Origin: an uncultured virus (IMG/VR IMGVR_UViG_3300018080_006410)
Lineage: Duplodnaviria > Heunggongvirae > Uroviricota > Caudoviricetes
IMG/VR virus record: IMGVR_UViG_3300018080_006410
DNA length: 64,000 nt
Strand: one strand, 5' to 3'
Positions 1-64,000 of the stretch are shown one piece after another (within the stretch, counting starts at the first letter, position 1; each line of letters begins with the position of its first letter). The translations under genes and the position numbers were made by a program. The notes under the pieces are model-generated. The model was not told where the DNA came from. It was given only the letters and a program-made list of their open reading frames with translations, and made no database searches.

Positions 1-949
1 CCTGAGCGCCCTGCCACCCCTGAATGCCATCGACTCCCTGGACGCCCTGCCATCCCTGGACGCCCTGCCACCCCTGAATGCCATCGACTCCCTGGACGCC
101 CTGCCATCCCTGGACGCCCTGCCACCCCTGAATGCCATCGACTCCCTGAAACCCAACATCTCCCTGCCAACCCTGAGCGCCTTGCCATCCCTGAATGCCA
201 TCGACTCCCTGGAACCCAACATCTCCCTGCCAGCCCTGAGCGCCCTGCCAACCTCGATTTCCCTGGAAGCCTCGGAGGCCCTGGCCGCCCTGGCTCCCCT
301 GAAGACCTGCTCCCTGCCAGCCCTGAGCGCCCTGACTGCCCTGAGGACCCCCGTAGCCCTGAGAGCCGGCCTCGCCCTCGGTCCCCTGAGGACCTTGGTC
401 TCCCACGCAGCCCTGCCAACCCTGGAAGCCTCCAACTCCCTGAACACCCTGGTTGCCCTGAGGCCCACAAACACCCTGAAGCCCGACGCCCTGCGAGCCC
501 TGCGGACCCTGAATGCCGGTGCCGCCGCCATCACCCTGATACCCGGTCGCTCCCTGATACCCAGTGGCACCCGTGACACCGCAAACGGCCATAAGCTCAA
601 CCATCCTGTTCCTAGCCAGGACGTAGAGCCACTCGCTTATCCCGTTGCCCTCGGGCGTGTTAATCGGGAGCTCGCATTCCCCCTGGAAACGCGCGATCAG
701 TGCCGCGCCGTTGGTCGGAGCGAAACCCTCGTCGTCATCAACGTCGACATTGAGCGGCACCGTCGTGTTGATCGCGACAATCGTGTACTGATGGCCGTTC
801 GCGTCAAAGATGAAGTCCCCGACCGCGACACTCGTTGGCGTGAAGTCCCCGTAGGTGTCAAAGAAGAGCCCGTTGAGGACGTAATCCCCTGTGCCGCCCG
901 CGCTCGACGTGAATATCTGGTAGCGTCCGTTGAATATCGGTGCCGGCAT
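1..949 (-). CDS. Collagen-like (Gly-X-Y) protein with ~120-aa N-terminal domain; runs off the left edge; probable virion fibre
   Basis: Open minus frame from ATG 949 (MPAPIFNGRYQIFTSS...) reads in frame into GYQG/GPQG/GWQG repeats; no stop in window, so absent from ORF track. Confidence 0.85.
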   Translation of the reverse strand, partial: MPAPIFNGRYQIFTSSAGGTGDYVLNGLFFDTYGDFTPTSVAVGDFIFDANGHQYTIVAINTTVPLNVDVDDDEGFAPTNGAALIARFQGECELPINTPEGNGISEWLYVLARNRMVELMAVCGVTGATGYQGATGYQGDGGGTGIQGPQGSQGVGLQGVCGPQGNQGVQGVGGFQGWQGCVGDQGPQGTEGEAGSQGYGGPQGSQGAQGWQGAGLQGSQGGQGLRGFQGNRGWQGAQGWQGDVGFQGVDGIQGWQGAQGWQGDVGFQGVDGIQGWQGVQGWQGVQGVDGIQGWQGVQGWQGVQGVDGIQGWQGAQ

Positions 950-959
950 TTGTCACCCC

Positions 960-3137
960 TCAGAAGTCGAGGACAATGGACCAGTCCAAGAAGGTCATCC
1001 CCTTGAACAGCAGGTCCACCGACCCGCTCCCAAGGGCCACGCACTCGACCGCCAGCCCGACCTGGCCGCCGACTCGGAGGTTGTAGGGAAGGCCAGTCGC
1101 CGGGCCTCCGAAGTTCTCCGTCGTGCGATCCCATATCATCACCTTTGGGAAGAGCGTGTCCAGGTCGTTGTTGTTCCACTCGGAACCCGCGAAGGTGAGC
1201 CTCACGGTGAACTGGTTGCCCACAGTCACATCCCCGGAATCGCCGTTAATCCTGACGTGGAACGGCTCGACGCCGGTCGGCACCGAAATGGTGCCGATGT
1301 TGCTCGCCACGGCATAGGTGATACCGGCCTTGTCCGCCACGATGATCGCGTCACCCGACTGATACCTCGTCGCCAGCGACCCCTGAACGCCCTGGAAGCC
1401 CTGCGGACCCTGAGCGCCAGCCGCGCCCAACCCCTGCAACCCCTGCGGACCCTGGGCACCGGCGCCGCCAGGCCCCTGCGGACCCTCGTCGCCCTGGAGG
1501 CCCTGAACGCCCGCACCGACGGCGCCCTGCGTCCCAGGCACCCCCTGGACGCCATCCTGGCCCTCGGAACCCTGCGGACCCTGGAACCCAGCCCCGGTCG
1601 CACCTGCGTCTCCTGCGGCCCCCTGCGGTCCCTGAGTGCCATCCTGGCCAGCCGCGCCCTGGACACCCTGGCCGCCCACGTCTCCCTGGACACCTTGGGA
1701 ACCTTGGGCGCCGAGCCCGGCAACTCCCTGAAAGCCAACCGATCCCTGAGCTCCATCCTGACCATCAGCCCCCTGCGGGCCCTGGAAACCAACTGCGCCC
1801 TGGGAACCGACAGAGCCCTGGGAACCCTGAACACCCTGACCACCCACGTCTCCCTGCGAGCCCTGAGCTCCAACTCCCCCATCCGACCCCTGAACCCCCT
1901 GCTGGCCGAGGGAACCCTGGAAACCGACAAGACCCTGCGAACCCTGTGGCCCGTCGCTTCCAGCAGCACCCTGAGCCCCAGCGCCGCCATCCGACCCCTG
2001 AACTCCCTGAACGCCCTGCGTCCCGGAACCAACCGGCCCCTGAAAACCAACCGACCCCTGAGAACCATCCTCGCCCTGATCCCCCTGAACGCCCTGGAAA
2101 CCTGCGCCGTCGAAACCCTGCGGACCCTGTGCCCCCTGACCACCCGAACCCTGGTTGCCCTGCGGACCTTCGCCACCCTGAGAGCCCTGCATTCCTTGAC
2201 CACCCGGACCCTGCGTGCCGTCGTCGCCCTGCCAGCCCTGAACGCCCTGCGGACCGAAACCTCCAAGCGGGCCCACCTCCCCCTGCCAGCCCTGGAAGCC
2301 CTGCGTGCCATCATCGCCCTGCCATCCCTGATTGCCCTGGCTGCCCTGGAAACCACGGAGACCCTGGTTGCCCTGGTTGCCCCGAAAGCCCTGAAAACCT
2401 CTAACTCCCTGCCAGCCCCGCCAGCCCTGGAATCCCCGAAGACCCTGCGGCCCCGCCAATCCCTGCGCACCCTGAGCGCCGACCAGCCCCCGAGGGCCAA
2501 GCGGGCCCTGTGCTCCCAAGGCACCCTGTGGACCCGTTCCCTGAACGCCCTGGACGCCTTCCACTCCCTGAGCGCCCTGAACTCCCGCTCCCTGCCAGCC
2601 CTGCCAACCGGACGGACCCCGAGAGCCCTGAACGCCCGTTCCCTGATGGCCCTGGGGCCCGACGTCCCCCTGGGCCCCATCCGCCCCCTGTGCTCCCTGA
2701 ACGCCCTGAGCTCCCTGATGGCCCACCGGACCCTGCCATCCCTGCGGACCACCCGGAGGTCCCTGAACGCCCTCGTTGCCCTGGGGACCCGTAATGCCAC
2801 CGCTTCCCAGCGGCCCCTGGCCTCCCATGTATCCCTGCATGCCCTGGGTTCCGATCCCGACGTTGCCACAACGGTCCTCCGGCAGCTCCCCGATAAGGCG
2901 GAACCACTCGTTCTCGGTGGCGGGCGCCACCGGCTCGACACCCCAGAACCAGGTCACCTGCTCCGGATTGTCTATCTCCTCCCCGTTCACGAGGACGACG
3001 AGCAAGTCCTCCGACTCGGGAGCGTCGTTCACGACAATCTTGGCCAGGTTCTCCCAACGGCAGACGTGGGCGCCGACCGGAATATACCGCCTCAAGGGCG
3101 AAGCAAACTGTCGTTTCAGGGCAACATAAGCCTTCAT
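960..3137 (-). CDS. Collagen-like protein, probable tail fibre/spike
   Basis: Long G-X-Q-G triplet repeat flanked by globular N- and C-terminal domains; start [10 protein letters not shown]. Confidence 0.9.
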
Positions 3138-3169
3138 GCGCGGACCCCTCGGTGTTCCTTGACGTAAAG

Positions 3170-3285
3170 GGACTTCACATGAAGACAAAATATAAAGAGA
3201 TTGTCAACCACCACACACGAAGGTGTGGCTTGCAACTAAGCACCAAGGCCCGCTACAATATCATTAGGTACGCATTGTCAAGCGG
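3170..3285. promoter_or_regulatory. AT-rich intergenic promoter region upstream of collagen genes
   Basis: Two TTGACA hexamers on the minus strand; TTGCAA-N18-TACAAT on the plus strand. Confidence 0.45.
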
Positions 3286-3348
3286 TTTTCAGGAAAGGGG
3301 GCGCAATTCCTCCACACCCACAAGGAGTGTGGTTTCCTTGCACGAAAA

Positions 3349-3942
3349 TCATGAAAGGTCGTAGCCGTAGCGAGAAGCAAGCTCGGAAACCTCCTGCGCC
3401 TCGCTCGGGAAGCTCTCTCGCAAGACGGCCATGGTGAGGGACGGAATCTTCCTCCCGTGCCTGCGAGACCCCCTCCTGGTGTGGTCGGCCGTCCCGACGG
3501 CAAGAGAGCTTCGCCAGTCGGCTCGCAGGTCGATCCCGCAGGACTCGAAGATCGACGGGAGAACGAACCCCATGTCCTCGACCCGGTACGTCATGGAAGC
3601 CATCTCCTCGGCAGCCAGGTTCCAGCGGACCCAGTACCGCGCGCAATCTCGCAGGAGCGGACCTCCCACGATGGCCGGATCGGCCTTCGAGACCAGACGC
3701 CACGAAACCTTGCCCGCGGTGTGGAACGACTCAATGACCCGGAGCGGATGACGGACCTGGTGAAGAACGACGTCATAACGGCCACGCGCCGAGGGGTCAT
3801 GAACGCATCTCCAGTCAACGCGCCCATGTCTCCCGTCCTTCTCGTGCCCGACATCCAGGCCGGCCAGCCCCAGGACCTTGGAGGCGTAGCGAGTCCCAGA
3901 CCTCCCGCACCCGACAATCAGCAGCTTCTTCATGATACGCAT
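3349..3942 (-). CDS. Sulfotransferase-like P-loop protein
   Basis: LLIVGCGRSGT 5'-PSB-like motif, VGHE, HQVRHPLRVIES. Confidence 0.7.
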   Translation of the reverse strand: MRIMKKLLIVGCGRSGTRYASKVLGLAGLDVGHEKDGRHGRVDWRCVHDPSARGRYDVVLHQVRHPLRVIESFHTAGKVSWRLVSKADPAIVGGPLLRDCARYWVRWNLAAEEMASMTYRVEDMGFVLPSIFESCGIDLRADWRSSLAVGTADHTRRGSRRHGRKIPSLTMAVLRESFPSEAQEVSELASRYGYDLS

Positions 3943-4259
3943 CAGGCCGGCGTCGCGTCGAGGAAGAGGTCGGACGCCCTCTCGCAGTCTCCGCGGTTCA
4001 CGTAGCCCTCGGAGCTGACGGCCACGATCCTCTTGCCGTCGCGCCTGAGACGCCAGCGCCATTCCCCGCGCCTGTCCCTGTAAAGCTCGGCGTCATGCTC
4101 GGAACCCGTAATGAACCCGATGTCGCTGGCCAGCCGGGCGTCGCCCTCGGGATAGCCCCCCGGAGACTTCGCCAGCACCTTGCCGTTGCCGGCCACCACG
4201 CGCCATCTGACCTTCCCGCTCGTGTCGGGATACGTCCCCAGCTTCAATGTCCGTTTCAT
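3942..4259 (-). CDS. YegP/DUF1508-like tandem-domain protein
   Basis: Two repeats: GKVRWRVVAGNGKVLAKS-GGY and GEWRWRLRRDGKRIVAVSSEGY. Confidence 0.75.
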   Translation of the reverse strand: MKRTLKLGTYPDTSGKVRWRVVAGNGKVLAKSPGGYPEGDARLASDIGFITGSEHDAELYRDRRGEWRWRLRRDGKRIVAVSSEGYVNRGDCERASDLFLDATPA

Positions 4260-4521
4260 CGTTTCCCTTCTCCCTTCGTTTCCTTGCGAACTCAACCATC
4301 TGGCACATGCCGTGCTCCGTCACGCCCCAGAGGACCGCCGCCCGGCGACGCCCCTCCGTCAAATCGTAGTGAGGAAAGCCCGGCCTGTCCTGGAACCATG
4401 TCCTCTTCATGCCGATCCGGTCGGCGAAGACATGAAGCTCCTCCAGCGTATCGGCGTACAAGTGGCACGCCCTGCCGTACCTCCACATGGCGTCCCGGAG
4501 CTGATCGACGTAGACAGCCAT
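4093..4521 (-). CDS. DUF4031-like protein
   Basis: MAVYVD...CHLYADTLEELHVFADRIGMKRTWFQ...PHYDLT; 3' end overlaps next gene. Confidence 0.75.
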   Translation of the reverse strand: MAVYVDQLRDAMWRYGRACHLYADTLEELHVFADRIGMKRTWFQDRPGFPHYDLTEGRRRAAVLWGVTEHGMCQMVEFARKRREKGNDETDIEAGDVSRHEREGQMARGGRQRQGAGEVSGGLSRGRRPAGQRHRVHYGFRA

Positions 4522-6341
4522 CACATGTGAACCCCGAGCACCTCGTCGACACGGACATGCTCGAACCTTGCGCCTAGGGCCTCCAGCGTGTGGCCGTCTG
4601 CCACGTACCCGTGCCGGACGTCCCACCCGATGGCCTGCATGGCCTCCCTCTTCACGAGCACCTGGAGCGGGTCGACATGGTAGAGCTTCACCGGATCGCC
4701 GTCCAGGACGACCGGCGGCCTTCCCAGTATCGCCTCGTTGAGCGGCCCGAAGTGCATGATCTTGCAGACGGCGAATTCCCGGCCCGACCCGCGCACGGCG
4801 TCGATCATGACCTCCAGGTACCGCGGCAGAATCACGTTGTCGTCGTCGTAGAACAGGACGTAGTCCCCGGTGGCCCTTTCGAGCATCGACTTCCTGACGC
4901 TGTTCCCGAAGTCGCCCGGGGCCGTCCTCTCCCCGGTGCAGTGGTACTCCACCCTGGGATCGCCCATCGCCTCCACGAGCTCCCGCACCACCGGCTCCTC
5001 CGGGCCGTCCGAGCAGACGAGCTGGCGCCAGTCCTTGAACGTCTGGAGCGTCAGGCAGTCGATGCTGCGCCTCACGACGTCCGGATGCCGCTTCCAGGTC
5101 GGGGTCACGACCGTGACAGTCGGAGCCCCCGGCCGCCTGGACGGACCCCGGGCCGGAGCCGGGACCGACGCCCGAATCGGGGCCTTCGGCAGCTCGGCCT
5201 TCATCTCGATCGGGACCTCGGCCGCGCCACCCACTCCCTTGGCCGCGTTCGACACCTTGCGCCTCAGCTCATTGGAACCCTCCAGGGCGCTGAGCCAATG
5301 AACGGCCCAGTTGTCGACGCCGTAGATGAAGCCGTTCTCCTCATGCCTGATGGCGCCCTGGTGAAAGGCCGAGTTGACCACGCACGGCACGCCGGCATCC
5401 AGAACCCTCTTGAAATAGTCCCGGTTGGCAGCCCCGACCCTCGTGAAGAGGGCCGCGTCGGCATCCAGCACCGCCGCCAGCGTGTCGTCGAAGTCGACAA
5501 TCTCCACCCCCGGCTCCACCTCCAGCCGGCTGATGCCGATCCTCATGACCACCTTGCTCGTGGCACCCTCGATCTGCCTGACGATCCGACAGAACTCCGG
5601 CACGCCCCACCCGTTGTCGATGGTGACGATCTTGAACATGCTCCCGTCCTCCTTGCTGATCTCCTCTACGAGGTTCCCCTCGTATGACTCGCTGTACTCG
5701 AACACCCTTCGCCGGAAATCCGGCCCGCAAAGGCCCGCAAAAGCATCCTCCATCTGAGAATGGGCCAGCTTCTCGTCATATCCCGTCCCCGGAGGATGAT
5801 AGACATCCACCCTCCCGTCGATCACGTTCCTCAGACCCATCTGTCTCGCCCGGTGGCAGAGCCAGAAGTCCTGTCCGAAACCCATGGGGCTTCCAGGGAC
5901 CAGCTCCCCAACCTCCCTCATCAGCTCGCCCGAGCAAGCCATGGCCATGCCCTCGACGTTCCTCACCGACATCGCCATCCCGTGCGCATAGTTCACCTTC
6001 TGCATGAAGGGATGGGCGCGCCCATGAATGGCAGGGCTCCAACACCCGAACGGCAACGACGCCTCGATGGCCTCCCGGTAGTCCTCGACATGGCAAAGAA
6101 GCTCGATGTCCGCGCCCGGCATCCAGACGGCGTCGTAGTCGGACGCCTCCGCCATGATCTTGTTCCAGGCGCCCGTCCAGTAGATGTTAGGCAACGTCGT
6201 GCTCTGGCAGCGAGGATGCTTGCCGTCGTCGGACCCGCTGTCATAGACCTCCACGTCGTCGAAGACCGTATCGAGCCCGCACCAGAGCATCTCGGCCCCT
6301 CGGGGATTGTTGTGATGCAGGATGACCGCCTTGACCCTCAT
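4521..6341 (-). CDS. Multidomain glycosyltransferase (GT2-like domains)
   Basis: VTVVTPTW..., LVCSDG, GDYVLFYDDDN; N-terminal GT-like domain with VYDSGS and GFGQDFW. Confidence 0.8.
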   Translation of the reverse strand: MRVKAVILHHNNPRGAEMLWCGLDTVFDDVEVYDSGSDDGKHPRCQSTTLPNIYWTGAWNKIMAEASDYDAVWMPGADIELLCHVEDYREAIEASLPFGCWSPAIHGRAHPFMQKVNYAHGMAMSVRNVEGMAMACSGELMREVGELVPGSPMGFGQDFWLCHRARQMGLRNVIDGRVDVYHPPGTGYDEKLAHSQMEDAFAGLCGPDFRRRVFEYSESYEGNLVEEISKEDGSMFKIVTIDNGWGVPEFCRIVRQIEGATSKVVMRIGISRLEVEPGVEIVDFDDTLAAVLDADAALFTRVGAANRDYFKRVLDAGVPCVVNSAFHQGAIRHEENGFIYGVDNWAVHWLSALEGSNELRRKVSNAAKGVGGAAEVPIEMKAELPKAPIRASVPAPARGPSRRPGAPTVTVVTPTWKRHPDVVRRSIDCLTLQTFKDWRQLVCSDGPEEPVVRELVEAMGDPRVEYHCTGERTAPGDFGNSVRKSMLERATGDYVLFYDDDNVILPRYLEVMIDAVRGSGREFAVCKIMHFGPLNEAILGRPPVVLDGDPVKLYHVDPLQVLVKREAMQAIGWDVRHGYVADGHTLEALGARFEHVRVDEVLGVHM

Positions 6342-7786
6342 GTCGTCCTCACCTCCCCGAGCCGGCCCCGCCACTTGTCGAGCAGCGTCCTCTTCCACTT
6401 CCCGTAGTCGCCCCAGTCCGGACCCCGCTCGCTCCAGGTCGTCGAGTGGTGCTCGAACCTCCTGGACGGAACGACGAGACACCTCAGCCCGGCCGCCCTC
6501 ACCTGGCAGCAGTAGTCCTCCACGTGCAGGTGCAGCCCGGTGAACGTCCCGTCGTCGAACTTGAACCCCTTCGTCCGGTCAACCCCCATCACGCAGGCGT
6601 CGAGCGTCTCGACGTCCTGCTCCACGGACGCGTCCCGGGACCATATCTCGCCATCCGGCCTCCGGGCGCCCACAAGCCCAGCCGCGCCGACGTCGGGCCT
6701 CTGGACGGCCTCCACGACGTTCTGGAGGCCGTCGTGGGAGAACTCGGCGTCCGGCTCGCAGAAAACCACGACGTCCGACGTCGCGTCGCCAAGCATCCTG
6801 TTGTACTCGGTCGCCAGGCACGTCTCCGGACGGCCCCTCGTCAGCAGCCTCTCGACCCGGCAGCCGCTCAGGCTCCTGGCAAGTATGTCGTGAAGCACGC
6901 CGGCACGGACCCACACCGTCGCGACCGACGCGTCAACGTCGCCCTTCAGGAGGGCCTGGTAGGCGTCGTAATGCTCCGCCAGGCAGTTCCACGGCGCCAT
7001 CGGGTCGCACACCCTGCACCACATGGACCCTGGGTCCTGAAAGAAGCCGTACTTGCAGGTGCTCATCCCGTGGCGCTCGAAGCGGTCGCAGCCGAGCAGC
7101 CTGGGCTCGCTCCACTCGTGGGCGAACACCCCATGGGGCATTATCGCAGCGTTCGGCGGACGAACGGCCTCCATCTCGGACTTGGACCAGTAGGGGCGGT
7201 CCTTGCTCTCCCTCGGCCTCTCCGGCAGCGGAAGGACCCCCGCGGCCGCCAGAGCCGGGTTCCTCCTGAGCGCCGGGTTGTTGCTCCACCAGAACCCCGG
7301 CAGCATCTGGAAAGGCTCGGCCGACGGAGCGATCCTCCCGGGCCACCTCCACCACCAGTGCGCCATCACCTCCCGCTCGTCCAGGATGCGGCGCAAGTAG
7401 AGGTAGTCGCACCCGGCCCCCTCGGCCCACTCGACAGCCTTCTCGAGCCAGTCGCGCCCATGGCCGGAGGCATCCGGGTCGATCAGCTCGAAGTCGGACT
7501 CGACGTGGATGGCCCACTCGCAGTCGGCCACCATGGCCATGGCCCTGTTGATGCCGACGCTGACCCCCTGGTCGACGACCGCCCTCCCGGAGCGCCACTC
7601 CACACCGAGCTCCCTGGACTCCTTCAGCCTGTCAATGTAGATGGCCGTCCCGTCAGTCGAGGCGTTGTCGTAGATCGCGACGACGAGCGGACGATAGGAG
7701 GTGCGAGCAAGAAGCGACTCGACGCACCTTCTCAGGTAGTCTAGCCGCTCACCGTTCGTCAGTATGGATATGCCTACTCTCTTCAT
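6338..7786 (-). CDS. Glycosyltransferase family 2 protein (two GT-like domains)
   Basis: YLRRCVESLL, IYDNASTDGT, IHVESD; second domain YNRML..VVFCEPD..TLDAC..HLHVEDYC. Confidence 0.8.
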   Translation of the reverse strand: MKRVGISILTNGERLDYLRRCVESLLARTSYRPLVVAIYDNASTDGTAIYIDRLKESRELGVEWRSGRAVVDQGVSVGINRAMAMVADCEWAIHVESDFELIDPDASGHGRDWLEKAVEWAEGAGCDYLYLRRILDEREVMAHWWWRWPGRIAPSAEPFQMLPGFWWSNNPALRRNPALAAAGVLPLPERPRESKDRPYWSKSEMEAVRPPNAAIMPHGVFAHEWSEPRLLGCDRFERHGMSTCKYGFFQDPGSMWCRVCDPMAPWNCLAEHYDAYQALLKGDVDASVATVWVRAGVLHDILARSLSGCRVERLLTRGRPETCLATEYNRMLGDATSDVVVFCEPDAEFSHDGLQNVVEAVQRPDVGAAGLVGARRPDGEIWSRDASVEQDVETLDACVMGVDRTKGFKFDDGTFTGLHLHVEDYCCQVRAAGLRCLVVPSRRFEHHSTTWSERGPDWGDYGKWKRTLLDKWRGRLGEVRTT

Positions 7787-7889
7787 GACGCAAATCGGAG
7801 GAGGCCGTTATTCGACCTCCCCCCATTATACGCCCCGACCGGCCGGTTTCCAGAGGGCGCCCGGAATCACTCGGCAAAAGCACTCGAAC

Positions 7890-9287
7890 TCACCTGGGCC
7901 CTCTTGTCCCGCTCGACCCTCCAGGCCTCGCGCCTCGCCGACCTCTTCCGCACGACCTCGATGTGGACCGCGACCCTCTCGGCCGGCCTTTCGCCGGCCG
8001 CCCACCTGACGTCCTTCTCTTCGTCCCACTCGCCCGCCTCGTTGCCTTGGCGTTCTTGATCGGAACACCGTTGGCCGTCTTATCCCGCACGACCTCGATA
8101 CGGAACTTGCGCCTCGCCGACCTCCCCCGCGCACCCTCGACATAGACTCTGACCTCGGGACCGGCCTTCTCTCCCACCCTTTCGCCATGCGCCCACCTGA
8201 TGTCCTTCTCGTCGTCCCACTCGCACACGAAGCCGTTGATGGAATTGCCGTCCGTGTCGCCCTTCTCAAGCCAGCCGCCGTCCGCGAACCTGGCGTTCCA
8301 GCGGCCGCCTCGGATCATGTACATGTAGTTGCCGACCCTGTTGTTCAGATAGGCCTTGTCGCTCGTGGCAATCAAGGCCTCCATCGCCGCGACCTTGTCC
8401 TCCCGCTTCTGGTTCAGAGCCTCCCGGTACTTCAGCTTGTGAGCCTCGATCAGCACTCGCGCCCCATGCTCGCGGGCGTCGAGCTCGATGAGGTCTGCCC
8501 TCTCGTTCGCCTTGTCGATCAGCTTGGCGCCCATCACCACGGCCTTCATGACGTTCCTGGTGACGTTATTGGACTTCTTGGCCCCAGCCAGGTATTTCGC
8601 CGCCTTCCCCTCGGCCTCGACGACAAGCTCGGCGCGCTTCTCCGCCGCCCTCCCAAGCAGCTTCCTCCTCACCGCCCTGGCCCTGAGGATGCGCTTGACG
8701 TCGTTCTTGCCGATCTTCCTGCCGCTGACCCAATACCGGTAGCGCCACATCTCGCTGCTCTTGACCCATGCCCACCTGCCCGTGCTCTTGGTGTTGGAGG
8801 CGCCGATCCAGGCACGGTTGGTCATCTGAGACAAGGTGCCGCTGATGGCCCTGTTCTCCTCCCTGCTGTCAATCGTGGCGAGGTGGCCGCCCATCTCCTC
8901 GCACTTCGCCTTGGCCTCGTGCCAGGTCACGCCCTCGACCTCAAAGAACTGATAAAAGTGGCCTTGGCGGCGTTTCATCCCCAGGCGCTGCGCGCCCTTG
9001 ATGCCGTCGAGAGCGAGAGGCTGCACCCTCACCATGCCGGCGTCGATGAGAATCTGGGCCCTCTCTTCATGGGGCTTCTTCAGCCATTCCTTCCTCACCT
9101 CCCGTGCCTTGTCGTTCTCCACGAAGATCAGCCTCCCGTCGCGCTTGAAATGATCCCTCCTGACCGGCAGGAAGCCATGGCGATCGACTCCCGGACGTTT
9201 CGCGTCGTGCTTCCTGGGCCTCATCTGCGCCGTCGCCGCGACCCCGAGAACCATCATCATCAGTGCCACCAACCATCTCGTCCTCAT
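7890..9287 (-). CDS. Exported C-type lectin domain protein with helical insertion
   Basis: Signal peptide MRTRWLVALMMMVLGVAATA; TWHEAKAKCEEMGGHLATIDSREEN, AWIG, W-W, GFVCEW. Confidence 0.8.
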   Translation of the reverse strand: MRTRWLVALMMMVLGVAATAQMRPRKHDAKRPGVDRHGFLPVRRDHFKRDGRLIFVENDKAREVRKEWLKKPHEERAQILIDAGMVRVQPLALDGIKGAQRLGMKRRQGHFYQFFEVEGVTWHEAKAKCEEMGGHLATIDSREENRAISGTLSQMTNRAWIGASNTKSTGRWAWVKSSEMWRYRYWVSGRKIGKNDVKRILRARAVRRKLLGRAAEKRAELVVEAEGKAAKYLAGAKKSNNVTRNVMKAVVMGAKLIDKANERADLIELDAREHGARVLIEAHKLKYREALNQKREDKVAAMEALIATSDKAYLNNRVGNYMYMIRGGRWNARFADGGWLEKGDTDGNSINGFVCEWDDEKDIRWAHGERVGEKAGPEVRVYVEGARGRSARRKFRIEVVRDKTANGVPIKNAKATRRASGTKRRTSGGRPAKGRPRGSRSTSRSCGRGRRGARPGGSSGTRGPR

Positions 9288-9688
9288 TTCCCGGCCTCCT
9301 TGCTTATGAGCTCAACCACATTGACAGCTCGCACCTCTTCCTCCAACCAGACCGTGATGAGGCCACTCAGCTTCCTCGTCAAGTCCGTTTCCCTGAAGCC
9401 AAACTGCTGCATGATGAAGGAGACCGCCCTTGGATTGGGATAGTCCTTCCCTTCCGGGACCGACACTGAGATGTGTCGGGCCATACCGACGATCTGATCC
9501 TCGACGGAGAAAGCCACCCGGTAGCCGTCCCGGAGGTAACAGACATGCCCTTCCTCGTCGCCAACAGGAGACCCCAGACCCTCGACGGCCGCCAGGAGCC
9601 TGCGCCTCGTGACCACGTTGGCCTCGGCGTGCTCGATCACCTTCGCGATGGCGACCAAGGCTTCCCCGTCTATGATGAGCGGCCTCAT
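9284..9688 (-). CDS. Hypothetical protein
   Basis: ORF with RBS, abutting neighbours. Confidence 0.6.
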   Translation of the reverse strand: MRPLIIDGEALVAIAKVIEHAEANVVTRRRLLAAVEGLGSPVGDEEGHVCYLRDGYRVAFSVEDQIVGMARHISVSVPEGKDYPNPRAVSFIMQQFGFRETDLTRKLSGLITVWLEEEVRAVNVVELISKEAGK

Positions 9689-10218
9689 GTCTTCTCCTTG
9701 AGAACGAACTCTCTCTTCTGCCGGTCCCAGACGCAATCCTTGTAAATCCGGTTCAGGTCGTGGCTCGCACCCGAACGATCCTTGTCACAGGAAACCCGCC
9801 CCTTCGGAGTCATGTGGCAGTAGAAGCCGAACTTCTCGCATTCCGCAACCCCGGGCCAGTCTCCCGTCCACGGCAAGCGGCCACCGGCCGCCTCGACGAT
9901 CTCCTCGAACTTCTCCCGCATCTCCTCGGTCGGACCGCCACAGTAGATGTCCTCCGGAAGTCCATTGTTTGGAAAGCAGCACACGGACCTCCCGTCCCTG
10001 CACGCCGCCTCCAAGACATAGCCGTCCGGAACCGGGTCGCCGGTCCTCACATACAGCATCGGCTTGTGCTCCCAGCCGTACTCCTCCGCCAGCTCCTCGT
10101 AAATGCAATCGCACCCGATGGCCTGGCCGCCACAGAGGGGACACCTCTCCACGTCGCATCCCCGCTCGTGCATCTCTCCCGGCTTCGCCCCGCAATCATG
10201 ACACGTCTTGCCGCTCAT
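9685..10218 (-). CDS. Cys-rich hypothetical protein
   Basis: CHDCGAKPGEMHERGCDVERCPLCGGQAIGCDC. Confidence 0.7.
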   Translation of the reverse strand: MSGKTCHDCGAKPGEMHERGCDVERCPLCGGQAIGCDCIYEELAEEYGWEHKPMLYVRTGDPVPDGYVLEAACRDGRSVCCFPNNGLPEDIYCGGPTEEMREKFEEIVEAAGGRLPWTGDWPGVAECEKFGFYCHMTPKGRVSCDKDRSGASHDLNRIYKDCVWDRQKREFVLKEKT

Positions 10219-10415
10219 GCCGACACCTCCTTCGCCAAGCCTCGGGCGTAGGCCCTGGACGCGGCGAGCTCCCGCTCCAGCCGCGCGCACCGGGACGACA
10301 GCCACCCGATGGCATACTGGTCCACGTTGACCGCGCGACCGCGGCGGGCCCCGGACTCCCGGGCCGCCGCCACGGCCTCGCCACCGATCTCGCAAGCTTT
10401 CTCGGTCAGACTCAT
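10215..10415 (-). CDS. Hypothetical protein
   Basis: Short ORF directly behind class A promoter motif. Confidence 0.5.
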   Translation of the reverse strand: MSLTEKACEIGGEAVAAARESGARRGRAVNVDQYAIGWLSSRCARLERELAASRAYARGLAKEVSA

Positions 10416-10846
10416 CTCGATCCTCCTGTCCGGTTTCGTCTCCACCCCCATATTGCCAAAGAAGCAGAGTTTTCCACCAGGAGGTCGCGCCTTCTCAGGA
10501 AACGCATGAGCGCGGGCACCGTCGACCGCCTTCTCCAACCGTCCGGCCCGCCGTTGTGGATGCGGTACGCGACCTCCATGCCCAAGGCGTTCCCGGTCTC
10601 TCTCTCGTACCTGGCGCCGTAGTGCCGGACGTAGGTCACCACGCACCACCGGGACAGCGTCGCGGACGCCCGGACGTCGGCCATGGAGTGGCTCGTCCCC
10701 GCGATCCGGTTGACGTCGTCCAGGTACGGCTGCCTGATCTGGCACAGGCCGTACGCCCGGTTCCGGAGATGCGTGTCGCCGACCGCGTTCGGGTCGCCGT
10801 CACTCTCGGCCAGGATCAATGCGGCAAGGAATAGCACCCAGTTCAT
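10412..10846 (-). CDS. Lysozyme-like protein (i-type/destabilase-like), candidate endolysin
   Basis: ILAESDGDPNAVGD, YGLCQIRQPYLDD, RIHNGGP motifs; hydrophobic N-terminus. Confidence 0.7.
   Translation of the reverse strand: MNWVLFLAALILAESDGDPNAVGDTHLRNRAYGLCQIRQPYLDDVNRIAGTSHSMADVRASATLSRWCVVTYVRHYGARYERETGNALGMEVAYRIHNGGPDGWRRRSTVPALMRFLRRRDLLVENSASLAIWGWRRNRTGGSR
10441..10477 (-). promoter_or_regulatory. Class A repeated promoter-like motif (copy 1 of 9)
   Basis: GTGGAAAA-N~11-T(T/C)GGCAATATGGGGGTGGA upstream of a gene start. Confidence 0.7.
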
Positions 10847-11495
10847 AGCATCCCCTCCTGTTCGGCCATCATCTCGACGGCGACCACCATGGCCGCGTCC
10901 TCGTACCGCCTGTCGGCGATCAGCTTCCGCTTCAGCCTCCCCAGGTCGTACAACGAGGACGGCCCCGTCCTTTGACGGTCGAGCGCCGCCAACCTCATGA
11001 TCTCGGAACGGGGCTTCGTCTTGACACCCTTCATGGACTCCCATTCGATGTCGCCCCAGTCCAAGTCCTCGAACCTGGCCCTGTCCCTGTTCCTGAGCGC
11101 GTCCGTCACGTGGTACGGCGTCCCGGCGTCCGCCACGACCTCCCAGTCGCCCCTGGTGAAAGAAGTAGCCCTTCGCCCTCACCATCGCGCACGCGCAGCC
11201 ACTCTCCCTCAAGCAGTCGTACCAGGTCATGCCCCAGCCTCCTCCCGGGTCTTCCCGCACCACCGGCACTTCTCGACCGGAGGCGCCATGACCGTGTTGC
11301 AAGGCGCGGGACAGAGCCATCCATCCGGGCACCCGTGAAGATGCCTCGTCCAGCAAACCCACCGTGGCTTGTCGTGGTAGGACGTGTAGCCGCGCCCCTG
11401 GACGAACGTCCCCTTGTCCTGCCCGAGATGGAAGCACTCCTGGCTCGGGCAGTCCTTGTGGCACACGTCCACGTTCTTTCCGTCGACCTTGACTT

Positions 11496-11990
11496 TCACG
11501 CCGCCTTCCTCCCGTCGTCCCGGAGCCGCCTCCGCATGTCCTTCTCGACCTCGTCGCACTCGCCCGGCCACGACTCCTGCCACAGGCCGTCGTCCCACTC
11601 CGGCATGTCGAAGTCAAGGTTGGCCTTGGCCAGCCGGTAGTAGAGCAGCGAGTGAACGCGGTCCAACGGCGCGCCCATGCTCGTGAAGCAGAGACACGCC
11701 ATCAGCTCGCCGTCGGTCGCCGGCCTCATGTCCTCACCCTTCGCCGCACGCTCGCAAATGTTCCGGACGTGCGCCCGGTAGCAGTTGTCCGGCGCGTCCC
11801 GGAGGACGGCCGTCGGACAGCAGAGCCGGAAGACGTCGTGGATGGCCTCGGCGTTCTCCGGATCGGCCCTCTCCGCCTTGTCGATCTCCTCCTCCGCGAT
11901 CTCCATCATCGCAAACGTCCGCGAGACGACGGAGCCGCTCTTGCAGCCCGTCATCGCCATCAGCTCCCCGATGTCCGGCTTCCTCTTCAT
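11496..11990 (-). CDS. Hypothetical protein
   Basis: ORF MKRKPDIGELM..., coupled start/stop. Confidence 0.65.
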   Translation of the reverse strand: MKRKPDIGELMAMTGCKSGSVVSRTFAMMEIAEEEIDKAERADPENAEAIHDVFRLCCPTAVLRDAPDNCYRAHVRNICERAAKGEDMRPATDGELMACLCFTSMGAPLDRVHSLLYYRLAKANLDFDMPEWDDGLWQESWPGECDEVEKDMRRRLRDDGRKAA

Positions 11991-12403
11991 GCCACCGCCT
12001 CCTTCCACATCTCGTCGAACACCCCAGTTTTCCTATCGTAGAGCAGCTTGCACAGGTTCTCGAACTCGTCGAAATGAAAGTAGTACCACCCGTCCTCGCC
12101 ATACGGAGTCTCCTCGGCCCGACCCCCGTAGTGCCTGGCGATACGCCGGGAGCGTGACTCTCCGAACTCCTCGAAGTCCGTCCACCAGTAGTCCGTGGGC
12201 TCGTGACGCAGGATCAGGGAGAGCCTGGCGCCCGGGGACATCCCGCTCGGAGGTGTCACGTAGCCCGTGGATTCCAGACAACAGTACATACCCTCGAACT
12301 TGAAAACCGCCCGAGAGTGGCCCCGGCGCTCGTTGACCCAGAACTCCTCCTCCTTCTCGACAGCGCCCATCCGCTCGGTGAATTGCTCCAGCGTCTCTTT
12401 CAT
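11987..12403 (-). CDS. Hypothetical protein
   Basis: ORF with AGGAG RBS, downstream of class A and class B promoter motifs. Confidence 0.7.
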   Translation of the reverse strand: MKETLEQFTERMGAVEKEEEFWVNERRGHSRAVFKFEGMYCCLESTGYVTPPSGMSPGARLSLILRHEPTDYWWTDFEEFGESRSRRIARHYGGRAEETPYGEDGWYYFHFDEFENLCKLLYDRKTGVFDEMWKEAVA

Positions 12404-12455
12404 GGCAATCTCCTAATTATACGCCGCCATCATTCTCCTTCACTCTTGCCGTCGT

Positions 12456-12491
12456 CACCCCCCATATTTCCGAACAAGCAAGGTTTTCCAC
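12456..12491 (-). promoter_or_regulatory. Class A promoter-like motif
   Basis: GTGGAAAACCTTGCTTGTTCGGAAATATGGGGGGTG. Confidence 0.65.
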
Positions 12492-12500
12492 GCGGAGGGC

Positions 12501-12530
12501 AAAAAAAGAGCGGGACCCTGAAGTCCCGCC
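12501..12530 (-). terminator. Intrinsic terminator
   Basis: GGCGGGAC-TTCAGG-GTCCCGCT followed by U-tract. Confidence 0.7.
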
Positions 12531-12553
12531 CTGGTCTTCCCTCGTCGGCAACC

Positions 12554-13078
12554 CTACTCGACGACATCCCAGCGAGGCACCGACGGCTCGCCGATCAGTT
12601 CCCTGGACAGGTCCAGGAGCTCCTTGGCCACGATCTCCCGGAGAGGCGCCGGCTCGGAGGTCGCCACCCTCATCACCTCGGATGCGCCACCGATCTCCAT
12701 GGCCTGCTTGAAGTCCTTCCAGTAGGTGCTCGTCTTCTCGCCCGTGGCGAAGTTGACGATGTACATCCCGGTGTAGTCGCCGGCCTTGCGCAGGCCCCAC
12801 ATCCAGATCGCCTCGATGGGGTCGCGCCTGGCCCTGGACGCGTACTCGAAGGTGGCGTAGTTCCCATGCCCGCGAACCCGCATGACCGGAGCGTGCTGCA
12901 TGACGAACAGGATCATCTTCTCCCTGTCCTCGACAGGCTCGAAGCCGGGAATGGCGTCAGCCACCTTGCTCGACAGCCCGAGCCTCCTGGCGTTGTCCGG
13001 CTCCCGGAGCCAGCGCTCGTGCTCGTCTACCAGGAACTCCTTCCCGGTCCGATAGTTTATCCAGTAGCCTTCTCTCAT
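12554..13078 (-). CDS. Hypothetical protein
   Basis: 174-aa ORF; C-terminal AKELLDLSRELIG. Confidence 0.7.
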   Translation of the reverse strand: MREGYWINYRTGKEFLVDEHERWLREPDNARRLGLSSKVADAIPGFEPVEDREKMILFVMQHAPVMRVRGHGNYATFEYASRARRDPIEAIWMWGLRKAGDYTGMYIVNFATGEKTSTYWKDFKQAMEIGGASEVMRVATSEPAPLREIVAKELLDLSRELIGEPSVPRWDVVE

Positions 13079-13104
13079 GTCGTCAACTCCTGTAGCATCC
13101 GTCG

Positions 13105-13707
13105 TCAGATCGTCCCAACCAGTTCCCGCGCCAGCACGAGCAGCTCCCTCGCCATCCCCACGCCGGACATGTCCTCGTCGGCCAACGCCGCGCTGACGCT
13201 CTTCTCCTCCTTGCCCCCGTAGCCGGTTTCGACGAACTTCCCGCGACCGGTCGAGTTGTCGATCAGCAGCACCGACCTCTGCTTGAACTTCTTCCCCAGC
13301 TGCCCGGCCACGTCCTCCATGAAGTCAAGCTCGACGCCCCGCACGTCAATGGCGAACGACTTCTCATTGTACACCTTGCCCGTCTTCTGGTCGAAGTACC
13401 GACCACGGAACAGGTTCCCGATCGACCATCCAGAGTCCATCCCTCGCTTCTCGAACATCGGGTCCATGACGTCCTTCGTCAGCCAGCTCTTCATCATGCG
13501 GTTGTAGAGCGTCTTGATGATGCTGGACAGCTTGCCCTTCCATCCCTTTTCCCTCTCGGCGTTGACGTCGGTCGACAGGACGATCATGGCCCCTGGCGAG
13601 ATGTTGAAATCCTCACCCCCGGCGGCGACGCGCCCGCGCCAGAACGACCATGGACGAATAACAGCCTCTCGACCATCCCACGACAAGACGAAACGCATCC
13701 TAATCAT
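13105..13707 (-). CDS. Hypothetical protein
   Basis: 200-aa ORF; C-terminal ARELLVLARELVG. Confidence 0.7.
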   Translation of the reverse strand: MIRMRFVLSWDGREAVIRPWSFWRGRVAAGGEDFNISPGAMIVLSTDVNAEREKGWKGKLSSIIKTLYNRMMKSWLTKDVMDPMFEKRGMDSGWSIGNLFRGRYFDQKTGKVYNEKSFAIDVRGVELDFMEDVAGQLGKKFKQRSVLLIDNSTGRGKFVETGYGGKEEKSVSAALADEDMSGVGMARELLVLARELVGTI

Positions 13708-13970
13708 CTTTCACCTCACGCTCTTTCGGCTGCGGCTCCCTGCGTCCGCTGACGCCCGCGACAGCTGGCAGGGTGTGGCGCCGACCACGCTCCCTGACAT
13801 CCGGCGGCGCGTCACACAGACGCGGAAAGCCAAAAACATACCTGAAGAACTCCAAGAGCCTCTTCATCGCCTCCTCCTTTCATCCGGTGTCGCGTCCCGA
13901 CACCCAAAACCGGAAGACACACGCCGGACTAAGGACGTTCCTACCTTGGCCCGGTTATCAAAGAATTGTA

Positions 13971-14291
13971 TCACTCGTTCCCCTTGTACTTCGGATGCCG
14001 GTAGAGCCAGCCCCCGTTCTTCCGGTTCGCATGACGGACCCCGATCACGCAGTGGTCGAGGATCGCCGGGCCGCCCAGGCTGCGGGGGCTCGCGATCATC
14101 AGCGGGACCTTCATCGGCCCCATAGAGCGCCCGACCGTCCCCGTGACCATGTGCGTGGCATGCCACGACTCGCCCGTCTCCGCGTCGCCCAGCACCAGGC
14201 GCAGCCGCGTCCCCCGGGCCCGTGCCCGCTCCAGGACGTCGACCACCTTCTGCGGCGTCTCGCTGTTGTAGGTCGTTCCATTCACGATCAT
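13971..14291 (-). CDS. Hypothetical protein
   Basis: NGTTYNSETPQKVVDVLE...GRSMGPMKVPL...GGPAILDHC. Confidence 0.7.
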   Translation of the reverse strand: MIVNGTTYNSETPQKVVDVLERARARGTRLRLVLGDAETGESWHATHMVTGTVGRSMGPMKVPLMIASPRSLGGPAILDHCVIGVRHANRKNGGWLYRHPKYKGNE

Positions 14292-14530
14292 GACTTTCCC
14301 TCCTGGCTATTCACGACCTCCGCCACGATGCCTATGCTGCTCATGCCACGGACAAGCCCGCGACGCTCCGAGACCAGGCACGCCAGGTCGGCATAGTGCC
14401 GCGGCTCCACGGAACCGTCGCCCTGCTTCCTCTCGATCACCTCGTCGAGCAGCTGGATGTCCCGCCTCGCCAGCTGCCTCGCCCTCTCAAGTGCCTCAAG
14501 TGCCGTCATCGCTGTCTCCTTTCGTTCAGC

Positions 14531-14568
14531 CTCCACCCCTACATTGCCGAACAAGCAAGGTTTTCCAC
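14531..14568 (-). promoter_or_regulatory. Class A promoter-like motif
   Basis: GTGGAAAACCTTGCTTGTTCGGCAATGTAGGGGTGGAG. Confidence 0.65.
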
Positions 14569-14571
14569 CCG

Positions 14572-14895
14572 TCACGACGACTTCTCCTCCTCCGAGGCCA
14601 CCGGCTCGGGCACCGGGAAGTACGCGGGCATCTGGACCTCGAACCGCTTCTGCTCCGGCGGGATGTCCTTCCCAGACCACTTCCGGTCGTACAGCTTGGT
14701 CCGCGGGAACAGGCACTTGCTCGTCTCCAGGTCCAGGAGGTTGAAGCCCTTCCTGGTCACCTTGACGAACCTGACGACCCTCCAGGTCTTCTCGCCTCCC
14801 CTCCATCTGGGAATGCGGTAGTCGCGACCCAGGTGGAAGACGAACCGGTAGCAGCGGTAGCCGTTCCCGAACTGCATGATCTCTGGCTTGGTCAT
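14572..14895 (-). CDS. Hypothetical protein
   Basis: ORF MTKPEIMQFG... Confidence 0.55.
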   Translation of the reverse strand: MTKPEIMQFGNGYRCYRFVFHLGRDYRIPRWRGGEKTWRVVRFVKVTRKGFNLLDLETSKCLFPRTKLYDRKWSGKDIPPEQKRFEVQMPAYFPVPEPVASEEEKSS

Positions 14896-15375
14896 CTGAA
14901 GCTCCCAGTCGCCACCCCCATCAGGGCGCACCCGAAACCGACCGCGACAAGGATGCCGGCATGCCCCCCTATCGCCCTCGCCAGATGCAGAGCCTTTCCG
15001 AGCATCTCCATCGTGGCGTCCTTGTAGAAGTGATGCTTAGGCCAGATCGCCTCATAGGTCTCGCCCACGAGCTTCTCCAGGTCCTCCGACGGCCCCAGGA
15101 GCCAGATGGCCAGCCTCAGCTTCATACGTTTCGCCCAAGTCATTCCTGGGCCTCCCTCAAGGCGTAGTCCAGATCGGCCAAGGTGTCCTTGCACAGGTTC
15201 TCACCGTCCTGAGTAAGCACCCACTCGAAGCTCACCCCGAGCGCTTTCCCCCTCTTGATGAACCCGGCCTCCTCCAAGACCCTCAGGTCGTCCTTCACCG
15301 TCCCCGCGTGACGGCTCTTATTGAAGCCACGTCGCACGTCAAACAACACGATCGCCTGGTTCATGGTCATGTCGC

Positions 15376-15786
15376 CTACTCCTTCACATTGCGCTTGTAA
15401 ACGAGGCCTTTCCCAAACACCGGACAGGTCTTCCCGTTCTCGAACACGGCCTGGCAATGAGCCTGCATGTCGCACTGGTCGCAATGCGACTCCTCTGGCT
15501 CCTCCGGCTCCTTCTCGACATACTCCGCGGCCACCTGGGAGAGCGTGGGCGGCACGTAGACACCAGAACTCTCCAAGCGCCTCTTCGCCGGCGCCTCCGT
15601 CGCCCAGTTGACGACCATGAAGTCGTCCAGGGCCGCCTCGTCCGACTCGTAGTCGCGCCCCCTCATCTGGAAGGCAACAGCCTTCCTGGCCGTGATGGTG
15701 ACGACCGCGTCGCCACCGGTCGGATGCGGCTCGGCGAATGTGAGAATCGCGTCCTCGGCAATCATCCTTGTCAGATGCTCGCTCAT
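15376..15786 (-). CDS. Hypothetical protein
   Basis: 136-aa ORF with C-terminal Cys cluster. Confidence 0.6.
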   Translation of the reverse strand: MSEHLTRMIAEDAILTFAEPHPTGGDAVVTITARKAVAFQMRGRDYESDEAALDDFMVVNWATEAPAKRRLESSGVYVPPTLSQVAAEYVEKEPEEPEESHCDQCDMQAHCQAVFENGKTCPVFGKGLVYKRNVKE

Positions 15787-16100
15787 CCTTTACTCCTTAT
15801 CGCCTCCAGAAGCGCCCGGCGCTCCTGCTCCACCCTACCCAGGTCGATGTCGAAGAACTCGGCCAGCAGCTTCTCCGTCGACTCCCGAACATGCACGCCG
15901 CCCAAGTCGCTCAGCTCGTCCCCCTTGGGGTCGTCCTCGTCGAACTCGGCCCAGTCCCGCCTCTTCGACCACCGCATGACGGAGTAGCCCTTCTCCTCCC
16001 GGAGCCACTCCAGGAACTCGCCGATGGCCCGGCTCCTGTCCTTGACCTTCAGCATCTTGTCAAGCTCGGGCGTCTCCACCTGGCCAACCGTCGTCGTCAT
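15783..16100 (-). CDS. Hypothetical protein
   Basis: TPELDKMLKVKDRSRAIGEFLEWL...LLAEFFDID. Confidence 0.65.
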   Translation of the reverse strand: MTTTVGQVETPELDKMLKVKDRSRAIGEFLEWLREEKGYSVMRWSKRRDWAEFDEDDPKGDELSDLGGVHVRESTEKLLAEFFDIDLGRVEQERRALLEAIRSKG

Positions 16101-16308
16101 CGTCGTCCTCCATAATTTCCCTGCTCCCCGTCGTGATAGCCCCGGTCGTAGTCGCTCTCGTCCTTCTCCTCGTCCTTCAGGAACCAGACCAGGGCGTCGA
16201 CGGGCCGCCTGCCTCTCGCGAACGATCCGTCCTCGTGCGAGACCTCGCAGGGCGACTCGCACTCGACCGTCCACCCGTGCCTCTCCAGGATGTCCCTGTC
16301 CTCGTCAG

Positions 16309-16842
16309 TCATGGCGTTGTCTCCATCACCCACTTGTCCCCTCTCAGGAAGCCGGCCACCGGGCCGCCACCCATCTTCCTGAACTCCCTGAAGACGTCGT
16401 CGGGCACCACGGCGAACTTCCTCGGGTTCGCCCCCGGCGGGTCGAGCGTCGCCCACGCCGGGCACGCGGCCGTCCCATATCTCCGGAGATACTGGTCCGT
16501 GCACGACGCCGGCCCGAGCAACTCGGCCCACTCCGGCCGGCCGGAGACGCTCCCCAGCAGCTCGACGGGGTCGGCGCCCCTCGGAAGGCACGCCACGCTC
16601 CTGAACTTGTTGCTCGTCTGGTAGTATCCGCCATGGAGAAGCTCGACGGCCCGCAGCTGCGCCATGGACGGAACCCCGAACCGCTCCGTCATGAAGCCCT
16701 CCCCCTTCCCGTCGACCATGACGACGATCAACTCGCCGCGCTTGCCGCCCACCTCGACGAGCTGGTAGAAGGACCCCTCCCGGAGCCCCGGCCGCCCCGT
16801 GGCGTCCACGCACCTCACCATGCCTGACCTGATCTCCGTCAT
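16309..16842 (-). CDS. Hypothetical protein
   Basis: ORF MTEIRSGMVRCVD... Confidence 0.55.
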   Translation of the reverse strand: MTEIRSGMVRCVDATGRPGLREGSFYQLVEVGGKRGELIVVMVDGKGEGFMTERFGVPSMAQLRAVELLHGGYYQTSNKFRSVACLPRGADPVELLGSVSGRPEWAELLGPASCTDQYLRRYGTAACPAWATLDPPGANPRKFAVVPDDVFREFRKMGGGPVAGFLRGDKWVMETTP

Positions 16843-18021
16843 GCCACCCTCCATCCCTCCATGCGGAGCCGCGCCACCTTCAGGCGCATGCGCTCCCGGC
16901 TCACGTCCTCGAGGTCCGTCCGGACCATGCCCCGCCCGACGTTGCTCGGACGCTCCATGGCCACGCTGACCCACGGAACCCCGACCGTCGTCCGGAGCAG
17001 CCTGATCTCGTCGGCGGTCAGCATCTCCCCGATGGTCCTCTCCGGCTCGGCCTCCAACCTGTCCACGATCTCCTGCGCGTCCATGTCAAATCTCCCTGGC
17101 CATGCCGGCGAAACGGTCCCGCTCGGCCTTGATGTCGTCCAGCTTGCGCCTGGCCGCCGCCAGCCTGCCCTCACGCCCGCGAACAACGGCCTCCTGCCGC
17201 TCCACGTCCTGAGCGCTCGGACCCGTGTAGTCCCTGGCGCGAAAGCTCCCGTTCGCGTTGAGCTCGCTGAACCTGACTATCCGCATCCTCGCCATGGTCA
17301 AACCCCCTTCCTCGTCGCCACCGCCTCTTTCGTCAGAGAGGCCATCGTGCTTCCGCTTCCATGCGCCACGAAGACCACGAACACGTCCGGGCGCCTGGCC
17401 ATGCTCCGCTGGACGTTGCCCATCAGGAAGGCGCGCCCCCTGGGATTCTTGTCCCATCGGTTGGGAGCGTCCCTCTGGGATCGCCCCTCCCCGTAGAGGC
17501 ACTCGGTGAGCTTGTAGGTGGAGAGGCTGAAATGGTAGCGCCCCCAGCCAGTCCCCTGCCAGAGAACCTCGGCAGCCATCTCCTGAAGTTTCGTCAGCCT
17601 CTTCACCAGGACCTCCACACCAGACAGAACAAGAACCCCGCGCAGAAGTTCGTCCATGATCGAAGGTATATCTCGGCGAGCTCCGCGAACTGGGCCAAGC
17701 CACCTATTCCGAAGACGTGATGCAGGAACAGACTCACTGCCACCCCAATCGTCAGGTAGAAGACCACGCCGACGAGCCACAAAATGCCCGTCATCATCAC
17801 TGCCTTCCTCGTCCGAGTCCTCACTTGCACCCCTTCTCGTGCTCCGCCACCAGGAGCCACGGCACCTGCCCGCGAAGGTTGCGCCCGATCATCGTCCCGC
17901 ACCTCGGGCACTTCCACTCGCCCCTGAGCCAGCCGCCGGGCCAGCGCCCCACGCGGTTGCCCTTGTCCGTCGGGCCCTCGCTACTGTCCCACCACTTGCT
18001 CATCGTCCATCTCCTTGCTCG

Positions 18022-18058
18022 TCCACCCCCATATTGCCAAACGAGCGACGTTTTCCAC
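18022..18058 (-). promoter_or_regulatory. Class A promoter-like motif
   Basis: GTGGAAAACGTCGCTCGTTTGGCAATATGGGGGTGGA. Confidence 0.7.
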
Positions 18059-18521
18059 TCACGCTATCCGAAACCTATCCGCCATGCACTCGCGCTCATC
18101 CCCGGATACCAGGACCGTCACCATGCCGTCCCTCATCCCCCGGACGAGATACTCCTTGCCCTCCTCCAGCCAGTCCCGGCCAGTCGCGTCAAGGCAGGTC
18201 GCAGTCACCCGTCCCTCATTCGCCGGCAGTTCCAGGTCGGCCAGCGACGGGACCCAGAACTGCATCCGGAGCCCGTAGTTCCACAGGTGCTCGTCGAATG
18301 GCAGCAGCGGCCCCTCCAGCTTCTCCGAGTCGTAGTCGCCCACGCAGGCCATCCACTCCCGCAGCCCCGTGATGCTGTGCTCCCGGAGCGGAGGGTCTGC
18401 ATCGGGCACCCAGTCGATCACCCACGGCCCAACGACGGCGTCGTTAACCACATCCCGGAAGAGGACGCGGTTGCTCCTCTTCACGTCCCCGAAATCGCCA
18501 AACTCCACGATGGCAAGCATG

Positions 18522-18809
18522 TCACCCTCCCCCAGGGACCAGACACAGGTCCCCGTTCCCAGCCGCGACGCGCCAGACGCAATGGCCATGGCGCGGGTCC
18601 CCCTGGAAGACCCCGGGAATCCTGAAGTCGACGCAGTTGAACATCCTCGTCCTGCCATCTCTCGTCGGATGGACCGCCGGCACGTCGACGGAGGCCACGA
18701 CGCCGACCCGCTCGACTTCGACCGTCACGTCCGGGTTGCCGGAATAGCCGGAGTAGTACGGCCTCATTGGTCTCCGCAGCCTCACCTTGTCGCCCACCTT
18801 GAACTTCAT
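18522..18809 (-). CDS. Hypothetical protein (KOW/SH3-like start)
   Basis: MKFKVGDKVRL. Confidence 0.6.
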   Translation of the reverse strand: MKFKVGDKVRLRRPMRPYYSGYSGNPDVTVEVERVGVVASVDVPAVHPTRDGRTRMFNCVDFRIPGVFQGDPRHGHCVWRVAAGNGDLCLVPGGG

Positions 18810-18810
18810 G

Positions 18811-19314
18811 TCACAACCTCATCCATGTCTGTCGATCAGCCTCGGTCACATGCCCCTCGCGCCGGTCGTGCCGGCAGGACGCCGGCGACCGGGCGCCGGC
18901 GCAGCCCGGGCCCTGGCCCTTCGACCGCCTCACGACGCTCTTGAGCACCGGGATCGCCAAGCCCGTGTCGATCGCCCACCAGCAGCCCTTGTGGTAGAAG
19001 CGGCCCTTCGCGTCGACCTGGTTCCTGTCCAGGGCCTCCTTGGCAACCCTGGAGAGCCACGCGTGCAACCCCTCGTTCGGGTTGGCCAAGTCGCCGCGCC
19101 ACACGTCCAGACACCTCTGCGAGGCCCTGTCGATCGCATGGCCCGACACCTCCACCTCCGGGATCACCGTGCCTCGCCTGTCCAGCTCCTCCTTGGCGTG
19201 CTCGGCCTTCTCGTGGCCCACCGACACCATCCACCGAAGGTAGCTCACCGGCACGCAACCCCAGGTCTGGCTGCCATACCTTCCGAACCCCAGCGTCGGA
19301 CTGCGCCTCGTCAT
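18811..19314 (-). CDS. DUF3820/exonuclease X C-terminal-like motif protein
   Basis: LGFGRYGSQTWGCVPVSYLRWM resembles the FGKY-G...VP-SYL-W motif. Confidence 0.5.
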   Translation of the reverse strand: MTRRSPTLGFGRYGSQTWGCVPVSYLRWMVSVGHEKAEHAKEELDRRGTVIPEVEVSGHAIDRASQRCLDVWRGDLANPNEGLHAWLSRVAKEALDRNQVDAKGRFYHKGCWWAIDTGLAIPVLKSVVRRSKGQGPGCAGARSPASCRHDRREGHVTEADRQTWMRL

Positions 19315-19495
19315 AGCCTCACCGCCTGCTGTTGACCATACTTCTGCCTCCACGCCTCAAACGAACCTAGCTCTTCCGCCTCGTCAGCGATATCGAGCAG
19401 CTCGTCCTCGAACGCATCCTGTGCCGGAGCCGTGGCATCGTTGTAGTGGCCATTCAGGAACTCCCGCACCTGAGCCTCTATCCGTTCCCTCTCCA

Positions 19496-20458
19496 TCAGT
19501 CGAAGTCCTCCACCTTGTAGCCCCTGAGGGAGAGCCAGTTCCTCTGCTCGGCCGTCAGCCGACGGCCCTGGAACCTCCAGCCAGGCCCGCCCATCTCCAC
19601 ACAACGCGGCCCGTCGACACGGACATGGGTCTTCTCGGCCTCCCGCGTCGGCATCTTGAGGATCATCTCCGCCACGAAGTCGTGGTCCTGGCTGCCGCAG
19701 CCGTGCCACCTGCCGTCCGGGGCGAGCCAGCCGATCTCGGAGTCCGGCCGGTTGTAGGTCGTCCTGGTCCAGTCGAGCTCAAAGATGTCCTCAGCATGGC
19801 ACTCGTCAACAATCTCCTCCTTGTCCGGACTCTTCTCGAAGCCACCCCCCGAATGGTTGACCCACCGAGAAACGCCGTCCTCGAACCAGCAGGGCCCCAT
19901 GAAGGTGCCCGGACCGCAGAAGCCCTTCATCCACTTCAGAAGCACGAACCTTGTCTTGCCCATCTCCCGACCTCCTCTCAGCAGGTAGACGCTCTCGCCG
20001 TCGCGGCCCGCGTCCGTCATCACACACTCTACGCCTTCAAGGTCGCCGACATCCTCGGCATGGTGCTTCGGCAACCCGACGTAGACCACGTCGGCCCCCG
20101 CCTCGTGCGCCTTCTCGATCACCTCCCTGATCCACTCCCCGCGGGATGGCCTCGCCAACACGGCCACGTGCCGGCTCGTGAAGGGGAAGGCCGTCGCGTC
20201 GATCGGCACGACGTCCACCACCTGACCCTCCCTGTCGGCTACGTCCAGGCCGATGGCCTTCCCGCCAGCCTCGACCACGCGCCTCACGAGCTCGCCCGTG
20301 CCGCAGCCGCAGTCGACGACCTCCCGGCGCCCGGCCAGCCTCACGAGCCAGTCGACGAACACCCCCGAGGGCTCGAAGAAGACCATGTCGGGCAACGGCG
20401 CCATGTGCATGGCCGCCATGCGCCTCAGGTCCATCTCGTAGGAGCTGCCGCCTATCAT
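19496..20458 (-). CDS. Class I SAM-methyltransferase-like domain fused to unknown domain
   Basis: VVDCGCGTGEL, AIGLDV, IDATAFPF. Confidence 0.55.
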   Translation of the reverse strand: MIGGSSYEMDLRRMAAMHMAPLPDMVFFEPSGVFVDWLVRLAGRREVVDCGCGTGELVRRVVEAGGKAIGLDVADREGQVVDVVPIDATAFPFTSRHVAVLARPSRGEWIREVIEKAHEAGADVVYVGLPKHHAEDVGDLEGVECVMTDAGRDGESVYLLRGGREMGKTRFVLLKWMKGFCGPGTFMGPCWFEDGVSRWVNHSGGGFEKSPDKEEIVDECHAEDIFELDWTRTTYNRPDSEIGWLAPDGRWHGCGSQDHDFVAEMILKMPTREAEKTHVRVDGPRCVEMGGPGWRFQGRRLTAEQRNWLSLRGYKVEDFD

Positions 20459-20859
20459 CCGATCTCGCCCTCCAGCCTCGCCGCGAGCGCCTCTACGTCC
20501 CGGCACTCGCACTCCCAGACCGTCACCACCTTCCACCCGAGCCCCCGGAGCTCGGCCGCCACCCTGGCGTCGCGCTCCACGTTCCGCTCGAACTTGGACT
20601 CCCAGAACTCGACATTGGACCTGGGCGTCCTGGAGCCCGCCCCGCACTCGTGCCGGTGCCAGAAGCACCCGTTCACCATCACCACCGCCCGATGCCTCGG
20701 AAGCACCACGTCCGGCGTCCCCGGAAGGTCCCTGCGATGCAGCCGGAACCTGTACCCGAGGGAGTGAAGGAGGGAGCGGACCGCCTTCTCCGGCTTGGTG
20801 TCCACCCCCTTGATGCGGGACATGAGCGCGCTCCGCTTCTCCATGGACATGACGTCCAT
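20455..20859 (-). CDS. vsr: Very short patch repair endonuclease
   Basis: RSALMSRIKGVDTKPE, LPGTPD, NGCFWHRH, FWESKFERNVERD, LGWKVVTVWEC. Confidence 0.92.
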   Translation of the reverse strand: MDVMSMEKRSALMSRIKGVDTKPEKAVRSLLHSLGYRFRLHRRDLPGTPDVVLPRHRAVVMVNGCFWHRHECGAGSRTPRSNVEFWESKFERNVERDARVAAELRGLGWKVVTVWECECRDVEALAARLEGEIG

Positions 20860-21323
20860 CAGCCCGCCTTCCCGAGAACGATGCTCACGCCGCCCTTCAT
20901 CTGACGGCCCGACACCGTCGTGAAGCTGACCGGGTACCTCGGACGCCGGTGGTTGTACCCTTCGTACGTGACGACCTCGTCCCCGCGTCGCCCCCTGATC
21001 CTGATCTGGTCCCCGACCTTGATGCCCTTGAGGCTGTCGGGAACCAGGAAGTCGTCGTCGACCCCGGCATGGCCGGACCGCGGAGGGCCACCCGGCATCG
21101 TCGTCGCGGCCTCCCTCAGCGCATCCATGTCGACGAGCCCCACGACGGCCGTGAAGTCCGCCACCGGCCCCTTGTACCGGGCGCCGAGCGCCTTGCCGGC
21201 CATCTGGAAAATGACGGGGTTGCTCGGATTGCCAGGCTTCTGCTCCAGCACGATCGCCAGCTTGCCATCGAGCCTCGCCGCCATGGTCCCGGGGATCAGG
21301 TCCTCAAGCGTCAGGTCGCTCAT
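20859..21323 (-). CDS. Hypothetical protein
   Basis: ORF with AAGGAGG RBS after class A motif. Confidence 0.65.
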   Translation of the reverse strand: MSDLTLEDLIPGTMAARLDGKLAIVLEQKPGNPSNPVIFQMAGKALGARYKGPVADFTAVVGLVDMDALREAATTMPGGPPRSGHAGVDDDFLVPDSLKGIKVGDQIRIRGRRGDEVVTYEGYNHRRPRYPVSFTTVSGRQMKGGVSIVLGKAG

Positions 21324-21359
21324 GTCGTCCTCCTTGTGTTGGCCGTTCTCGTCACACGC

Positions 21360-21395
21360 TCCACCCCATATTGCCGAAAGAGGGCGATTTTCCAC
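21360..21395 (-). promoter_or_regulatory. Class A promoter-like motif
   Basis: GTGGAAAATCGCCCTCTTTCGGCAATATGGGGTGGA. Confidence 0.7.
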
Positions 21396-21798
21396 GCGGA
21401 CAGCGAAAAAAGTCAAGGGAGGTCAACGGCCGGCAGCCAGAGGGACTCGGAGACGGCGACCGCCTGCGGCTTCACCTGCGGCCTCGCGGACGACCGCCTG
21501 GCGAACCGCTCGGGCGTCACCGGCGTGGGAAGGACATAGCCGACGAAGGCGTCGTACAGCATCTCCTCCATGACGGAAGCGGGAACCTGGCGAGCCAGCC
21601 ACGGCTCGCAGACCGCGTCGGCGAGAGAGACCATCATGGTCCACTCGTCGCGGTCGTTCCTGCAAAGGAAGTAGACCATGGGCCGATCCGGATGCCTCCG
21701 CATCGACATGATGCGTCCGGGCCACGAGCTGTCGCCATCCCTCAGGAGCTCTCCCGTCTCGTAGTCGTAGGCCCTCTTCAACTTGCGGCCGCCCCGTC

Positions 21799-22140
21799 TC
21801 ACCCCGACCCCCTCGCCGGGTTCGGCACAGGAGCCCCTCCGTCGCTCACGTCCCAGGACCTCACCTCGTTCGCCTCGCCCTCCAGCAGCAGGAACTCCTT
21901 GTCGCCCCCCGGTCGCCCGACGACGGCCCTCCCGTTCCTCCGCAGCAAGTCGCAGACCCTTCGGTAGGTGAGCGGCGACTCGGTCGCCACGACGTCGTCG
22001 TAGGCCACCATGGAGGACTCCAGGTCCGGCACGAGGCCGACCATGGAGTCCCACGCGTTCTTCTTCTGGGTGAAGGTCCCGCGCACGAACATGCGCCCGA
22101 CCCCGGGCATCCTCTGAGCCATGACCACAAGCCTAGCCAT
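21799..22140 (-). CDS. Hypothetical protein
   Basis: ORF coupled to ATPase stop. Confidence 0.55.
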   Translation of the reverse strand: MARLVVMAQRMPGVGRMFVRGTFTQKKNAWDSMVGLVPDLESSMVAYDDVVATESPLTYRRVCDLLRRNGRAVVGRPGGDKEFLLLEGEANEVRSWDVSDGGAPVPNPARGSG

Positions 22141-24716
22141 CACACCACCTTCATGATGAGGTCCTTGAGCTCGTCGTTCCCGAGTATCCACTGCACCATG
22201 CGCCCCTCGTCACGGACCCTGTTGATGCGGAGGCAGAGGGCATGCCTCATGTCCTCCTCCAGGCACGGCAGCGTCAGGAAGCGCTGGACGTTGGCAACTG
22301 CCGACGCCGTCTGCTCGCACTCGGGGTTGGCCAGCCTGGCGAAGAGCCGGCTGGAGATGACCCCGACCACGTCGATCCTCTTCTCCCTCCTGGTCATGAG
22401 GTCCTTGACGTGCTTGAAGGCCGACTCGTCCCCGAGCAGTATCCGCTCCGGCTCGACGGCCATCTCCACGTCCCTCTGGAAGAAGGTCAGGATGGAATGG
22501 ACCGTGACGTCGTCCAGGAGCGCCTGGGCCATCCTCCTGAGACGCGCGACCGACTCCTTGCCCTTCAGGCTCGGCACCCTCTTTGAGTACCGGAAGAAGT
22601 CCGACAGCGTCCGCGGCATCGTCCTCTCGCCCCCGACCATCATCTCGGGGTAGGACAGGACGTAGTTGATCCCCCGTGGGTCGAGCCCCTGGGCGTCGGC
22701 CCAGACCGCCCACTCCTTGGCGTCGTGCCTCAGGGTCGCGCTGCGGAACCTGGTCAGGATCGCCTTGTCGATGGTCGTCACGAGGTACTCCTGCTCGTCC
22801 GGGTTGGCCGACATCACTATGTTGCAGCCAGGCGGCAGCCTCCAGCTCATCATCCCGTAGGTCTGCATCAGCTGCATGATCCCCTTGACGATGCGGCCGC
22901 TCGCCCGGTTCCAGTCCTCCAGGTGGAGGATCGACGGCCCCGGCCGGTGAGGCACCCAGTCCGGAGGCGCGTACATTGTCCTGACGCCCGCCGTGTGATC
23001 GACGTCCCACCCGTCGTTGACGTAGCCCTTGGCCACTTCCATCGGCACCCACAGCTCATCGTTCCTGCCGTGATTCCTGCGAATCAGGACGTGCTTGTCG
23101 GGGAGCCCGTGCAGGTCGCCCATCTCCTCGAACTGCGCGATGGGGACATGCCTGACGTCGTAGCCCTCGTAGTCGTCGCCCTCCCACTTGACCGGCACCT
23201 TCCGGAACTGGTCGATCTTACCAGAATTGTGAACCACGATCCCATTAGCCACGAACTCATGACCATTCGGCACGCACAGATCGAAGAGGGGAATGCGACC
23301 AGCATCCCAGGTCTCCTCCACTGTCTCGTACCTATAAGCCATCACATAGTCCAGAAGCGTCCTGTACGACTCGTCGGCGGCATCCAGGACGGCAGCAATC
23401 CTCTCAACCTTCTCCCTGCTCCACACCTTTCGCCTCTTCTTGAGGCCCTCGCCATAGATGCTGTTCAGCGGACAGGAGTGGACGGCCTTCTTCCCGACAT
23501 GGCCACCATTCGCCAGGTGCGAATCCTTCATGGCCCGAAGGAACCCCCACGCCCAACAGGAGGGGACACCATCCTTGTTCGGATTGGATGAACGATCAAG
23601 CCATTCACCCGCGGCCCTGGAGAAGCCGACAACCTCATTGAAGGCCCTCGCGTCCTCTCCGGTAACGTTCAGCCTCCACGCCTTCTTCGTCTTCCTTCTG
23701 AGAGAGGCCATCACGCCGAAACGCAGAAGCATGAACTGCACCTGCTCCAGCATCCTCTTCGAGTTCGACCCTATCGAGATTCCATGCAACTCGTTGGAGC
23801 CCCCGGCCTCCACGAGCGCCTTCAGAAACCCCAACTGGCTACGTTTCGAGGACCGCATGACGGAATAGGGAACGCGCACATCGTCGCTTCCCGCATAGTC
23901 AAGACCTATCTCGGCCAGCCACCTCCTGATCGCCGTCCTGTTCACAGAGTAGTCGAAATTGCCATCCCCCTTGTGGGAAGATCGAACAGGCCGGAGCCCA
24001 AACACTTTTTCAAATCTCAGACAGTAGGCGTCCCCGAGCGGACGAGACTCATGCTGCGAGAACTTGACCACATAACGAGAGCCCTGTGCCCCCTCCCCAA
24101 CGAGAGCCCCGAGCACGAAGGCCAAGTCGGGCGTCATCCTCGATGGCACCACAAAATCACGGATGCAATATCTCCCGAGGTCGCCAAGGGAAGGAAGCCC
24201 CATGTCGGGCGCATCGACCCTGACAAAATCGACAACGACAAAATCGCCGATCTCCAGTTCGGGCAGGTTCTTCCATTTGAACCCCGATTCCGTCAGCACC
24301 TTCACCGGATGCTCCAGGCTGCCAACGATCTCCCTCCCATTGCTCGTCCTGATCCCGATGGCATCCTTCAAACCGGCATGATACACAAAAGCTACCTGCT
24401 GCATCGGGTCGCTTCGGTTCGGAGTGTGAACCCTAAGGTCGACAACCCCCCTTGTGGAGTCGTCCCCCAGGCCGTCACAGCACTCGGCTATCTCCACCAT
24501 CCCGTCGTCAGTCACGACGAGAGACTCCCCAGCAATGCACTTTCCGACACCGGAATGACCCCACACGCAGGTGGAGAACCGGTCCCGATCGTTCTTGATC
24601 TCGTAGTTCAGGCTGAACGACTCGGCCAGGAAGTCGTCGAGCTCGGAGTAGCTCAGCTTCGGCCCGTAGCAGCCCTCGTACGAGAGGTCCTGCTCTTGAT
24701 CTTTGTCTTTCCCCAT
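22140..24716 (-). CDS. AAA+ ATPase (MoxR/dynein-related) containing an intein
   Basis: Walker A GHSGVGK|S split by intein; Walker B ILHLEDWNRA; SANP; DKAILTRF. Confidence 0.85.
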   Translation of the reverse strand: MGKDKDQEQDLSYEGCYGPKLSYSELDDFLAESFSLNYEIKNDRDRFSTCVWGHSGVGKCIAGESLVVTDDGMVEIAECCDGLGDDSTRGVVDLRVHTPNRSDPMQQVAFVYHAGLKDAIGIRTSNGREIVGSLEHPVKVLTESGFKWKNLPELEIGDFVVVDFVRVDAPDMGLPSLGDLGRYCIRDFVVPSRMTPDLAFVLGALVGEGAQGSRYVVKFSQHESRPLGDAYCLRFEKVFGLRPVRSSHKGDGNFDYSVNRTAIRRWLAEIGLDYAGSDDVRVPYSVMRSSKRSQLGFLKALVEAGGSNELHGISIGSNSKRMLEQVQFMLLRFGVMASLRRKTKKAWRLNVTGEDARAFNEVVGFSRAAGEWLDRSSNPNKDGVPSCWAWGFLRAMKDSHLANGGHVGKKAVHSCPLNSIYGEGLKKRRKVWSREKVERIAAVLDAADESYRTLLDYVMAYRYETVEETWDAGRIPLFDLCVPNGHEFVANGIVVHNSGKIDQFRKVPVKWEGDDYEGYDVRHVPIAQFEEMGDLHGLPDKHVLIRRNHGRNDELWVPMEVAKGYVNDGWDVDHTAGVRTMYAPPDWVPHRPGPSILHLEDWNRASGRIVKGIMQLMQTYGMMSWRLPPGCNIVMSANPDEQEYLVTTIDKAILTRFRSATLRHDAKEWAVWADAQGLDPRGINYVLSYPEMMVGGERTMPRTLSDFFRYSKRVPSLKGKESVARLRRMAQALLDDVTVHSILTFFQRDVEMAVEPERILLGDESAFKHVKDLMTRREKRIDVVGVISSRLFARLANPECEQTASAVANVQRFLTLPCLEEDMRHALCLRINRVRDEGRMVQWILGNDELKDLIMKVV
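23226..24539 (-). mobile_element. Intein with LAGLIDADG homing endonuclease (438 aa)
   Basis: Begins CIAGESLV, ends FDLCVPNGHEFVANGIVVHN/S; LGALVGEG and FLKALVEAGG motifs; visibly lower GC. Confidence 0.92.
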
Positions 24717-24717
24717 G

Positions 24718-25239
24718 TCAGCCCCTCCACTTGAACGAGACCCTGTAGTCCCGGCTCGTCCTCACCACCCTGTCCAGCGCCTCGGCAGCCTTGTCATGCT
24801 CCACCTCGCCGGTCCTGGACCCCGGGCCGTCCAGGTCCGCCGCCTTGGCGGAGTAGGCCACCTCGATGCTCGCCCCGATGCCGGCAGCCTCCAGGGCGTC
24901 CGCGGCCCTCTGCACGTCCCCCGGGGCCACGACGAGCCTCCTCTTCGCGTCGACCAGGTCCAGGAGGCCCGAGTCGATGGCCGGCCTGACAAGCTCCTCG
25001 AAGACCGGCTCGCCGACCAGGATCGTCACCTTGTCGGAGGCGGTCACCATCACGTCGGCCTCCGTCCCCCGGACGACGACGGACTTCTCCCCCTTCTCGA
25101 ACATCCCCTTGACGCCCTCGACGATCTTGAGCTTGTAGCCCTTGTCCTGGGCCGTCAGCTCGGTCAGCCTGTTGTTCACCCGCGCAGCCTCGTCCGCGAC
25201 CGCCACGAGCGCCTCCGACGCCTCTATCTGCCTAGCCAT
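24718..25239 (-). CDS. Hypothetical protein
   Basis: 173-aa ORF in operon. Confidence 0.65.
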   Translation of the reverse strand: MARQIEASEALVAVADEAARVNNRLTELTAQDKGYKLKIVEGVKGMFEKGEKSVVVRGTEADVMVTASDKVTILVGEPVFEELVRPAIDSGLLDLVDAKRRLVVAPGDVQRAADALEAAGIGASIEVAYSAKAADLDGPGSRTGEVEHDKAAEALDRVVRTSRDYRVSFKWRG

Positions 25240-25254
25240 CTTCCCGTCTCCTTC

Positions 25255-25884
25255 TCACGTTACCCTGCCAACTATCGAACGACCATCTTCCTCCGTCACG
25301 TGGTAGGCCCGGTCGGCCACGTCCACCATCCTCTCGTGATGCGAGCTAATGAGGAGCTGCACCCCGAGCCTGTCCGACAGCGCCCTCAGGAACTGGGCCA
25401 CGAGCTCGACCCTGTCGGGGTCTATGTGCTTCCAGCACTCGTCCAGCGCGCACACCCGGTCCGTCTGCCTGGAGCCGATCAGGACCATGAGGCGCATGGG
25501 GACGCTGATCGTGTCAGCCACGCCTCCCCCGAAGCCGCCAAGGCCGCGCCTGACCTCGCCGACCGCGGTCTTCCTGACGAGCTCCACGTCCAGGTTGGAA
25601 CGATTGTTCTTCATGCAGTAGGTCAGCTCGACGGAGTAGTCCGGCCCGTAGATGAGCCTCAGCGCCTCCGTCACGACCGTCTCGATCTTGCCCTTCATGG
25701 CCCCGCGCCTGGCGTTGGCCACACGCTCCAGGAAGACCAGGGCCTGCTGCCCCACCTCCAGGCTGGAGACGACCTCGATCATCCTGTCATCGGCCTCGCT
25801 GGCCTGGCGCTCCAGCAACGCGTTCTCAGCCAGCCTCCGGTCCAGGTCCGCCCTCCGCCTCGCCGTCTCGCTTTCCACGTCCAT
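25255..25884 (-). CDS. SbcC/Rad50-like ATPase, C-terminal half
   Basis: Coiled coil, signature-like GGGVAD, Walker B/D-loop LDECWKHID, H-loop ISSHH; no Walker A. Confidence 0.7.
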   Translation of the reverse strand: MDVESETARRRADLDRRLAENALLERQASEADDRMIEVVSSLEVGQQALVFLERVANARRGAMKGKIETVVTEALRLIYGPDYSVELTYCMKNNRSNLDVELVRKTAVGEVRRGLGGFGGGVADTISVPMRLMVLIGSRQTDRVCALDECWKHIDPDRVELVAQFLRALSDRLGVQLLISSHHERMVDVADRAYHVTEEDGRSIVGRVT

Positions 25885-26545
25885 GGTCGACTCCTCAGTT
25901 CAAGCTGTAGTGGCCTATCGGCCCCGGGCCCGTCGGCGGGCCTTCCCCGCCCCTCCTCGCCTCGGCCATGCTGCGCTCCATCGAGATAACCGTCCGCATT
26001 GCCAGGTAGACCACCTCCATGACGGACCCCCGGATGTAGACCGACTGGTGGCCCGTGGCCACGCCGACCGCCATGACGACGTCGCCGCCCAGAGCCTCGC
26101 CCACCTCCCTCGCCATCTCGTCGGTCCCCCCGCCGCCCTTGACGGCGAGAGCGCCCCCTTTCGCGCCGGCCCACCAGGGCGGCATCGCGGCCATGACCCT
26201 GGAGAGCCTGAGGCAGAGGTCCACGACGATCGGCTGCGGCAGCGTGGACAGGCACCGGGTCAGGGCCCTGTCGTCACCGTCGTCCATGACGGCGACCATG
26301 CACTGGTAGCCCTCCTGGCACCAGCGCCCCATCGCATCCTCCATCTGTCGCTGCCTGTCCACCATCACCTCTCCCGCTCCAGCCCGTAGGCCTGGCAAAA
26401 CTGCCCCAGGGTGGGTCGGTCGCCCGCCTTCGGGTCCGGACACCACCTCACTGCCATTATACGCCCGTCGGGGCGCTTGAAAGTCCGGACTTCTCCACCT
26501 TCCGCCCTTTTCACCACCAGATAGCGCCCCAGGGCGAGATAAAGC

Positions 26546-27091
26546 TCACTCGGCGTCCTCATGCTCGACTACCTCCTTGATCCTGTCCAGGTCCACCACG
26601 CCGAGCAACACCGCGTCCACGCCCCAATCGTCGTCCGCGCGCCTCCACGTCTTGGCCTCGAAAGCCGCCACGAACGAAATGGCCCGCAACTTCGGATGCG
26701 TGACGTCATACGACATCAGGCACGCTGGAGGCAACGGCAACCCGTCCATCCTCCTCTGCTCGGCAGCCATCCTCCTCTCGGCAATGGCGAACAAGGCCTC
26801 CTCCAAACCCTCGATGACGTGGGAGAGGCCCATCTCCTGGACCTCGTGCTCCAGCAGGCAACCGGCAGACCCGTCGCTCCACGAGCCGACGAAGGTCACG
26901 TTCATGCCGGCGTTCGGCTCCGTGAAGACGTGCCACGGCTCGAGCTCCTGGCCGAGGGCCGTCTTCCCGGTCCGCTCCTCGGACGTCTCGTCGGCCCGCT
27001 TCCGCATGACGGCGAACTCGTCGTCCCACGGAACGGCGTCGCCGACATCGTAGAAGACCACCGTCACCTGGGCCAAGTGCATCTCGCTCAT
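26546..27091 (-). CDS. Hypothetical protein
   Basis: ORF MSEMHLAQVTVV... Confidence 0.55.
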   Translation of the reverse strand: MSEMHLAQVTVVFYDVGDAVPWDDEFAVMRKRADETSEERTGKTALGQELEPWHVFTEPNAGMNVTFVGSWSDGSAGCLLEHEVQEMGLSHVIEGLEEALFAIAERRMAAEQRRMDGLPLPPACLMSYDVTHPKLRAISFVAAFEAKTWRRADDDWGVDAVLLGVVDLDRIKEVVEHEDAE

Positions 27092-27462
27092 TCCATGTAC
27101 TCCAGCTCCGCTATCACCTCGTCCGCGATCATGTCGGCATCGGACTCCGGATTGTCCACGCGCACCATCATGCCCTTGCCGTCCCACCCGTGCCCATGCC
27201 TCTGCGCGATCACGTCGGGGAAGTTCAAGGTGTCGAACTCGGCATCCTGAATCGCCATCGAGATCATGTCGTGGGTGGGGCCGTCCAGCCCCATCCTCTC
27301 CGCGGCGACGAACAAGCCGTGCGCCCTCTCCCCCGGCATGCTCGGCACATCCATGTCATCCACCACCTATCACTTTCAGCTCGGCCTCGATCCGTTCGGC
27401 CCGCTCGGTCATGGCCGACCCGCCAAGGCCCTTTCCACATCTCCGCTTCCATGGGCCGTCTC

Positions 27463-29382
27463 TCAGCCCCGCATCATCTCGACCAGCTCGTCCTCGCCGA
27501 TGATGGCGGTCCCGTTGGCCACTGCCTTCTTCGTCTTGCCTGACGTGCTGGACGCGTCAGCCTGAACCAGGAAGTCCAATCCCTTCCCGACACTCGACCT
27601 CACCTCGCCGCCCGCGGCCTCGATGTCCGCGGCTATCGCCTTCCTCGGCCGACTCATGGCGCCGGTCAGACAGAAGCTCCGTCCGACCAGAGGCCCCTCG
27701 GCCTCGGCCACGTCCTGCACCTCTATGATCCCGGCCAGCTCCTCGACCTCCTTCGCGATCTCCGCCAGCCCGAGCGCGATGGAGCCGGCCGTCGTCTCCC
27801 CGATCCCGTCCAGCCCGACCAGCCGGCCAACCATGAGGGGAAGGTCCGGACACGCCACGATCTTGGAGAGGGACCGGTACTCCTTCGCCACCGCCCTGGA
27901 CGTCGTGCGCCCGAGCCCGCCAACCCCGAGAGCGGAAAGGAACTGGTGCAGCGGGACCTCGTTCCGGCCCAGGATCGCCTCCATGGCGTTCCTCGCCGCC
28001 TGCGTCCCCCCGGCCGCCTCCTGAAGCCCCGAGAAGGGGATGGAGTACAAGTCCGGCAGCCTCTTGACGAGGCCTTTCCGACAGAGAGCCGAGACGAGCG
28101 CCGGCCCCACCCCGAGGACGTCCATGCGCCTCAGGTAGTGGAGCACCCTCTCCTCCAGCTTCGCCGGGCACGAGACGGAGTCGCACCAGAGGTTCACGTC
28201 GTCGAACCTCAGCTTGCTCCCGCAGGACGGGCAGACCCCCGGCCTCGGAATCGCGGCGCCCTCCGGCCCGTCCGTCTTCCGCACCACCTGCGGGATGATG
28301 TCGCCGGCCTTCTGGACCAGCACCCGGCAGCCGGCGCAGAGCCCCAGCTCCTCCAGGAACTTCTGGTTGTGGAGCGTCACGTTCTTGACCACGCTCCCGG
28401 ACAGGGCCGTGGGCTCGATCCTCGCCATGGGCGTCATGCGCCCGGTCCTGCCCACCTGCCAATCCACGCTGCGCACGACGGCGACCTTCTGCTCGGGGCG
28501 GAACTTGTAGGCTATCTTCCCATTGGGGCGCCGCCCCGACCACCCGAGCTCCTCCTGCGTCTCCAGGTCTCCGATCGCCAGCACCATGCCGTCGATCTCG
28601 AAGTTCATCTTCTGGCGCTTGGAGAACTCGCAGTCGTGAAGCTCGGCCTCCAGCTCGGCCCTCAGGTTCGGCCCGTCATGGAACCTCTTCATGGACACGT
28701 ACGGCACGCCGAGCTCGTTCTTCGCGTAGACGTGCCGGGCCGTCTCCGACTCCAGGCCGTGGACTCCCGTGATCTCGTAGCACCGGAAGCAGAGCCCGCG
28801 GCTCGCCGTCACCTTCGGGTCCTTGGCGCACAGGCTGCCGGCCGCCGCGTTCCTCGGGTTGGCGAAGTCGATGGAGCCGGTCTCCTGGAAACCCCGGAAG
28901 ACGTCCTTCGGCATGTAGACCTCGCCCCGCATCTCGACGGGCCCCTTGTCCTCGATCTCCTCGCGCACCCCGTCGACGCCCCTGGCGTTGTCGGTCACGT
29001 CCTGGCCGATCTCCCCGTCGCCCCGTGTCGCGGCCTGGACGAACCGCCCGCTCCTGTAGTTCAGCCTTATGGCCAGGCCGTCCATCTTCGGCATCAGGAC
29101 GATGTCGCCACCCCCGCAGGCCTCGTGCCACGCCATCACCTCGTCCACGGTCGTCGCCTTCTTCAGCGAGCCCATGGTCGAGCTGTGCTTCACCTTGCGC
29201 CCGTAGGACGGCACCGAGCCGACCTCCACCAGCGCCGGGGACTCCGGGTCGAGCTCCGTCAGCTCGGCCACCAGCTCGTCGTACTCGGCGTCCGTGATCT
29301 CCTGCTTCGCCTCGTTGAAGTAGATGTCGGAGTGGTACCGCACGAGCCCTTCGAGCTCTCTTATCCGTTCGTTGACGCCCAT
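27463..29382 (-). CDS. ligA: NAD-dependent DNA ligase
   Basis: KMDGLA, TRGDG..GQDVT, NPRNAAAGS, QVGRTG..TP, Zn finger CPSCG, HhH, C-terminal BRCT. Confidence 0.97.
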   Translation of the reverse strand: MGVNERIRELEGLVRYHSDIYFNEAKQEITDAEYDELVAELTELDPESPALVEVGSVPSYGRKVKHSSTMGSLKKATTVDEVMAWHEACGGGDIVLMPKMDGLAIRLNYRSGRFVQAATRGDGEIGQDVTDNARGVDGVREEIEDKGPVEMRGEVYMPKDVFRGFQETGSIDFANPRNAAAGSLCAKDPKVTASRGLCFRCYEITGVHGLESETARHVYAKNELGVPYVSMKRFHDGPNLRAELEAELHDCEFSKRQKMNFEIDGMVLAIGDLETQEELGWSGRRPNGKIAYKFRPEQKVAVVRSVDWQVGRTGRMTPMARIEPTALSGSVVKNVTLHNQKFLEELGLCAGCRVLVQKAGDIIPQVVRKTDGPEGAAIPRPGVCPSCGSKLRFDDVNLWCDSVSCPAKLEERVLHYLRRMDVLGVGPALVSALCRKGLVKRLPDLYSIPFSGLQEAAGGTQAARNAMEAILGRNEVPLHQFLSALGVGGLGRTTSRAVAKEYRSLSKIVACPDLPLMVGRLVGLDGIGETTAGSIALGLAEIAKEVEELAGIIEVQDVAEAEGPLVGRSFCLTGAMSRPRKAIAADIEAAGGEVRSSVGKGLDFLVQADASSTSGKTKKAVANGTAIIGEDELVEMMRG

Positions 29383-29423
29383 GTCATGATCCTCCTTCTT
29401 TTCCCATTATACGCCTTGAACAG

Positions 29424-29450
29424 AAAAGCCGGAGGACACCCTCCGGCTTT
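29424..29450. terminator. Bidirectional intrinsic terminator
   Basis: AAAAGCCGGAGG-ACAC-CCTCCGGCTTT. Confidence 0.7.
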
Positions 29451-29462
29451 CCCGTGACACCT

Positions 29463-30599
29463 TCAGGAGGCGAGGGTGTAGGTCCCGCGCCCCGCCCGGA
29501 CGAAGGGGCTGTCGGCCCCGTCCCGGCCAGCCTCGGCGATCCACGACGCCACGGTCTTGTGGGGGTCGCGGCCACGCTTGGCCAGGCCCGCCTCGAACGC
29601 CTTGTCGGCGATGTCCCGATAGTGGAGCGGGACGCCAGCCGCCCCCAGGACCCCCTTGACGGCCTCGACGACCTGAGTCCCGTATCCGCCCGACGCGGTC
29701 GAACCGCCCTTCTTGCGACCCTTGGCCTTGCGGACCATCCGAGTGGCCTGCATGGCAGCCATCTTGGCCGCGACCGTCTGCGCCGCGTCCGACAGCTTCT
29801 CCGCGAGCGCCTCGTGCCGGGCCTCCTCGCCCAGGATGTTGGAGTACACCTTCATGAGCTCGTCAAGCCCGGCGATCGTCGCCTCGTGGTCAACGAGGCC
29901 GGCCGCCCGCTTGCCGATGCGCTCGACCGCCCGGAGGGTCTCCTCGATCCTCTTCTCGATCTCGCCCTCGACCGACTCCCAGACGTTCTCCCGCTCCCTG
30001 ACGCCGTTCACGACGCCTTCGAGGTAGAGCTTGGCCCCAGTCTTCAGCTCGTCCAGTACGGCCTGCGCGTTCTCGACGATGGTCGCCACGTGGCCGGGGA
30101 CGAACCAGATGCCGCCCGTCGGGCGCTTCGGAACCCCGAAGCACATGCCGACCACCCGGCGCAGGAAGATGCGGACGTCGTCATCCGTGACCGCGCCCTT
30201 GACCTTGTTGTAGCGCTTCTGGAAGTCCTCGGCAAGCGGGCCTTCCGCGTCCACCCGTCCGGTCTCCTTGTCGAAGCGGACCGTCGTGCCCTGCTCGAAC
30301 GCGACCTCCTCGTCGCCCTTGCGGGTCTGGTCGAGGATGCCATAGACCACGTAGCGGTCGTTGTCCTTGGTCTTCTCGGTCACGCGCCGGTTGCTCTTGT
30401 GCCGGCGATCCTGCAGGGAGTGCGCCGCGCGGGACACCTCGGTCCGCGGGCTCGGCACCGGGAAGTCGCATTCCTGGAAGCCGTTTCTCACCGCGGCAGC
30501 CTGGGCATCCTCCGCCGGAATGACGATGCCCTGCGGCACCGTGTACCAGACGTTGACCCCCAGCCCCGCGCCCGTGCCTTCGTTGATGGTCTCTGTCAT
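29463..30599 (-). CDS. Phage protein with C-terminal winged-helix (HARE-HTH-like) domain
   Basis: C-term VVEAVKGVLGAAGVPLHYRDIAD...PHKTVASWI...FVRAGRGTYTL. Confidence 0.65.
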   Translation of the reverse strand: MTETINEGTGAGLGVNVWYTVPQGIVIPAEDAQAAAVRNGFQECDFPVPSPRTEVSRAAHSLQDRRHKSNRRVTEKTKDNDRYVVYGILDQTRKGDEEVAFEQGTTVRFDKETGRVDAEGPLAEDFQKRYNKVKGAVTDDDVRIFLRRVVGMCFGVPKRPTGGIWFVPGHVATIVENAQAVLDELKTGAKLYLEGVVNGVRERENVWESVEGEIEKRIEETLRAVERIGKRAAGLVDHEATIAGLDELMKVYSNILGEEARHEALAEKLSDAAQTVAAKMAAMQATRMVRKAKGRKKGGSTASGGYGTQVVEAVKGVLGAAGVPLHYRDIADKAFEAGLAKRGRDPHKTVASWIAEAGRDGADSPFVRAGRGTYTLAS

Positions 30600-30640
30600 C
30601 TTGTCGGTCCTCCTTGGTTGGCCGTTCTCATCGCACGCTC

Positions 30641-30675
30641 TACCCCCATATTGCCAAAAGAGGCAGGTTTTCCAC
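30641..30675 (-). promoter_or_regulatory. Class A promoter-like motif
   Basis: GTGGAAAACCTGCCTCTTTTGGCAATATGGGGGTA. Confidence 0.7.
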
Positions 30676-30716
30676 GCGGAGGAGCAAAAAAAGTCAGGAA
30701 AGATCAAAAGAAAGGA

Positions 30717-31124
30717 TCAGACCATGGCCGGGCGTCGCCGGACGCGCCGGACCTTCTCAGAAGGCCCCAGGCGGAAACGGAGCAGCCTCTCCGAGCGGCC
30801 CTCGGTGCGCCTCATCACGTCATAGATGTTCTCGCCGGAGTGGGCCTTCTCACCAACCTGCCGGAAGACCTCGTCGTCGGCCGCGGCGATCCTGCCGCCG
30901 TAGACGAAGACGACGTCATCCTCCTGCGCCAATATCGCGCTCGGCTCGTCGAAGGAGAACATCCGGCCGGCCACCGTCAGCTCCACGACGTTGTCGAAGA
31001 TGTTCCGGACCACCTTCTCCACGACGCCCACCACGTGGCACGCGCGACGGCTTCTTCTCGGCGGGGTCATGTCGACTCGCCGACCGAGCATCCGGTAGAT
31101 CAGGTACCTGTCGTTTCCATCCAT
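30717..31124 (-). CDS. Hypothetical protein
   Basis: 135-aa ORF. Confidence 0.6.
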   Translation of the reverse strand: MDGNDRYLIYRMLGRRVDMTPPRRSRRACHVVGVVEKVVRNIFDNVVELTVAGRMFSFDEPSAILAQEDDVVFVYGGRIAAADDEVFRQVGEKAHSGENIYDVMRRTEGRSERLLRFRLGPSEKVRRVRRRPAMV

Positions 31125-31189
31125 ACGCGGGCCACCTCCGGTTGACTAACAAATAGCGCAGGACAACCCCGAAAGCAAGCGATCCGGAC

Positions 31190-31223
31190 AAAGAAAAAGG
31201 GCCGGGACCTTGATGTCCCGGCC
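31190..31223 (-). terminator. Intrinsic terminator
   Basis: GGGCCGGGAC-ATCAAG-GTCCCGGCCC-TTTTTCTTT. Confidence 0.8.
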
Positions 31224-31249
31224 CGGAGCGGCACGGCCAGCCGCCGAGG

Positions 31250-32464
31250 TCACATGTAGTCGATGTCCTCGTCGTCCTCGATCTCCTTCATGAGGTCGCG
31301 GTCGAGGACGTTCTTGGCGGTCTCGTTGACGACCGCCCGCTCATCGGGCGCCATGCCCGTCATGATGGACAGGTAGAGCGCCTTCCCGAGGTCGCCCCAG
31401 ATGCGATAGAGGTTCGCTATGGCGATCAAGTGCCGGGTGCCGAAAGGCTCCCGCAGGCGCTCGGTCTTGATTTGGGCCCTGATCTGGTCGCGGAGGCGCA
31501 GGATGTCCCGGACCACCCTGTCGTCGCCCACCTTCTCCATGAGAATGCCCTTCTCCAGCTTCCTGTCATAGCCGAAGCGGAAAGTGGCAGCCACCCGGTT
31601 GATGCCCGAGATGTCCTGAGCGTCCGCCTGGGCCGTGTGAAGGGCCTCGCCCATGGTCGAGGCCCCGCGCCCCGCCAGGTTGCTCGTGAGGATGATGCGG
31701 AGGCCGCTGTGGCTCCGGATGAGCCTGCCGCCGTCAGCCTCGACCACCAGCCTGCGCCGGGGGTCGTCCGACTCCAGGGAGGCGTTGAGAGCGATGAACA
31801 GGTGGGTCGGCATGGCCGCCCACTCGTCGATCAGGAGAAGCGCCGCCTGGCCGGTCTCGTTGCCGTCCTCGTCGAGCCCCTCCTGCCAGGCCTGGACCAC
31901 GGTGCCCGGCTTGTAGACGACGACCGACTGGCCGGTCTTCTCGTCGACCTCGACGGTCTTCTCGCCGAAGAGGTCGGCGGAGGTCATGTCGCCATGGCAC
32001 TGGAGGCGGTAGAACTTGCGTCCCGTCAGCTCGGCGATGCGGCGAGCCTCGAAGGTCTTGCCGCAGCCCGCGGGCCCGACGAACATGAGGACGTGGCTCG
32101 CGTCGTCCGTGACCACGTCGAGCACGTCCTTCTCCTTGGCGTACGGGCGGGAGCTGTGACGGCTCCGGTCCACCTTCGGGGTGGCGGTGGCCTCCGGCCT
32201 GTCAGGATCGGGCACCACGACACCCTTGGGCGGCCCCGCCTGGGCCGGCCGCGCGGCCCCGATGCGGAAGATGGTCATGACGTTGCCGGCCCGCTCGATC
32301 GCGATGCCCCTGGTCGTCAACGCCAGGAGCACCCGCGCCAGGCGCAGGTCCTTGGCGATGTCCACGACGGAAGGATCGTCCGCCTTGACCTCGATGCGGA
32401 CCTCGGTGCCGAGCAGCTGCTCGACCTTGTCCGCCACTTGCTTCTCGTTCGCCTTCGTTGCCAT
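31250..32464 (-). CDS. CobS/CbbQ/NorQ-like AAA+ ATPase
   Basis: GPAGCGKT, LLLIDEW, ILTSN, NRVAATFRFGY, PFGTRHLI. Confidence 0.85.
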   Translation of the reverse strand: MATKANEKQVADKVEQLLGTEVRIEVKADDPSVVDIAKDLRLARVLLALTTRGIAIERAGNVMTIFRIGAARPAQAGPPKGVVVPDPDRPEATATPKVDRSRHSSRPYAKEKDVLDVVTDDASHVLMFVGPAGCGKTFEARRIAELTGRKFYRLQCHGDMTSADLFGEKTVEVDEKTGQSVVVYKPGTVVQAWQEGLDEDGNETGQAALLLIDEWAAMPTHLFIALNASLESDDPRRRLVVEADGGRLIRSHSGLRIILTSNLAGRGASTMGEALHTAQADAQDISGINRVAATFRFGYDRKLEKGILMEKVGDDRVVRDILRLRDQIRAQIKTERLREPFGTRHLIAIANLYRIWGDLGKALYLSIMTGMAPDERAVVNETAKNVLDRDLMKEIEDDEDIDYM

Positions 32465-32490
32465 CTCGGTTCCTCCTTGGTTGGCCGTGT

Positions 32491-32528
32491 CTCCACCCCC
32501 ATATTGCCAAAAGAGGCCGATTTTCCAC
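32491..32528 (-). promoter_or_regulatory. Class A promoter-like motif
   Basis: GTGGAAAATCGGCCTCTTTTGGCAATATGGGGGTGGAG. Confidence 0.75.
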
Positions 32529-32555
32529 GCGTCGCGCGCGTTTTCCTGAAAAAAG

Positions 32556-33218
32556 TCAAACGTCCCCTATCTCGAACCTGGATTCCATGAAGGACCTCTC
32601 GACATCGTCGACCACGATCTCCACGATGCCTCCGACCCTGTCCCACCCCGTCATCCGGTAGACCCGGCCCTCCTCCAGCCCAGGCTCGCCGGCCACGTCC
32701 ACACAGCGCGCCACCGGCTCTGCCAGGACGCCTCCGCCCCCGACCGGAAAGGCGAAGTCAGTCAACGGCCGCATCGACGACAGGCCCTCGATCGCCACCC
32801 ACCCGCACGCCGCGACGCGCGTGATCTGCCGCCAGCGGCCGTCGGACAGGTCCAGGACCCAGAAGCCCGGGGCCAGGTTCGACTCGTCCATGATCTCGAA
32901 GAAGGCCGCGTTGTGATGCCCCTTCCCCGCCACCAGGTAGTAGCCGTCGTCGTCCGCCCCCTCCAACCTCACGACGTCCCCGGCAGCCCCCACGCCGCAG
33001 TCCCGGAGAACCACCGCGTAGACGAAGTCCAGGAACTCGAAAGAGCCCTCCGAGTCGGCCGGCCGGAACGACACCTCGGAGCCGTCGTCGCCGACGACCA
33101 CCACCTTGTCCACGTCCACCGCGGCATGGTCCTCCAGCGCCGGGCGCCCCAGGTACACGCGCCCCTTCCTCAGGACCGCCCCCTCCCGTCCAGAGCCGAC
33201 ATACTTGACGAACATCAT
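32556..33218 (-). CDS. Hypothetical protein
   Basis: ORF MMFVKYVGSG... Confidence 0.6.
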   Translation of the reverse strand: MMFVKYVGSGREGAVLRKGRVYLGRPALEDHAAVDVDKVVVVGDDGSEVSFRPADSEGSFEFLDFVYAVVLRDCGVGAAGDVVRLEGADDDGYYLVAGKGHHNAAFFEIMDESNLAPGFWVLDLSDGRWRQITRVAACGWVAIEGLSSMRPLTDFAFPVGGGGVLAEPVARCVDVAGEPGLEEGRVYRMTGWDRVGGIVEIVVDDVERSFMESRFEIGDV

Positions 33219-33229
33219 ATCGAACCTCC

Positions 33230-33781
33230 TCAGACGGACAGGCGCTCGAAACGCTCCATGAACCACTCGTCCCTCTTGCCCCTCATGTCGGTGACCCACA
33301 GCATCTCGGAGTCGGAATGCCCCTCGGCCGCGTACTGCTCACCCTCGACGAACCTGTCCTCCACGCCGCCCGCGTTGACGCAGACCACGACGAAGGTCCT
33401 CTCCTTCAACTTGGCGGCCGGCATGGCCGGCTGGCTGCCCCGCATGATCCGGGCGCCCTCGGCCCCTGCGGTGTACCAGTCGGTCCCGCGCAGCCAGTCC
33501 CAGTAGATCGGGCCGTCGTACCCCGGCGCGTCGATGTCCACATACCCCTTATCGACCTTCTTCTTCCACAGCTTCTCGGCCTCGCACAAGGCCCCGGTGA
33601 GAGAGCCACACTCGTGGTACGTCTTGCTCTGCTGGGGACCGGTCAGCCGCCGCTTGCCCCACCTGGCCACGACCTCGAACTCGCCCGACGTCGGCCCCTC
33701 GATCACAACCACGACGTACAGCTTGTCGCTCGAGCCTTTGACGCAGTGCCCGACCTTCTGCCATATCGCTCTCTTTTGCAT
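33230..33781 (-). CDS. WGR-domain protein
   Basis: SSDKLY...VVARWGKR...KKKVDKGY. Confidence 0.7.
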   Translation of the reverse strand: MQKRAIWQKVGHCVKGSSDKLYVVVVIEGPTSGEFEVVARWGKRRLTGPQQSKTYHECGSLTGALCEAEKLWKKKVDKGYVDIDAPGYDGPIYWDWLRGTDWYTAGAEGARIMRGSQPAMPAAKLKERTFVVVCVNAGGVEDRFVEGEQYAAEGHSDSEMLWVTDMRGKRDEWFMERFERLSV

Positions 33782-33793
33782 CGTCGTCCCTCC

Positions 33794-35935
33794 TTAGACC
33801 CCGGCGACCTTCAACCGCCCGTCGGTGAGTATCTTGACGAAGTTCCTGGCGAACTCCTTGCCGAAGTCGTCGCCCTTCTTCATGACCACGCTGTTCTCTT
33901 TGCCGTAGTAGCGAGCCGGAGTCGTCGTGTCGATGCTCAGGCTGTAGACCTCGACGCCCGCCTCCCGGGCCCGCTTGCAGACGCGGACCAGGTTGCTCGC
34001 CAGCTCCCGGTCGTTGCCCTGCCCGCCGCAGGGGTCGCCGTCCGAGAGGCTGATGACGACCTTGCGGGACTCCCGGCGCCCCAGCAGCCGGGCAGCCCCG
34101 TGCTCCACGACCTCGCCGTCGATGTGGTGCTTGCGGGCCGCTATCTCGACAATCCTGTGAGCCACGCCGGCCCACCGCTCGCCGAAGCTCTTGTAGTGCA
34201 TGTAGACCACGGGGTTGGTCCGGGTGAAGCCGTCCAGGCACGGACACCTCCTGGCCCCGCCACTGTACTTGGTGGTCGCCCCCACTATCTCGAAGGGGAT
34301 GTTGCAGGCCGACATGGCCTCGCCCATGGCCGCCACGACCTTGCCTATCTCCCTGCAGGCCCACATGGAGCCGCTCTCGTCGATGACCAGGACGACCGCC
34401 GTGTCCAGCTTGGACCCGAGGCGCTTGCGCTCGAAGACGTCCCTGGAGAGGCTCTTGGCCACGTGGACCAGCCGGGTGGCGTCCAGCCGGCCCGACCGCT
34501 TGCCTCGCAACCTGCGACAGCTGGCCATGGCCCTGAGGGCCTGCTCCAGCATCCGGGTCAGCGCGAAGACGGAAGTCTGGATACTCTTCCTGAGAGCCAT
34601 GAACTCGTCCCTGTCGCCAGCCGGGACCGTGTGCTCATCAGTGTGCCTGAGGGCCGTGTACGGACTGGCGCCCGAGCTCCACGCGTCCCTCTCGACTCGC
34701 TCCATCGCCTCCACGACGATCTCGCCCTTGACGAGGTCGATGGGGTTGTCCCCGTCCATGTCCTCGGCAATGGCCCTCTCGACGTCCTCGGGCGTCAAGC
34801 CCCTGTCGACGTCCTCGTCGTCCGGCAGTTCGTCCCTGTGGCCACCACCGGGCCCCCGGCCGCCGCCACCATGACCCTCGGCCCCGTCGTGCCGGTCCGG
34901 CTCGCCGCCCTCGTCCGGCTCGCCGCCCCCGGAGGCTCCATCGCCCTGTCCGTCACCGTCATCGTCCGAACCTCCCCCGCCAGACTGCCCGTCTTCGGAG
35001 TCGCCGGAGTCGTCACCATCGTCCGAACCTCCCCCGCCAGACTGCCCGTCTTCGGAGTCGCCGGAGTCGTCACCATCGTCATCAAGCTCTTTCGAGCCGC
35101 CAGCACCAGAACCGTCGCCGGCGTCCTTGTCACCTTCCTCGTCGGACTCTCCAGCAGGCTCCCCTGCATCCTGGCCACCGGCATCCTGGCCGCCCTCGCC
35201 GTCGCTGTCGTCGGACTTCTTCTCGCCCGGCTGCCCGTCCTGCCCGTCCCGTTCGTCCTCGCCGTCGCCAGAGCCCTGGCCCTGACCGTCGTCCTGCTTC
35301 TCCTGCCAGTCCTTGTTGGCCTGATTGAGAACGGCGTGGAGGCGCTTGGCGAGGTCCAGGGCGTCCCTGGCCGTCTCGCACTCGCGCCACTCGGAGAAGG
35401 TGGCATATCCGGCCTGGTAGTAGTGGTCGGCCTTGTCGGTGAGCTTCCACGTCGGAGCCTCGCCCTCGGACTGGAAGCTCATGGCCGCGAGCGCCTCCCA
35501 CAGTGGAGGATACTCCTTGCCGTCGAGGATGTTGCCGCCGATCTTCCTGTTGGCGATGCCGAGGGCGTCGCGGAAGGTGGACCGGATGCCGGGCCACTCC
35601 TTCGAGAAGGCGCGCTCCATGCGGCGATCCTCGATCGCGTTCCAAATTCCGAAGAGGGGACCCTTGGGCCACTGGCGCCTGGAAACCCCGACGGACTCCT
35701 TGCAGTGGCCGATCTCGTGGTCGGTGTTGCCCCGGAGGACGGTCAGCTCCTCCTGGGTGAACCCCTCGGCGCAAGCGAGGCGGGGAAGGTTGACGACGCC
35801 CTTGTCGGGATCGGCGTTGGGAACGATCTTCTCGTCGTGCCAAACAACCCTGACACCGTCAAGTCCGGCCGCGCCGAGCCCGGCAGCGACCACCGCGTCC
35901 TGCGCCTGTTCCTTGCTGTAGTATCCAACTGGCAT
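33794..35935 (-). CDS. CobT-like VWA-domain protein
   Basis: DHEIGH and NAIEDRRME in N-domain, acidic Gly/Asp linker, [25 protein letters not shown]. Confidence 0.85.
34963..35076. repeat. 57-bp tandem duplication in acidic linker
   Basis: Two copies encoding [19 protein letters not shown]. Confidence 0.8.
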
Positions 35936-35957
35936 CTAGGTTCCTCCTTGGCTTGAA

Positions 35958-35995
35958 CTCCACCCCCATATTGCCAAAAGAGGCCGATTTTCCAC
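35958..35995 (-). promoter_or_regulatory. Class A promoter-like motif
   Basis: Identical to the 32491 copy, with similar flanking sequence. Confidence 0.75.
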
Positions 35996-36023
35996 GCGTC
36001 GCGTGCGTTTTCCTGAAAAAAAG

Positions 36024-36455
36024 TCAGAGTTCCTCGACCCTGTCCACGATCTCAACATGGCCGATCAGGTCAATCAGGCCCTTCGGATCGCTCCCGTCGG
36101 TCCAGACGCCGACGTCCGGACCCTCTTCCTTCGGCTCCGGGGCCGGGGCCGGGACCGAAGCCGACACGGCGCCGACCCTCATGACCCGGGACCAGTCCTT
36201 GTGCCCCTTCGAGCAGCTGGTCCCGATCGCGTCCTCGATCTCCCCGCGCAAGGCGTTCAGCGGACAGTTGGGATCGCTCCCGTCCTCCAGCTGGTAGAGC
36301 TCCGCGCCCACCTCGGCCAGGAGCTTCCCCCAGGCCTCGCAGACCTCCCCCTTCACCGTCGTCTCGGCCGCCCCGGCCACGAAGTCGAGCGTCTCCAGCA
36401 TCCCGATCGCCCAGTCCTTGTCGACCTTGTCGGATATCTCCAGTTCAAGAAACAT
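36024..36455 (-). CDS. Hypothetical protein
   Basis: 143-aa ORF. Confidence 0.6.
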   Translation of the reverse strand: MFLELEISDKVDKDWAIGMLETLDFVAGAAETTVKGEVCEAWGKLLAEVGAELYQLEDGSDPNCPLNALRGEIEDAIGTSCSKGHKDWSRVMRVGAVSASVPAPAPEPKEEGPDVGVWTDGSDPKGLIDLIGHVEIVDRVEEL

Positions 36456-36738
36456 CGGCGTCGCCTCCTTCTTGCGGATCGTTCATCGGACCCTCGCCGA
36501 CCCTCCAGCCCCAGGGCGTCTCCGGCGGCTCCGGCAAGTCGACCGCCACGGCCTCCACCGAGACGCCACCGCCCTCCGGCCACCTCACCGTCAGGCCCGT
36601 CACCCTGGACGGGTCGTCGGACACGCGCCCCTTCAGATGCCCAAGGCTCTCGGCCATCACCTCCGGCCTCTCGAACAGCTGCACCGCGACCTTTCCGTCG
36701 CCGCCCTCGACGAGCAGCACCCCGAGCCCATCTCTCAT
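36445..36738 (-). CDS. Hypothetical protein
   Basis: 97-aa ORF with GGAGG RBS. Confidence 0.55.
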   Translation of the reverse strand: MRDGLGVLLVEGGDGKVAVQLFERPEVMAESLGHLKGRVSDDPSRVTGLTVRWPEGGGVSVEAVAVDLPEPPETPWGWRVGEGPMNDPQEGGDADVS

Positions 36739-36795
36739 CGCGACCTCCTTGCAGACAATCTCCTTACGGCCTACTATACGTCAAAAGGAGCACCG

Positions 36796-37536
36796 ATGGA
36801 CAACCACCTCGACCACTATCTCAAGTTCTACCTCATGCTGGACCCGTCTCGGGGCGTCCTGGCTCGCCTGAACCACAAGGCCGGCTGCACCATGCTGGTC
36901 CAGGCCGTCCTCAGATCGATCGGCCTCCTGGACGAGGCCCTCCGGCACGACCCGTGGGTGCACGTCTACCGGATCGGCCCCCACCACGCCGCGCACCCGG
37001 CCACCCTCGACGCCCTCTCCGACCCGTCAGTCCCAGGCATCCGGACGTCCAGGAACCCATACGCGAGGACCGTCAGCAGCTACTTCCACGCCGTCGTCAT
37101 GGCCAGGACCGCGGGGCCTCACCTCGAATGGCCCCGCAGGTTCGCCGGCATGACCTTCCGAGAGTTCGTCTCCGAGCTCGAACGCCTCGACCTGGAGACC
37201 TTCAACCCTCACGTCGGCTCCCAGCTGAGCCTGCACGACAGGACCTTCCCGAACCGCTACCACGTCGTCAGGATCGAGGACGCCGCCAGCGGGCTCTCCG
37301 AGTTCAACCGGCTCCACGGGACGGACTACTCCTTCGACGGCCTCCCGACCCCCTCCCACCACCAGACGGTCGTCCCGGCGATGAGGTGCGACCCGGACAC
37401 GCGCTTCTACCCGACCAGCGCCGGCGTGCCCCCGTACCGACACTTCTACGACGACCGGCTCCTGCGGGCCGTCAGGAGAATCTTCTCCGCCGACTTCGAC
37501 GCCTTCGGCTATCCCGACGATCCGCCGTGGGGATGA
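36796..37536 (+). CDS. Sulfotransferase family 2 protein
   Basis: NHKAGCT, RNPYARTVSSY, NPHVGSQ, YRHFYDD..DFDAFGY; AAGGAG RBS. Confidence 0.8.
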   Translation: MDNHLDHYLKFYLMLDPSRGVLARLNHKAGCTMLVQAVLRSIGLLDEALRHDPWVHVYRIGPHHAAHPATLDALSDPSVPGIRTSRNPYARTVSSYFHAVVMARTAGPHLEWPRRFAGMTFREFVSELERLDLETFNPHVGSQLSLHDRTFPNRYHVVRIEDAASGLSEFNRLHGTDYSFDGLPTPSHHQTVVPAMRCDPDTRFYPTSAGVPPYRHFYDDRLLRAVRRIFSADFDAFGYPDDPPWG

Positions 37537-37840
37537 GCGCCCGCGTCGACGAGCCACCCCGGCATCGGGCCATCCCCAAAAAGAGGAAGGCCCGCCTCTC
37601 GGCGGGCCAACTTGGAGATCGGCTTCCCGACCGACACCGCGTCCTCTGCCATCCCGGCGCACAATCCCGGGGTGTCGTCGGCAACTGCCCCAGCCCGGGC
37701 CCCTAAGGACCCGCGGGTAGCCTCTCTTGTCAATATTATACTCGATCTCACAGAAAAATCAAGCCTCGGTGCCAGCCGGCGCCCGACGGCGGTCCAAATC
37801 ACGCACGAGACTGCATATTCGAACACACAGCCAGGCCATG

Positions 37841-38479
37841 TCACACCGCCACCCCTATCCTCCTGCCGATCGCATACGAGAGCTGGCCACCGACACCCGG
37901 ATCGAGCTTCGCTTCGGCGCACGCGTCCCGGACCGCCGCCATCAGGTCCTCCTCCCGGATGACCCGATCCTTCGTCACCATCACGCGCGGAAGGTCCCCG
38001 ACCCTCCTGGCGATGACGACGCGCCTTTCCGGATCGTGCATCGCGACCTTCCCGCCGGCGCCCATCACGAGCTCGTCGACGTCGAACGTCTGGACGAAGT
38101 CCCTGTCGATGAAGCACGGGGTCCCCGAGTCATCCCCCTGGAACAGGACCGAGTCGACATTCCGACCCGAGTCGCAGCCCACCTTCACCCACTCCTGCCG
38201 GCGGAACCTCTCGGCACCGTCCGGCTCCGGGCAGAGCATGGCCTCGAACATGTCGTCCTCCCTCCAATGCCACTGCGCCCTGTAAGGCTCGAGGCCGAGC
38301 TTCGTGGCAATCTCGCCCGTCGTCAGCTCCACCCCGCCAGCTCCCAGGCCGGAAAGGTCCGGGGAAAGAAGCATCTCCCTCCGGACCGCCCAGTGCCCAC
38401 AGCCGAACCAGGACGGCGACACGAAGAACGTGTCTCGCCTGGACAGGAACTTCTTCGACAGCTTGACTCCGTCGAACAT
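37841..38479 (-). CDS. Hypothetical protein
   Basis: 212-aa ORF with RBS. Confidence 0.65.
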   Translation of the reverse strand: MFDGVKLSKKFLSRRDTFFVSPSWFGCGHWAVRREMLLSPDLSGLGAGGVELTTGEIATKLGLEPYRAQWHWREDDMFEAMLCPEPDGAERFRRQEWVKVGCDSGRNVDSVLFQGDDSGTPCFIDRDFVQTFDVDELVMGAGGKVAMHDPERRVVIARRVGDLPRVMVTKDRVIREEDLMAAVRDACAEAKLDPGVGGQLSYAIGRRIGVAV

Positions 38480-38491
38480 GGCTCTCCCCTC

Positions 38492-38707
38492 CTACTTGTC
38501 GTCCACCTTCTCCATGGCCGCGGCGAGCCCCTCGTAGTCCCTCATGAGCTCCGCCTCGTCGGCGTAAGACGTCCGGTTCTGCGTCCCCGACCTGTGCGTC
38601 ACGTGCAGCCCGCGCACGACCTCACCCTTGTTCCCCTGCGACGTCGAGACGCCAACCTCCGCCAGCTCCTCGACCCTCACCGTGAACCATTTGCCCCGAT
38701 AGATCAT
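38492..38707 (-). CDS. Hypothetical protein
   Basis: MIYRGKWFTV... Confidence 0.5.
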   Translation of the reverse strand: MIYRGKWFTVRVEELAEVGVSTSQGNKGEVVRGLHVTHRSGTQNRTSYADEAELMRDYEGLAAAMEKVDDK

Positions 38708-38880
38708 CTCGCATCTCCTTGTTCTCGCTCTCTGGCTACCGCCACCAGTCCGCAAAGCTCTCCATCCCATTCTACGTCGTCAGCGCCCTCCATGATTCGT
38801 CATGGGATTATACGCCGCCAAGGAGGAGAAGAAAGACGCGGCCTGCCCTCGGGCTCGGACCAGGGACGCGGAACGGAGGA

Positions 38881-38952
38881 TGGAGCCCCTGCCAGAATCG
38901 AACTGGCGTCTGGGCGCCACAAGTGCCCAGCTCTCCATTGAGCCGGGGACGT
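38881..38952 (-). pseudogene. Degenerate tRNA-like element (possible Thr TGT)
   Basis: D arm GCTC/GAGC, T arm GCCAG-TTCGATT-CTGGC, CCA end; imperfect acceptor and anticodon stems. Confidence 0.5.
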
Positions 38953-39058
38953 CAAGAAAGACCCCCGGGCCCACCCTTCCAACCGGTGTGGCCGCCTCCC
39001 GTGCAACTAGTATAGGAGCCGGACGTCGGAGTCGAACCGACAGGGGTCGAAAACCAAA

Positions 39059-39136
39059 TGGCCTCGAACGACAGGGCTCGAACCTGCGTCCTCCCGGAAA
39101 AAGAGCCGGGACGCTCTACCACTGAGCTACGTCGAG
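39059..39136 (-). ncRNA. tRNA-like RNA with 6-bp anticodon stem and 8-nt loop (copy 1)
   Basis: TCCCGG-CTCTTTTT-CCGGGA arm, canonical D/T arms, bulged acceptor stem, G73-CCA. Confidence 0.75.
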
Positions 39137-39143
39137 ACAAGAT

Positions 39144-39220
39144 TGGCAGGTGAGGCAGGGCTCGAACCTGCGTCCTCCCGGAAAAAGAGCCGGGACGCTC
39201 TACCACTGAGCTACACACCT
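39144..39220 (-). ncRNA. tRNA-like RNA with 6-bp anticodon stem and 8-nt loop (copy 2)
   Basis: 59-nt core identical to copy 1, different acceptor stem, G73-CCA. Confidence 0.75.
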
Positions 39221-39233
39221 GCATCCACTCCTA

Positions 39234-40676
39234 CTATACGCCCGCGGCCCGGACCTTCCGGCCCGACCCGTGAGAATTCGCGTCGGTCGCCCCGAGCGCG
39301 AAGCCGTCGCCGTCCCTGTCGACATGGAAGCCGCCGGCCGGGAGATGCTCGGCCCTGAGGGCCTTGGCCGAGAAGACCCCGGCCCTCCGCAGGGCGAGAG
39401 CCAGTCCCGGGCTCGACACGGCGACGCCGTGCACCAGCTCGGGGGTCGGCGTGAACTCCACGGCCCGGGCACGCCTCCTCGGCCCGACCCAGGACGCCGG
39501 CTCGACGCCGTGCCTCTCGCACGCGGCCACCACCATCTCCTTCGTGCACCGCTCCTTGCCCGCGACGACGTCCCACGGGTACGGAAGCTCAGCCCACACC
39601 TTGGTCCCCGGATGGACGTCGCCGCCCGAGGCCAGGTGCCAACGGACCACGTCCGCCGCCATCAGCCTCATGACCTTGCCCGGGCACAGGGCCTCAAGCA
39701 TGGAGCCCATGCCCATGGCGTGAAGCATCGACACCCAGTGGTCCCGGGCCTTGTTCCACCCGCCGGCCGACTGGTTCCACGTCGACGAGTCGCACCCGCG
39801 CCGCACCACCATCCTCTCCAGGTCGATGCCGCCGCCGGAACCCTCCCAGACCTCCGTGAGAAGGTCGCACGCGTCCTCCAGGAGACCCCACGCCCTCGCG
39901 AGCATGGCGCCCTTCTGGTAGTCCGTCAGGAGCCTCAGGACCCTGTCCACCGGATAGACGGCGGCCACGACGTCCCACCTGGCCGTGTTGGACTTGGTCA
40001 GGCGGTCGTACAGCATCTTGGCCACCACGTCGAAGGCCCGAACCTGGGAGTCGTTCGTGAAGGTGCTCCGAAGGCTCATCCTCGCGCTCATGTACGCCAC
40101 GAAGCAGGCCGTGCCCAGGTCGGCGGAGAAGTCGTCGAAGTCGATCTCCACGGCGAAGCCGCTCTTGCCGATCCGGGTCAGGACGTACTTCTTCCGCTCG
40201 CGGACCATCCTCAGGAGCTTGGACTCCATCCGGCCCAGGAGCCTGAAGCGCTTGTTGTAGGCGCGGTGCCCCATGTCGAGGCCCGCCTGCGCCCGCTGCT
40301 CCCGGTTCATCCGGTGCTTCAGGAAGTCGGACTGCCCGTAGCTCTTGCCGATGGCCGACGACACGCCCTGGACGAAGACCTCCACCCTCTCCGGGTCGAG
40401 GCACTCCTCCACCGACAGCATCGGAACGGAGAAGAGCTCGGACGCCACCTTGACCGGCTTCTCCATGCCCGTCGGGCGATGGAAGTCCGCGGCCATGGAC
40501 GAGTAGCCCAGGAGGTGGCTCCTCGTCGAGATCCTGGTCGCCTGCTTCAAGACGTTCCTCTGGGCCAGCGACAGCCGCGGAAGCAATGCCTCCAGCACGA
40601 CCTCGGCAACATCCTCCGGACGCGGACGCGTCTGAACGCACTCGTACAGCTTCCGAATCGTCTCTTCCCTCTTCAT
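39234..40676 (-). CDS. 480-aa protein of unknown function embedded among tRNA genes
   Basis: Long ORF with RBS; no motif I can assign. Confidence 0.8.
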   Translation of the reverse strand: MKREETIRKLYECVQTRPRPEDVAEVVLEALLPRLSLAQRNVLKQATRISTRSHLLGYSSMAADFHRPTGMEKPVKVASELFSVPMLSVEECLDPERVEVFVQGVSSAIGKSYGQSDFLKHRMNREQRAQAGLDMGHRAYNKRFRLLGRMESKLLRMVRERKKYVLTRIGKSGFAVEIDFDDFSADLGTACFVAYMSARMSLRSTFTNDSQVRAFDVVAKMLYDRLTKSNTARWDVVAAVYPVDRVLRLLTDYQKGAMLARAWGLLEDACDLLTEVWEGSGGGIDLERMVVRRGCDSSTWNQSAGGWNKARDHWVSMLHAMGMGSMLEALCPGKVMRLMAADVVRWHLASGGDVHPGTKVWAELPYPWDVVAGKERCTKEMVVAACERHGVEPASWVGPRRRARAVEFTPTPELVHGVAVSSPGLALALRRAGVFSAKALRAEHLPAGGFHVDRDGDGFALGATDANSHGSGRKVRAAGV

Positions 40677-40726
40677 GTCCCTGCCTCCTTTTCCCTGACG
40701 GCCGATCTCGTCGACCCGGCTTGAGT

Positions 40727-40800
40727 TGGTTCCCCCACCTGGACTCGAACCAGGACCAAAGGATTAACAGTCCTACGTGCTACCATTACACCATGGGGGA
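40727..40800 (-). tRNA. tRNA-Asn(GTT)
   Basis: Cloverleaf, loop CT-GTT-AA, CCA. Confidence 0.9.
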
Positions 40801-40803
40801 GTC

Positions 40804-40880
40804 TGGAGCCCAGAGAGGGACTCGAACCCTCGACCTGCCGATTACGAATCGGCTGCTCTTAGCCACTGAGCTATCCGGGC
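40804..40880 (-). tRNA. tRNA-Thr(CGT)
   Basis: Cloverleaf, loop TT-CGT-AA, CCA. Confidence 0.92.
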
Positions 40881-40998
40881 TTAATGCGGGCCTGCTCTCA
40901 CCCGAGTCACACCACTTCTCCTCCAGCCTGGTCGTCCACGGGTTCGTCCCCGCTCGTCGCCGGACCTTCTTCGGACAGGCAGGTGTCGCCTAAGTTGT

Positions 40999-41094
40999 TG
41001 GAGCCGATGTCTGGACTTGAACCGCCTCGACTACGCGCGCTGATCGAGGAAAACCTCCGGTTTACCCGGTGTGCTACCATTACACCACATCGGC
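40999..41094 (-). pseudogene. Aberrant Thr-like tRNA
   Basis: Perfect acceptor GCCGATG/CATCGGC and D arm; shrunken anticodon arm CCGG-GTAAA-CCGG; extra hairpin; broken T stem. Confidence 0.55.
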
Positions 41095-41105
41095 ATCTGA
41101 ATTGT

Positions 41106-41182
41106 TGGCACACCCGCTCGGGTTCGAACCGAGAACCTGCTGATTAAGAGTCAGCCGCTCTAGCCAACTGAGCTACGGGTGC
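41106..41182 (-). tRNA. tRNA-Lys(CTT)
   Basis: Cloverleaf, loop CT-CTT-AA, G73-CCA. Confidence 0.92.
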
Positions 41183-41203
41183 GAATAGACTCTCCTGTCG
41201 AGT

Positions 41204-41277
41204 TGGAGGTCCCGGCAGGGCTCGAACCTGCGGCCACGCGGTCCGAGCCGCCCGCTCTACCTCTAAGCTACGGAACC
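41204..41277 (-). pseudogene. tRNA-like element with 6-nt anticodon loop (CTCGGA)
   Basis: Good acceptor, D and T arms; loop one nt short. Confidence 0.6.
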
Positions 41278-41307
41278 TCGATCACATCTCCTTCTGTTGA
41301 ACCTCGT

Positions 41308-41344
41308 CTCCACCCTACATTGCCGAACGAGCAAGGTTTTCCAC
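41308..41344 (-). promoter_or_regulatory. Class A promoter-like motif inside tRNA unit 1
   Basis: GTGGAAAACCTTGCTCGTTCGGCAATGTAGGGTGGAG. Confidence 0.65.
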
Positions 41345-41358
41345 TCGCTCCGAATTTC

Positions 41359-41434
41359 TGGTCGGCTCGGAGGGACTCGAACCCTCGGCGTTCCGCTTAA
41401 AAGGCGGATGCTCTACCAACTGAGCTACGAGCCG
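41359..41434 (-). tRNA. tRNA-Lys(TTT)
   Basis: Cloverleaf, loop CT-TTT-AA. Confidence 0.93.
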
Positions 41435-41438
41435 TTCT

Positions 41439-41515
41439 TGGCAGGCCCGCTCGGGGTCGAACCGAGAACCGCCGGTTTTGGAGACCGGTGCTCTAGCCGA
41501 TTGAGCTACGGACCT
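41439..41515 (-). tRNA. tRNA-Trp(CCA)
   Basis: Cloverleaf, loop CT-CCA-AA. Confidence 0.93.
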
Positions 41516-41526
41516 ATCATGAAACC

Positions 41527-41602
41527 TGGTGCGACAGACGGGGCTCGAACCCGTGGCCTCCTGCTTGGCAAGCAGGTGCTCTTCCGACTGAGCTACTGCC
41601 GC
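41527..41602 (-). tRNA. tRNA-Gly(GCC)
   Basis: Cloverleaf, loop TT-GCC-AA. Confidence 0.93.
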
Positions 41603-41637
41603 AAAGAAAAACCCCCGCGCCCTTTCGGGCCGGGGGT
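41603..41637 (-). terminator. Attenuator terminator 1
   Basis: ACCCCCGGCCC-GAAA-GGGCGCGGGGGT-TTTTCTTT directly 5' of tRNA-Gly. Confidence 0.85.
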
Positions 41638-41659
41638 CTCACAGCGCGCTCGCCACCGT

Positions 41660-41743
41660 CTACGCTTGAACTCCAAGCGAAAGACCCCCGTGGGCGGGCT
41701 TGCCGCCCCAGGTATTGTCTTTCGTTGTGGTTCCCGTCAGCAT
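41660..41743 (-). CDS. Leader peptide 1 (MLTGTTTKDNTWGGKPAHGGLSLGVQA)
   Basis: 27-aa ORF between promoter and terminator; Thr/Lys/Asn/Trp/Gly codons; contains antiterminator strand. Confidence 0.75.
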   Translation of the reverse strand: MLTGTTTKDNTWGGKPAHGGLSLGVQA

Positions 41744-41767
41744 GACGTAGTTGCCTTTCGTTGCCTT

Positions 41768-41796
41768 ATTATACGCCGCTCGCCCGAATTTGCCAA
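41768..41796 (-). promoter_or_regulatory. Sigma70-like promoter of tRNA unit 1
   Basis: TTGGCA-N17-TATAAT. Confidence 0.8.
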
Positions 41797-41858
41797 GCGA
41801 CCTCTCGGTTTTTCCGACGGGGATCGAGGCCGGCCCCGGCCTGCCCGCGCCCAGGAGA

Positions 41859-41932
41859 TGGCTGCCCCGCCTGGACTCGAACCAGAACCGAGTGCTCCAA
41901 AGACACTTGTGCTGCCATTACACCACGGGGCA
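41859..41932 (-). tRNA. tRNA-Gln(TTG)
   Basis: Cloverleaf, loop CT-TTG-GA. Confidence 0.92.
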
Positions 41933-41951
41933 ATCCATGGCCGGACGGGCC

Positions 41952-42839
41952 CTAACACCCTCTGATAAAGTCCCAAAGCCCCTCCCGGTCAACATCGGCC
42001 AAGACCCTGGTGTTCGTCCCCTCCTCGACCTTCGTCCCCCACCAGCCTCCCTCCCGGTACAACCTTCCGCCAACCCAGGTCCCGATCTCGGGATGCAGAT
42101 GGCACACGGCAGCGGTCGGGTCGTGGAACTTCTTCTCCCGGTGCCTCTTCCCGTAGAGATAGAGGTCCATGCCTTCCATGAACAGCTCCATCGCCCGGCA
42201 GGAAGGCTTCCTGCGCCTCATCCACTCGTGCCTCGCCCTGTCGTACAGGATCGTGTGACAGACGTTCTTGCCGACGAACCTCAGGTCCCCGACCTTCGCC
42301 CGCGACGCCAGGAACAAGCCCTCGTCCTTCGACCCGTTCAAGTTGAAGGTAGGCACGGCCACCTTGCCCTTGAACTTGGGAAGCCTCTCGACGTCATGGC
42401 CATGAAGGTCGTATCCCAGAAAGCCACCCTGCATCGTGACCCGCCCGAACTCCCTCTCCGGATGCTCGATCATGTAGCGGCCCACGTTCTTCACCGGCCC
42501 GCAGATGAAGACGTCGCTGTCCGGATGGTCCTCGAGAACCCCGCCCAGAAGCTCGTGGCCGAAGCCGTCGGGGTCCGCCTCGGTCGGATGTCCCATCTTC
42601 CTCAGGAGCGCCATGTGGAACGACGTCCCTCCGGTCTTGACGACGCTCGTCTCCTTCGCGATCCCGACAGGGACATCCAGGCCGACCTCCGCGCAGAAGG
42701 CCCTCGCGATGGCGACCTGGTACCGGTGTCCGGGAGAGACGAGGATCGCCCTGATCCTGACACCCGCGGCGTGCAGGTGGCACAGCGTGAAGTAGTCGTC
42801 GGGATCGTGCCCGATGTCGGTTTCCACTATCAGGTCCAT
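41952..42839 (-). CDS. Nucleoside hydrolase family protein
   Basis: N-terminal ETDIGHDPDD (DxDxxxDD-like), CGPVKN, MQGG, TFNL, FHDP. Confidence 0.75.
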   Translation of the reverse strand: MDLIVETDIGHDPDDYFTLCHLHAAGVRIRAILVSPGHRYQVAIARAFCAEVGLDVPVGIAKETSVVKTGGTSFHMALLRKMGHPTEADPDGFGHELLGGVLEDHPDSDVFICGPVKNVGRYMIEHPEREFGRVTMQGGFLGYDLHGHDVERLPKFKGKVAVPTFNLNGSKDEGLFLASRAKVGDLRFVGKNVCHTILYDRARHEWMRRRKPSCRAMELFMEGMDLYLYGKRHREKKFHDPTAAVCHLHPEIGTWVGGRLYREGGWWGTKVEEGTNTRVLADVDREGLWDFIRGC

Positions 42840-43019
42840 CAATCGTCTTCCTCCATCTTCCTGCCTGCGAAAAGGTCCGTAGGTGTAAGCGCCCAGAGCT
42901 ACGGAGGCCGAGTGTTGTTGACGCAGTTTCCTCACTTCCTATCCCTTTCGGGTCTCGTTACTGCGAGAGTTTTTTGTTTTTGCGGTCCAGTTTCTCCACG
43001 TCTGGACACATCCCGAGAC

Positions 43020-43096
43020 TGGTCGGGCGGGCCGGGCTCGAACCGGCGACCTCAGCGCCCCAAACGCCGCGCGCTTCCAAACTGCGCCACCGCCCG
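43020..43096 (-). tRNA. tRNA-Pro(TGG)
   Basis: Cloverleaf, loop TT-TGG-GG. Confidence 0.93.
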
Positions 43097-43101
43097 AAAA
43101 C

Positions 43102-43178
43102 TGGTCGGGATGAGAGGATTTGAACCTCCGGCTTCCTCGCCCCGAACGAGGCGCTCTACCAGACTGAGCCACATCCCG
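43102..43178 (-). tRNA. tRNA-Pro(CGG)
   Basis: Cloverleaf, loop TT-CGG-GG. Confidence 0.93.
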
Positions 43179-43347
43179 ATAAGATGTCGCGGCCGCCGCC
43201 AGACGGAACGGGCGTCGGCGAACGGCGGCTTCGGACGTCACCCCACCACCGATTTCCGACAGTGCCTTCTTCCGAGCAATACCCGGTTGGCGCCCATCTG
43301 ATGACTTTCCCTCGCCGGTACCGGCCATCATCGCAACAAAAAACTAG

Positions 43348-43419
43348 TTGGCCCGCTCGGGATTGAACCGAGGACCCCGCAATTATGAGTCGCATGCTCT
43401 ACCGCTGAGCTACGGGCCA
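43348..43419 (-). tRNA. tRNA-Met/Ile2(CAT)
   Basis: Cloverleaf, loop CT-CAT-AA; followed by CTA rather than CCA. Confidence 0.85.
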
Positions 43420-43427
43420 TCTAAAAC

Positions 43428-43502
43428 TGGTAGCCCCAGGGGGAATCGAACCCCCGTCTCCGGGATGAAAACCCGACGTCCTTGCCACTAGACGATGGGG
43501 CC
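43428..43502 (-). tRNA. tRNA-Glu(TTC)
   Basis: Cloverleaf, loop TT-TTC-AT. Confidence 0.92.
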
Positions 43503-43567
43503 AAGTGGGACGCTTGCCCATTCACGCTTCAGGCGACGGAGTCAAACCGCTCGTCACGTCCCGATAT

Positions 43568-43646
43568 TGGTGGCGGGGGTGGGAGTTGAACCCACATGCT
43601 CCAGGTTATGAGCCTGGCGTCTTACCAAATCGACATTCACCCCGCT
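43568..43646 (-). tRNA. tRNA-Met(CAT), initiator-like
   Basis: Loop CT-CAT-AA; 1:72 mismatch (A:C). Confidence 0.8.
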
Positions 43647-43656
43647 CTCAAGTCTA

Positions 43657-43733
43657 TGGTCGGGATGGCAGGAATCGAACCTGCGACCTTCCGGCCCCCA
43701 GCCGGACGCTCTACCAGACTGAGCCACATCCCG
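43657..43733 (-). tRNA. tRNA-Pro(GGG)
   Basis: Cloverleaf, loop CT-GGG-GG. Confidence 0.92.
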
Positions 43734-43845
43734 AGTTCGGGGGAGTTTGCCGCTCCCCCAGGACTGCCGTCTACCCGCTTCTGCGCGTCTTGGAACTCGG
43801 CAAAGCCCGCGACTTGCTTTCCGGCCATATTGCAGCCCTCAATCC

Positions 43846-43920
43846 TGGCATCCCCAGCCGGACTCGAACCGGCGTCACGAGGTTGAGGGCCTCGCATCCT
43901 GGCCGCTAGACGATGGGGAC
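43846..43920 (-). tRNA. tRNA-Glu(CTC)
   Basis: Cloverleaf, loop CC-CTC-AA. Confidence 0.9.
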
Positions 43921-43934
43921 ACATATTCAATTGT

Positions 43935-44011
43935 TGGTCGGCCCAGGAGGAATCGAACCTCCGACCTAACGGTTATCAGCCGTTCGCTCTTACCAACTGA
44001 GCTATGGGCCG
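43935..44011 (-). tRNA. tRNA-Ile(GAT)
   Basis: Cloverleaf, loop CT-GAT-AA. Confidence 0.93.
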
Positions 44012-44042
44012 ACATGTTGCTCTCGCCTCTCTCCTTGACTGA

Positions 44043-44119
44043 TGGTGGGCGGTGCGAGACTCGAACTCGCAACCTTCAGCATGTCGAGCTGACGTTCTAG
44101 CCATCTGAACTAACCGCCC
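44043..44119 (-). tRNA. tRNA-Val(GAC)
   Basis: Cloverleaf, loop TC-GAC-AT. Confidence 0.9.
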
Positions 44120-44121
44120 AT

Positions 44122-44198
44122 TGGCACGCCCGGAAGGATTCGAACCTTCGACCCGCGCATTAGAAGTGCGCTGCTCGTATCCCCTGAGCTACGGGCGC
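44122..44198 (-). tRNA. tRNA-Arg(TCT)
   Basis: Cloverleaf, loop CT-TCT-AA. Confidence 0.93.
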
Positions 44199-44206
44199 TC
44201 GATATC

Positions 44207-44280
44207 TGGCTGCCCGGCAAGGACTCGAACCCTGACCGACTGGGCCAGAACCAGCTGTGCTGCCATTACACCACCGGGCA
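44207..44280 (-). tRNA. tRNA-Gln(CTG)
   Basis: Cloverleaf, loop TT-CTG-GC. Confidence 0.92.
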
Positions 44281-44286
44281 TCGAAC

Positions 44287-44362
44287 TGGTGACCACGGAA
44301 GGACTCGAACCTTCGACCATCCGGGTGTGGACCGGACGCTCCTGCCGCTGAGCTACGTGGCC
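44287..44362 (-). tRNA. tRNA-Val(CAC)
   Basis: Cloverleaf, loop TC-CAC-AC. Confidence 0.88.
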
Positions 44363-44369
44363 GTGATAT

Positions 44370-44447
44370 TGGCGGTGACGAAGGGATTTGAACCCTCGTT
44401 CTCTGCCGTGACAGGACAGCGCTTTCGGCCAACTAAGCTACGCCACC
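44370..44447 (-). tRNA. tRNA-Asp(GTC)
   Basis: Cloverleaf, loop CT-GTC-AC, G73. Confidence 0.92.
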
Positions 44448-44456
44448 GCATGATCC

Positions 44457-44534
44457 TGGGCGCCCCGACGGGACTCGAACCCGCGGCCTCCCGGGCCACG
44501 ACCGGGCGCTCTTCCTGACCGAGCTCCGAGGCGC
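44457..44534 (-). tRNA. tRNA-His(GTG)
   Basis: Loop TC-GTG-GC, G-1:C73. Confidence 0.9.
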
Positions 44535-44545
44535 ATCTGAATTGT

Positions 44546-44623
44546 TGGTGGACCGACAGGGGATCGAACCCTGGACATCCTGATTGCAAGTCAGGTGCTC
44601 TTAGCCAACTGAGCTACCGGCCC
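44546..44623 (-). tRNA. tRNA-Ala(TGC)
   Basis: Loop CT-TGC-AA, G3:U70. Confidence 0.93.
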
Positions 44624-44659
44624 GTCCTGCTCGTGACTCGCCCTCCTTCTCTCGACTCC

Positions 44660-44699
44660 AAAGAAAAACCCCCGACGCCCTTTTCGGGGTGCCGGGGGT
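44660..44699 (-). terminator. Attenuator terminator 2
   Basis: ACCCCCGGCACCCC-GAAAA-GGGCGTCGGGGGT-TTTTCTTT upstream of tRNA-Ala. Confidence 0.85.
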
Positions 44700-44716
44700 C
44701 CTTGGACCTATCAGGG

Positions 44717-44797
44717 TCAGAACACAGCACCCCCGGCACCCGCGTTCGCGGGCTGCTCGATCGCTTCGTGTCTGGCCATCGGGTTCATTGAGTACAT
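44717..44797 (-). CDS. Leader peptide 2 (MYSMNPMARHEAIEQPANAGAGGAVF)
   Basis: 26-aa ORF with AAGGAG RBS between promoter and terminator; contains 13-nt antiterminator strand. Confidence 0.8.
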   Translation of the reverse strand: MYSMNPMARHEAIEQPANAGAGGAVF

Positions 44798-44812
44798 TGC
44801 TCCTTGCCTATT

Positions 44813-44842
44813 ATCATACGCCGTCAACGCCAGTCTTACCAG
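44813..44842 (-). promoter_or_regulatory. Sigma70-like promoter of tRNA unit 2
   Basis: CTGGTA-N18-TATGAT with GGCG extension. Confidence 0.65.
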
Positions 44843-44874
44843 CCCCCTCGGAGATTTTTCCGAGAACCGGCCCG

Positions 44875-45498
44875 TCAGCCCTCCAGCTCGACGTCCCAGT
44901 ACATGGCGCCGAGGAAGTCCTCCCACGACCTGGGAGGGTCCCTCAGGATGCCACGCCTGTTGACGACGGCCCAGTGCGGCTCCCTCGGCTCCCTCAGGAG
45001 CGTCAGGCCCGCCTCCCTGGGCGTCCGGCTGTCCTTCTTGTGGTTGCACCTCACGCACGAGAGAACCAGGTTCTCCCAGGTCGTGCCTCCACCCCTGGAC
45101 TTGGGGACCACGTGGTCGATGTTGAGCTTGGAGGCCGGCAGCTTCTTGCCGCAGTACTGACAGACGTTCCGGTCGCGGGCGAAGATCGCCTTCCGGCAGA
45201 GCTTGGCCCGACGACGCCAGAAGCGGACCTTCCGGACGAGCCGGATGACCTCCGGCGCCGGGAAGGCGAAGCTCCTGGAACGCACGAGGGGGCGCCCCGA
45301 CTCGGCCATCTCCGCGGCCCTGGCCGCGTCGGACCAGCTCTCGACCCACTCCTCGAAGCCGTAGAGGGAGTAGTCATTGTCGACGACGTCGGCCTTCCCC
45401 GCGCACACCTTGCACAGGGCCCCGACCACGTTCGTCACGTCCACCGGCCTCCACGAGCCGTCAAGCACCAGGACCCGCCTGTCAAGCACTCCCGTCAT
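44875..45498 (-). CDS. HNH endonuclease
   Basis: IFARDRNVCQYCG, IDHVVPKSRGG, WENLVLSCVRCNHKK. Confidence 0.92.
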   Translation of the reverse strand: MTGVLDRRVLVLDGSWRPVDVTNVVGALCKVCAGKADVVDNDYSLYGFEEWVESWSDAARAAEMAESGRPLVRSRSFAFPAPEVIRLVRKVRFWRRRAKLCRKAIFARDRNVCQYCGKKLPASKLNIDHVVPKSRGGGTTWENLVLSCVRCNHKKDSRTPREAGLTLLREPREPHWAVVNRRGILRDPPRSWEDFLGAMYWDVELEG

Positions 45499-45601
45499 CG
45501 CCCCGCTCCTTCTCGTAGTCGTCGATCGTCACCTCGCCTCAAGCCTCGCGGCGCACCTCCTGGCCTATTGTACACCGCCAGAGGCCCGTCTTCAAAGAGG
45601 A

Positions 45602-45678
45602 TGGTCCGTCTGGTAGGGATCGAACCTACAACCTGTCGCGTATGAGACGACCGCTCTAACCAACTGAGCTACAGACGG
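45602..45678 (-). tRNA. tRNA-Met/Ile2(CAT)
   Basis: Cloverleaf, loop CT-CAT-AC. Confidence 0.9.
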
Positions 45679-45685
45679 ATAATTC

Positions 45686-45761
45686 TGGAGGACCCGGCGG
45701 GACTCGAACCCGCGACCTTCGGCTTCGGAGACCGATGTTCTTCCAACTGAACTACAGGTCC
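45686..45761 (-). tRNA. tRNA-Arg(CCG)
   Basis: Cloverleaf, loop CT-CCG-AA. Confidence 0.92.
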
Positions 45762-45768
45762 TCAAAGT

Positions 45769-45846
45769 TGGCACGCCCGGCAGGATTCAAACCTGCGACT
45801 TCCCCGTCCGTAGCGGGGCGCTCTATTCAGACTGAGCTACGGGCGC
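45769..45846 (-). tRNA. tRNA-Arg(ACG)
   Basis: Cloverleaf, loop CT-ACG-GA. Confidence 0.9.
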
Positions 45847-45852
45847 TCATTA

Positions 45853-46518
45853 TCAAAACTTCCCAGGCTCCCACCAGGAGGCCGACTTCCGGCTTTCGTA
45901 AGACCTGTCCAGCTGGTGGCCCCTGCAAAAGTCCCTGGTTCCTCTCCAGAGGTGATGCACGTAGTCCTGGACCGGGAAGTCCACCAGCATCGACTCCATC
46001 CTCTTGACCCTCAGCTCGTACATCGGCGCCACCAGCGCAAGCCCGTGGTCCGTGAACGGCTCGAACCGCCGATAGTACCCGACATGGAAGAGGCACGTCG
46101 ACGAATGAAGGTACGAAACCTTCTCGCCTCCCACCGGCCTTTTCACCGGCGCGACCGGCCCTATCCCGTACCACCTGGTCTTCCGGCCCCCGACCTTCGC
46201 CAGGGCGTCCTCCAGCAAGTTCGGCTCGTACATCTCCGTATCGCTGTCCAGCATCAGCAGCACGTCGGCCTCCGTCGCCCACAGCGCCACGTTCATCCCC
46301 GGCCCATGGCCGATGTTGGACCCCACCCGGATAAGCCTCACCCGGTTCCTCTTCGCCCATTTCCTGACGTTCCTCGGAGCGACCCCCTCGGTGTTGTCCA
46401 CCACGAAGAAGTCGATGTCCGGATAGAACCTCCTCACCGACGCCACCGCCTTCCTCATCAGGCCGTAGGTGTGATAGACGACCATCGCCGCGGCCACCCG
46501 ACAGCCCTCGATCTTCAT
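45853..46518 (-). CDS. Glycosyltransferase family 2 protein
   Basis: FVVDN, NIGHGPGMN, LLMLDSD. Confidence 0.8.
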   Translation of the reverse strand: MKIEGCRVAAAMVVYHTYGLMRKAVASVRRFYPDIDFFVVDNTEGVAPRNVRKWAKRNRVRLIRVGSNIGHGPGMNVALWATEADVLLMLDSDTEMYEPNLLEDALAKVGGRKTRWYGIGPVAPVKRPVGGEKVSYLHSSTCLFHVGYYRRFEPFTDHGLALVAPMYELRVKRMESMLVDFPVQDYVHHLWRGTRDFCRGHQLDRSYESRKSASWWEPGKF

Positions 46519-46550
46519 CAGCAACCTCCTTTGGGTTGCCCTTAACATAC

Positions 46551-46641
46551 TGGCGGAGAGCCGGGGACTCCAACCCCGAAGCCCGGTTTCCCGGACCGAC
46601 GCCGTTTCCAACGGCGCTCCTCATGCAGCCGGATGCTCTCC
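46551..46641 (-). tRNA. tRNA-Ser(GGA)
   Basis: Loop TT-GGA-AA, long variable arm; atypical T loop TTGGAGT. Confidence 0.85.
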
Positions 46642-46649
46642 TCAAAGTC

Positions 46650-46819
46650 TGAAGCCGACGGGACTCGAACCCGCATCCCGGTGCGTCCTGCCCATTCCGC
46701 AGCCCGCGTGGCTGGCCATGTCACAGCCCTTTGGACTCGCAGGCGTCACCCGTCGCGCTTGCGCCTCGACGGGCTATGCGGCGCTCCGCTCCGGCCCTTG
46801 CCATTAGGTGGACGGCCTC
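46650..46819 (-). ncRNA. 170-nt tRNA-like RNA with Ala-type acceptor and ~100-nt insert replacing the anticodon loop
   Basis: GAGGCCG/CGGCTTC (G3:U70), A73, D arm CCT-AATGGCA-AGG, T arm GCGGG-TTCGAGT-CCCGT. Confidence 0.7.
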
Positions 46820-46827
46820 ATCGAAAA

Positions 46828-46903
46828 TGGAGACGGGGGAGGGACTCGAACCCTCATGAACGCGGGTTGCAACCGCGCGCCTAAACCTCTCAGCCACCCC
46901 GCC
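46828..46903 (-). tRNA. tRNA-Cys(GCA)
   Basis: Loop TT-GCA-AC, U73. Confidence 0.92.
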
Positions 46904-46941
46904 AAAAATCTCCTTTGCTACACTGCTACACTGCTACACCT

Positions 46942-47025
46942 TGGTGCCCGAGACAGGGATCGAACCTGCACGCCTTTCGACAGCCGAACTTAAACCGGCC
47001 GCGTCTGCCATTCCGCCACTCGGGC
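46942..47025 (-). tRNA. tRNA-Leu(TAA)
   Basis: Loop TT-TAA-GT, variable arm. Confidence 0.92.
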
Positions 47026-47030
47026 CAAAT

Positions 47031-47107
47031 TGGTGGTGAGAGTCGGAATCGAACCAACGACGCCTCGGGCTTCAACCGAGTGCTCTACCGGACTGAGCTA
47101 CCTCACC
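47031..47107 (-). tRNA. tRNA-Phe(GAA)
   Basis: Loop TT-GAA-GC. Confidence 0.93.
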
Positions 47108-47185
47108 GAAAGTCCCTTCCAGTTCTGGCCGGGCGTTTGGACCCGTCGGGCTGCCAAGCCCGAGCACCGGTCGGGACACAATCTT

Positions 47186-47276
47186 TGGCGGAGAGCCGGG
47201 GAATCGAACCCCGAAACCCCGTTTCCAGGGCCTACCGGTTTAGCAAACCGACTCCTCGTCCATCCGGACGCTCTCC
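47186..47276 (-). tRNA. tRNA-Ser(GCT)
   Basis: Loop TT-GCT-AA, long variable arm. Confidence 0.9.
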
Positions 47277-47281
47277 ACTAT

Positions 47282-47458
47282 TCAAATCTCCTCGTACTTC
47301 CCCCAGAAACCCATCGGGCACGACTCTTCTGCCAACGACGCCTTTCGTCTGACGTTGCACCTCTCCACCAAGCACACCATCGCCTTGGCGTCCATCTTAC
47401 GACACGGCTTGCACCAACGGTCAAGTCGCTCGCGTATCACCGAGTTTGGCGCCCTCAC
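47282..47458 (-). CDS. Small Cys-rich protein (58 aa) inside tRNA unit 3
   Basis: AGGAGG RBS, GTG start, WCKPC...VC..RC...SCPMGFW; below ORF-track size cut-off. Confidence 0.65.
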   Translation of the reverse strand: MRAPNSVIRERLDRWCKPCRKMDAKAMVCLVERCNVRRKASLAEESCPMGFWGKYEEI

Positions 47459-47474
47459 TCCTTCCTCCTATCAA

Positions 47475-47551
47475 TGGTGCAGTGGACGCGAATCGAACGC
47501 GCGACCTTCCGCTTGGAAGGCGGAAGCTCTACCTGGCTGAGCTACCACTGC
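47475..47551 (-). tRNA. tRNA-Gly(TCC)
   Basis: Loop CT-TCC-AA. Confidence 0.92.
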
Positions 47552-47560
47552 GTCTAAATC

Positions 47561-47646
47561 TGGTGCCCGAGGAGGGAGTCGAACCCTCACCGCCTTTCGG
47601 CACTGCGGTCTGAGCGCAGCGTGTCTGCCAATTCCACCACCCGGGC
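47561..47646 (-). tRNA. tRNA-Leu(CAG)
   Basis: Loop CT-CAG-AC, variable arm. Confidence 0.92.
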
Positions 47647-47744
47647 TTGTTGCCGGGTTCTCTCCACCCGGCGAAGTCACGCCTTTGCATACCCCACAAG
47701 ACGTTAATGGGTTGCACCGAGGTTTGAAGCCCCGGTCCACATCT

Positions 47745-47835
47745 TGGCGGAGAGCCGGAGACTCGAACTCCGAAGCCCCGTTCCCGGGACCTACGCGCTT
47801 TCGAAACGCGCTCCTCATCCGGCCGGATGCTCTCC
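47745..47835 (-). tRNA. tRNA-Ser(CGA)
   Basis: Loop TT-CGA-AA, long variable arm. Confidence 0.9.
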
Positions 47836-47843
47836 ATGATTCC

Positions 47844-47930
47844 TGGTGACCCCGGGGAGACTCGAACTCCCACGCCCTCTCGGGCCCCCGGCCCTCAACC
47901 GGGGCCGTATGCCAATTCCGGCACGGGACC
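47844..47930 (-). tRNA. tRNA-Leu(GAG)
   Basis: Loop TT-GAG-GG, variable arm. Confidence 0.92.
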
Positions 47931-47943
47931 ACTGTTCAGTTGT

Positions 47944-48029
47944 TGGTGCGCCGAGATGGAGTCGAACCATCAAAGCCCGAAGGCGCCGATTTTACAGACC
48001 GGGGAGCTCGCCAAATGCTCAGCCGACGC
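47944..48029 (-). tRNA. tRNA-Tyr(GTA)
   Basis: Loop CT-GTA-AA, variable arm. Confidence 0.9.
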
Positions 48030-48091
48030 ATCTCGTCGTCGATCATCTCCTTCTCTCGATCCCGGACTCGCTATCTCGTTCCATTTGTTGC

Positions 48092-48176
48092 TGGTAGCCC
48101 AGGGGAGAGTCGAACTCCCATCCCCGAAGGGACCCGATTTTGAATCGGGCGCGTATGCCAATTCCGCCACTGGGCC
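48092..48176 (-). tRNA. tRNA-Leu(CAA)
   Basis: Loop TT-CAA-AA, variable arm. Confidence 0.92.
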
Positions 48177-48185
48177 TTTCAATCC

Positions 48186-48276
48186 TGGAGGAGGGCCGGG
48201 GACTCCAACCCCGAGACCCCGTTTCCAGGGCCTACCCGATTTCAAATCGAGCTCCTCGTGCAGCCGGTCGCCCTCC
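48186..48276 (-). tRNA. tRNA-Ser(TGA)
   Basis: Loop TT-TGA-AA, long variable arm; atypical T loop TTGGAGT. Confidence 0.85.
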
Positions 48277-48278
48277 AG

Positions 48279-48315
48279 AAACAGAAAAACCCCCGGAGGC
48301 TTTCGCGTCCGGGGG
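48279..48315 (-). terminator. Attenuator terminator 3
   Basis: CCCCCGGACGC-GAAA-GCCTCCGGGGG-TTTTTCTGTTT directly 5' of tRNA-Ser(TGA). Confidence 0.85.
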
Positions 48316-48335
48316 CCTAGGGGCTTCGACGAGCG

Positions 48336-48425
48336 TCAACGCAGCCCGGACGCAGGCGTAAGGCGGAACGAGGAATATCCCCGCCCACAACATGCCAACA
48401 TCAGGTTGCGACTCTGCTTGTCCAT
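48336..48425 (-). CDS. Leader peptide 3 (MDKQSRNLMLACCGRGYSSFRLTPASGLR)
   Basis: 29-aa ORF between promoter and terminator; Ser/Arg/Leu/Cys/Gly/Tyr/Phe codons; contains antiterminator strand. Confidence 0.8.
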   Translation of the reverse strand: MDKQSRNLMLACCGRGYSSFRLTPASGLR

Positions 48426-48493
48426 CGTCTCTCTCGGTTTGTGGGGTCCAGCCCTGGAATTGGCCAGGACCCTCACCCGTCGTCCAAAATCCC

Positions 48494-48523
48494 ATTATAC
48501 ACCCTCGGGCGCCGACTTGCCAA
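48494..48523 (-). promoter_or_regulatory. Sigma70-like promoter of tRNA unit 3
   Basis: TTGGCA-N18-TATAAT with TG just upstream of the -10. Confidence 0.8.
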
Positions 48524-48702
48524 CCCCGTCGCCGGATTTTCCCGACGTGCCTTCGGCACCTTTGTCCTCGCACTCCCGGCAGACCGTCTCGAACTCCATG
48601 AACGGGTGGCAGCTCCTGTCGCCCCGGTCCCTCGGCCCCAGATAGCCCACATCCATCATGCTCTCGATCTCGGCGCCGCACCGGGTGCAGATCAGCTGTT
48701 CG

Positions 48703-49119
48703 TCAGGCGTCATTGCTGTGCAGCCTCCCCACCAGCATCATGCCGTTCATCACGTTCTTGAGCTCCTCCTCGTCCCGGGCGCTACGGGCGAAAGCCTGGA
48801 AGCAGTCCAGGCAGTCGTGCTTCTCCTTCTGCACGGCCCGGATCGTCTCCAGGATCACGCCCCTCATGTGCTGGACGTGAGGGTTCCCCGGAGGCCCCTG
48901 GTCCCTCGCCCCCCTTCCTCTGTCCTCCGACCCCCTTCTCCTGTCCTCCGGTCCCCTTCTCCTGTCCTCCGACCCCCTCGCCCTCGGCTCCGCCTGGCCT
49001 CCCGCCTCCTGCTCCTTCCGCGGCCACCTTCTCGTGTCCTCCGCCTCCTTCTCCGGCCACTTCCTCCTGTCCTCCGACTCCCTCGCCGTCAACTCCGCCT
49101 GGTCCGCCTGGTCTGTCAT
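48703..49119 (-). CDS. Hypothetical protein with EDRRRG repeats
   Basis: Repeated SEDRRRG/PEDRRRG units. Confidence 0.5.
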   Translation of the reverse strand: MTDQADQAELTARESEDRRKWPEKEAEDTRRWPRKEQEAGGQAEPRARGSEDRRRGPEDRRRGSEDRGRGARDQGPPGNPHVQHMRGVILETIRAVQKEKHDCLDCFQAFARSARDEEELKNVMNGMMLVGRLHSNDA

Positions 49120-49622
49120 CGTCCGCTCCTTCTCCGGCCACGAAGGCCAGCTCCTTCCTCATCTCCTCAGCGTCAACCCCGGAGGAGGAGAAGCCCCCGG
49201 CCGCCAGCAGCTCCGGCGGTCGCGCGAGCCCAACCTCTCCCCGCGCCACCCCGGCGCAGGCCTCCAGGAAACTCAAGGCGGTCGCGTCGCTCTTGAAAAG
49301 CCTCGGCGTCCGCATCATCCACATGTCCAGTATGTCGGTCAAAGTGGCCTTTTCCATCTCGCCTCCGCCACCATTATACGCCTCAGCCACAGACGCACAA
49401 GATCATCCACTGCCAATCCATGTCTCTCCTTCCGTCCCGACGCTCCCGTCGCGGTAGCCGCGGAACAGCGTCCACAACCTCCCGCCGCAGGACGGGCACT
49501 CCTCGAAGGCCGCGACTTGCTCGACCACTCCTGGAACCACGTCCTTCTCGGCCGCCTCGCGCCACCGGTGCCCGCACCGGCCACACTCGTGCGTCCCGTC
49601 CCACGGAATCGTCACGGCAAAA

Positions 49623-49925
49623 CTACCGTGGGTCGTCTTCATCGGCCGCCTCCACGCTCCCGTCGTCGTGAGCCACGAACATCACCGTGACGCCGCACCC
49701 GCAACGCTCGCAGGCGTCGCAGGTCACCGCCGTCAAAATCTGCCCACGCTTAACGTTCAGCCTCCTGTGCACCCTGCGAGGCGCCACCGGCCTTCCGTTC
49801 CACCCTTCGCACGCGCACTGCCACTCGTGCTCCCCGAGCCACCGCCCCGAATCGTACTTGTCGTCCTGCCACTCCATCCGGACCACGACCGGGTCGCTCA
49901 GGTCCATGTCGTCGAGGATGCTCAT
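49623..49925 (-). CDS. Small Cys-containing hypothetical protein
   Basis: MSILDDMDL..., CACEGW, CERCG. Confidence 0.55.
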   Translation of the reverse strand: MSILDDMDLSDPVVVRMEWQDDKYDSGRWLGEHEWQCACEGWNGRPVAPRRVHRRLNVKRGQILTAVTCDACERCGCGVTVMFVAHDDGSVEAADEDDPR

Positions 49926-50278
49926 CTCTCCTCCGCCGTCGCCACGACCTCGCCCGGCAACAGCTCCCCGTTCAGCTCCAGGGCCCTCAGGTACGCGCCC
50001 CACGCCTCCGGGCCCAGCTGCCCCTCCTTCTCCAGGCAGCAGCCGGGAATCGGCCCGCCGACCCCGACGAAGCTCTCGAAGATGAAGCGCCCGCTTTCGC
50101 CGACCCTCATCGGCGTCTCCGTGGCCGGCAGCCGCAACACGCCGGGACACCGCACCTCCCCCCTCTCCCAATCCCTCGCGAAGAGGTCGAGCTGCTCGTC
50201 GTCGAAGGCGCCGGGCACGAAGGTTCTTCTCACGTACGTCAAGACGCACCCCCGGCACGTCTCCCTGTCTAGCCCCAT
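49922..50278 (-). CDS. Hypothetical protein with C-terminal GEVVA motif
   Basis: MGLDRETCRGC...LLPGEVVATAEER. Confidence 0.55.
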   Translation of the reverse strand: MGLDRETCRGCVLTYVRRTFVPGAFDDEQLDLFARDWERGEVRCPGVLRLPATETPMRVGESGRFIFESFVGVGGPIPGCCLEKEGQLGPEAWGAYLRALELNGELLPGEVVATAEER

Positions 50279-51504
50279 CTCAACCCCGCCTCCCCTATCG
50301 CGAAGTCCCTGGTCAGCCCGGCGAAGTTCAACGCCAGCGTCATCAGGCCGCCTGCTGGCCCCGGCTGCCCGAACATCCCGAGCATCGGCACCGAGACCTC
50401 CTGCCACTCCACGCCCGACCACGACCCCGACGTGTCGCGCGGCTCGACCACGACCTCCTTCGAGGGCCGCCCTCCCCCGTCGAACAGCGCCAGCCTGAAC
50501 GGATCGGACCCGACGTACCGGACCACGAGCGCGGCCTCCCGCAGGTCCGGTGGATCGAAGGCGTAGCCGCCGGGCCGGAAAGGGAGCGCGACGCCAACCG
50601 GGCCGTCCTCCTCGGGCCTCAGCGCGAGAACCATCCTCCCGTACGCCCACTCCTTCCTCAGGAACCCGTCCTCGTGAAGCCCCGCGTTCGACGCCCACCC
50701 GTGAACCCTGGCCATCGACGGGTGGCGGTCGAACAGGAGATGGCCGTCCCCGTGGACGTGGGCGGACCACGGCCAGCTCGACACGTACCAGACCAGGTCC
50801 TCCAGGCTCATCCCCCTCATCCGCCACAGCTCCGCCTCGTTCCCCGAGACGTACTCGCTGGACATGTCGCTGTTCAACGGCCTGGCATGCAGGAAGTGCC
50901 TGAGCCTGAAGTCCCTGACGCACACGGCCTTCTGCCCGAGCCTCTCCAGGCGCTCCAGCCTGGACACGTCCTCGAAGCCCCAGCTGACGAACTTCTCGTT
51001 CTCCATGCCGGCCCGGACGAAGGCCTCCCGGCGATAGCCGATCAGGCCTCCGTACTGCCGCCACGCCGTGGAGACCGACGGCGCCGAACCCAGCTCCGAG
51101 CACCCGACGCCAGGACCCGGCAGCTCCACGTGGTCCCTGAGCCGGACGTGCGGATAGGCCACGTCCACGTCCGACCACCTAAGCATCTCGACCGCCCGGC
51201 GGTAGCCCTCCGGGGCCACCCAGCAGTCGCCGTCGTGGTTGAAGGCGTACCGCGTGCGCACGCGCGCCCACATCGCGTTCAGCAGCCTGGCCCTCCGGAA
51301 GACCTCGTCGGCCGAATGCACGAAGACGTGCTCGCACCCGGGGAAAAGGGCCTCCAGCGTCGGCTCCGGACCCTCCTCCCCTATCAGGATCGGGGCGTCC
51401 ACCACCGACCCCAGGTAGTCGACCACCATCCGGAGCATCCGGACACGCTCCTCCGAGTCCGCCCTCATCGCGATCATGAACGTCGCGTCAGTCAAGTCGA
51501 TCAT
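50269..51504 (-). CDS. Glycosyltransferase (GT2/GT7-like) with C-terminal extension
   Basis: FRRARLLN, FNHDGD, YGGLIGYRREAFVRAGMENEKFVSWGFED. Confidence 0.8.
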   Translation of the reverse strand: MIDLTDATFMIAMRADSEERVRMLRMVVDYLGSVVDAPILIGEEGPEPTLEALFPGCEHVFVHSADEVFRRARLLNAMWARVRTRYAFNHDGDCWVAPEGYRRAVEMLRWSDVDVAYPHVRLRDHVELPGPGVGCSELGSAPSVSTAWRQYGGLIGYRREAFVRAGMENEKFVSWGFEDVSRLERLERLGQKAVCVRDFRLRHFLHARPLNSDMSSEYVSGNEAELWRMRGMSLEDLVWYVSSWPWSAHVHGDGHLLFDRHPSMARVHGWASNAGLHEDGFLRKEWAYGRMVLALRPEEDGPVGVALPFRPGGYAFDPPDLREAALVVRYVGSDPFRLALFDGGGRPSKEVVVEPRDTSGSWSGVEWQEVSVPMLGMFGQPGPAGGLMTLALNFAGLTRDFAIGEAGLRWG

Positions 51505-51563
51505 GTGCCCACCTTTCTCCTGCACTCCGCGCCCTCCGGACCTCCGGGCATGCGGGCCTCGAT

Positions 51564-51689
51564 TGGACGGGAGGGAAGGAATCGAACCTCGTGCCGTCTG
51601 CCACGCGGCACCCTCGGCAGGTTGGGAACAAAGAGCCCCACGGCAGTCGGCTGCCGCCCTTCGCTTCACCAACTCTCGCGCACCTCCCG
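51564..51689 (-). ncRNA. Solitary 126-nt tRNA-like RNA with expanded central domain
   Basis: CGGGAGG/CCTCCCG acceptor, T73-CCA, D arm CGC..TGG..GCG, T loop TTCGATT. Confidence 0.6.
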
Positions 51690-52857
51690 TTCCTACGTCA
51701 TGGTCGTCTCCACAAACTTCCTCCCGAGTCACACGCCATCCGCCTTCTCCATCCAACCTCCCCGAGCCGGGTCCCTCGCGACGCCCGCCGGATGAAGCGC
51801 AATCAGCTTCCCGCAGCGCAGACATTCGGTAATCAACAGGCGAACCACCACCTCGCGAGGCTCCCCGTCAGGCTCCCTGAGCTCGCCGACGCTCTCTTCC
51901 AGCCTCACCACCTCCACGTGCCCGAGCACCAGACAGCACAGCCGGCCGAACCACGTCGGCTCGACGGGCCTCTCCTCCGCGGTCACGTAGCAGGGAATCT
52001 CCTCGGAGCTCGTCGGCCCCAGCATGCACCTATCCTCGTTCATGGTCGTCTCCTCATCCCACCCCGAACATCCCAACCTCACAGCAAGCCATCATCCCGA
52101 GATGGCCGGGAACCCTCACGCATGAGGCCGCCGGGCTCGCGAAGCCGGCCAACCGACTCCTCAATCTCCTCCGAGCCCCGGACATGCCCGAACATCTTAC
52201 ATCTCAGCCTCTCGAGCATCCGCCTTCCTCCTGCAAGCCGCGCACCGGCGCGTCCTTCTCGCCTCCGCGCCTAGCAGCCGCACCTTCCGGCAATCGCGGC
52301 ACTTCGGCCGCCTCATCCACCATAGCTTCATCCCCATGCTCACCGCCGACCTCATGAACCTTCTCCTTCGGCTTCGCGTCCCGGGCGCCAAGCCACAGCT
52401 CGAACGCCGTCAGTCTGCCGCCCTGGGAAACCTCGTCCACCATGACCTCGTGCCAATGGGCCACCAGCGGCCCCATGACCTGCGGGCGCCTCTCGTTCGC
52501 CAGCTCCAGCAGCCCCGACTCCGCCACGGCCTCCGCCTTCGCCGGATCGGCCTCCAGCAGCCGGTTCAGCAACCCGCACAGCTCCCTGTAGAACTTCTCG
52601 GTCACGTCCCCAGCTCCTTCCTCAGCCTGGCCACCTCCTTGAGACACCGGTCGATCCCGGCCGAGGCCTTCCGCCTGGCGTCCTCCTCGACCCAGGCCCG
52701 GACCACGGCCCCGAACTCCGGGCCGGAGACCTCCTCCATGGCCCAGGGCACCCCGCGGAGGGCGAAGGCCAGGACCCACATCCAGCCAGGAACCTCGACG
52801 AGGCCCACGCCGGGCACCATCACCCCGGGACTGAACCTCCCGACCCCGGACGCCTTC

Positions 52858-53097
52858 TCATCCATCCGCTTTCTCCTCCTCTCTCACCACCACCTCGCCC
52901 AGGACCCACTTCCCCGTCACGCCGACGCGGACGGCCCCGCACCTCGGACAGACGCCCAGAGCCGCGAAGTTGCCCTCGCCGTCGCCCCTCAGGACAGAGG
53001 CATGACAAAGACCGCAGGCCGCGACCGCCGGTGCCCAGTCGGCGGACAGCCTCCTTCCCGACGCCATCGTCCCGAACACCTTCGAGAAAACCATCAT
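52858..53097 (-). CDS. Small Zn-ribbon protein
   Basis: CGLC...CPRC; C-terminal LGEVVVREEE. Confidence 0.55.
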   Translation of the reverse strand: MMVFSKVFGTMASGRRLSADWAPAVAACGLCHASVLRGDGEGNFAALGVCPRCGAVRVGVTGKWVLGEVVVREEEKADG

Positions 53098-53164
53098 GCC
53101 ACCCCGGTCCCGTCCTTCGTCCCGTCGACCGCCACGATCCCGTTCCTCTCATCCGCGTCCGTCG

Positions 53165-53437
53165 TCACACCATACGCCTCTCGATCACCTCGTCACTCGC
53201 CATCACCTCGCCAGGAGGGCACGAGACATGCAGGTTGGCGCCCCAGATCGACCCGACGAAGCCGTTCCTGAACAGCTCCTCCTCCGTCGCGGGCACCAGG
53301 GCGTCGGACCCCATCCTCCCCAGCTCCTCCCAGGCCTCGACGCCCACCGTCACGGCCCCGGCCTGAGCGTCCGTCCTCTCGATCTTCTCGAAGGCCACGC
53401 TCAGGTCGTCGGCGGTCAAGCGGCCCGCGTCGCTCAT
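53165..53437 (-). CDS. Small protein resembling an internal segment of a major capsid protein
   Basis: AFEKIERTD...LFRNGFVGSIWGANLHVS; similarity from recall only. Confidence 0.45.
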   Translation of the reverse strand: MSDAGRLTADDLSVAFEKIERTDAQAGAVTVGVEAWEELGRMGSDALVPATEEELFRNGFVGSIWGANLHVSCPPGEVMASDEVIERRMV

Positions 53438-53651
53438 GACAGCTCCTCGTCCACGGTCGCAACATCGCCGAGGGCCAGGCACCCGGCCGGGAGATGGCGA
53501 CCCTCGTAGACGCCCCGAGAGGCCCAGTCCTCCGCCATCACCCCGCCACCGAAGGAAACGACGAAACACACGCACCTGTAGAGGTCGTCGGCGCCGAGCC
53601 GCACCCGCGCCCGCCAGAACCGACAGCCCCTACACGCGTCGAGACACCTTC

Positions 53652-54599
53652 TCATCCGGGCACCCCGCCATAGACCTCGGCCTCCATCGCGGCCCACAGG
53701 GGGTTGTTGGCGTACAGGACCTCCAGGTCGCCCTCCGAGAAATACCCCGCGACGTCGTGGTCGTACGAGAAGACGACCTTGGCCCCGGGCGCCACGGGCC
53801 GGAACGCGTCCTCGTCGTAGTCCATCCCCAGCGCCACGGCCACCCGCCGGAAATCCCGGTCGAGGAACTCCAGCCGGATGTGGTGGTCCACCTTCAGCCT
53901 CCCGTCGTCCGTGAAGGACCTGAGATAGGCGTCCGGGAAGCACCGCAGGGGACCGTAGACGTCCACGAAGTCGCGCACGCGGTAGTCCTCGACCCCGAGC
54001 ACCTGGCCCCTGGTGGGCGTCGGCAGAGGCACGTAGCAGGGCCACACCCCGCCCCCGTAGTCCCCGCAGACGGGATCGCCGGGGCGCAGCCTGCCAGACA
54101 TCATCACGAGCCAGGACAGGTAGAGGGACGGCAGCCTGCGCACGCTCAGGACCAGGACCTTGCCCTCCACGGCCCGGGCGGGGAAGGGGTCGTGCTTGGA
54201 ATGAGACAGGTCGCCGTCCACCGACAAGGCCGCGCCGCACAGCCTGGCAGCCTCGACGAACCGGCAGGCCGTCAAGGTGCCGCCGGTCCTCGGAATGTGG
54301 CCCCACGCGAAGTTCTCACCTATTATCACGTCGCACCTCCTCTTCTCCGACCACCACGCCCCCGAAACCTCGTCCGAAGCCCCAACGTCGCCGTCGGGCA
54401 CCCACTTCCTCTCGGCGTCGAACCAGACGGCGCCACACGCCGGGCACGTCTCCACCGGCCTCACCCCGAGACCCTTCCAGTTCATCGGGAAGCGCCCGCA
54501 GACGTCGCAGGCGTACGGCCACATCGCCCGGGCCAGCTCCTGGCGACCCTCCGGAGTCGACAGGGCCTTCGCTATGATCCCCTCCTTCGTGACGCTCAT
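53652..54599 (-). CDS. Sulfotransferase-like domain with N-terminal Zn-ribbon (fusion or internal start near 54330)
   Basis: HIPRTGGT, SVRRLPSLYLSW, IRLEFLDRDF; N-terminal CDVC...CPAC. Confidence 0.6.
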   Translation of the reverse strand: MSVTKEGIIAKALSTPEGRQELARAMWPYACDVCGRFPMNWKGLGVRPVETCPACGAVWFDAERKWVPDGDVGASDEVSGAWWSEKRRCDVIIGENFAWGHIPRTGGTLTACRFVEAARLCGAALSVDGDLSHSKHDPFPARAVEGKVLVLSVRRLPSLYLSWLVMMSGRLRPGDPVCGDYGGGVWPCYVPLPTPTRGQVLGVEDYRVRDFVDVYGPLRCFPDAYLRSFTDDGRLKVDHHIRLEFLDRDFRRVAVALGMDYDEDAFRPVAPGAKVVFSYDHDVAGYFSEGDLEVLYANNPLWAAMEAEVYGGVPG

Positions 54600-57219
54600 C
54601 CAACCTCCTCGTCCAAGGCCCCGACCTCGCCCGTCGAGTACGGGCACGGAGCTGCCGGCAGCTCCGTGCCCTCGAACGGCCCACCACGAGCCCGCGGCTC
54701 CCCCCGCGGGCCGCGCTCGTCCACCACCACGGCGAGCAGGCACCGTCTCGCCCAAGGCCGTCGCCGCCCCGCTCAGGAACCCGCACCCGGAGCACGCCTC
54801 AAGACACCTCGGCACAGACCACCTCCCCCCTCCGGAGCCAGCACCTGGCCGGAAGCCGCAGGCCGTGGTAGTCGGCCGCGGGCCTCCACAGCTCCCTCCC
54901 GTCGCCCATCTCCGGACGCCCCACCGCGCACCTCCAGGCCACCCGGCCAGGAGGAGCAAGCTCCTTCCCGCGAAGAAGCTCGCCGCAGAACGCGCACGCC
55001 ATCAGGCTCCTACCCGTCCGCCTCATCAACAACCTCCTCTTCTCAGACCACCACGCCCCCGAAACCTCGTCCGAACCACCTCCGCCGCCGCCGTCACGTC
55101 AAGGCCGTCCGCGGACACGTAACCCTCTTCGGACACGCCGAGCCTCGAACACCCGGGGCAAACCCTCCCGGACCCCCAGGAGCCGTCAGGAAGCACCTCC
55201 GTGGGCGCCCCGCGGCCAACCCAGCCGCAACCCGGGCAGCTGAAGACAATCCATCCGGCGAGCCGCCCCAGCTCCTCGTGCCTCGCCAGGACCTCGCCGT
55301 CCTCGAAGGACCCCGCCTCGCGAGGACGCATGAGGCCGTCGTCGGTCCAGAAGGCCCCGGACCTGTCGCAACCAGGACAGCTCCCGTCACCCACGCCCTC
55401 CCACCCGCAACGCCCGCAACGCCAGACCACGCACTCCGAAACCATCACCAGCCTCCTCGCCCACGGTGAAAAGCCCGATCCCGCCGGACGGCTCCGGGAA
55501 AAGCGCCGACCCGCGGCAGGAACGGCCCCGTCAAGGGCCGTCGACCGCCGCCCACCGCCAGCCGTCGCCAACCAGGGCCAGCCCCGTCAGAGACCCCCGG
55601 ACGGCGACCATCAGCCTCGTGCCGCCCCCGGCCCCGACCAGCTCGCGAAGGGCCCCGGCCTCCCGGACCACGCCCTCGACCAGCTCGCGAAGAGCCCCGG
55701 CGTCCTCGAAGAGAAGGACGAGCACGTCCCGGCCATCGGGGGAGCGCGCCACGGCGCGGGACCGCCCGTCCGGAACCTCCAGAAGGGAGACCGACACGTC
55801 CCCGGAGACCCACTCGCGAACCGCCCCCGAGGCCCGGACCGCCCGAACCTCGGCAAGGCCGCGCGTCAAGATGTCAACCAGATTCTCCATCGAACACCTC
55901 CTCGCGAACGTCGAACACCTCCTCGCGGACGGCGACCACCTCGCCGATCACGAACCGCTCCCACCAGGCCGCCTTCCCGCAAGCCCCGCAGGAGCAGCCG
56001 TCCCGGACAGCGCCCCTCCTGACCCGGTGGACCACGTGACCGCACGACAGACACGCCCACCAACTCTCGTCGTGACCCACCAGCCTCACCCGAACCTCCA
56101 GGAATGGCGGGAAGGGCCCGTTACCGGGGACGCCCGCCGTCGCCCCCTCAGGAGCACCCGCACGGACCAACAGCTTCGCGGCCGGCAAGCCCGGCGAGTC
56201 GGACACGAACCCGTCATCCACATGAAGACGCCGGCCGTCAAGACACTATACGCCCCCAACCCCCTCCGAGACAGCCACCACCTCCCAGAAACTCAACCTC
56301 CCCGAGCAGGCGACCTCCCCCGACTCCTCCCGTCCCGACAGGGGAAAGGGCCTCGCCCCGCACCCCGGGCACCCCCGACGTGGCCACCCGCCAACCGGAA
56401 GTCGCAGACGGGACACCGGAGACCGCCATGCGCCTCCAGCCCCGGCTCCCTGTGGATGCCGGCCACCCAGCATCCTCGCGCCAAACCCCGACCTCCCCAG
56501 GAGAGAACCGCAAAACCACCTCGTCACGATCATGCCAGCAGAAACCCCCGTCGTCACACCTCTCGACCACGTCGAACACCACCATCTCGTCAGGCAGCCG
56601 CCGGCTCTCCCATACCCACAGGCGTCCACAGGACGGGCACCAGTGGACCACGTAGCCCTCGACCACCTCACCCATCAGACCACCTCCCCCACACGCGCAC
56701 GCGAGCGCATGTGAAAGCCCCGAAAAGGCCAATTCCCGATTTTCGGATTTCCGAAAAAATCGCCGACGCGCGACAGCGCCCCGGGGTCCGATCCCGGAAG
56801 GCCGGATCGATAGCCGTCCTATTTCCCGGGAGGCCCCCGCCGGGTTGAGACGCGGTTGAGACGGGCTCCGGGCAGGCCCCCGCAGGCCCCAGGACCTCCG
56901 GGCCGACCACCTCCCCGGACCCCGGCAGGCGCCATGGCCTCCGAACCCGCCACCACCTCCCCGGCCCTGACGGCCCTCAGCTCCTCCACCGACGCGTCGA
57001 CCACCACCTCCGCGGACTCGCCCAGCTCCCCGCCCACCACCACCAGGCGTCCACCGTTACAATCGACGACCTTCTTTGTAGCAGCGCGAAAAAAAGGCTC
57101 GATTCCCCCCTGATAACCCATAGCAGGTTGCATGCCGAATTTCCCTCTTTTTCTCGTAGCCGCAAGTACCTGCGGCAGGCGCGTTTGCGACGCGAAACGT
57201 CCAATTAGTTCCGTCGTGA

Positions 57220-57248
57220 ATTAAACATAATATGATATTATGCGACGT
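57220..57248 (-). other. dif-like XerCD recombination site (7-bp spacer)
   Basis: ACGTCGCATAA-TATCATA-TTATGTTTAAT vs E. coli dif GGTGCGCATAA-TGTATA-TTATGTTAAAT. Confidence 0.6.
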
Positions 57249-57700
57249 CGGGAGGCCTCCGGGGCCTCCGGACCGGCCCCCTTCGGCCTCCGGCCTCCCC
57301 CTCGGCCAGCACGTCGCCCGTCTCCGGCAGGTCTTCCAGCTCGGCCGTCTTCCGCCCACACCCCAGGCAGACGTACGGGCCCCAGTGCACGCCGACCGTC
57401 AGGGTCTCCGGCTCCCAGCCCGCGACGCCGCCATCCCCGGGCAGGGAAACGCCGTCACCGTCCACCACCACCGTCCTTATCTCCCAACGACGCCCCTCGA
57501 ACCGGGAGCCACCACATTCCGGACACCACCTCATCGCTCACCTCCAGACCCGCCATGCGGAAATTGTCCACGCCCCTACCATACGATAAATGCGCGCCCC
57601 TGTACGTGTGCGCCCATTGCACACAGCCCAGGTCACGGGACCCCCCACTCCCGAAACGATCGTCTTCGATCGTCTTCGATCGCGGCCCCCGTCACGGCAG

Positions 57701-57903
57701 GTTCCATGCCATCCGTGAATTTCCAGAAAGAATCGCATCGGTTTTTTCCCGACGTTTTTTCAAGCCCGTGAATTTCCAGGAAAAGTCCCATCGGTTTTTC
57801 CTTGACGCCTCACCGGGACGGTGGTCCTGCCGTGACGACGCCCGGGCACGTTCCATGCCATCCGTGGATTTCCAGAAAGAGCCGCATCGCTTTTTTCTCC
57901 GAC
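57701..57903. repeat. Three imperfect direct repeats in non-coding region
   Basis: GTTCCATGCCATCCGTGRATTTCCAGAAAGA..GCATCG at 57701 and 57850, partial copy at 57766. Confidence 0.75.
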
Positions 57904-58530
57904 ATTTCGCTGGCTTCCGGCCTTCGGGAGGCCGTCCCTGAGGATGGCCCTTTCCGATTCGTGGCGTCGTCCGGTCGTCGCCTCGAAGCCGTAGGCTTCG
58001 CTTCTTCTTCCGTGGCTCGTCCGGTTCCGCAAGGTCCTCTCGGTGCCCTTCCGGACTCCCCCTCCTGAGCAGCTTGCCGCATCTCGGGCACGGCCCCGGG
58101 ACGTTGATCTCGTCATGGTCCGCGTCGTCGCAGTCCCATCCGCGCTCGTGGCACCTCCTATGGAACCTTCCTGTCACGTCGCCCTCCCGATCTTCTCGTC
58201 AGTGGCCCAGACGTCCCCCTCCTTCGCCACGACCCTCTCAAAGCTCTCCCCTTGGCATCTCGGGCAGATGATCGGGGGTTCCTTCCCGGCCGCAGTTCTT
58301 GCATCTCCATGCCGTTAGTCTCTTCATCATGGTCTCGTCCCTGACTCCGACGAAGCCCGTCTCGACGGCCTCGCTCCCGAGCGTCACGCTTTTACATTCC
58401 GGACAGCACATCCATCTATCTCCCGCTTCATCCTTGAAGGTCCCCTGCTCGTCCGTATTCCCCGACCATCCGCGGCTGTGGCATGTCAGCAAGGTCATGA
58501 TCGGCGGGAAGGTCGGCCTCATGATCTTGC

Positions 58531-58902
58531 TCATGGCATCGCCTCCTCCCTGAGAACCTGGACCTCCCCGGGCCTGAGCCCCGGGATGGTCCTCTCAATC
58601 GCCTTCCTGTGGCACGCCGGGCACCGGGCCGGCCAGGTCGACTGGTCGTGCTCCCACGGAGCCCCCTCCCATCCGCAGGCCTCGCAGATGGAGACCCCGG
58701 GCAGGCCGTCGATCACCAGCAGCTCCTCGGTCGTGGCGACGACGACCCCCTCGTCATCGAACTGGATCGAGAGCGCGACATTCGGCAGCCCGCACTCGGG
58801 GCACGGTCGCCCCCTGCTTCCGTCCGGGGCCGCGACCAGGACCTGGTCGACCTGCTCGTCGACTCCGTGCCAGCCGCATTCGGTGCATCTCGCGAGGATC
58901 AT
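58531..58902 (-). CDS. Double Zn-ribbon protein
   Basis: MILARCTECGW...CPECG...CEACGW...CPAC; PGEVQV tail. Confidence 0.65.
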   Translation of the reverse strand: MILARCTECGWHGVDEQVDQVLVAAPDGSRGRPCPECGLPNVALSIQFDDEGVVVATTEELLVIDGLPGVSICEACGWEGAPWEHDQSTWPARCPACHRKAIERTIPGLRPGEVQVLREEAMP

Positions 58903-59261
58903 GACCCCGGCCCCTCCCTCGGCTCGTCGGGCGGGGCCTTCATCCTCGCCTCCGCCTTGGCGTTCAAGGCTCGCAGGTGCTCGTCCTTCTCCTCGTCGGT
59001 CATCAGGCACTCCCAGTCTCCGTCCTCCTGGAGAGCGAAGCCCACGGCGATGGAGCTGCGGTCCCTCACGCCCACCAGGATCATGGCCACCCTGTCGTCG
59101 GACCTGGCGACGTCCTTGCTCACCCCCACCGGCGGGAATGACTCCCAGAGTCCGTCCTCGCACTCCAGAGGCTCCCTCGCCAGGACGCCCACCACAAAGT
59201 AGTCCATGCTCTCCACGTGGGAGAAGGCCACGTTCAGGCTCCACTTGTTCGTCTTCAGCAC
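58899..59261 (-). CDS. Hypothetical protein
   Basis: 120-aa ORF coupled to neighbours. Confidence 0.55.
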   Translation of the reverse strand: MLKTNKWSLNVAFSHVESMDYFVVGVLAREPLECEDGLWESFPPVGVSKDVARSDDRVAMILVGVRDRSSIAVGFALQEDGDWECLMTDEEKDEHLRALNAKAEARMKAPPDEPREGPGS

Positions 59262-59778
59262 GGCTCCCTCCTCTCGTCGTCCGCCACCTGGACGTCGCCC
59301 TGCTCGTCCAGCGCCCCCACGTCCCTCTCGTCAAACAGCACGACGTCCCCAAGCCGCATCTCCACCACGTGCCTGGACAGCTCCCACCCGCATCTCGGGC
59401 AGCGACTGACCGTCAGCACCACGTACTCCTCAGTCATGTCGTCACCTCCTCGAAGCAGGCGACCACGACCCCGTCGCCTCCTCGGGCCAGCCCTGCGGCC
59501 CCTGGACTCCGACTTGTCTCATGGCTCGACCTTCTCGTCCTCGGCCACCACGTCCGTCGAGTCGTCCATCCTCTCATGACACCTTCGGCAGCGCGTCGTT
59601 CTCCTGACGGTGTCGCCATCCCCGACGGTCTCCTCGGTGGTCCAGTCGTGCGGCTCCGGCGTTTTGCATCTCGCCGGATCATGGGCCATGGTGGTGCCGC
59701 ACTTCGGGCAGCCCTGGCACGGGCTTGGCGGCATCGAGCCCCACATCTTCCTGTTCCCGCATCTGCACCTGTAGTGCC

Positions 59779-60513
59779 TCACGGCTCCCTCCTCTCCCGC
59801 TCGGCGAGGACGGCCCCGTCGAGCATCCTGTCCTTCGCCCTCCCTTCGAGGAGCCTGTCGTAGGCCCCCATCACGTCGGCCCAGGAGGGGTCCCGGGTCG
59901 TCCCTCCGGCAGGGAACGCCTCGACGTCCGGCATGGCGTCCTCCGCCCTCTCCTTCCTGGCCCAGACCTCGCCGTCGTCCACCCTGACGGCCTCCCCGAC
60001 TCCCCATCCGCACTCCGGGCACTCCCAGCCCCTCGGCCCCCTCTCCCTCATGTCCCTCTCGAAGTCCCCCTGCCACCCGCACCCGTTGCAGATGGTGACC
60101 CAGCCTCTGGCCTCGATCCGCTCACCCCACACCTCATCTCCCCCGTCCTCGTAGACCTCCACCTCCCCGTCCTCGAACACCTCGACCTCCCCGGGGTGGT
60201 CCACTATCCACTGCAACGCGCACCCGGAGCCGCACTCCGGGCATTTGCTCCCTTCCCACTCCTTCGAGCTGGCCTCGTGGTTGCATCTGGAGCACCTCGT
60301 CATGGAGACCGCCTCGATCTCCTCGTCCCCTCCGTCTCTCATGTCCCGCTCCCTCTCCTCGTCCTTCGTCTCGTCCGTCGCCACGACGTCCGGCTCGAAC
60401 ATGATCGAGAGCCCGACGACGGGCCTCCCGCATCTCGGGCACTCGACCAGCTCCTTCGAGCAATGCTCGTCGACCCCCCTCCACCCGCACTTGGCGCATC
60501 TGGCCAGGATCAC
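59779..60513 (-). CDS. Triple Zn-ribbon protein, paralogue of 58531-58902
   Basis: ILARCAKCGW...CPRC; CSRC...CPEC; CNGCGW...CPEC. Confidence 0.65.
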   Translation of the reverse strand: MILARCAKCGWRGVDEHCSKELVECPRCGRPVVGLSIMFEPDVVATDETKDEERERDMRDGGDEEIEAVSMTRCSRCNHEASSKEWEGSKCPECGSGCALQWIVDHPGEVEVFEDGEVEVYEDGGDEVWGERIEARGWVTICNGCGWQGDFERDMRERGPRGWECPECGWGVGEAVRVDDGEVWARKERAEDAMPDVEAFPAGGTTRDPSWADVMGAYDRLLEGRAKDRMLDGAVLAERERREP

Positions 60514-60941
60514 GGCCCGGCCCTCTCGTCGTCGGCCGCCACGACGTCGCCCGGCTCCGGGGCCCGGCTTCCCTCCAGGAGGAACTCCCCGCCGTCCGGC
60601 CCGTAGCTCGCGCCCATGGCCCCCTGCGGGGCCGGGGTGACCCCGGACCGGTGCGGCCCGATCTCGCCCTCCCCCACCCATCGCATGACGCTGGCCGGGC
60701 AGGAGGACATCATGCCCCCGACGGCGTCCAGAACGGCCTCACGGTCCCCGAGGGCCAGGACGTTGGCCACGCCCCCGAAGTAGTGCCAGTCGATCCCGCT
60801 GCCCTTCGGCAGCCTTCTCCTGACGCTGACGATCCAGGCCTCGAAGTCCTCCGCCCGGCATTCGGCGGTGCCCGTGTCGCAGGCCATGATGCTCCGGCCC
60901 TTCCTGAAGACCTCCCGGTCGCATGGCGGCGGCCTGCTCAT
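60510..60941 (-). CDS. Hypothetical protein
   Basis: IDWHYFGGVANVLALGD; PGDVVAADDE tail. Confidence 0.6.
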   Translation of the reverse strand: MSRPPPCDREVFRKGRSIMACDTGTAECRAEDFEAWIVSVRRRLPKGSGIDWHYFGGVANVLALGDREAVLDAVGGMMSSCPASVMRWVGEGEIGPHRSGVTPAPQGAMGASYGPDGGEFLLEGSRAPEPGDVVAADDERAGP

Positions 60942-61236
60942 GTCGTCTCCTCCTTCCGCTCCTCCCAGACGCCCACGTCGGTGCCGCCCAGGTCCATGGC
61001 CACCAGCGCCCCGACCTCGTCCGTCGCGCATCTCGGGCATCGCTTCCGGGGACACGCCCGCAACGGGAGCCTCCTCAGCCTCCACGACTCGCCCAGCCAG
61101 CCGCACTCGGAGCATCTGACCAGCGAGACTATGTCCGAATCGTCGCCGAACAGGACGAGGCGCCTGGCCTTGACGTCATCGAGCCGGATGGCCGGGCAGG
61201 CCACGGTCTCGAACAGCGGAACCTCAACGCGCCTGG

Positions 61237-61341
61237 GCTTGCCGAGCCCGATCGGCCTCCGGCCCCGCCTGAGCTTGCCGAGCCCGATCGGCCTCCGGCC
61301 CCGCCTGAGCTTGCCAGGCCCGATCGGCCTCCGGCCGCGCC
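61237..61341. repeat. 36-bp tandem repeat (~3 copies)
   Basis: GCTTGCCGAGCCCGATCGGCCTCCGGCCCCGCCTGA, encoding RRGRRPIGLGKL on minus strand. Confidence 0.85.
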
Positions 61342-61440
61342 AAAGGCACGTCACCCGCCGCCATCCGGCCCGGCCGAGGACCTCGGCCTTGAGGCGGACC
61401 GCCAGGCCGACGAACCTGAGCGGGGCCATGACCCTCCACC

Positions 61441-61848
61441 TCATGACAGCACGCCTGCCAGGAGCCCGTAAACGGTATCCTCGGGCTTCTCGTCCTTGCC
61501 CGGCTCGACGCCCCAGCACTGCCTGTCGCACTCCACCACGAAGCCGTTGGTGATCCTGTGGACGACCACGGCTCCGCTCTTGTCCAGGAAGGACGGCCTC
61601 GACATGCCCTCCTTGATGTCGAGGCAGCTCTCCGTCTCTTCGGCGCAAGGCCCCTCGGGGCCCCTGAAGGCCTCGCCGTCCCTGACCCACCGCTTGAACC
61701 TGGCCGGCACCTTGGCCGCGTCGCCCTTGGCGAAGTAGCCCTCGAGGCCCTTCAGGTCCTCCGGCTTGGCGAACAGCGTCTTGCATCCGGCCCTCACCAG
61801 GACCCCGTTCATGATCGGGGCCACCGTCACCTCATGCGCGTGCTTCAT
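61441..61848 (-). CDS. Hypothetical protein
   Basis: Internal repeat IMNGVLV/ITNGFVV. Confidence 0.6.
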   Translation of the reverse strand: MKHAHEVTVAPIMNGVLVRAGCKTLFAKPEDLKGLEGYFAKGDAAKVPARFKRWVRDGEAFRGPEGPCAEETESCLDIKEGMSRPSFLDKSGAVVVHRITNGFVVECDRQCWGVEPGKDEKPEDTVYGLLAGVLS

Positions 61849-62094
61849 CTCTCGTCTCCTTCTTCTCCTCGTTTCGACTCTCGATCTCCTCGACCCTGGC
61901 CCACGCCCCCTTGGCGAAGGCCTGGATCACGTCGTCCTTTCCCTTCTCGTCATCGACATGCCTGCAGAAGACCAGGCAGCCATTCTCGACCTCGACGTAG
62001 TCCGCCTCCACGGTCTCGTAAGAGATCGCGATCGACTCGGCCATCGTCACCATGTACCTCCTCATGCCTCGTCCTCCATTCTCAGCCTTCGTCG

Positions 62095-62688
62095 TCACAC
62101 CTCATCATACGCCACGACCTCTCCGTTCTCGAACCACTCCTTGGCGACCTTCTCCTCCAGGACGTACATCCTCTCGTCCTCGACGTCGCCCGTCACGACC
62201 CTTCTCCACTTGGCTATCTCGACGGCCACGTCCCCCATCCGGCCCCCGAAGCCCCTCAGGTCGCCAAGGACCTTGTCGCGCTCGTCGTCGGTTCCGAAGA
62301 TCATCACCGACCTGACGTCGACGTCGTGGGCCTCCACGGCCGCGAACGCCTTGTTCAGCCTTTCGCTCTCGTCCGCCTCCTCGTCCATTGCGTGAACGGC
62401 CCCATGGAGAACGTTGTCGGAGGCCCTTCTCAGCGGCTCGTCCCTCTCCGTCGTCCTCTCCAGGACGTGGACGGAGCCCTTGCGGAAGCCGTCCGGGGCC
62501 TCGCTCACCGCCTCGACGACGCCCTTCTCGACCCACAGCCTCCCGACGTTCCCGCCCAGGCATCTCGGGCAGAGGGTCCGGCTCCCGTTGTTGTCGCCGG
62601 CCAGGTCGTCGTCGACCCCCCACCATCCGCAGTCGTGGCATGCGGGCACCCACTCCCTGCCCATCCTCATCTCCTCGTCCACGCCCAT
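62095..62688 (-). CDS. Zn-ribbon-containing hypothetical protein
   Basis: CHDCGW...CPRC; NGEVVAYDEV tail. Confidence 0.6.
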   Translation of the reverse strand: MGVDEEMRMGREWVPACHDCGWWGVDDDLAGDNNGSRTLCPRCLGGNVGRLWVEKGVVEAVSEAPDGFRKGSVHVLERTTERDEPLRRASDNVLHGAVHAMDEEADESERLNKAFAAVEAHDVDVRSVMIFGTDDERDKVLGDLRGFGGRMGDVAVEIAKWRRVVTGDVEDERMYVLEEKVAKEWFENGEVVAYDEV

Positions 62689-62709
62689 CTCCTCGTCGGG
62701 AGTTCCAAC

Positions 62710-63078
62710 TCACCTGACGTTCTTCTTCCCACAATGAGTTCCTCCATCCACGGGCCTCATCTCTTTCCCTCGTCTCCTTCCAACCACGAACTCGAGCATC
62801 GCGTAGTTGGCCACGTCAACAAGGAACTCGAGATTTCCAGTCTCCTCATACTCACGAAGGCGAGTCCTCAGAGCACCGACGTAGTCATATGAAGCATTTC
62901 CAAACTCCATTCCATACCGATGAGCTCCGAAAATGAGCCGGTTCCTCTGAAACTGCTCAAACTCAGAGCTCCATTGACTTTCCCGCATATCTTCAAGTGG
63001 AGGCAGACGGAGGGCGTTCCTCACCCCTCCTCGGGGACGGGTCAGCAGATGTTGCCTCAAGTGTTGGGTTACTGTCAT
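62710..63078 (-). CDS. Hypothetical protein, lower GC (possible all-alpha NTP pyrophosphatase-like)
   Basis: YEETGNLEFLVDVANYAMLEF. Confidence 0.6.
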   Translation of the reverse strand: MTVTQHLRQHLLTRPRGGVRNALRLPPLEDMRESQWSSEFEQFQRNRLIFGAHRYGMEFGNASYDYVGALRTRLREYEETGNLEFLVDVANYAMLEFVVGRRRGKEMRPVDGGTHCGKKNVR

Positions 63079-63354
63079 CTCTACCACGACTCGACTCCTC
63101 AATGGCAAGGCCCATCCTCATTTCCTCGTCCACGCCCATCACGTCCCCGTCGGGAGTTCCGCAGGCCGCCCTGGCCGCGGCCTCGTGCGCCCTCATGTTC
63201 TCATCCTCGGCCATCACGTCCCCGCTCGGCAGCCTGGCCACGACCCGCAGGCTCGTCGAGCCGCAGGCGCCGCACGCCCGCATCGCCCTGGCCAGGTCCC
63301 ACCCGACGTCGTTCGTGTCTCCCCGCCACCCGCAGGCCCCGCACTTGAAGACCG

Positions 63355-63591
63355 TCATCTCGTCCCCTCCCCGGCCGCCAGGACGTCGCCTCCGAGCACC
63401 CTCTCCAGGACGACCCGCCCCGAGCACCTCGGGCAGCGCCATCCCGTGAAGACCTGCTCGTCCAGCTCGACATGGGCCTCCTCCAGGTAGCCCTGCCAGC
63501 CGCACCTCCCGCATCGGCAGACGACGGCGTCGCCTCTCGACTCGACCTCGTCGGCCATCCTCCTGGCGAGAAACGACCTGCCGTCGGCCAT
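63355..63591 (-). CDS. Small Zn-ribbon protein
   Basis: CGRCGWQG...CPRC; GGDVLAAGE tail. Confidence 0.6.
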   Translation of the reverse strand: MADGRSFLARRMADEVESRGDAVVCRCGRCGWQGYLEEAHVELDEQVFTGWRCPRCSGRVVLERVLGGDVLAAGEGTR

Positions 63592-63592
63592 G

Positions 63593-63991
63593 TCACAGCT
63601 CCTCCCCGGCCATGGCCGAGAGCATCTTCCTGAAGCCGTCGCCATCCTTCTCGCCCCGCAGCCTGTTCACCTCCGCGCCCACTCCCTCGCTGGCCAGACC
63701 CATCTTCAGCTCCATCAACCTGAACTGCCTGACGGCGATCCTGTCCCCGTCCGGCCTCGCGAAGCCGACCAGCAGCCTCCTCGCGTCGTCGGCCCTCACC
63801 CACTCGGCCCCCCTCAGGCATTCCATCAGCTTCTCCAGGCCGCTCCGCCGGCCGTTCTCGCCCATGACCAGCACCTCGCCAGGCGGCAGGTGGCCGGCGT
63901 GCTCCATGGAGACCACCTCGACATCCAGCTCACGGTCCACCCTGAAGGAGACGCCCACCTCCGGCAGCGGCTCGTCCTTCGAGTCGGCCAC
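63593..63991 (-). CDS. Hypothetical protein (may extend past right edge)
   Basis: Open minus-strand ORF. Confidence 0.5.
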   Translation of the reverse strand: MADSKDEPLPEVGVSFRVDRELDVEVVSMEHAGHLPPGEVLVMGENGRRSGLEKLMECLRGAEWVRADDARRLLVGFARPDGDRIAVRQFRLMELKMGLASEGVGAEVNRLRGEKDGDGFRKMLSAMAGEEL

Positions 63992-64000
63992 GACCGAGTA

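Follow-up and report, generated by a model that had tools for sequence, protein, structure and literature searches.

The window analyzed here, that is, the whole stretch of 64,000 nucleotides, comes from an uncultured virus of the Caudoviricetes (IMG/VR record IMGVR_UViG_3300018080_006410). Its G+C content is 65.6%, the GC skew is below zero over the whole window, and the genes for which a family match was obtained are encoded by the minus strand. The encoded proteins include collagen-like, glycosyltransferase, NAD-ligase, CobS/CobT-like, and intein-bearing products, a gene set that points to a large phage. One ORF of 858 amino acids (22140-24716, minus strand) carries an intein splicing domain together with a LAGLIDADG domain. 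Approximately 40 tRNA genes were located by ARAGORN and Rfam within 38.9 to 48.3 kb, each of them on the minus strand, and the array also contains a nucleoside-hydrolase-like gene, an HNH endonuclease gene, and a family-2 glycosyltransferase gene. Several tRNA genes of the array have unusual features. The tandem genes at 39059-39137 and 39144-39220 (minus strand; Rfam tRNA scores of 39.9 and 52.9 bits, respectively) were read by ARAGORN with an enlarged anticodon loop and a four-base anticodon (Lys-like CTT plus T), and they could be quadruplet or frameshift decoders. The gene at 41204-41277 (minus strand; Rfam score of 49.8 bits) has an anticodon loop of apparently six nucleotides and was given a two-base anticodon by ARAGORN. 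Additionally, the 177-nt spacer between tRNA-Cys and tRNA-Ser(GGA) (46652-46828, minus strand) has a tRNA-like T-arm and acceptor 3' strand at its 3' end, with a matching 5' strand about 170 nt upstream, and this spacer might represent a tRNA that is disrupted or carries an insert.

The minus-strand element at 48523-48277 consists, in this order, of a promoter, a 5' hairpin, a 29-codon ORF, a GC-rich tetraloop hairpin, and a U-rich tract, and it is followed by tRNA-Ser(TGA) (Table 1). We refer to this element and the tRNA genes behind it as unit 3, and to two related units in the same array as units 1 and 2. The unit 3 promoter, which overlaps the stop codon of an upstream gene of 72 amino acids, matched 11 of the 12 consensus positions. 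When 14 kb was scanned, 5 promoter-like sites were found versus 1.3 expected, and the sole other site with 11 of 12 matches heads unit 1. Transcription would start near 48487, and with this predicted start the leader transcript would be about 210 nt long, which fits the range of known attenuators (150 to 250 nt). The 5' hairpin seen in the modeled fold may contribute to RNA stability. Upstream of the start codon of the ORF there is a purine-rich stretch that is only a weak match to a Shine-Dalgarno sequence. A longer ORF of 46 codons, beginning at an upstream GTG, was rejected, since just 3 of its 16 extra codons are read by the tRNAs of the unit and these codons lie inside the 5' hairpin. The U-tract of the terminator ends at 48277 and the first tRNA begins at 48276. 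Because the terminator abuts the first tRNA, there is no space for a second promoter ahead of the unit 3 tRNAs, and transcripts from the promoter must cross a strong intrinsic terminator to reach them. A simple consensus scan for terminators flagged that of unit 2 only and missed those of units 1 and 3.

Table 1. Positions of the features of the three units and of protein genes in the tRNA array
Feature	Position	Strand	Details
Unit 3, sigma-70-type promoter	48523-48494	minus	-35 at 48523-48518, -10 at 48499-48494, 18-nt spacer
Unit 3, stable hairpin in 5' untranslated leader	48441-48476	minus	minimum-energy fold
Unit 3, leader ORF	48425-48336	minus	29 codons plus stop; list in codons 5-22 (48413-48360)
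Unit 3, hairpin inside ORF	48363-48388 (about)	minus	minimum-energy fold
Unit 3, antiterminator 5' arm	48345-48353	minus	inside codons 25-27, two codons ahead of the stop
Unit 3, intrinsic terminator	48277-48318	minus	tetraloop GC-rich stem 48318-48287; U-rich tract 48289-48277
Unit 3, 15 regulated tRNA genes (predicted unit)	45602-48276	minus	ARAGORN, Rfam, inspection
Unit 2	44661-44840	minus	degenerate promoter copy; leader ORF 44797-44717
Unit 2, antiterminator arm (12 nt)	44741-44730	minus	terminator 44698-44669 plus U-tract
Unit 1	41603-41796	minus	promoter 41796-41768; leader ORF 41743-41660
Unit 1, antiterminator arm (9 nt)	41690-41682	minus	terminator 41640-41608 plus U-tract
Nucleoside-hydrolase-like gene	41952-42935	minus	below Pfam cut-off
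HNH endonuclease gene	44875-45498	minus	
Family-2 glycosyltransferase gene	45853-46518	minus	

The tRNAs of unit 3 follow in the order Ser TGA, Leu CAA, Tyr, Leu GAG, Ser CGA, Leu CAG, Gly TCC, Ser GCT, Phe, Leu TAA, Cys, and Ser GGA, and then, beyond the glycosyltransferase gene, Arg ACG, Arg CCG, and CAT. With default settings ARAGORN called 13 of these 15 and missed Ser(TGA) at 48190-48276 and Ser(GGA) at approximately 46552-46651. Both were recovered by inspection and by ARAGORN with relaxed thresholds, and Ser(TGA) also with a weak Rfam score (Rfam gave no match for Ser(GGA)), so that the list of 15 stands. These two tRNAs have a G in the T-loop where the conserved C56 is normal. The next promoter-like site (45595-45567) comes after the last tRNA of the unit, and the boundary drawn here is supported by the leader itself, since the Arg and Met tRNAs beyond the glycosyltransferase gene have codons in it.

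The initial annotation had described the ORF as a leader peptide that lists the codons of the downstream tRNAs. We confirmed the reading of codons 5 to 22 on the minus strand: 16 of these 18 codons are read by tRNAs of the unit, the exceptions being an Asn and an Ala codon, and Ser and Leu are each spelled with three different codons. For each of the 15 anticodons there is a cognate codon in the leader, although Ser(TGA) and Leu(TAA) are matched via U:G wobble only. Such complete coverage was reached by none of 20,000 random 28-codon peptides drawn from the codon usage of the genome, which covered 6.9 anticodons on average. Over the whole leader, the tRNAs of the unit read 20 of the 28 sense codons that follow the start codon and leave 8 unread, against an expected fraction of 0.33 calculated from 7,096 codons of 14 genes with standard wobble rules (binomial P = 3e-5). 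The choice of codons also differs from that of the genes, as had been proposed, with G or C at the third position in 19 of 28 codons versus a fraction of 0.85 in the 14 genes (P = 0.019), and many of the listed codons are rare synonyms or are read by wobble. Most of them occur singly, without the runs found in trp or his leaders, and the sensitivity of the leader to one scarce tRNA is uncertain for this reason.

The listing was specific for the frame and for the unit. The other five frames of the same stretch covered 6 to 11 of the 15 anticodons, and the unit 3 leader covered just 5 of 7 and 6 of 15 anticodons of the other two units in the window. In all six leaders tested, maximum coverage was obtained with their own frame and their own unit, and every off-diagonal cell in the table of leaders by units was at or below expectation. 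What a listing of this kind directly shows is codon-anticodon complementarity only, which would also suit direct sensing of tRNA by the leader RNA in the manner of a T-box, the listed codons then serving as specifier triplets without being translated. The list occupies, however, a single frame bounded by a start and a stop codon, and no conserved acceptor-binding bulge was seen, so that we regard direct sensing as extremely unlikely. A T-box riboswitch proper was rejected, as Rfam gave no T-box match at E values up to 1 on either strand of the region from 38 to 50 kb, and no other Rfam family matched the leaders.

The two related units have the same layout. Unit 1 (41.7 kb, before tRNA-Gly) and unit 2 (44.8 kb, before tRNA-Ala) align with unit 3 in the promoter, the G-rich core of the antiterminator, and the terminator, whereas their leader ORFs differ in sequence and name different amino acids. 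When the whole window was scanned for this architecture, exactly these three heads were found and nothing else. The tRNAs of unit 1 are Gly, Trp, Lys, an odd tRNA, Lys, Ser, Thr, and Asn, and 16 of the 26 residues of its leader belong to the six amino acids of the block (expected fraction, 0.30; P = 8e-4). The unit 2 leader is followed by 15 tRNAs (Ala, His, Asp, Val, Gln, Arg TCT, Val, Ile, Glu, Pro, CAT, Glu, Met, Pro, and Pro); counted as 16 genes with 15 distinct anticodons, including Gln TTG beyond the nucleoside-hydrolase-like gene, the unit has 13 of its 15 anticodons covered by the leader (P = 0.023). By residues, 17 of 25 belong to the ten amino acids of this unit against an expected fraction of 0.56, which is not significant alone (P = 0.16). 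The leader of unit 2 also holds the rare codon AGA, matching the Arg(TCT) tRNA of its block.

In all three units, a complement to the 5' terminator arm sits within the 3' part of the leader ORF. For unit 3, the earlier proposal of a 9-nt antiterminator two codons before the stop was borne out, its arm being the exact complement of 48313-48305, and a complement of this length or longer was obtained in 0.4% of 2,000 dinucleotide shuffles (P = 0.004). The complement is also 9 nt long in unit 1 (P = 0.009) and reaches 12 nt in unit 2 (P < 0.0005). A hairpin inside the unit 3 ORF ahead of the antiterminator, which the initial annotation had pointed out as a possible pause site, was present in the minimum-energy fold. 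With the shuffles, the random-peptide simulation, and the controls for frame and unit, a chance origin of the codon list and of the helix was rejected. The calculated energies of the terminator and of the antiterminator fold were -26.8 and -32.2 kcal/mol for unit 1, -22.8 and -38.0 kcal/mol for unit 2, and -23.4 and -23.9 kcal/mol for unit 3.

Without a ribosome, the equilibrium probability of the terminator was at least 0.95 in all three units (0.95 for the stem of unit 3), and in unit 3 it remained at 0.92 to 0.95 at every ribosome position. Because the terminator of unit 3 forms at equilibrium wherever the ribosome stands, the switch in this unit would have to be kinetic. The same result can be taken in favor of a constitutive, leaky terminator or insulator, which would give a fixed low level of read-through or serve as a mark for processing or stability, the short ORF having no regulatory role; the terminators annotated, without comment, before the tRNA blocks of phage phiCbK agree with it as well. 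However, a leaky terminator leaves unexplained that all 15 anticodons are covered, that this coverage is specific for its own frame and its own unit, and that a nonrandom antiterminator lies inside the ORF, and we consider it unlikely.

Ribosome-mediated attenuation was modeled with transcripts cut just before the 3' terminator arm and a 30-nt mask for the ribosome. In these folds, the pairing probability of the unit 3 5' terminator arm was 0.80 with the ribosome at codons 3 to 19, and it was lower later, at 0.37 to 0.55 from codon 20 to the stop (with 0.71 at codon 24 and 0.46 at the stop itself), in agreement with the earlier suggestion that a ribosome near the stop would mask the antiterminator. 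In unit 2 the corresponding value dropped from 1.00 to 0.42 as the ribosome approached the stop, and in unit 1 there was no clear dependence with the ribosome at the stop codon itself. Overall, the place of the ribosome affected modeled pairing in units 2 and 3 as well as in unit B of the megaphage G001 described below, with little or no dependence in unit 1 and in units A and C of G001. In unit 3, we found no clear anti-antiterminator, that is, no helix of the 1:2 type that overlaps the antiterminator arm. On these models, a kinetic switch of the classical type is plausible.

The distance from the stop codon to the terminator stem was 18 to 20 nt in all three units (18 nt in unit 3), and this constancy suggests a geometry tuned to the ribosome. 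It would also agree with the opposite logic, in which efficient translation of the leader promotes read-through because the ribosome pushes the polymerase or blocks Rho, and the array is made only as long as translation proceeds. However, a ribosome standing at the stop codon of unit 3 misses the terminator stem yet covers the antiterminator arm, and the listing of rare and wobble-read codons fits a sensor of stalling better, which makes the opposite logic improbable.

The units of the window were compared with those of other phages. Close relatives were not recovered from the GenBank phage collection, where the DNA search returned tRNA matches only and the protein search no match, and a scan of viral contigs with the CobT-like protein of the window gave no match. 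With the nucleoside-hydrolase-like protein as an anchor, we found 13 metagenome loci, none of which had tRNAs, and one relative, 43% identical, in a distant megaphage represented by a complete viral contig of 572 kb (G001). A search with the T-arm pattern yielded two unrelated contigs only, and one with the terminator motif of G001 yielded only chance or terminator matches. Contigs from four sequencing runs matched the window mostly through tRNA cross-matches from other organisms, with a few short pieces over the leaders. These pieces covered 48287-48431, 48139-48326, and 41500-41736, and the variants among public contigs were either nearly identical to the window or about 90 to 97% identical.

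In G001, a short ORF and a terminator that abuts the first tRNA stand ahead of each of three tRNA arrays. The residues of the leaders that belong to the amino acid set of their own array numbered 19 of 22 for leader A (P = 2e-7), 23 of 28 for leader B (P = 5.5e-4), and 7 of 20 for leader C (P = 0.011), and cross-unit matches amounted to at most 4 residues (1 to 4 of 20 to 28). The list in leader B is complete, with each of the 11 amino acids of the array present. In leader C, Ser is frequent and Tyr occurs, yet no Ser or Tyr tRNA was found in the array behind it, which weakens the rule of a perfect listing. The same contig carries three tRNAs of 74 to 77 nt (positions 1917-2189 of locus L035, minus strand) with the Leu anticodons TAG, CAA, and TAA and without a long variable arm; such an arm is expected in bacterial tRNA-Leu.

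Similar leaders were identified in cultured phages. A single leader in Erythrobacter phage vB_EliS-L02 had 17 of 27 residues in its own set (P = 2e-4). For the following three phages, the boundaries of the tRNA sets were drawn after inspection of the sequences: the matches were 19 of 21 (P = 7e-9) and 15 of 18 (P = 7.5e-5) for leaders 1 and 2 of Sphingobium phage Lacusarx; 33 of 38 (P = 2.5e-7) and 21 of 46 (P = 0.023) for units 1 and 2 of Caulobacter phage C1; and 3 of 19 (P = 0.26), 31 of 44 (P = 1e-6), and 10 of 31 (P = 0.047) for units a, b, and c of phiCbK. The leader of C1 unit 1 names all 8 amino acids of its array. In phiCbK, unit b is an annotated 45-codon gene that precedes Pro, Lys, Leu, Ala, and Ser tRNAs; this "hypothetical protein" (10264-10401 of locus L060) is the codon-matched leader of the second tRNA block, and only 1 of its 44 residues matched the other phiCbK unit. 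The GenBank record of phiCbK lists rho-independent terminators directly before three tRNA blocks (8844-8890, 10469-10493, and 12189-12226 of locus L060). Nothing convincing was found by the architecture scan, whose terminator criterion also missed phage C1, in Aeromonas phage avDM6, Xanthomonas phage BUDD, Streptomyces phage Wakanda, and one viral contig of 208 kb, so that the element cannot be called universal.

As peptides, the phiCbK and C1 leaders resemble each other. This resemblance, together with the annotation of one of them as a protein gene, would fit an independent small gene, for a micropeptide or a small RNA, that has its own promoter and terminator, with the tRNAs transcribed by read-through from upstream. 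Against this, the three leaders of the window share structural elements but not peptide sequence, the composition of the leaders follows the tRNA sets, and neither a Pfam nor an Rfam family was detected in the stretch, so that an independent gene appears very unlikely.

Leader-peptide transcription attenuators are known from the enterobacterial trp, his, leu, and phe operons and, in multivalent form, from thr and ilv. The unit described here resembles them in having a promoter, a short leader with regulatory codons, antiterminator and terminator helices that are mutually exclusive, and a stop codon placed so that a ribosome finishing the leader would mask the antiterminator. It differs from them in that tRNA genes rather than biosynthetic enzymes lie behind the terminator, in that up to 15 isoacceptors of 8 amino acids are listed, mostly once, where the operon leaders repeat one or a few codons in runs, in being phage-borne and present in three copies, one per tRNA block, and in lacking, in unit 3, a clear 1:2-type helix overlapping the antiterminator arm. 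A closer functional parallel in one respect is the pheST leader (pheM), a leader-peptide attenuator of a tRNA synthetase operon, where a gene of the translation apparatus is likewise controlled by a leader peptide that reads the supply of charged tRNA; that system is monovalent (Phe) and chromosomal and controls a protein gene. T-box riboswitches bind uncharged tRNA without translation and have a conserved T-box sequence. They too sense the state of tRNA by codon-anticodon pairing, with either a terminator or an antiterminator as the outcome, and they differ from the present element, for which an Rfam T-box match is absent. Control of tRNA genes is, in the textbook view, exerted at the promoter (growth-rate and stringent control). 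The attenuator logic is known; here it would act on tRNA genes, with a listing of many isoacceptors. In full-text searches that combined attenuation or leader peptides with tRNA genes or arrays, no paper describing such control of tRNA genes appeared among the listings, and neither "attenuat" nor "leader" occurred in passages of the genome papers on Lacusarx (PMC5648845) and phiCbK (PMC3556154).

The proposal that the tRNA unit is controlled by a leader-peptide attenuator agrees with every computational test that was run, on architecture, codon list, antiterminator, paralogues, and other phages. From sequence and modeled folding, we think it likely that the element at 48523-48277 is a functional ribosome-mediated transcription attenuator that gates the tRNA block and that the phage probably makes the 15 tRNAs only when their codons are read slowly. 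With fast decoding of all listed codons, the ribosome would reach the last codons or the stop and cover 48353-48345; the terminator hairpin would then form, and the transcript would end just ahead of tRNA-Ser. When decoding is slow at any listed codon because the matching charged tRNA is scarce, as might happen late in infection, through a mismatch with the codon usage of the host, or after cleavage of host tRNAs, the ribosome would lag, and the free 48353-48345 segment would pair with the 5' terminator arm at 48313-48305. The polymerase would then enter the tRNA array, and the leader would be trimmed by RNase P. The outcome would be a block-wise negative feedback on tRNA supply, with units 1 and 2 acting likewise on the other two blocks. 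The architecture, the match of the codons, and the complementary stretch with its position are visible in the sequence; translation of the leader, its coupling to transcription, the kinetics of the switch, and the physiological trigger are what we infer.

By a narrow preference, we extend this reading to large phages that may gate each of their tRNA blocks by a codon-listing test peptide, a per-isoacceptor sensor of decoding by which only the block with slowly read codons would be switched on; it would form a modular feedback and a ready response to depletion or cleavage of tRNAs by the host, conserved from this GC-rich phage of sediment or seawater to phiCbK of the model host Caulobacter. Since the architecture is present in cultured phages of tractable hosts (Caulobacter and Sphingobium), the idea is directly testable. 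If it is true, leader-peptide attenuation would be a new way of regulating tRNA genes and the first attenuator in which the regulated product is the molecule that is sensed. It would also account for the sorting of phage tRNA genes into amino acid blocks and would give a role to many unannotated or "hypothetical" mini-ORFs, such as the phiCbK gene before its tRNA block. It would also link the tRNA arrays of phages to a current question, namely, in what ways phages withstand the depletion of host tRNAs.
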